A stretch of DNA of 63,752 bases, counting the filler, from Octopus bimaculoides (lineage: Eukaryota): NCBI RefSeq assembly GCF_001194135.2. It is 7 parts of 4 records of this genome, joined end to end, with 100 filler letters (N's around TTAATTAATTAA, not from the genome) between each part and the next. Parts side by side here need not be neighbours in the genome. Positions count along the whole stretch, not along the records: positions 35,254 to 40,694 come from NC_068986.1; 6 more parts are not named here. One strand, given 5' to 3'. The notes below the pieces were generated by a model. The model did no database searches, was not told the origin of the DNA, and saw only the letters and a list, made by a program, of their open reading frames with translations. Shown here piece by piece: positions 1 to 63,752 of this stretch (its first letter is position 1; each line of letters starts with the position of its first letter). Made by a program: the position numbers and the translations under genes.

Positions 1-26677: not shown

Positions 26678-26950
26678 CTGTAATCCCTCGACTATCGCGG
26701 ATGTTACGTTCCTAAACATCCCCCCCCCGCGATAGGTGAAAATCCGCGAAGTCGAAACAGTAGTGTATTGTATATTTTTTAAGATTGTTTTTATATTTTG
26801 CATATATTTATTTTACTATAAATGCAAAACAAAACCACGGAGGAATCGACGTAAGCTTAAATAATAAACCGTGATAGGTGAACCGTGATAGGTGAACCGC
26901 GATAGGTTAACCGCGATAGATGAACCGCGAAATGGCGAGAGATTACTGTA
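26678..26950. mobile_element. pogo/Tigger-type MITE
   Basis: TIR-like ends (c)tgtaatccctcgactatcgcgg / ccgcgaaatggcgagagattactg-TA, with internal tandem aaccg(t/c)gataggtg units. Confidence 0.7.
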
Positions 26951-26964
26951 CGCACAAACACTGC

Positions 26965-27472
26965 AGTTTTTTGAGATGCAAAAGATATTGTGTTTATCGA
27001 CTGTCTTCAAAAAGGCTGCACAGTCAATGGAGGGTCCAATGCCAACTTGCTGAGGCAGTTAGAAAAGGCTCTCAAGACCAAACGCTCCGGTAAACTGACG
27101 AAAGCGGTCTTGTTTTATCAGGACAATGGTACTGCTCACAAATGCTCGGTTTCAATAGCTCCTGTGAGGGACTGAGGCTTTGAACTGGTTGGTCACCGTC
27201 GCTCTTCTGATTTCACTGTCATTTGTTTCCCAACATGAAAATACACACTTGGCTGGGAACCAGTATCACAGTGATGATGACGTCATCTCTGCTGTTGACG
27301 ACTTTTTTGTGACGAACAGGATGGGACCTTCTTCACCAATGGGATCCAAGCACTGCAACACTGATGGAAGAAACGTATGGACCGTAAAGGGTGGGAACTA
27401 TGAAAACAAAACCTTATTTGGTCATATTCCGTAAGAGTATCTTGGTCAGCCTTTGAACTTTTCTGTCGACCA
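26965..27472 (+). mobile_element. Mariner 3' half (irritans-like), degenerate
   Basis: FIDCLQKGCTVNG...LKTKRSGKLTKAVLFYQDNGTAHK...HLAGNQYHSDDDVISAVDDFF, plus a right TIR-like end ctttgaacttttctgtcgacc. Confidence 0.85.
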
Positions 27473-27491
27473 TATGCATACATATATATAA

Positions 27492-27537
<46 letters not shown>

Positions 27538-27682
27538 GTAATATATATATGTACGTATGTATGCATGTATGTATATGTTATGCATATGTATGTGTATAAA
27601 TATATATATATATATGTGTGTGTGTGTGTATACAATATATAAATATATTCATATAAATATGTACATATACATNNNNNNNNNN

Positions 27683-27729
<47 letters not shown>

Positions 27730-27910
27730 TATATATTTATATATACATACACATACACACATATACATGTGTATTTGAATATGTATATACATAGACACAC
27801 ACATATATATACGTATCTGTCTACCCATCTATATATATGTATATATATGTGTGTATTTATATCCATCTATATATATGTGTATATATGTATATATATGTAT
27901 GTATGTGTAA

Positions 27911-27957
<47 letters not shown>

Positions 27958-27967
27958 NNNNNNNNNN

Positions 27968-27998
<31 letters not shown>

Positions 27999-28584
27999 GT
28001 ATGTGAGTATACACATATTACTGCAGCCAGATATGCCGTGAAACAGACAGTGACATAATGGTTTCATTGAGCACCCCCACCCCCGCCGCCATGTCTGGTA
28101 AACCGGAAAAGAAACGCAGGAACTGTGATCAAGGATATATTATATACATGAGGCATCTCGATAAATAAATCTCTCAAGAATAGACTCCCAAGAATATATG
28201 GCAAAGATAACGCAAGAAGTAAATATATTGGCAGAACTATTTCTACATTGAAAGTCCTCGTGGAGATTATTCACACTGGTGAGGAATTGATGTCGGTGAT
28301 AAAGACATTGTCCCCTTCTATCAGAATTTGATTGATGCATCTCTAGCTTTCCATGTTCGTTCGTTATACATGGATACATTTCTGGCAAAATGGTAGATGT
28401 AGTCAGGGATCTGTGTTGAAGGGAGATAACGCTTGTAAGGTAAGATTTTAAAAAAATAATATTTTCCAATGACGTCACAATAATGTAATTCCGACGTTAT
28501 ATGTCTATGACTGATGCCCTTATTTAGCTCTCAACGGACATCTCAACACAATTGCAATAAAGTAACAGGTGGTTTCTATATAAT

Positions 28585-28949
28585 TCGGTAACCCAGCTGA
28601 AACCGGTTCTGGCTCTGAGTACAAATGTCTTGTTATCATAAGTTTTGAATTAAAATCTTCCACCAAACCTTAGTCACAATTTATGTTCCTAACGCTAGCT
28701 GAATGATAACAAAGTTATTTTATTAAATTCTTTGTTATATTTAAAGTAATTGAAAGAAACACAGAGCATCTCAACAGAAATATGGTAACGAAAAGGTTAA
28801 AATATATAATAAAGAGACAATTCTTAACCCGTTCGATATCAACCTGGGTGAAACCACCTCTGGCTCTGAGTACAAATGTCTTGTTTTCATAAGTTTTGAA
28901 TTAAAATCTTAGTCACAATTTATGTTCTTAACACTAGCTAAGTTATTTT
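28585..28949. mobile_element. Two tandem copies of a TTAA-ended MITE-like repeat
   Basis: ctggctctgagtacaaatgtcttg...ttagtcacaatttatgttc occurs twice. The first copy ends ggtaacgaaaaggTTAA; the second starts TTAAcccgttcgat. Confidence 0.55.
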
Positions 28950-29704
28950 NNNNNNNNNNNNNNNNNNNNNNNNNNNNNNNNNNNNNNNNNNNNNNNNNNN
29001 NNNNNNNNNNNNNNNNNNNNNNNNNNNNNNNNNNNNNNNNNNNNNNNNNNNNNNNNNNNNNNNNNNNNNNNNNNNNNNNNNNNNNNNNNNNNNNNNNNNN
29101 NNNNNNNNNNNNNNNNNNNNNNNNNNNNNNNNNNNNNNNNNNNNNNNNNNNNNNNNNNNNNNNNNNNNNNNNNNNNNNNNNNNNNNNNNNNNNNNNNNNN
29201 NNNNNNNNNNNNNNNNNNNNNNNNNNNNNNNNNNNNNNNNNNNNNNNNNNNNNNNNNNNNNNNNNNNNNNNNNNNNNNNNNNNNNNNNNNNNNNNNNNNN
29301 NNNNNNNNNNNNNNNNNNNNNNNNNNNNNNNNNNNNNNNNNNNNNNNNNNNNNNNNNNNNNNNNNNNNNNNNNNNNNNNNNNNNNNNNNNNNNNNNNNNN
29401 NNNNNNNNNNNNNNNNNNNNNNNNNNNNNNNNNNNNNNNNNNNNNNNNNNNNNNNNNNNNNNNNNNNNNNNNNNNNNNNNNNNNNNNNNNNNNNNNNNNN
29501 NNNNNNNNNNNNNNNNNNNNNNNNNNNNNNNNNNNNNNNNNNNNNNNNNNNNNNNNNNNNNNNNNNNNNNNNNNNNNNNNNNNNNNNNNNNNNNNNNNNN
29601 NNNNNNNNNNNNNNNNNNNNNNNNNNNNNNNNNNNNNNNNNNNNNNNNNNNNNNNNNNNNNNNNNNNNNNNNNNNNNNNNNNNNTGTGTGTATGTGTGTG
29701 TGTG

Positions 29705-29930
29705 TGAGTTGGTGGGGGGACTCTGTGTCTGTACTTGTCCCCAACACTGCTTGACAACCGATGTTGGTGTGTTTACGTCTCCGTAACTTATCAGTTCGGC
29801 AAACGAGACCGATAAGATAAGTACTTAGTTTAATAAAGAAATAAGTACTGGGGTTGATTCATTCGACTAAAAATTCTTTAAGGTGGTGCTCCAGCATGGC
29901 CATAGTCTAATGACTGAAACAAGTAAAAGA
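29705..29930 (+). mobile_element. SINE family A tail
   Basis: Family A tail; faces an inverted copy at 30030-30255. Confidence 0.8.
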
Positions 29931-30029
29931 AGGGAAAAGACTTCGATTTAAGTTCTGAATTCAATTCAGTTAAAAGCTTTTCACTCAATTTCATCTCTCA
30001 TCGGTAACATCCGGTATTCTGTTATTCTG

Positions 30030-30544
30030 TTATTCTTTTATTAGTTTCAATCATTTGAGTCGAGCAAATCCACTCCACGACTTATTCTTTGCAAACCTAG
30101 TACTTATTCTATCGGGTTCTTTTGCCGAACCGCTAAGTTACGGGGACGTAAACACACCAACATAGGTTGTCAAGTGATGTTGGTGGTGGGACAGACACAC
30201 ACACACACACACACACAAACACACACATATATATGACGGGCTTCTTTCAGTTTCTTATTGTTTTATTGCCCACAAGGGGCTAAACATAGAGGGGACAAAC
30301 AAGGACAGACAAAGGGATTAAGTCAATTACATCGATCCCAGTGCGTAACTGGTACTTAATTTATCGTCCCCGAAAGGATGAAAGGCAAAGTCGGCCTCGA
30401 CGGAATTTGAACTCAGAACGTAACGGCAGACGGAATACTTCTAAGCATTTCGTCCGGCGTGCTAACGTTTCTGCCAGCTCGCCGCCTTTCAGTTTCTGTC
30501 TACCAAATCCACTCACAAGGCTTTGGTAGACCCGAGGCTATTTT
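30030..30544 (-). mobile_element. SINE family A interrupted by a family C SINE
   Basis: The A body resumes at 30487. The C insert 30256-30486 is flanked by an 11-bp TSD tttcagtttct (30245-30255 and 30487-30497). Confidence 0.85.
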
Positions 30545-31261
30545 NNNNNNNNNNNNNNNNNNNNNNNNNNNNNNNNNNNNNNNNNNNNNNNNNNNNNNNN
30601 NNNNNNNNNNNNNNNNNNNNNNNNNNNNNNNNNNNNNNNNNNNNNNNNNNNNNNNNNNNNNNNNNNNNNNNNNNNNNNNNNNNNNNNNNNNNNNNNNNNN
30701 NNNNNNNNNNNNNNNNNNNNNNNNNNNNNNNNNNNNNNNNNNNNNNNNNNNNNNNNNNNNNNNNNNNNNNNNNNNNNNNNNNNNNNNNNNNNNNNNNNNN
30801 NNNNNNNNNNNNNNNNNNNNNNNNNNNNNNNNNNNNNNNNNNNNNNNNNNNNNNNNNNNNNNNNNNNNNNNNNNNNNNNNNNNNNNNNNNNNNNNNNNNN
30901 NNNNNNNNNNNNNNNNNNNNNNNNNNNNNNNNNNNNNNNNNNNNNNNNNNNNNNNNNNNNNNNNNNNNNNNNNNNNNNNNNNNNNNNNNNNNNNNNNNNN
31001 NNNNNNNNNNNNNNNNNNNNNNNNNNNNNNNNNNNNNNNNNNNNNNNNNNNNNNNNNNNNNNNNNNNNNNNNNNNNNNNNNNNNNNNNNNNNNNNNGAAC
31101 GAAATAAATAAATATAATTTGAAAACAAAATGGAGAAACAAATTTACCTGATACAGTGGAATTTTTCTGATAATAAAGAATAAACCACCATTTTCTACAA
31201 ATTTGTATTACTGTTATTTTGGGGGGACGGTGGGGGTAAGCGAGTTGATGGGTGGAGCTGG

Positions 31262-31329
<68 letters not shown>

Positions 31330-32145
31330 CATTTTATCGCGGTGGCTCTCAGATAACAACACCGGATGTAGACACTTGAGCGATTTTGATAAATATTGCA
31401 ACCGAAAACAAAACAACCACCACCACAACAACAGAATAAGCAAATAAATAGCATTGACTGTATAACAACGATTACTTTTTGCTTTGTTCCTGGTGTAGGT
31501 CTTATCAGATATCGTTGAAGAAAATCCCCTCGTCTGAAGCCGTTTAATGGCCGCTAGTTTTCAATCTCTGATTATAACTTGTAAATAATATTTCACAATA
31601 AAAATACGAATGTATGTGCCGGGCTTACAGTGTCTTATTTCTCTCGAATGCAGACGACGAACTAACAAACTAACATGTCTGCTAGGCATGCTAGAAATAA
31701 CAACCAAAATTCATTCAAAATGCTAGACACCCCAACAAAGACAGCGTATCACGGCTAGAATACCTTCAATCATAGGCCTGCTCGTTGAGGGCTGACTTGG
31801 GGCTATAACAGCAGCAATTATGACGGCAGTAGCAATAGAAACAACAGCATCAACATCGACACTAAGGTGAAGGTGCCTCTGTGAAGTGGCCCGTGCTGCT
31901 AGAAAGGACAGTCAAATCTTCCTCAAGTCACGCTACTTGTAATATTGGTTTCAAATTTTGGCACGAGGCCTGCAATTTCGGGCGGTTGGGGTGGGGTATT
32001 GACAATCACATCAAACCCAATGTTCAACTGATACTTAATTTATCTACCTCGAAAGTATGAAAGGCAAAGTCGACCTTGGCGGAATTCGAACTCCGAACGC
32101 AAAGATGGACAAAATGCTACTAAATTTTTATGGCGTATATAAATA

Positions 32146-32195
<50 letters not shown>

Positions 32196-32503
32196 TAAAT
32201 GTGAGCGTGTGATTGTGTTCTCGTTTGCGCATGAGGAAACTAACACGGAATATGGAAGTGCATGCCAAGCACTCCAAAACATAGGAAAAGCGCGGGCACT
32301 AACACTCATATACACATACAGAATAAACACACACACACGCATACAAACGCATGGCCACACTTCGTCAGTCAGTAAACTAAATATAACTCCGCGCCCTGAC
32401 ATAGTATAACTCAACCGACAGACCAACGGAACAGCAGGACGGAAGTCGACGATGAACCAATACGGAAACACTTCAGCAATTCCGTAAGTAGTAGTAGTAG
32501 TAA

Positions 32504-32555
<52 letters not shown>

Positions 32556-33737
32556 TGTTGTTGTTGTTGTTGCTTGTGCTGTTATGCTGAGGTCATTAGG
32601 TTAGCGGAATATTGTCTTACGTAACCAGAATCACCTCAAGTCACCTCACGTTAATTTGCTCCGATGGAATCCGATTAAATCGATGTTGTTGTCGGTCTTG
32701 TTGCCGTTGTTTAACACTAGGCCACACCTCACTGACCAGACCAGACCTATGATCAAAGGCGTTTCAACCGTGACAATCCCACCTTTCTCTTGAGAATTCT
32801 GAATCTAGTACTAGGTTATCTAACATGTCACTTCCTTTCCTTGACTGTACGATGTAATTTGGGAAATACTGGCTGCTATTTTTAGCATGCTGATCAACCA
32901 CAATAGGGAGTTGAGCGGAAGTGAGGTTAGAATCTAAGGAATTCCACTGATTTCAGTTATTGCATTGACAACATTCCGGTCTGGAAATCATGTTTAACTC
33001 TGGAATGAAAGACATTCGTTTTATTCGATACACATTGCCGATATATATATATATATGTAAACATAGAACGACCAAGACAAAATACCCAGGGACGCTTCTG
33101 CGTGGAAACTAAGGAGTGTAAAGTCTGTAAATATTAACACGTTAGAGAAAATGATGATGATAATAATAATAATAAAGGATTCAAATTTTGAAACAGGGGC
33201 AGCCATTTTGAGATAGAGGAATAGTCGATTACATCGACCCCAATGAAACCTTTTTTAGGGGACGTGGATAGCGTTCTGTGTACCACTGTTCTCTTCGCCA
33301 CATTACCAGTCAGTCAACTCCTCCGGTGGCGGGGGGGGGGCAGCCACAAACTGGCTCCTTTCCCCCCCCCCCTCCTCCATCAATTTACTGCCCTCCTTCC
33401 ATTTCCCGGGACCCATCTTGATCCCTCGGACTTCCAGGGTGTTGCTAGTCAATCCTTTTACCGCAGCAGATACATAACTTCCGGCTGGTTCATGCCCCAT
33501 CTCTCCCCTCCTCTCCACCTCACCCACAAATGGAGAAGAAAACAAATACAAAAAAAAACAGGCAAAACCAGCGACAATAATTCCAAATTCAACTAATTCA
33601 ACAGATCCTAGGTTCACCCAGACGAGGAGACCTTCAACAAGTGAATAACAAACAGACGACTTACTTCAGAATCACAAGTGATTTCAGTTCTATATTTAAG
33701 AGATGAGGAATTATGTACATTATTTACGTATGCCCAC

Positions 33738-34000
33738 GGGCATATGGCGTAGTGGTTAAGAGCGCGGGCTACTGACCCCAAGATTCCGAGTTCGATTCCA
33801 GGCAGTCACCTGAATAATTACAATAATAATAATAATAATAATTATAATAACATCGAAAAATACTTTAGGAATGAGAACCCAGGTTCGAAATTTCCCCAAG
33901 ACACCTGACGAAGGCTGGAGGGTATATCAGCTGAAAAGTTGTGTTAACAACAAACAAGATGAGGACAAATATCCGTAAAATGTAAATAATGTTAATAATA
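33738..34000 (+). mobile_element. Family D: tRNA-like head + (AAT)n + hammerhead-containing tail
   Basis: A-box tggcgtagtggtt, B-box gttcgattcc, AAT tract, then acac-CTGACGA-a-GGCTG..CAGCT-GAAA-a-GTT-gtgt at 33901-33944. Confidence 0.75.
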
Positions 34001-34228
34001 TACACAAGTGATTTAACCAAAAACTTTTACCAATCCGAACTGCCAATTGCTCACAGTTCTCTGTTTTATAACAATGGGTCAGTCCACCTTTAATCACACT
34101 CTCTCTCACACACTCACACACACGCGCACGCACACACGCTGACACACAAACTCACACATACGCACACGCACACACGCTGACACACACACTCACACACACA
34201 CTCACGTTCACGCACACGCAGACGCACA

Positions 34229-34261
<33 letters not shown>

Positions 34262-34924
34262 GTACTCACACACTCACATGCAGACGCACACACACACACA
34301 CACACACTCACACACTCACATAACTCTCTCTCCTTCCAAAACATTAAACAAGATAACTTTCAAAAGTGTACGAAATGATCATAGCTGGGACATCGCTGAT
34401 CATAGATGTCTTTGGTTAAAGATGGTACTGGGGGCGTGTGTGTGAAACTGGCTCTCCGTCGGTCACGACGATGAGTGTAACGGGTGATCTGATCCACGGT
34501 ACAGTCGGCTCGGGAAATTAACGTGCATGTGGCTGAGTACTCTGCAGTAGCGTGAAAAAGTGTCTTGCTCGAGGTGAGAATGCACCATCGGGAATAGAAC
34601 TCACGGCCTAGCGATCGTCAGCTGAGTATATTAACTACGAAACAAGGCACATCGTGTGTGAAAAGAGCACGCACACACACACATGCACACACACACACAC
34701 ACGCAGACGCACACACTCTCTCTCTCTCACACACACACACACGTACTCACACACTCACATGCAGACGCACACACACGCACTCACACACTCACATAACTCT
34801 CTCTCTCACACACACATACACTCACGCACACATACACACTCACACACACACACGCATACACACGATAGTTTTATGAATTTTAAAATACCATCAGTTGATT
34901 TGTTTGCAAAAAACATCTACTCTT

Positions 34925-35125
34925 TTACTATTTTACTTGTTTCAGTCATTTGACTGCGGCCATGCTGGAGCATCGCCTTTAGTCGAGCAAATCGACCCCA
35001 GGACTTATTCTTTGTAAGCCTAGTACTTATTCTATCGGATTTCTTTTGCTAAACCGCTAAGTTACGTGGATGTAAACACACCACCATCGGTTGTCAAGCG
35101 ATGGTGTGGGGGACAAACACATACA
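34925..35125 (-). mobile_element. SINE family A tail
   Basis: Reverse complement of the family A tail. Confidence 0.8.
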
Positions 35126-35363
35126 CAAACACAAACACACACACACACACACANNNNNNNNNNNNNNNNNNNNNNNNNNNNNNNNNNNNNNNNNNNNTTA
35201 ATTAATTAANNNNNNNNNNNNNNNNNNNNNNNNNNNNNNNNNNNNNNNNNNNNATATATATATATATATATATATATACACGAGTGAGTGGACAAGCGAA
35301 AACAAAGGGCACTTAACACATTTAGTAGGTGTTACATGTATTATCTAAAACAGTTTGATTCGG

Positions 35364-35490
35364 TTCCGTGTTACTTCTAGTTTCGCAGGTCCCTAACGGG
35401 AGCCCGACTCCTTCAGGCTTCTCGTCTTTCCAGAAGCCTGAAGGTGTCGGGTTCCCGTTAGGGGGCTGCGAAACTTGAAGTAGCATGGAA
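35364..35490. repeat. GC-rich hairpin, about 59-bp stem and 9-nt loop
   Basis: tacttctagtttcgcag...caggcttct / agaagcctg...ctgcgaaacttgaagta with few mismatches and several G-T pairs. Confidence 0.9.
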
Positions 35491-35540
35491 TCACGTGCTA
35501 CTGGAGATTTCTTTTCCTTCTGTGGACTTTTCCCTTTCTC

Positions 35541-35575
35541 CTTTCCGACGAAGAACTATGCTCGAAACGTCAAAA
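35541..35575 (+). ncRNA. Degenerate minimal hammerhead-like motif
   Basis: cttt-CCGACGA-a-GAAC-tat-GCTC-GAAA-C-GTC-aaaa. Confidence 0.45.
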
Positions 35576-35663
35576 CTTTCTCTTTTCAACCTAATACATT
35601 TCTTGTATACGTCCTCTTCTTGTCCGTTAATTTTATTCGTTTATTTGAATTGTGTGCGCGCGT

Positions 35664-35706
<43 letters not shown>

Positions 35707-36359
35707 TTATATAATATTATATATTACCTTCTTCATTGTGGCGTCGTAGGACTCAATTCCTTCATTACCCTGTAGTATATTCAATACGATGGCTATGGTG
35801 CTATTGTATTCATAAAATAAAGCTACGTTCGACATCTGGAGATGAGAAAAATAGTTGTGACGTTGGCAATGGCCCGTGGAAATAACATGTAATCGATAAG
35901 TAAGAATAGCATGCAAGATCTTTATAGTTATATGCAAACATTTCACACAAAAATTGGATATATATATACACACATATAAATATACCTATACATGCATACA
36001 TGTATGTATGTATGTATGTATGTATGTATGTATGTTTGTATGTAGAGAAGGCGCCTGACTTAGTGGTTAGGATATTCGGCTCACTATCGTAAGGTCATGA
36101 GTTCGGTTCCCGGTGATGCTTTGTGTCCTTCAACATGATACTTTATTTCACGCTACTCCAGTGCGCTCAGCTGGCAAAAAATTAGTTGCACCGGTAATTC
36201 AAAGGGCCAGCCTTAACACATTCTGTGTCATGTTGAGTCTCCCTATATGAAGGGTACAAGTGTTTGTGGAGTGCTCAGTCACTTGCACGGGAATTTCACG
36301 AGCAGGCTGTTGCGTTGCCCGGATCAACTGGAGTGCCAGTATACACCTTCTATTTTTTA

Positions 36360-37025
36360 ATTATTATAAATATTCCACTGAGGAGGGAGCCGGTTTCCAA
36401 CAAAGCTACAAGACCCCATCTTTGGGATGTAGTTAACACAGACAAATTCGCATTTGGAACTTGAGAAAAGTCTTACATATTTTTACTGTTCCACTCACAG
36501 ATTGCATTTGTAATGTACGAATTAGTCAGTCGATTTCGCTTTCTGAAAATCCCAGTTTATCCAGATTCTTCTTTAAAGCATTTACTAACAAAACCTAGTA
36601 CTCTAATTATTATTGGTATGAATATGAATTCATAGTCTGGATATAGAAGCTGGAGGTTTTGAAGCAGATGTCCATAGTTTTCCTCTCTTTCTTTGATTTT
36701 CAAAGAGATATTTATATCTGCAGGGCACCTGACCTCTATGACGGTACATACTTTTGCCCATCTGTCCCAAACAACAATATCCGGCCTGTCATGTTTATAT
36801 TTGACAGACGTTTTGATGGGAATATTCCACCTGTATTCTTTGAGTTGGTGTTTATGAATGCATTCCATAGCAGAAGGATTTTCTAGGTTTATTTCAGGAC
36901 AGTCTTTTTTGCAGATGGCATTGTAAACTGTTATAGGAACAACATCGTGCCGCATAGGGAGGTAGTACCGTGACGACATTTTAGGACAGCTGCTAATCAC
37001 ATGTGTGACGTCGTCCACAGAAACA
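36360..37025 (-). mobile_element. R4/Dong-type non-LTR retrotransposon 3' end (zinc knuckle + restriction-like endonuclease)
   Basis: HVISSCPKM...RHD, RPDIVVWD...IEVRCP (PD-(D/E)xK), KEREENY, IPIIIRVLG, then a 3' UTR ending in ataataat. Confidence 0.85.
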
Positions 37026-37716
37026 TAACATGTGTGTATGTATGTATGTATGTATGTATGAATGTATGTATGTATGTATGTATGTATATGACGAGAGATA
37101 ATGAACGGGAAACTGGCATGTTTTATACATTCAGTCGAATTCTTATAAAAAGATAATTTCCTGATGTATTCTGACTTCTATAATATACTGCTTTTTGATG
37201 ATTCAACCCCAATATGATACAGTATATGCGATGAGGGGGAATTTTAAAAATTTTAATTGTCAAAATTCTATCCCTGATATTCGCCAAAGTCTTTTATATG
37301 CCCACATCTCAAAGACTTCTAATCTACTTGGCAATACAGTTGTTAATGTGAAGGAGGCGAGCTGGCAGAATCGTTAGCACGACCAATAAAACGCTTAGCA
37401 GCACTACGTCCGTCTTTACGTTCTGAGTTCAAATTCCCCCGAGGTCTACTTTGCTTAATATTCCTTCAGGCTTGCCCCCACCACGAGATTACTGGCCTTG
37501 CCCCCAAAATTGAAACTAATATAGTTGTTAATGCCTTTATCTTAACTCCATGCAGTAAAGTAAACCACACACGCAACACTTTGCTATTTTTCCGGTTTCG
37601 ATATTGATATTTCTTGATGCTAGCATGTTTGACATTCTTTCGAATGGTTTCCTGATTACCTTAACCTACCACAGACTTTTGCTTTCTGACTATTAAACAT
37701 CCATTATGCAGCGAAT

Positions 37717-38099
37717 GTGGAGGCGCAATGGCCCAGTGGTTAGGGCAGCGGACTCGTGGTCATAGGATCGCGGTTTCGAATCCCAGACCGGGCATTGTGA
37801 GTGTTTATTGAGCAAAAACACGTAAAGCTCCACGAGGCTCCGGCAGGAGATGGTGGCGAACCCTGCTGTACTCTTCCACCACAACTATCTCTCACTCTTA
37901 CTTCCTGTTTCTGTTGTGCTTGTAATTCAAAGGGTCAGCCTTGTCACACTGTGTCACGCTGAATATCCCCGAGAACTACATTAAGGGTACACGTGTCTGT
38001 GGAGTGCTCAGCCACTTGAACGTTAATTTCACGAGCAGGCTGTTCCGTTGATCGGATCATCTGGAACCCTCGATGTCGTAAGCGACGGAGTGCCAACAA
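37717..38099 (+). mobile_element. Full-length tRNA-headed SINE family B
   Basis: A-box tggcccagtggtt, B-box ggtttcgaatccc, tail ...gcgacggagtgccaacaa. Related copies sharing the tail at 13750-14040 (-), 34440-34645 (-), 36045-36335 (+) and 50780-51103 (+). Confidence 0.85.
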
Positions 38100-39443
38100 T
38101 GCAGTGAATAAATTGTTTTAACCGATTTTTAGCTGGAAATTCCTCAATAAATGGTATTGGAAATGTTTGAAGGAATGCACCTGCTTCGAATTCTTATTCA
38201 AACTAGCAAAAGACTTTAACAGAACAATAATTTCCGAGAGACGAAAATTATGCTTTCTTCAACCAAATGGTTGTATGACTGACGAATTCATGCTTATAAT
38301 TTTTTACATTGTCCAGCTATTTTTGGAATATTCTTCCAGATTCTCAAACTGTTCCGCTACCACCACCCTGGTGTGGTCTTTTACATCGTTGTCGGAAGGA
38401 TAAAAGGTAAATCAGTCTTTCATCATCCCTGCAGGAACTCTTAAGAATAAATGTGCGCCTGTGGGGGTGTATATGGGTGTATATGCTTGTGTGTGTGTGT
38501 GTGTGCGTTTGTCTGTGTTTGTGTGTGTGTATGTGCGTGTGTAAGTGTGTGTGTATGTACGTAAGTATGTATGCGTGTATGTATACATAAGTACATGTAT
38601 GTATATGTTTATATGTATGTAATATATCGATAAATGTGTAGCGCATCAAATTAAAATATCTAAGATAATGCTGATAGTCCAAACAATCTCTGTTTTAATT
38701 AATTTACTGGGGAGTAGGCTAATCTAAGAGATTACAGGATAATTAGAGGATCAGCTACGATCTGTAGAGCTACAAACACATATTTCCTTCTTAAATGTTT
38801 TTTCTTCTTAAATCCTTTCTCGAATTTGTCTGTTGAACATTAACAGGTGATTGACGTGTGATTAACAGGTTCGCACCGCGATCAGGTGGCTCTCGATCCA
38901 TCCTGCTTTTTCGTATATTGGACAAAGTCTCTTCTAAGAAAGTCTCAGTCAAGTCTTGTGAGGGATTTTCGGTTGATGGAAAGTCCTTAGTCAACTGTAA
39001 GTTAGAATGGACGATGCTTGGCTTTGTGCGAGAGACTAAATTTATCACTTGATTTAACATCACTGCTACCTGGCCCTCAGTTGCTTTCAACGGACTGCAC
39101 TTTGTTGCAAGCATGTTAGCCATCTCTCCAGTTTGCATATAACATTATACCACCCTTCTCACAGTTTCTAAGGGCCCTAAAAGTTACGAGTGCAAAGATA
39201 TGGTAACACCAGTGTTATCCATGTGTAAGAGCCCAATGCTAACCAATTGATGCTGTGGCTTGCTGTCAATAGATTCATCTAAAGGTCCTAGCACATTACT
39301 TTGTTAAGGGACAGACAATGATGTTAATATGACCCTACATAAGTGCCGCTCTTCTTCCTATTATTAACCAAGGGTTAAAAACAAAATGTCAGTACTTTTG
39401 TATATGCAAGTGCATTTGCCAAATGATAAATATTCATACTTAC

Positions 39444-39623
39444 AATATTGCTGTACGCACCGGACAGAGAGCTATTTTCTGACCAGTTCTTCAATGCTGC
39501 ATTCAATTCAGCCAAGAAGTATTCCATCGACTTTATTAATTTCGGAATTAGCGAAAACATATTGTCAACTTTTAACAAATCCAGCGAGCTCAAAACTACA
39601 TTCTCTTCGAATATATCTCTGCA
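39444..39623 (-). CDS. Putative internal exon of an antisense gene, Dbl-homology (RhoGEF)-like
   Basis: Minus-strand ttccctctccctatatttctag acceptor and gtaagtatg donor. Exactly 180 nt, open in phase 0: CRDIFEENVVLSSLDLLKVDNMFSLIPKLIKSMEYFLAELNAALKNWSENSSLSGAYSNI. The domain call is by-eye only. Confidence 0.55.
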
Positions 39624-39795
39624 CTAGAAATATAGGGAGAGGGAATACAAGTGATTGTACTACCAACGTCATATAAAAATATATGGTACGAGATCATAAT
39701 ATAAGGTGTAAGGTATTGCCAGAGAAGCGTGACTAGGGAATGGAGACTTCACATGGGTGCACAAAGTGTGGGGGTGGGAAATGCAGTGACTGGTG

Positions 39796-39826
<31 letters not shown>

Positions 39827-40317
39827 AAAGAGGTGAGGATCGAAATCCTTCGAAGGGATGTCAAACACCAAGTCTACCGGTACAATCCGAGCAGTCTTGT
39901 TTTAAATAGACACGACTCCTAGAATAATCACACATTATAAATTAGTAAGAGCACAATACCCATGTAATTCTAAAGTTAACGTTTTTCTTTATTAAGTTCT
40001 CGTTTTTTCTTGTACTACTGACGAGTACTCTTTGACAACTCAGATTCTTAAAATGAATTTATTGTCTTTCTGTACGAAACGATCGTCTAGCGAAGTGAAT
40101 AAATAGTTCATCCCATATTAACATCTAATCTCCACCAATAATGAAAAATATCATTGAATTTTTCGAACATCGTTCTATAACTAAAGTCATATACATAATA
40201 TATTTATATAACTTTTCATATCTACGCCATTTTACAGCAGTAAATCCAAAATAAAATATGAAGAATCAACGTTAGAAAACTTTTGGAAATTACTCCAATT
40301 AGAGAACGAAACCTCGT

Positions 40318-40616
40318 TTTCTACTATAACCTCGGGCCGACCAAAGCCTTGGGAGTGGATTTGGTAGACGGAAACTGAAAGAAGCCCGTCGTATATATGT
40401 ATATATGTGTGTTTGTGTGTCTGTGTTTATCCCCCCCCCCAACATCGCTTGACAACAGATGCTGGTGTGTTTACGTTCCCGTAACTTAGCGGTTCGGCAA
40501 AAGGGACTGATAGAATAAGTACTAGGCTTGTAAAGAATAAGTCATGAGGTTGATTTGTTCGACTAAAGGCGGTGCTCCAGCATGGCTGCAGTCAAATGAC
40601 TGAAACAAGTGAAAGA
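40318..40616 (+). mobile_element. SINE family A, 5'-truncated
   Basis: ctactataacctcgggccgacc...tail. Further A copies at about 11510-11690 (-), 47925-48100 (-), 50228-50650 (+) and 53950-54113 (+). Confidence 0.8.
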
Positions 40617-40794
40617 ACGTATATATATCTACGTATATATATGCAAACTTACACACACGCACACACACACGCACACTCACACACACACACACACNNNNNN
40701 NNNNNNNNNNNNNNNNNNNNNNNNNNNNNNNNNNNNNNTTAATTAATTAANNNNNNNNNNNNNNNNNNNNNNNNNNNNNNNNNNNNNNNNNNNN

Positions 40795-40990
40795 GTAGCA
40801 CTGTCTGCCATTTGTTCATTGAGTGCTCTATGTATTTTATGATAATTGGTGCCACCTTGTTTATGGCTAGTGTTTCCAGAATCCACGTGTGGGGAACACT
40901 GTCGAAAGCCTTTTGGTAGTCCACCCAGGCCATACTGAGGCCTTTCTTCTTTCTGCGGCTGTCTTCAGTTATGGCTTTATTGATCAATAA
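40795..40990 (-). mobile_element. R4/Dong-type RT fragment
   Basis: QLLINKAITED...LSMAWVDYQKAFDSVPHTWIL; abuts an (AAT)n tract at its 5' end. Confidence 0.85.
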
Positions 40991-40996
40991 TTGATC

Positions 40997-41031
<35 letters not shown>

Positions 41032-41054
41032 TAAATTTTCTTCTTACATTTTAG

Positions 41055-41239
41055 AAATAAAATGATCTACAGTTGGAGCAAAGTTGAAGGAGAATTCTCT
41101 GATCGAGTAATTTTAAATGATCTCAACCGAGTATTGCTGATAAAAGAAGCTAGGTGGGAAGACGAAGGACAATATAAATGTACTGTACAACATGGCCAAA
41201 TAATACAAGACGAGAAGGTATATTCCCTTCGCTTCCAAA
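41055..41239 (+). CDS. Cont: Contactin-like exon 1 in window (second half of Ig3), phase 2 in, phase 1 out
   Basis: ttcttacattttag|A acceptor and CAAA|gtgagt donor. Translation NKMIYSWSKVEGEFSDRVILNDLNRVLLIKEARWEDEGQYKCTVQHGQIIQDEKVYSLRFQ has the Ig core W and a DxGxYxC motif. Confidence 0.9.
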
Positions 41240-41519
41240 GTGAGTAGTATATAACATTCTTTTTATCTTTTTTTTTAATAGTTATATTTATCAAATTTAC
41301 TTTTAGATGTCTTAGTTATTGTTTCGTGTCCTATGCTAAGATGACTTGAAAATAAACAGATGAACTTTGGCTGAATTGCTAATTCATTAGGACGCGTTAT
41401 CATGAATCAATTTTTTTTACTTAATTTCAGCTGATATGAAAGAGGTGTTTACCATAACTTCATTACACTTAAGCAAGAAATTATTTGATTTAAACTGAAT
41501 CTTTTTTTCTGATGGAATA

Positions 41520-41810
41520 CGAAACTTTTTTCCTTTGTCAAATCCATACTTGTTGCAAAGTGTCCAATGGACAAGCCTTGCTATTTTGTCGTGGCGTTTC
41601 TTATATTCTTTCTGGGCTAGTGGCGTACATTGGCTGGTAATATGCCATACGGTTTCACCATTTTGTCCACAGATTCTGCACTTATCACTTTCTGGTGTGT
41701 TGTCTACTCTGTATTTTATGAAATTTGTTCTTAGTGCTTGCTCTTGAGCAGCATAGATTAGAGCCTCCGTTCCGATTTTAAATCATTTTTAGTAATCCAC
41801 AGCCATCTTT
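41520..41810 (-). mobile_element. R4/Dong-type post-RT/CCHC fragment
   Basis: Minus frame EALIYAAQEQALRTNFIKYRVD...KCRICGQNGETVWHITSQCTPLAQKEYKKRHDKIARLVHW. Confidence 0.85.
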
Positions 41811-42287
41811 TTTCTCTGTCTGACTTATCTTCATTCTTTTCTTTACCCCTCTATTTTCAGTTTCATTCGTTTTCAATTGTTTGTACAGGTTTTATCTTCG
41901 CAATCTTTCATCCTACACAAGCCTTTTTTTTTTTTTTTTTTTTTTTTTTGACTAGTATTATCGACTCTGATAAGTGAAAGCAAAGTTTTCTTCGGAAGAA
42001 TTTGAACACAGAATGTAAAGAACCGAAACGAATAATGCTCTAACGATTCTGCCAATCAATCAACCGTCCTAACAGCAATAAATATAATATAACTATATTC
42101 AATACAAGTACAAATCCGAAAATTTGGGGCGAAAAGGATTAATAGATTAAATCGGTCCCAGCACTTCGTTGGTGCTTTATTTTATCGGCCCTGGAAGGAC
42201 GAAAGATAAAGCTGGTCCCGACAAGATTTTAACTTAGAATTTGAACAAAAGTTGCAAGCCATTTTATCGGACGTTTAATAATTCTGC

Positions 42288-42588
42288 CTATCCACGATCC
42301 CTCACAAGAATGAATACAATAATCATTAATAATAAATTGTTTCCAATTTAAATACCAGAAATTTTGAAGGAACACTGTTAGTCTATACAATCTACCCCGG
42401 TATTTTGTTGAAACCTTATTTTATTGACCCCGCTCCAGAGGGATGAAAGGCAGAGTTCATCTCGGGGGGAACTAAACTCAAAAGGTAAAGAGCTGTAACA
42501 GTGTTCCTTCAAAATTTCTGGTATTTAAATTGGAAACAATTTATTATTAATAATTATTGTATTCATTCTTGTGAGGGATCGTGAATAG
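42288..42588. repeat. 93-bp near-perfect inverted duplication
   Basis: 42288-42380 versus 42496-42588, 2 mismatches, 115-bp spacer. Confidence 0.95.
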
Positions 42589-42678
42589 CCTTTTTTTTAC
42601 CGATGCTTTAGTGATTTTGTCAATCCACCGCCCTTACAAAAATAAATATAATTATAGTTGTAATATTCTCTTTTGTAG

Positions 42679-42948
42679 GTAAACCAATAATGACTATGCC
42701 TCTAAAGCCTCAGTTTGTTGATATTGATTCCAAAGTAGTATGGCACTGTGAAGCCTTCAGTAAGCCAAATCCTTCTTATACTTGGTACAAGAACGGAATC
42801 CTTCTTCTTTCTTCAGAAGATGTAGTTATATCAGCCAATATACTTATTATTAATGTTGCCAAAAAAGGACATCACGATGGAATGTACCAGTGTGTTGCTT
42901 CAAATAAATATGGCGAAACATACAGTTCAGCACAACTGTCGGTATTAG
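42679..42948 (+). CDS. Cont: Contactin-like exon (Ig4), phase 1/1
   Basis: ctcttttgtag acceptor and gtaagg donor. SKPIMTMPLKPQFVDIDSKVVWHCEAFSKPNPSYTWYKNG...HDGMYQCVASNKYGETYSSAQLSVL is a complete I-set Ig domain. Confidence 0.95.
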
Positions 42949-43075
42949 GTAAGGCCACATTTTATATATTTCGAAATGACTACTTCTATTTATATAGCTC
43001 GTTATCTCTATTATTTGGCAGTTCATCAAAAGTTACTATTGTAGATGTGGTGACACTACTGGAGACAAGCCTTTG

Positions 43076-43125
<50 letters not shown>

Positions 43126-43540
43126 CATCATCATCATCATCATCATTATTATTACTATTATACATGTCACTGCCTGGAATCGAACTCGGAATCTTGGGGT
43201 TAACAACAAACAAGATGAGGACAAATATCCGTCAAATGTTAATAATGCAAATAATATCATCGACAATAGTTCTTGAAAAGTACCAACTTTTCTTTTAATC
43301 AAAACCGAAAGAATAAAAGGCAAAGTTTATCTCAGAGTCCAAACCCCGCCGAGTTTAACTTCGCTTTTCATGCATCCGGAGTCGATTAAATAAAGTCCAG
43401 TACAAGGAACAATGATACCGACAAGTTACATCCACATAAATTTGCTGGCTTTTTGCCTAAATCAGATGCCATTATTATTGTTGTTGTTGTTATTGTTATT
43501 GTTGACATTATTGATAATGAGCATCATCATTTGTTTTCAG

Positions 43541-43828
43541 CTTTCAAACCCAATTTCCTCCGAAGTAAAGCGTTAACAAATATAAAAGGTGCCATGGGCG
43601 GCAATATTACACTTCTGTGTGAGGCAGAAGGAGCTCCTCAGCCAAATATAACATGGAAACAGAACGGCAAAGAAATAATGAACCATCTTACTGCTTCACG
43701 AATACAACAACTGCCAAATGGTTATTTGCGCATCCAGAAACTTAATGCAAACGACCAAGGAATATATTCGTGCACGGCTAGCAACAAATACGGACAGGCA
43801 GATTTGACTTTTAACATAATCGCTACAG
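43541..43828 (+). CDS. Cont: Contactin-like exon (Ig5), phase 1/1
   Basis: ttgttttcag acceptor and gtatga donor. AFKPNFLRSKALTNIKGAMGGNITLLCEAEGAPQPNITWKQNG...DQGIYSCTASNKYGQADLTFNIIAT. Confidence 0.95.
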
Positions 43829-44524
43829 GTATGAGTTTCTTTTTCGATTACCTTATGTTTAGTGGTGTCAGAATTTTAAAATAATTATCAAATATTATTT
43901 TGTTGATGATGATGAACTTCAACTCGATCAGGCCTGTATTCTAAAGCATTCCAACCGTGACGATCCCGTCATTTTAGTCGCTTTATTTATGATGTCCCTT
44001 CGCTATTCATGTAAGCAAGATGTGATTTGAGGGAGGTTTCACTTCTAATTTTAGCAGCTAGCACAGCCACACTTTGACTTGTTAGTGCAAAACAATCCAG
44101 CTGATATATTTTAATTTACGTTTGTAACATAGACAGATACGTGGATGGAAGGATGGATGGATGGATGGATGGATGGATGGATGGATGGATGGATGGATGG
44201 ATGGATGGATAGATGGATGGCTAGATGGATGGGCGGATGGGTATTGATAAATAGATGCATGAATGGATTTTAATATTTCGCTTTGGCAAAGGGATACTAA
44301 AAGCCCGGTGTTAGAATTCAATATGCATATACTTCAGAATAAAGCATTAGCCGAGTACAATGCCTAATATGAAATTAAATAAATGGCAAAAGAACAGGAA
44401 ATTATGCAAAACTGAGTAACTGTGCACCTTTGTGTAGTTTCCACGGAACTAGCAGAAAAAACTGAAAGCTAATGAAATACATTCTATAATTACCTGTTCT
44501 GTTGCAATTTATTTAATGTGTATG

Positions 44525-44618
<94 letters not shown>

Positions 44619-47600
44619 TCTGTGTGTGTCTGTGTCTGTGTCTGTGTGTGTGTACGTATGTATGTATTTGTAATATTTATGTAACATATGGTATAATCAT
44701 AAACGCGGCAAATTTTAGCCATTTCTCCGCAGACTGAAAACAAAAATGAGGAACAACCTTAATCGATTTTCGAACCTTATTGGGTTCTCATCAGAGGCGT
44801 CTACATCATTCTGACAGTCTAGGTATAAGTATACATCATCAAATTTAGAAAGTTCGAGAAAACCTGTTTTTATATATAAATATATATGTATACTGGTCAT
44901 ACATAAGTATATACGAATTTTATTTATAAATTTACAGATTCATATCTGTATTTACTTTTCGTCATAAGTCTTTTAAAATAAATTTCTTATATTCAATAAT
45001 TGTAACGTACCATTGTTTTGAAAAGTCGAAGTATTTCGGGAAGAGAAACAGAGAGTGAGAGAGAGAGGGGGACGAGGAAGGGAAACCGTGAAGCATGGCC
45101 ACAGTCTTGGGGCTGAAACGTATAAAAGAATGAAAGAATATAAATAATATAATATTTATCCCCACTTAAAGGTATGTTCTATTAGAACAGATTATACAGC
45201 GGTAGTTATCATGAAAGAAACTATCATATTGGCTTTTGGTGCAAAAAGTGCCTGCGTTTATATCTAAAGTCTGCTTATGCCTACACACCGCTTGGTGCTG
45301 ATACTGCAGTAGTTTTCTGATCTGGCAGTCTAATGGCGCAGTTCGGTCAATATTGTTGAGTATGTTTTAATTAAAGTTGAGGCTTTTAATTAAGTCTGCT
45401 CAGAGTTGCCTCTCTTCGGTCTTTCCCATTCATAACGGCTAAAGAGCTAGAAACGCGTCTGGGAATCTGACATGGAGCAACGGTGGGAAAATATGGTGTC
45501 TTTACAACTTTTTACTGTAACAGGGTGCTTTTCTCCATGGGAACCGTAATTTGCCACTAGAAGCTGAAATATGTCACAAGCATTTTAACTAACGTAAAGT
45601 TCGAATATATATGTGTATGTATATATATNNNNNNNNNNNNNNNNNNNNNNNNNNNNNNNNNNNNNNNNNNNNNNNNNNNNNNNNNNNNNNNNNNNNNNNN
45701 NNNNNNNNNNNNNNNNNNNNNNNNNNNNNNNNNNNNNNNNNNNNNNNNNNNNNNNNNNNNNNNNNNNNNNNNNNNNNNNNNNNNNNNNNNNNNNNNNNNN
45801 NNNNNNNNNNNNNNNNNNNNNNNNNNNNNNNNNNNNNNNNNNNNNNNNNNNNNNNNNNNNNNNNNNNNNNNNNNNNNNNNNNNNNNNNNNNNNNNNNNNN
45901 NNNNNNNNNNNNNNNNNNNNNNNNNNNNNNNNNNNNNNNNNNNNNNNNNNNNNNNNNNNNNNNNNNNNNNNNNNNNNNNNNNNNNNNNNNNNNNNNNNNN
46001 NNNNNNNNNNNNNNNNNNNNNNNNNNNNNNNNNNNNNNNNNNNNNNNNNNNNNNNNNNNNNNNNNNNNNNNNNNNNNNNNNNNNNNNNNNNNNNNNNNNN
46101 NNNNNNNNNNNNNNNNNNNNNNNNNNNNNNNNNNNNNNNNNNNNNNNNNNNNNNNNNNNNNNNNNNNNNNNNNNNNNNNNNNNNNNNNNNNNNNNNNNNN
46201 NNNNNNNNNNNNNNNNNNNNNNNNNNNNNNNNNNNNNNNNNNNNNNNNNNNNNNNNNNNNNNNNNNNNNNNNNNNNNNNNNNNNNNNNNNNNNNNNNNNN
46301 NNNNNNNNNNNNNNNNNNNNNNNNNNNNNNNNNNNNNNNNNNNNNNNNNNNNNNNNNNNNNNNNNNNNNNNNNNNNNNNNNNNNNNNNNNNNNNNNNNNN
46401 NNNNNNNNNNNNNNNNNNNNNNNNNNNNNNNNNNNNNNNNNNNNNNNNNNNNNNNNNNNNNNNNNNNNNNNNNNNNNNNNNNNNNNNNNNTATATATATA
46501 TATATATATATATGGGAATCTAAATTGATGATGACAACAAAAGCCGTTATGACAACGACGACAAGACCAGAAAACGAGAAGGAGAAGGATATTCAAGTAG
46601 AAGACGCGGAAAGGGAAAGAAGAGCAAAAAGCGGAGGGAGGTGGAGGGGGAAAGAAATAGAGGAAATGGAAGAGATTGATTGTCACCTCCGATCAATTAT
46701 GGCCTGGTGTCGAGTGGACACCTTTTCGCGTGATTAATTGAAACCTGTCAAGACAATGACAACAGGTACATGTTTCCATTTGAACTGTCACCATCACATT
46801 GTCCATTCTCGTTTGAGTTGGCAGGTACCAATGCCTTAGATTCAACGTTCGTCCTGGTTTTTAGAATGTCTATTGATTCTGCTGCTTTCAGCGATGTATA
46901 ATTTATGTATGTTTTTGCTAACTTACAGTGTAGTATTCAAATTCTCCTGTGGACACAGGGAAAAAGCATTATGGAATCGTTTCTGTGCTATATATTCTGT
47001 CACTAAGCTGAGTACATGCACGCGCGCTTTTATGAGACAGCCAGTGTACACGAAAAATTACATTGCTGATATAAATTATTTGGATATTACTTCGGAAAAA
47101 CGGAAACCCTAAGGCAATATGCGTCAAAATTTTTTGTACAAGAAATGTTTTTGTACACATAGTCTATCAAAACGGGTTACCTTTCATTTTTATCTTGGTC
47201 CTGATTCGAGCTGACGGTGATGATTATGTAGCAGTTACGTATAACATTAAATGTTGTTGCTGTTACTTGACCTTAGGTACACTCTAAATGAGTAGACTAA
47301 ATTATCATATGGAAGTCAACTTTGCCTTGAAATCATTGTATTATGTGATTTTTACCTTGTTTAAAACAATAGGGTGAGATTTGAGAGAGATTTTGTTCTC
47401 ATTTTTAGCTTGTCCATCGACCACATAGATGTGTTCGTACATACATTTGTTCGTAAATTAAATATATGTAACATATCTAGGTTTATGTCATTTTGTATTA
47501 CAATAAATTCCTTCACATACATAACATGTGAACAAACGAGGACCTGCCTCCTCAATTAAGAAACTTCACATCTATATTCATCTAGAGTACGATCGGTCAC

Positions 47601-49049
47601 TGGCCGACTGAGAGATTTGAAATACTTTATGTTATCTTAGTTGAAAAAAATCCACGGTTGGTCAAGTTTAGAAGTGTTTCAAATTTCTAATTCAAGAATT
47701 TATAACTTAAGTCTCATTACTTGTGCTTCGTTCGTTGTAACCTTAACTAATTCATTGAACTGTCAATAAATGCACTGCCACCTAACTGTGATTTTCTTCA
47801 GTCTGTATTAACAACTCAACACTATAAACGACAAGAGAATAGTACAACTCGTGAGTGTTTTGTTATTCTGCAGTGCTAGGTTCAGATCACCTTTTAGATG
47901 TTAGTTAGGGATACACTTTTTTTAATTCTTTACTTGTTTCAGTAACTGGATTGCAAACAAAGCTGGAGCAGCGTTCTGTGGTGTTAGTCGAATAAATCAA
48001 CACCAGTATTTATTATAATGCACTCTTTGCCGAACTGATTAGTCAGTCACTAGTATGTGAAAAAAACTAATACCGGTTTTCAAGCGGTGGAGGCACAGAC
48101 ACAAGGACGCATACATACATACATACATATATACATACATATAATACACACATATACATACACATGCATATATACAAATACATACATTTTTCTACATACA
48201 TATATATCTATCTTCTATATTATTGTGGAGAAAGCTGTTTATTAATTAGGTATGTAACAGTTACTAAACGTACTAAAAGAAAACAATTATGAAAGGCTTG
48301 ACCGTCCGGAAATTTTATATGAATTTACGTTGCAAGAAATTTCCTATAATTTCGATTTCTGAATTTTATTGAATTTTTGAGCTCCAATTTTTCACAAATT
48401 CAAATACTCATTGCATTCAGGGCGGAGTAGATTTTAATGTTTAATAAATTTCAACAACATCAGCAGGGTATTTTTGCATGTATTTGAGTATATGTGCAAT
48501 ATTTAGAGTTAGTGCATGTACATATTTGCATGTTTTGTTTTATGTATGTCTTCTCATGCATATAACTGTACGAGTAGACATGCGCATATGTACTTAAATG
48601 ATAAACGTCTGGAAAGTTTTACAAATTTTTACAATTCCAGTGATGACATGGATTTGTAGCCTTCGAATCAGCATTCTCCTATCAGGTTTTGAAAAACCCA
48701 AATTTTTCAAAATTGGTACTTAGGCAGTGTGTTGTATATCCCAGTATGTATGTATGTATGTATGTATGTATGTATGTATGTATGTATTACAAAAAATAAT
48801 ACTGATTACGTAAAAATGAAAGCTACAGGTGGTACGATAGCATTCAAATAGTTAGGGATCAAATATACTAACCTTCCCATTAAAACTATATTTCACCAAT
48901 TGTACTTCGTTACCATAATATTATAATGTATTCGCAATTACCAAACATTTAGCCACACTGATCTATAAAAAGTATTTATATATTTGATCAAAGATTTCTT
49001 CATAAAATATTATTTTGTTTTTTTTTGTTTTGTTTTTTATGTATTTCAG

Positions 49050-49213
49050 AGGCATTAGTTATAACTGCAAAGCCGCAAAACACAGAAGTTAATGTAAACG
49101 AAACGGCAACTCTGCGTTGTGATGCGTCGTATAACCCCGATATAGATACAATACATGAATGGTTCTTCAATGACATCAAAATAGACTTTGAGAATAATCA
49201 ACATTTCAGCTTG
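49050..49213 (+). CDS. Cont: Contactin-like exon (first half of Ig6), phase 1/0
   Basis: gtatttcag acceptor and gtaatt donor. EALVITAKPQNTEVNVNETATLRCDASYNPDIDTIHEWFFNDIKIDFENNQHFSL matches the contactin Ig6 pattern (C..S.D/N.....W.FN..ID). Confidence 0.92.
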
Positions 49214-50378
49214 GTAATTTATTTTAACATAGTTATGACGTAATTGCTTCACTCCGCTTTTCTACAAAATGTCTGGTGTGAAAACCGGTCATATTGAATA
49301 TTCTACAATCACGTGACCTCGTTTTTTTTTTATACAGTACGACGCAGCATGAACTANNNNNNNNNNNNNNNNNNNNNNNNNNNNNNNNNNNNNNNNNNNN
49401 NNNNNNNNNNNNNNNNNNNNNNNNNNNNNNNNNNNNNNNNNNNNNNNNNNNNNNNNNNNNNNNNNNNNNNNNNNNNNNNNNNNNNNNNNNNNNNNNNNNN
49501 NNNNNNNNNNNNNNNNNNNNNNNNNNNNNNNNNNNNNNNNNNNNNNNNNNNNNNNNNNNNNNNNNNNNNNNNNNNNNNNNNNNNNNNNNNNNNNNNNNNN
49601 NNNNNNNNNNNNNNNNNNNNNNNNNNNNNNNNNNNNNNNNNNNNNNNNNNNNNNNNNNNNNNNNNNNNNNNNNNNNNNNNNNNNNNNNNNNNNNNNNNNN
49701 NNNNNNCGAAAAGTAAATAGTAAAAGATAAAAAGATAAAAGATAATTGACAACACCAATAAATAAAAATTGAATATTTCCCTAATTCTAGATTATTTTCA
49801 GAAAAATAAATTGCTTGCTCGGATTAAGTCAGTCATTGTTTTAAGTTTTGCTGCGAAAAATAGAATTTATACTTATTTATATCCAAAATTTAATAAGCAA
49901 TTCCTCTGTATTAATATATTTATGTGCGTGTGCGTGTGTGTGTGCTTATACGTATGTATGTATGTATGAGTCTATGTATTCGTGTATGTGAGTGTATGTT
50001 TGCATGTATGATGTATGTATATTTGTGTGTGTATATTAATCCTTTTAAGAGTACTGTCAATAGTAATTTATATATACTAATTCACATAATTTGTTTAAAC
50101 TGTTCACAAAGATTTCTTATTTTCAGAATACCTTAATTTCATCTTTTTCTTAACAATCCAAAGTAATTTTAATGTCTGATAGGCCTAGCGATTGCTCAGA
50201 CGACATTACCGTCGTGAATTCATAAGATTTGGAGAGGAGTGGCTGTGTGGTTGTAATGCTTGCTTCCCAACCATGTGGCCTGAGGTTCAGTCCGACTTCG
50301 CAGTGCCTTGGTCAAGTGTTATTTACTATAGTCCCCAGCTAAAATCTTGGATTTAGTTGTTGAAAACTTAATGAACCC

Positions 50379-50433
<55 letters not shown>

Positions 50434-51199
50434 ATATGTATATGAATGTATTTGTGTTTGTTTCCCATCACCGCTTGACAACCGATTTTGACTTTGTTTA
50501 CGTCCCGTGTAAATTAGCGCTTCGGCAAAAGAAACCTATAGAAGTAGTAGCAGTCTTAAAATATAAATTTTAGGGGCGATTCTTTCTATCAAACCCGTCA
50601 AGACGGTGCCCTAGCATGGCCACAGTCCAATGACTGAAAGAAAGATATAAGATAAAATAATCGATGCCACTACTTTCGATGAATGGACCAAAGCATTCCG
50701 ATCAATATATTTTCACTCAGGGGTTAAACTTGTCAATGCAGTTAATCACTTCTGTATTCATCCAGGTTAGATAGATCGTGGAGGTGCATGGTTTAGTGGT
50801 TAGAGTCTTCGGCACACGATCGTAAGGTCGCGAGTTCGATTCTCGGTGGTGTGTTGTGGTCTTGAGCAAGACACTTTATTTCACGTTGCTCCAGTTCACT
50901 CTGCTGGCAAAAATTAATAGCACCTGTATTTCAAAGGGCCAGCCTTGTCACATTCTGTGTCACTCTGAATCTCCCAGAGAACTACGTTAAGTGCATGTGT
51001 ATCTGTGGAACGCTCGGCCACTTACACGTTAATTTCACGAGCAGGCTGTTCCGTTGATCGGATCAGCTGGAACCCTCGTCGTCGTCAGCGACGGAGTGCC
51101 ATTTAGTTAGATAGATTGAACTTTTGCCACAGTCTTTTGTAATCCCACCTTTTAGTAATATCCCTTCTCTCATCTGTTTAGACACGATCATTACATTGA

Positions 51200-52060
51200 C
51201 TATGACAGATTGATTCTATGTTTATCCACTTAGGTCCAAGCTTCTTCAGCTCTGTAATTAATGCAACTTCGGATAGTTTTACACGCAACTTTCTATTAAG
51301 ATGTTTCTGCACATGCTCTGTTAGATTAGAGCCGGGGTTTTGAGCAACTACATTCATGGATTTGATTCTTGGAATTCTTTTTCAGGTTTGTAAGACTTCA
51401 CTTGGTTGGTATAGAACTCCTTCTTCTGGAAAAAAAATGTTGAACTTAATAATTCCTACAGTAGGATTGATGAAGTATTGGCCTTTTTTTTAGTATTTCT
51501 CACTATATGGAGCTATTTAAATAATTTTCAACATAAATACCCTCTGATCTGTTTCTCAAACTGGTTCTTCATCACGCAGTAACTCCAACTCATCCATGTT
51601 TAGCTGTTCCTTGCAAAGAATATGGCTATTATGTTTCACCCATGCTGTCCCTTGATTTTGAACTTTAGAAAATTTGCTTTCGTCAGACTAAATGATTGAC
51701 AACCAAAATTCGTCCTCCTTATTGCAAAACTCCTAAGCCAAACTGAATATTTCAGTAACATTAGCTTTGAAACAATCGGTTTCTTTTTTGTAACTCTTTG
51801 TTCATATCCAAGACCTTTCATCACTGTTCTTATGCAACATGATGACCTATCCATAGAATTTGCAACCACTCTAACGTTGATGTATAAAAACTCCCTGTTA
51901 ACTGCTCTTTTTTGCTCTCTCAGAAACTTTCTACCACCTCCCCGATCTCTTCCTAACTCACCAATGTTCTTCCTTAATCTACCACTTGATTATCTTATTC
52001 ACTGTGAGAATATTTATACCAAAAAATCGAGGTGTTTTTCGATTGGACAATCGACATAGA
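51200..52060 (-). mobile_element. Degenerate Tc1-like transposon remnant
   Basis: Fragmentary frames (RTVMKGLGYEQRVTKKKPIVS...); boundaries approximate. Confidence 0.5.
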
Positions 52061-52588
52061 TATCAGCTGATGATTTGCCTGCATTTAGATTTATCGATAT
52101 ATGTTTTCTCAAATGGTTTTAAATGTTGTCATTCATAAAGTTAAAGTTAAAATTAATCCAAAACAATAAAATTCATCTATTTGCAAAGAAAGAAGCAAAT
52201 AATTAGAACGCGTTAGCAGCTGGTTAAACACTTTTCATATATGTATGCATATATGTCTGTGTGTATGTGTACATATACATACTCATATGTATAGATGTGT
52301 GTATTTATGTTTACATGTACGCACTCATACATATACATATGCATAAGTATGTATGTATGGATGGATGGATGGACGGACGGACGGACGGACGGACGGATGG
52401 TTGGATGGATGGATGGATGGATGTTTATTTGTACATTGCAGCCGACTTATCTATCAGCTTATCAGCCTAACACTGCTGTTAATTAATCCACTTAGACCAA
52501 TTAAATTTTCCATACAATCATTTTGTTTATGAATAATAATAAAAAATAATCAATTGATGTTGAAAATAATTTTTGTTATTATATATAG

Positions 52589-52715
52589 TCAACAGAAGAT
52601 CCAGTAGGTGGCCTCGTAATTCGAAATGCGAGAATTCAACATTCAGGTTATTACACTTGCATTGTGAAAAGCACTATTAACAAGGTTAAAGCTAGATCAT
52701 TTCTTTCTGTCAAAG
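52589..52715 (+). CDS. Cont: Contactin-like exon (second half of Ig6), phase 0/1
   Basis: Not in the ORF track; read by hand. ttttgttattatatatag acceptor and gtaaat donor. STEDPVGGLVIRNARIQHSGYYTCIVKSTINKVKARSFLSVK; phases fit both neighbours. Confidence 0.9.
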
Positions 52716-54250
52716 GTAAATATAATTGTTTTCGTATCATTTGTGCTTCTGTCATTGTCACTGACCATCAGGCCTGCCCTAATTGAACAGACCCGCAAGC
52801 AAAGTTGTTCCAGCCATAATCATCTCATCTTATTTCAGGCATGGTGCATCTATGACTACATTATCCGACGTTTCGTTTGCATTTTAAGACAGTAGGGTGT
52901 GGTTTCAGGGAGATTTTGGCTCTTATTTCTAGCATGTTGAGAAATTATATAGAGGCTCCTTAGACGGTACACACTTATTGGTTTGTGACCCTTCACTAAG
53001 ACACCGCATTGATTCGTTGACATGTATCACTTACATATATGATCAGCTCTGTTTTATATAAGGGATCTTGATTTAGGTATAAGAGTAACAATTTGGAAAT
53101 GGGGATAGATTATCGATGATACTGACTCGTCCACTTGATGGTATTTTTATTTCGTTGTTCCCGGATAAATGAAATGCTAAGTTGACCTCAGCGCAATTTG
53201 AATACAGAAAGTGAAGAGTCCGAAGAAATGCCGCAAAGCACAAAACTCTGCCAGCTAGCCTTCTATATTTTAGATATCTAACAGTACTGGCATGTATAGG
53301 CATTTACAATATGTAACATTTTATCTTAGAAAGACTTCTCAAAGTGAAATTATGCAATTAAATACTTCAAAGCATTTTGCTTAGTCCTCCACCAATTTTG
53401 ACATTCTCTGCTCGTATATTGCAGATGACATAGCTTTGATATGACTCTTCTAAATGTGAAGTATTTGATGTTCATTGTGATGTTATTGTGCTTCAGCTGC
53501 CAGTGTGCTTTTGCTGTGAAGAGATGTAACTTCAAGGGACATGTTTAATTAAGTTCTTATTGAAAGTATGTCCATTCCAAGCAATTTCTATCATAATATA
53601 TAATTAATCTAATTTCAATTTCCCATATTACTAAAAGCTAGTCGGATATATTTAATTGAGAAAAATATACCGATTAGAAAATGAGAATTATGAATCAGTT
53701 ACATGAATACTTAGGTTACAGTTAAATAGAACAGAGCAATACTTTTAACTTAAGCTACGCTGTAATAGAAATATGTTCGACCCCAGTTTACCATTGAATG
53801 TAGTGATTTCAGTAACCTAAAGGTAAATACATATATAACACGTTCGTGTACACTGAAACATGGAATGACCTTCGTTGCGGTAACTGTCTCGGAAGAGAAA
53901 TTCTTATATATAGTGTACGCGAAAGTACACCAAGTCGGATCGTGAATGATGGTGTGTTTACGTCCCCGTAACTTAGCGGTTCGGCAAAAGAGAACCGATA
54001 GAATAAGTACTAGGCTTATTAAGAATAAGCTCTGGGGTCGATTTGATCGACTATAAAGGCGGTGTTCCAGCATGGCCGAAGTCAAATGACTGAAACAATT
54101 AAAAGAGTAAAAGAGATAATGTGCATTTAATAAGAAATATATATTGTGATATGATCGATCGTTCGACCTTCTGCTTCTTCTTAATGCACGTTTCGTGCAT
54201 AAAGAAATCACTACGTTTAATTGATTTTTTTTTTTTATATCTTGTGACAG

Positions 54251-54415
54251 GTCCTCCAGGAGAAATAAGCGGTTTAGCTGCTGATGCTCATAACATCGGA
54301 AGGTCATCGGTTCATTTGAAATGGGTTCCTCCACCATATAATGGTTTTCAAATTAGTTTTTATACAGTATACAGCCGTTCAATTGACCAGCCTGAGTGGA
54401 AACTTCAAAGATCAA
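54251..54415 (+). CDS. Cont: Contactin-like exon (first half of FN3-1), phase 1/1
   Basis: cttgtgacag acceptor and gtaagt donor. GPPGEISGLAADAHNIGRSSVHLKWVPPPYNGFQISFYTVYSRSIDQPEWKLQRS has the GPPG Ig6-FN3 junction and the FN3 W and Y. Confidence 0.93.
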
Positions 54416-55106
54416 GTAAGTCCATTACATTATATACAGCTAAAAGTATATGGTACATATCCATTAATCTTCGAATGACTGGGGTTAGCATTCAGTTTCA
54501 AGATGGAAAGTACGATGAAATTTAAATCCCCATCGGCTAAAGCACCGGTCTAGCAGTGGTACCTAGAACTAATAATAAGAGAGCTGAATTGACACAGGCT
54601 AAAGTTTTCTGTCAAGAAACTCGCCGAAACGCTTGTATTATGCTTGGGCCCATTACTTTTGAGCATATTATATAATACCTTAAATATTCATCCCCTTCTA
54701 CTTGACTGTAGTTATCATCAAGCAGCCATTTTAGGTAGCTAGCTGACAGAATCGCTACGGTGCTGGACAAAATGCTTAGCGGCATTCCTTCCGGCTTTAC
54801 GTTCTGAGTTCATATTCCACTGAGGTCGACTCTCTTCCACCCTTTCGAGTTCGATAAAATGTGTATCAGTTGAGCACCGGGGGTCGACGTAATCGGCCAA
54901 CGCCCGCACCCATAACTGCGGTCCTTATGTCAAAATTTGAAATGATTGCCGTATAGATAGAGTGATATTGATGTTATTTATACACATGATAATGTAACGT
55001 TTTATATACATACATACATACATACATACATACATACATACATACATNNNNNNNNNNACATACATACATACATACATACATACATACATACATACATACA
55101 AATGTT

Positions 55107-55356
55107 TTTAGCCCCAAGAAACATCGTTTCTCGCTGGCTATACGACACACTATCTGTGTCCTTATATTTTCGAACAGAAAATTCAGCAACGCTACCGGGT
55201 CAAGCAGCTACTCTGTGTTGATAAAGAGCAATAACCCAGAAACTAGTCCAGAGATGTCTTGCGCTAGCTGGGTGTGCTGAGCTCCCTGTTTAAAAATATA
55301 AGGGCACAGATAGTGTGTCGCATAGCCAGCTAGAAACGATGTTTCTTGAGGCTAAA
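55107..55356. mobile_element. MITE with 71-bp TIRs
   Basis: 55107-55177 and 55286-55356 are inverted repeats with 6 mismatches. Confidence 0.8.
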
Positions 55357-55492
55357 GCAGCAGTAACATCATCTCTTTCAGGACAGCCACATTATGTTGG
55401 CAAACAGAATTTACTATACATATATATTTATATACTATGCCGTTATATTTTATGATTGGTGGACTTTTTCTAATTTCCTTCAATCTCTATAG

Positions 55493-55633
55493 ATATCCTT
55501 ATGAGGAACATTCGGATGGATGATACAGGGTTCCATTCACTCACCATTTCTGGATTGCATTCAAACCAAGACTATCAATTTTGTATAAGTGCTGCCAATA
55601 TCGAAGGTGTTGGAGACTTAAGCCATCCATCAA
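55493..55633 (+). CDS. Cont: Contactin-like exon (second half of FN3-1), phase 1/1
   Basis: ccttcaatctctatag acceptor and gtaaga donor. NILMRNIRMDDTGFHSLTISGLHSNQDYQFCISAANIEGVGDLSHPS has the FN3 L....Y.F.I.A.N..G.G motif. Confidence 0.92.
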
Positions 55634-56247
55634 GTAAGAATTGTGCTTTCATTGCGTGTGCTTGTGCATGTTTGCTCGCTTATAGTTTTTGTGTTTCTAC
55701 ATGTGTTCTATGCTACTTAATTTATGCTGTTAATCCGCAAGCAATACAATACCTCTTGAAGTTAATAGCATGGATCTTATCTTTATATATGCCACTGATT
55801 TCGAGAGATCAAGCAATCCAGTCTGTGTATTACACTAGTGCATAGGGTTATTATGATATATACATATTTTATCCAGATGTGTCTATCTGTTTTTGTCCAT
55901 GAGTAAGAACAACATACATATACTAACTTCATATAGCTTAGTACAAAGATATTCCCATAGTTTGTTATTGACTGGAGATGACACGTTTCAGAACATTCCG
56001 ACATTAGCGCTTTCCACGAGTGCCAACTCTAAAGAGTATGAAGCTGCATGGAAATGTTCAGGTAATGTGGAACACTTGCTGCGAGTAATTCACGATTATC
56101 TGTCATTAGCATTAGCAAGTTGTGACTGTACATATAAAATCAAATAAAAAACAAACATGAAATAATGTGATTTGAAATCCAATGTAGTCTTGATAACCTA
56201 TTGACCTTCTAATGACTTCAGTTGACATCTATTCTCTGTCATTTAAG

Positions 56248-56342
56248 GTTATATCCACACTTTGAGCTCACCTCCATTAATACCTCCAAAAGCCATAACT
56301 GGTGGAGGAGGAAAAGTAAAAACGCTTGTAATTGAGTGGTCG
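56248..56342 (+). CDS. Cont: Contactin-like exon (FN3-1/FN3-2 junction), phase 1/0
   Basis: Read by hand. ctctgtcatttaag acceptor and gtaagt donor. SYIHTLSSPPLIPPKAITGGGGKVKTLVIEWS; the GGGG(K) motif starting FN3-2 is typical of contactins rather than the L1/neuroglian family. Confidence 0.93.
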
Positions 56343-56442
56343 GTAAGTAAAAACATTTATTTATTCTTTTATCTTTTTACTCATGTGCTGATATTATGTT
56401 ATATGTAATCATTGATTTAAATTTTTCTTATCCCTAATAGTA

Positions 56443-57553
56443 TTAGGTTGTCAAGAAAGCTCTTGCGGAAATTAAAATTTTGATTTTAAATTATGCATTT
56501 TCAAATTAATTTTCGTTAAATTACTTTGGCTTTATATATCATGTTAAAGCCTGTTTTTCGCTCTATCTAATCGTGTTACACTTTTTCTTTTTGAATAATT
56601 AGGCCATTTTTTCCGGAACGTTGAATACAACATGGACAAAAAGCAAATTCGCACAATTTTCTTATTCCAGTTCAAGCTAGGCCGAAAAGCAGCTCGTGAT
56701 ATCAACGATGCGTTTGACCCAGGAACCACTAATGAACGTACAGCACAATGGTGGTTCAAGAAATTACGTAGCGGTGACGAGAGTCTTGAAGATGATAAGC
56801 GTTGTGGTCGGTCATCGGATGTTGACAACGATCAACTAAGAGCCTTAGTGGAAGCCAATCCACGCACAACTGTTTGAGAGCTTGCTTCGGAATTAGATGT
56901 AACCTATACGACAATTTCCAACCACTTGAAAGAGATTGAGAAAACAAAAATAGTTGAGAAATGGATGCCACATGAATTGAACGACAACCAAAATTTTTTA
57001 AATGCCGTTTTGAAGTGTCGCCTTCCCTTCTTTTACGCAACAAGAACGACCCGTTTCTCGACCGGATTATGACTTGTGATGAAAAGTGGATTCTTTACAA
57101 CCGCAACGCTCAGCTTAGTGGTTGGACGCCGACGAAGATCTACGGCACTTCCCGAAGCCAATGTTGCACCAAAAGAAGATCATGGTGACTGTTTGGTGGT
57201 CTGCGGCCGGTCTCAACCATCACAGCGTTTTGGATCCAGGCGAAACCATTACGACGGAGAAGTACTGTCAGCAAATGGATGAAATGCATAAGAAACTCCG
57301 ACAACAACAGCCAGCATTGGTCAATAGAAAAGGACCAATTTTTCTCCACGACAGCACTCGGCCGCACGTCGCACAACTGACTCTGCAGAAGTTGAACGAA
57401 TTGGGCTACTGGCAGAAATAAAATTGTTTCGTGTTGGCAAAAGTGTGTTGATTCTGATGGTGTTTATTTCGATTAAAAAAGTTTTGTTTGAGCCGAGATA
57501 TATGCATCTGAATGTAAAGATTAAAAACCGCAAGAACTTTCTTGACAACCTAA
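56443..57553 (+). mobile_element. Mariner, cecropia subfamily (Hsmar1-like), both TIRs present, internally deleted
   Basis: TA-ttaggttgtcaagaaag ... ctttcttgacaacctaa-TA. MDKKQIRTIFLFQFKLGRKAA, TCDEKWIL, HQKKIMVTVWWSAAG, LHDSTRPH, WQKCVDSDGVYFD*. Contains stops, frameshifts and loss of the YSPDL/third-Asp segment. Confidence 0.95.
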
Positions 57554-58359
57554 TACATTCAAATATTGGCACAGGACCAGAAATTTTTTCCGGGGAGCGA
57601 GTAAATCGATTACATCAACCGTAGTGCTCCTTATTTAATCGACCCCGAAAAGATGAAAGGCAAAGTCGACCTCAACGGAATTTGAACTGAGAATGCAAAG
57701 ACGGAATAAATGCCGCTAAGCACTTTATCCAGTGTGCTAACGATTCTGCCTGCTCGCCGCCGTCCGATTCCTAATAATAAAGCTCTTTGAGAATGGCAGA
57801 AAGCCACCAACAGGAGGAGACAGTTATAGTTCAATTTAATCATTTCCAGTACTTGACTGGTACTAACTATATTTAGTTGATCTCGGTTGAGTGATGCAAA
57901 TGAAAAATCCCACCGTGGGATGTAAACTCAGAACATAAAGGAAGCGCACCTTCCTTCTAAGCACTGCAGTAAACAGCAGAAGTGAGCTAGAATGTTAAAA
58001 CTTAGTGCGCATGCACAACAGAGTCAATCCATGCCAAGCCGCCTTACTCTATGTGCTTTAGCTTCGTTACTATGGCAATAGTCCAGATATTTATTGATCA
58101 GACCACGTATATTCGACGGGATTCTTTCAGTTTTCGACAACCAAATCAACTCACAAGGCTTTGATTGACCCGAGGCTATAGTAGAAGACATTAGCCTAAG
58201 ATACCACAGTGTGAGGATGAACCTGGAAACATGTGATTGGGGAGCATACATTTTCATTCTTTTAATGTTCTTTTTAGTGATTCTGTTCTTGCTTTTGGTG
58301 GAGTTTTTGTTTTGCTTTTTGTTATTTTGGTGGTGACTTGCCAGTAATTTTTTTTTCAG

Positions 58360-58449
58360 CCTCTTGAAATATGGGAACAAGGTGGTCCAGGGATCGGATA
58401 CAGTGTCTACTGGAGACTCAAAACAAATATAGGTGAAAATTGGTCAAAT
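58360..58449 (+). CDS. Cont: Contactin-like exon (FN3-2, middle), phase 0/0
   Basis: Read by hand. ttttttttttcag acceptor and gtaagg donor. PLEIWEQGGPGIGYSVYWRLKTNIGENWSN matches the contactin PL....NGPG..Y.V.WR pattern. Confidence 0.92.
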
Positions 58450-59244
58450 GTAAGGAGCTATTCTAGCGGTTATATTTTTGTAAGCTTTATTGAATTTATA
58501 TTTGTGCAAAAGTATGCACGAATATATACTTTTCTATAAACCATTGCTTCAATGTTTGTGTGAGACTGTGTTCGTATCCATGCGTGTTTGCATACACCCC
58601 CCCCACACACACACACACAAATGCACACAAGTTTTCTCTCTATTTATTTCTGCGTGTTCCTTTCTGCTGAAGAGCGTAGAGTCGAAACGTAAAAACTTTC
58701 TCACCTTCCAGAGCGTCGAATAATGCACCTCCTCGTTGTTTATACACCTGTCTTCGTCTTTTGTTTCACTGTAAATTTCAACTATATATAAGTATATATA
58801 TATATATAGCAATGTAGGTGTTTACTAATACCCTAGTCACATTTAGTGACAATTATAATTGTCCTTTTTTGATAAAACATTGCAAAAAGCCGTTTATATT
58901 AATTTTATATATTCACATTAGCGAATAGCTAAATCATCCAATAATTTGGATGACGAAAACATAAATACTAATAACGAAACATGTCCGGAAAAAGCTGAAA
59001 AATCGAGTCGGCTTAACTGATGAGGCAACGGAAATTCCCGAAATTGATGTCCGCATTAAGAATTCTCGGTCGGCATTTTTGGGACAATTATGTTCCCTGT
59101 TAGTGTATATGTTTTCATTGATGTGCGTTAACTACAGCATTAGAGCGCTTTAGCTCTTATTTCTAGCAGTGTAGGTGTTTCCTAACACCCTAGTCATATT
59201 TAGCGACAATTATAATTCTCCATTTTCGTGAAACATTGCAAACT

Positions 59245-60570
59245 CACACTCATACCTCAACTTCTCCTCCTCCCACCCTAAACACACCAGGCTTTCCATA
59301 CCCTATTCCCAATTCCTCCGTCTACGCAGGCTCTGTAGTGACGACTATAACTTTCAGACTTAGTCTGAACTCATGGCTCACCACTTTATCCTACGTGGAT
59401 ATCTCCTCACTACTATCCACACCGCCCTTGCCAGAGCACCCTACCTTTCCAGCGCTCCATTCTCCGAGCCTTCCGACGACTCCAGTCCGACCCCTTCACT
59501 TCGCACATCTTCCCTAACCGACCGCTCCCCTCCTTCAAACGAGCCCTCAACCTACGAGACCTCTTGGTCCACAGCTTCTNNNNNNNNNNNNNNNNNNNNN
59601 NNNNNNNNNNNNNNNNNNNNNNNNNNNNNNNNNNNNNNNNNNNNNNNNNNNNNNNNNNNNNNNNNNNNNNNNNNNNNNNNNNNNNNNNNNNNNNNNNNNN
59701 NNNNNNNNNNNNNNNNNNNNNNNNNNNNNNNNNNNNNNNNNNNNNNNNNNNNNNNNNNNNNNNNNNNNNNNNNNNNNNNNNNNNNNNNNNNNNNNNNNNN
59801 NNNNNNNNNNNNNNNNNNNNNNNNNNNNNNNNNNNNNNNNNNNNNNNNNNNNNNNNNNNNNNNNNNNNNNNNNNNNNNNNNNNNNNNNNNNNNNNNNNNN
59901 NNNNNNNNNNNNNNNNNNNNNNNNNNNNNNNNNNNNNNNNNNNNNNNNNNNNNNNNNNNNNNNNNNNNNNNNNNNNNNNNNNNNNNNNNNNNNNNNNNNN
60001 NNNNNNNNNNNNNNNNNNNNNNNNNNNNNNNNNNNNNNNNNNNNNNNNNNNNNNNNCCTTACTTTCCCCACTCTCGCCTACCCCACCTCCCCACACCATT
60101 ATACCACACCACACACCTTTACACCATACACCACCATACACAACACATCACATCACATCACACCACCACGCACACATTAGCACTGACCACTTCCCAGCCT
60201 CACAATTTCACACTTACACACACACGCGCACGTCAAGGTCACCAGCCCTCTACCACACGCTCATACATACTCTCTTGTACATACGCACGCGCACCCTTGT
60301 TTTGAGATCACCACTACTTTATTATCTCCCCTTCTTCCTAGCTCTGCTGTGTGACCCTTCTGTCCGACATTCGTCATGATAGATCGCTAACCACTACACA
60401 TCCTTTATTTTCTCTCCTTGTTTCTTTCTGTGTTCCTTTCTGTGGAAGAGCGTAGGCTTGAAACGTCAAAGACTTTTTCACTTCCCGAGCGTTAAACTAA
60501 TACATCTGTTTTATTGTCTACACCACCCGTCTTCGTGTTTTGTTCTTTTGTGAATTCTCTCCCTATATAT
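59245..60570 (+). mobile_element. Penelope-like element 3' part with terminal repeat (spans a gap)
   Basis: SIPYSQFLRLRRLCSDD thumb motif, then after the gap the terminal repeat with a hammerhead-like motif at 60436-60471. Confidence 0.8.
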
Positions 60571-60794
60571 NNNNNNNNNNNNNNNNNNNNNNNNNNNNNN
60601 NNNNNNNNNNNNNNTTAATTAATTAANNNNNNNNNNNNNNNNNNNNNNNNNNNNNNNNNNNNNNNNNNNNGGGGAAGAGGTGGAGGGGGGATCATGCAGA
60701 TTCCTGTACGTTACATTTAAATATGTGTGCAGTAATGCATTTAAATATACTGAACAACAACATAATCCATATTAGTTTGTTTTGTATGTGTGTC

Positions 60795-60829
<35 letters not shown>

Positions 60830-60951
60830 GTGTTTGTGTATACTATAGAAGCCGCATATTGTGATCACTTTGGGACAGCCCCTTTTAGAAAACAGTTACT
60901 TGATAACAGTATCTGATCATAAGAAATTTCCACTGTGCACACACACACACA

Positions 60952-60991
<40 letters not shown>

Positions 60992-61153
60992 CACATGCAT
61001 ATATATATATATACAAATACATATATTTGAAATATAAACGAACTTACGTTAAGGACGTAGAGCGAAGATTTTTTCTTCCCTTCTTTCTAAACCTTCATCT
61101 CGTTGTTACGTCGTTACTTTCCTGAAATTCATGCCGTTATGACAGTCGTCGCA

Positions 61154-61198
<45 letters not shown>

Positions 61199-61569
61199 GT
61201 GTGTGTGTGTGTTCAATAAATGTGTTTAATTAGAGATAATCTTTTTTCATATCACAGCTTTGTATTATTTACTTTATGCTTCTGAATACAAACTATTTTT
61301 CAAGCTGACTTTTCACTTCTCATCTCGCCTCGTTCAAATATTGTTGAATCGGTCATTTTATTTTTCTCCTTTCGTTAGCACATTTCGTTCAGCCTGATAT
61401 GATTTATGCTAAGATAGATCTATTTACTTACTTTTACATTCATACTCAAGTGCTTAAGTGACGCGCAAGATATATATATGTACACACTCATAAACGCGTA
61501 TAAACTGATACGTGCGACCCGACGAAGCCGGTAACATGTTGGTCTTCAGTTTGATAGATAGGATGTCGG

Positions 61570-61622
<53 letters not shown>

Positions 61623-61644
61623 CATCATCATCGTCATTATTATT

Positions 61645-62200
61645 ATTGAATGAGAGAGCAGTGCATGCCGTCAAAGTGATACTGGCGTACAAATATATAA
61701 AGTCCGGTATACCCATCATAATTGCCGGTCTGATAAAGGTACGCAAGGCACATGCACCACAACCATATGTGCGCCACATAGTGATCTCATATCCAGATAA
61801 ATAGCACATGATCATGCTGGCGGGGTCCAGTTAGAATTTTCTTCAAGTCGTCTGGCCCATCCCGCCCAAAAGTTCCCTGAATAAGGCTTGTTTAAGGATG
61901 TTGAACGAAACACCAATGAGGTGAATAATTCAAACCCCAAAGAATTCCTCTCAATACATAGCTATGATGCTCCCCCCACTACTTCTGCTCGTGGTCAGAG
62001 AGGCATATATTGTAATCAGCCAAGGGACATGCTCAACTCGTTAAGGTGAAACAACTGACAAGCAAATCTGTAATATTGAGCAGAATATTTGCTGTAGCCC
62101 ATCTTTTATATCAAACCAAAACATGTACATAATAGCACTGCCAATCAGTTAAGATCAGAAGCTATGAGAGCTAGTGCTTGGTATTGCATCAGGGCATTTA
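61645..62200 (-). mobile_element. Non-coding interspersed repeat family E, AAT-flanked
   Basis: A partial second copy lies at about 880-1050 (ggctatgatgctcccc...caactgacaagcaaat...agaatatttgct). (AAT)n tracts lie on both sides. Confidence 0.65.
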
Positions 62201-62202
62201 AC

Positions 62203-62564
62203 ATTATTATTATTGTTCAGTAGTTTTATTTTTATAACGTGCTTTCACTTCACTACCGAGCGCAGCTCTGTGCGCCTTGGGTATGTGCTGTGGTTTGCTG
62301 TGGTGCTCTTATGTTTACTGTATTGAAAGTGCTTTGCGTAGAATGTGTGCAGTGCCCAGTAGTGCAATTTTCTGTATGTTATATATATTTGTAAGTCCTG
62401 GTGTTTTTGTTATGTATTTGTCTGAATATTTTTTTATTATACCTAAAGCACCTACTATGATAGGAATTGTTTCTGTTTTTAGACTCCACATTCGAGTTAT
62501 CTCTATTTCCAGGTCTTTGTATTTTGAAAGTTTTTCCATTTCTTTTAGAGAAACGTTGTCATCT
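62203..62564 (-). mobile_element. R4/Dong-type 3' end with (AAT) tail
   Basis: EKLSKYKDLEIEITRMWSLKTETIPIIVGALG...IQKIALLGTAHILRKAL*, 3' UTR, then aataataat. Confidence 0.88.
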
Positions 62565-62664
62565 NNNNNNNNNNNNNNNNNNNNNNNNNNNNNNNNNNNN
62601 NNNNNNNNTTAATTAATTAANNNNNNNNNNNNNNNNNNNNNNNNNNNNNNNNNNNNNNNNNNNN

Positions 62665-63752
62665 AGAACGTACGTACAAACGAACCAACGTACGAACGAA
62701 CCAACGTACGTATGGACAAATTAACGAACGTACGTACGTACGTATGAACGGTCGAACGAACGTACGTTCGTATGTACGAACGAATGAAAGAACGAACGTA
62801 CGTACGTATGACGTAGGCAGGAAATAACGAAAGAACGAACGTACGTACAAACGAAGAATTGAACTAACGTACGTACGTAAGTACGAACGAANNNNNNNNN
62901 NACGTAAGAACGAACGAACGTACGAACGAACGAACGTACGAACGAACGAACGTACGTATGAACGACCGGACGAACGAACGTACGTACGAACGAACGAACG
63001 TACGTACGAACGAACGAACGTAATTACGTAAGTACGAATGGGCGTACATATATGCGAACGTACATATATACGAACATAATATATACGTACATACGTACGA
63101 ACGATTAAACGAAAGAACGTACGTACGCAGGAAGAAAATGACGAAATAACGTACGTGCGAACGAAGGAACTTACTTACGTACGTATGAACGATCGTACGA
63201 ACGGACGTACGTATGTACGAACGAATGAAAGAACGAACGTACGAATGTAAGTACAAACTAACGTACATATATACGTACGTACGTACGAACGACTGAACGA
63301 ACGAACGTACGTTCGCAGGTAAGTACTAACGAAAGAAAGTAAGTACCTACGAACGAACGTACGTACGTACGTCGGGAAGAATGAACGCCAGAACGAACGT
63401 ACGAACAAACGTACGAACTAAAATACTTACGAACCAAGGTACGTACGTATTACGTAGGCAGGAATTAACGAAAGATCGTACGTACAAATGAACCAACATA
63501 CGAACGAACGAACGTACGTATGAACGAATTGACGAACGTACGTACGTACGAACGAACTTACGTACGTACGTACGTATGAACGAACGAACGTACGTACGTA
63601 TTACGTAGGCAGGAAGTAACGAAAGAACGTACGTACGTACGAACGAAGAATTAAACTAACGTACGTACGTATCTACGAACGAACGTACGTACGTACGTAT
63701 CTACGAACGAACGTACGTACGTACGTATTACGTAGGCAAGTAATAACGAAAG
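62665..63752. repeat. CpG-rich compound (ACGT)n/(ACGA)n satellite with higher-order unit
   Basis: Mixed cgta/cgaa tetramers punctuated by the recurring tacgtaggcaggaa(n)taacgaaagaacg near 62810, 63450, 63600 and 63727. Runs off the window end. Confidence 0.9.

What the first reader, a model, noticed from the sequence alone, without database searches (positions are those of the whole stretch)
39444..39623. Candidate hidden antisense RhoGEF-like gene nested in the contactin locus
Seen: a 180-nt, phase 0/0, fully open minus-strand segment with textbook splice sites, in unique sequence 1.4 kb upstream of a contactin exon that starts mid-Ig3, hence inside a contactin intron. The peptide pattern F..I..L......FL.EL...L..W.....L...Y..I resembles the central helices of Dbl-homology domains (typical FSNIEEI..FH..FL.EL...L..W....IG.IF). 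Inference: an exon of a divergent RhoGEF-like gene antisense to an axon-adhesion gene. If its upstream exons lie beyond 41 kb, the two genes are interleaved.
Basis: partly seen in the sequence, partly recalled or inferred. Interest (0 to 1): 0.75.

Follow-up and report, generated by a model that had tools for sequence, protein, structure and literature searches.

The report
Known octopus RhoGEF-like gene exon
The segment is a real, expressed coding exon of an octopus gene with a divergent RhoGEF (DH) domain, but the gene is already annotated and is not hidden inside or antisense to a contactin gene.

Summary
Window 39444-39623 (minus strand) is an open 180-nt, phase 0/0 segment with a good acceptor and a GTAAGT donor. 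RNA contigs from two octopus species end exactly at both junctions and splice on to a second exon in the piece (35835-35728).

The DH guess also holds, though the exon alone hits nothing in Pfam. An exhaustive search found the full protein, Octopus bimaculoides LOC106883920 (XP_014790546.1, 297 aa; the exon encodes residues 120-179). It passes Pfam RhoGEF PF00621 at 34 bits against a cut-off of 27.6.

Two claims fail:
- The gene is not "hidden". RefSeq annotates it, and UniProt calls it "DH domain-containing protein".
- It is not shown to be nested in contactin. That context came from joining unrelated pieces. In the 54-kb genomic locus no gene is called on the opposite strand.

The same-strand neighbour is a RhoGAP gene that NCBI names "breakpoint cluster region protein", and its first exon carries the missing half of this gene's PH domain. 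The best reading is therefore one fast-evolving, octopod-restricted BCR/ABR-like gene (DH-PH-C2-RhoGAP) split into two gene models. This is ordinary and already known; the split annotation is a minor new point.

The parts
39444..39623 (-). Third coding exon of LOC106883920 (180 nt, phase 0/0). It encodes residues 120-179 of XP_014790546.1 / XP_014790543.1, in the N-terminal to central part of the DH domain (the CR2-like F..I..L..FL.EL motif).
   Evidence: Translation. RNA contigs bounded exactly here in two species. 100% match to P0001 residues 120-179. Maps to L001 21744-21923.
39624..39625 (-). Acceptor AG of the exon (CT on the + strand), preceded by a pyrimidine tract (CCCTCTCCCTATATTTCT).
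   Evidence: The RNA contig departs from the genome here, with loose end ...DLAEMRRLLS| equal to P0001 residues 110-119.
39442..39443 (-). Donor GT of the exon (GTAAGT on the minus strand).
   Evidence: The RNA contigs jump from 39444 to 35835.
35836..39443 (-). Intron of 3,608 nt between coding exons 3 and 4. It holds microsatellites, SINE-like repeats and a 153-aa repeat-associated ORF.
   Evidence: Junction from RNA contigs. Repeat content.
35728..35835 (-). Fourth coding exon (108 nt, phase 0/0): MSNVALFYEYNSTIAIVLNILQGNEGIESYDATMKK, residues 180-215. Acceptor TCTCCAG|ATG, donor AAGAAG|GTAATA.
   Evidence: In organism C it is spliced on to GTG ATG CCA GAT ATT GAG ACT CCA TTT = VMPDIETPF, the annotated continuation.
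39626..40694 (-). 3' part of the roughly 8.6-kb intron upstream of the exon. The previous coding exon lies outside the piece, at about L001 12905-13084.
   Evidence: The upstream loose-end sequence is absent from the window. Exon map on L001.
35254..35727 (-). 5' part of the next intron. The following exon (MPNIETPF) is at about L001 29903, outside the piece. This stretch contains a 59-nt-arm hairpin repeat.

Best explanation
The segment is the third coding exon of the annotated Octopus bimaculoides gene LOC106883920. Together with the next exon in the piece (35835-35728), it encodes the N-terminal to central helices of a highly divergent Dbl-homology (RhoGEF) domain, residues about 93-278 of a 297-342 aa product.

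The gene is most likely the N-terminal half of a single octopod-restricted, fast-evolving BCR/ABR-like gene with the order DH - PH - C2 - RhoGAP. Current annotation splits it into LOC106883920 and the adjacent 'breakpoint cluster region protein' gene.

Shown: the exon, its splicing, its expression in two species, DH-family membership of the whole protein, and the domain order along one strand.

Inferred: that one transcript spans both halves, and the function. I take the DH-PH unit to dock on Rho-family GTPases or membranes as part of a Rho-signalling regulator or scaffold. As in human BCR, the DH domain may well be a weak or inactive 'pseudo-GEF'. My estimate is about 0.5 for pseudo-GEF and about 0.35 for active GEF.
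For: Exon and splicing:
- RNA contigs end at 39444/39623 and join 35835.
- The upstream loose end DLAEMRRLLS equals residues 110-119 of the annotated protein.

Identity:
- Exhaustive phmmer of the exon against 1.84 billion representatives gave two hits. P0001 (100% identity, residues 120-179) is XP_014790546.1 / A0A0L8I769 'DH domain-containing protein'. P0002 is a partial Argonauta hians protein, 65% identical, with LSSLDLLKVDNMFSL invariant.
- The piece is 100% identical to L001 26113-20673, inside the gene.

DH membership:
- PF00621 scores 34 bits against the 27.6 gathering score.
- The best solved-structure match is the human BCR DH domain, over residues 93-262.

BCR/ABR-like single gene:
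- The downstream same-strand neighbour carries RhoGAP, and NCBI names it 'breakpoint cluster region protein'.
- The O. vulgaris model P0006 runs from the end of the DH domain through a PH domain into a C2-like domain.
- P0006 residues 112-158, the last PH strands and helix, map to the first exon of the neighbour gene at L001 51876-52016.
- That exon has an acceptor, and its frame stays open and conserved (EASLAL) upstream of RefSeq's start Met.
- The PH part best matches the BCR PH domain 5oc7.
- Human BCR DH-PH has no detectable GEF activity (PMC5727386).
Against: - RefSeq models in both O. bimaculoides and O. sinensis stop at about the same place with their own stop codons (TIESTVI*, TIESKDEMTTHQF*). 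Short DH-only products may therefore be real isoforms.
- I could not read any transcript that spans both halves in O. bimaculoides.
- The matches to BCR's DH and PH domains are weak (E 0.14 and 0.04).
- Short-range conservation shows little purifying selection. Against organism B there are 8 nonsynonymous and 4 synonymous changes over the 288 nt of the two exons, and exon divergence is 4.2% against about 5.1% in the intron.
- The structure model was too poor to confirm the fold.
Confidence: 0.85

Rival explanations
1. LOC106883920 is, as annotated, an independent small gene. It makes a 297-342 aa protein with a DH domain and a truncated PH-like tail, separate from the neighbouring RhoGAP gene. 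The adjacency reflects an ancient split or an internal promoter and terminator in a former BCR/ABR-like gene.
For: - RefSeq pipelines split the models at the same point in two species, each with its own stop codon.
- The isoform X1 model extends about 1.5 kb past the TIES exon to L001 44133.
- The RNA graph of run X1 branches after exon 4, showing that alternative forms exist.
Against: - The PH domain would be cut in two. The first strands would sit in this gene and the last strands plus the C-terminal helix in the neighbour, and neither half should fold alone.
- The O. vulgaris model bridges the gap.
- The neighbour's first exon has an acceptor and a conserved open frame upstream of its assigned Met.
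- Organism C transcripts of 2.43-2.47 kb run about 1.9 kb beyond exon 3, much more than the short product needs.
Confidence: 0.12
2. One reading: an unannotated ('hidden') RhoGEF-like gene lying antisense within an intron of a contactin gene, with the two genes interleaved.
For: Only the DH-like nature and the strand of the exon support it.
Against: - The gene is annotated in RefSeq and UniProt.
- In CM046606.1:95,017,977-95,072,109 the only called genes are this one and a RhoGAP gene, both on the same strand.
- The contactin exon lay in another, unrelated piece of the joined window.
- No plus-strand RNA was seen over 38640-39800 in three deep RNA runs.
Confidence: 0.02
3. The open frame is a chance ORF in a non-coding or pseudogenic spliced transcript.
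For: - Open frames of this length are common in the piece.
- dN/dS against a close species is high, about 0.5-0.75 on very few sites.
- The exon alone has no Pfam or PDB hit.
Against: - The frame stays open across at least 8 exons to give a protein that passes PF00621.
- It is conserved at 65% identity with an invariant 15-residue core in Argonauta.
- It remains open, with the same junctions, in organisms B and C.
Confidence: 0.01

Closest known systems
Human BCR / ABR (DH-PH-C2-RhoGAP Rho-family regulators)
   Same: - The domains follow the same order along one strand: DH, PH, C2-like and RhoGAP.
- The best solved-structure matches of both the DH and PH parts are BCR (5n7e, 5oc7).
- The PH domain carries a long internal loop.
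- NCBI names the C-terminal half 'breakpoint cluster region protein' or 'ABR-like'.
- Human BCR's DH is itself a divergent 'pseudo-GEF' (PMC5727386).
   Different: - Similarity is very weak (E 0.14 and 0.04), and relatives were found only in octopods.
- It has a short acidic N-terminus instead of BCR's coiled-coil and kinase region.
- A Glu (E101) sits where BCR has S509 in CR1.
- The canonical GAP arginine-finger position is V or I.
- The gene is annotated as two genes.
- Orthology against paralogy was not tested.
Canonical Dbl-family RhoGEFs (Pfam PF00621, e.g. Dbs, Tiam1, intersectin)
   Same: The whole protein passes the Pfam gathering score. It has recognisable CR1-like (LRKIILEKIL), CR2-like (MFSLIPKLIKSMEYFLAEL) and CR3-like (LLHCPIIAHYRVYFGLKELCKYT) segments, followed by a PH-like region.
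   Different: - The score is only 34 bits and begins at profile position 32.
- The O. sinensis orthologue falls just under the cut-off (26.9).
- From my knowledge of the family, the TE..Y of CR1 and the QR of CR3 are replaced (MNGNV, IA).
- Activity is untested.

Membership tests
Dbl-homology RhoGEF domain (Pfam PF00621) | Whole-protein score at or above Pfam's gathering score (27.6 bits) | tested here: met
   P0001 scores 34.0 bits (E 4.3e-8) and P0003 33.7 bits. The O. sinensis orthologue P0005 scores 26.9 bits, just below the cut-off. The 60-aa exon alone and the 106-aa three-exon peptide give no hit.
Dbl-homology RhoGEF domain (Pfam PF00621) | All-helical bundle of about 180-200 aa (DH fold) | tested here: inconclusive
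   The AlphaFold2 model of P0003 has mean pLDDT 39.7. DSSP gives helices over residues 85-248 followed by strands, but Foldseek matches are meaningless.
Dbl-homology RhoGEF domain (Pfam PF00621) | PH domain directly C-terminal to the DH domain | tested here: inconclusive
   PH-type Pfam models hit residues 292-334 at E 0.003-0.02, below their cut-offs. The BCR PH domain 5oc7 matches at E 0.04. The second half of the PH domain lies in the neighbouring gene model.
Dbl-homology RhoGEF domain (Pfam PF00621) | Catalytic residues (CR1 Glu, CR3 Lys; PMC5727386) and measurable nucleotide-exchange activity | not testable with these tools
   By alignment to BCR, E101 sits at the CR1 position and lysines are present in GLKELCKYT, but the QR of CR3 is IA. 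Activity needs a biochemical assay.
BCR/ABR subfamily | DH-PH-C2-RhoGAP in that order in one gene product | tested here: inconclusive
   The order is met along one strand of the locus. The O. vulgaris model joins DH-end, PH and C2, and P0008 joins C2 and GAP.
BCR/ABR subfamily | Catalytic arginine finger in the RhoGAP domain (GIYRVSG) | tested here: not met
   In the alignment to ARHGAP15 (3byi) the finger position is V in O. sinensis (FIYVMRG) and I in O. bimaculoides (FIYIMRG). An Arg lies two residues further on.
BCR/ABR subfamily | Orthology to BCR/ABR by phylogeny with other molluscan and vertebrate members | not tested
Only NCBI's similarity-based names support it.
Nested antisense gene pair (gene within an intron of a contactin gene) | A host gene on the opposite strand whose exons flank the locus | tested here: not met
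   No opposite-strand gene is called within the gene plus 10 kb on each side. The contactin exon came from another piece of the joined window.

The most novel reading that the evidence does not exclude
An octopod-restricted, rapidly evolving BCR/ABR-like paralogue in which both enzymatic modules have drifted: the DH domain lacks the CR3 QR motif, and the RhoGAP arginine-finger position is V or I. It would then be a double pseudo-enzyme scaffold for Rho signalling, strongly expressed in one tissue sample, and currently mis-annotated as two genes in at least two octopus genomes.
Probability: 0.3. Interest if true: 0.35.

Novelty: already known. Interest (0 to 1): 0.15.

Why it matters
The finding is a correct call of an exon and of its protein family from raw sequence, but the gene is already in RefSeq and UniProt, so nothing new is discovered at this level.

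The modest added value is an annotation correction. The DH gene and its RhoGAP neighbour look like one BCR/ABR-like gene.

The family is also restricted to octopods and evolves unusually fast for a Rho regulator. That could interest people studying lineage-specific signalling genes in cephalopods.

Tried and rejected
- Pfam on the 60-aa exon and on the 106-aa three-exon peptide gave no family, even at E<=10. A PDB sequence search with the 106 aa gave nothing.
- The word-indexed protein search with the exon gave no candidate, although the protein is in the collection. The exhaustive search was needed.
- The genome-contig scan covers only bacteria and archaea, so it was irrelevant and a wasted call.
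Transcripts joining the two gene halves therefore could not be examined.
- Three deep raw RNA runs (X4-X6, about 6% sampled) had no reads on 38640-39800. This is uninformative beyond showing low expression there.
- The AlphaFold2 model from a 6-sequence alignment had pLDDT 39.7, and its Foldseek matches (TREM2, BAR-PH and others, all E>=0.1) are meaningless.
- The loose-end consensus after exon 4 in X1 reads as VVATVVTWF*, but it is a mosaic of two unrelated contigs (agreement 0.68), so I did not interpret it.
- A literature search for LOC106883920 found no papers.

Full report
**Observation.** The minus strand of window 39444-39623 is open for 60 codons (CRDIFEENVVLSSLDLLKVDNMFSLIPKLIKSMEYFLAELNAALKNWSENSSLSGAYSNI). 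A pyrimidine-rich acceptor precedes it (CCCTCTCCCTATATTTCTAG|TGC) and a GTAAGT donor follows it (AATATT|GTAAGTATG).

On sequence alone this is not compelling. The 5.4-kb piece (39% G+C) holds 11 stop-free stretches of 82 or more codons, against 2.7 in shuffles, many from microsatellites. It also holds six AG...GT-bounded phase-0 segments of 150 nt or more.

**RNA evidence.** Transcript data decide the question.
- A 910-nt contig from RNA run X1 (same species label as the window, depth 281) lies on the minus strand on exactly 39444-39624 and departs from the genome on both sides.
- Its downstream loose end is identical to window 35807-35836. Laid there, the same contig covers 35835-35726.
- The exon is therefore spliced across a 3,608-nt intron to a second 108-nt, phase 0/0 exon at 35835-35728. 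That exon reads MSNVALFYEYNSTIAIVLNILQGNEGIESYDATMKK, with acceptor TCTCCAG| and donor |GTAATA.
- Four RNA runs from three studies of a third species (organism C) have contigs of up to 2,430 and 2,466 nt with the same junctions. They continue after the second exon with GTG ATG CCA GAT ATT GAG ACT CCA TTT, which is VMPDIETPF.
- Three deep raw RNA runs of the window's species had no reads here, and only X1 among the indexed RNA runs of that species holds the exon. Expression therefore looks tissue-restricted.
- The exon sits in single-copy DNA.

**Identity.** The exon alone, and the 106-aa peptide from three exons, hit nothing in Pfam or the PDB. The word-indexed protein search also failed.

The exhaustive phmmer search of 1.84 billion representatives found exactly two proteins:
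- P0001 is 297 aa and 100% identical over residues 120-179. It also contains the upstream loose-end peptide DLAEMRRLLS and the second exon.
- P0002 is a partial Argonauta hians protein, 65% identical, with LSSLDLLKVDNMFSL invariant.

P0001 is XP_014790546.1, 'uncharacterized protein LOC106883920 isoform X3 [Octopus bimaculoides]', which is UniProt A0A0L8I769 'DH domain-containing protein'. Isoform X1 (P0003, 342 aa) is XP_014790543.1 / A0A0L8I665.

The gene lies at CM046606.1:95,017,977-95,072,109 of GCA_001194135.2 (locus L001, gene 10001-44133). The window piece is 100% identical to L001 26113-20673. The finding is the third coding exon, at L001 21744-21923. The gene is therefore annotated, not hidden.

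**Family.** The full proteins pass Pfam RhoGEF PF00621: P0001 at E 4.3e-8 and 34.0 bits against a gathering score of 27.6, with residues 132-266 matching profile positions 32-172 of 180. P0003 scores 33.7 bits. The O. sinensis orthologue P0005 (88% identical) scores 26.9 bits, just under the cut-off.

The best solved-structure match is the DH domain of human BCR (5n7e, E 0.14) over residues 93-262.

A structure prediction from the shallow 6-sequence alignment was too poor to use (pLDDT 39.7), and its Foldseek matches are meaningless.

**Context.** The claim of nesting, antisense, in a contactin intron rests on sequence outside this piece and is an artefact of the joined window. In the real locus only two genes are called within the gene plus 10 kb on each side, both on this strand.

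The second gene starts 7.8 kb downstream, and its 362-aa product hits RhoGAP PF00620. NCBI calls it 'breakpoint cluster region protein isoform X2' (P0007), and its O. sinensis counterpart 'active breakpoint cluster region-related protein-like' (P0008).

Several results tie the two gene models together:
- The O. vulgaris model P0006 starts at the end of the DH domain (MRKHSCFVPP). It runs through a PH domain with a long loop and into a C2-like domain (C2_SYDE, E 0.0018).
- P0006 residues 112-158, the last PH strands and the C-terminal helix, map to L001 51876-52016. That is the first exon of the 'BCR' neighbour.
- That exon has an acceptor (TCTAG|), and its frame is open and conserved (EASLAL) upstream of RefSeq's start Met.
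- The preceding TIES exon of LOC106883920 ends at a GTAAGT donor.
- The PH part best matches the BCR PH domain (5oc7, E 0.04).

The PH domain is thus cut between two gene models. The economical reading is one BCR/ABR-like gene (DH-PH-C2-RhoGAP) split by annotation, perhaps with real short isoforms as well.

**Evolution and likely function.** Relatives were found only in octopods.

Against the DNA contigs of organism B:

| Region | Changes | Breakdown |
|---|---|---|
| Exon at 39444-39623 | 8 in 180 nt | 6 nonsynonymous, 2 synonymous |
| Exon at 35728-35835 | 4 in 108 nt | 2 nonsynonymous, 2 synonymous |
| Both exons | 4.2% divergence | about 5.1% in the flanking intron |

This gives dN/dS of roughly 0.5 on very few sites, with the frame intact. 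At greater depth (Argonauta) the core of the exon is strongly conserved. This is a fast-evolving but coding sequence.

By alignment, a Glu (E101) occupies the CR1 position where BCR has S509, and lysines remain in the CR3-like GLKELCKYT. From my knowledge of the family, the CR3 QR is replaced by IA. Human BCR DH-PH has no detectable GEF activity and was termed a pseudo-GEF (PMC5727386). In the GAP half, the canonical arginine-finger position is V or I.

I therefore favour a Rho-signalling regulator or scaffold whose DH domain may be weakly active or inactive. This is inference.

**Verdict.** The finding is a real exon with the protein family correctly named, but the gene is already annotated, and both the 'hidden' claim and the antisense/contactin framing are wrong. 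It is of low interest, apart from a probable split-gene annotation error and an unusually divergent BCR/ABR-like gene in octopods.

Noticed in passing
L001 42580-42648 and 51876-52016 (outside the window; same chromosome, same strand): The PH domain is divided between two RefSeq gene models, LOC106883920 and the neighbouring 'breakpoint cluster region protein' gene. The neighbour's first exon has an acceptor site and a conserved open frame upstream of its assigned start Met. This is probably one gene split by annotation, in both O. bimaculoides and O. sinensis.
   Followed up: partly
P0007 / P0008 (products of the neighbouring RhoGAP gene): At the canonical RhoGAP arginine-finger position (GIYRVSG) these proteins have I or V (FIYIMRG / FIYVMRG), with an Arg two residues later. 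The GAP domain may be catalytically impaired.
   Followed up: partly
window 35726 (minus strand, after the exon at 35835-35728): In RNA run X1 the assembly graph branches into two unrelated continuations after this exon (contigs of 145 and 56 nt, agreement 0.68). The printed consensus does not match the annotated next exon (VMPNIETPF). This suggests at least one unannotated alternative splice form in that sample.
   Followed up: no
window 35364-35490: A long hairpin-forming inverted repeat in the intron: 59-nt arms, 88% complementary, 9-nt loop. It could be a foldback or MITE-like element, or a hairpin RNA precursor.
   Followed up: no
window 36557-37018 (minus strand): A 153-aa ORF (…RHDVVPITVYNAICKK…PDIVVWDR…IEVRCPADINI…) flanked by (TATG)n microsatellites. 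Pfam gives only a weak HSDR_N_2 hit (E 0.05). From memory it resembles the C-terminal tail of a retrotransposon ORF.
   Followed up: partly
window 37714-38099, 36185-36332 and 40316-40616: SINE-like dispersed repeats. The 37714-38099 element has at least 7 further copies at 87-93% identity within the 54-kb locus, and a partial copy at 36185-36332. ARAGORN finds no intact tRNA in the piece.
   Followed up: partly
window 38794-39138 (minus strand, in the intron): A 115-aa ORF on the gene's strand with a sub-threshold Pfam PP2C hit (E 0.0011, 19.2 bits against a 20.3 cut-off). Part of it (39069-39146) is multi-copy in DNA runs. It is not in any annotated isoform and no RNA contig covers it.
   Followed up: partly
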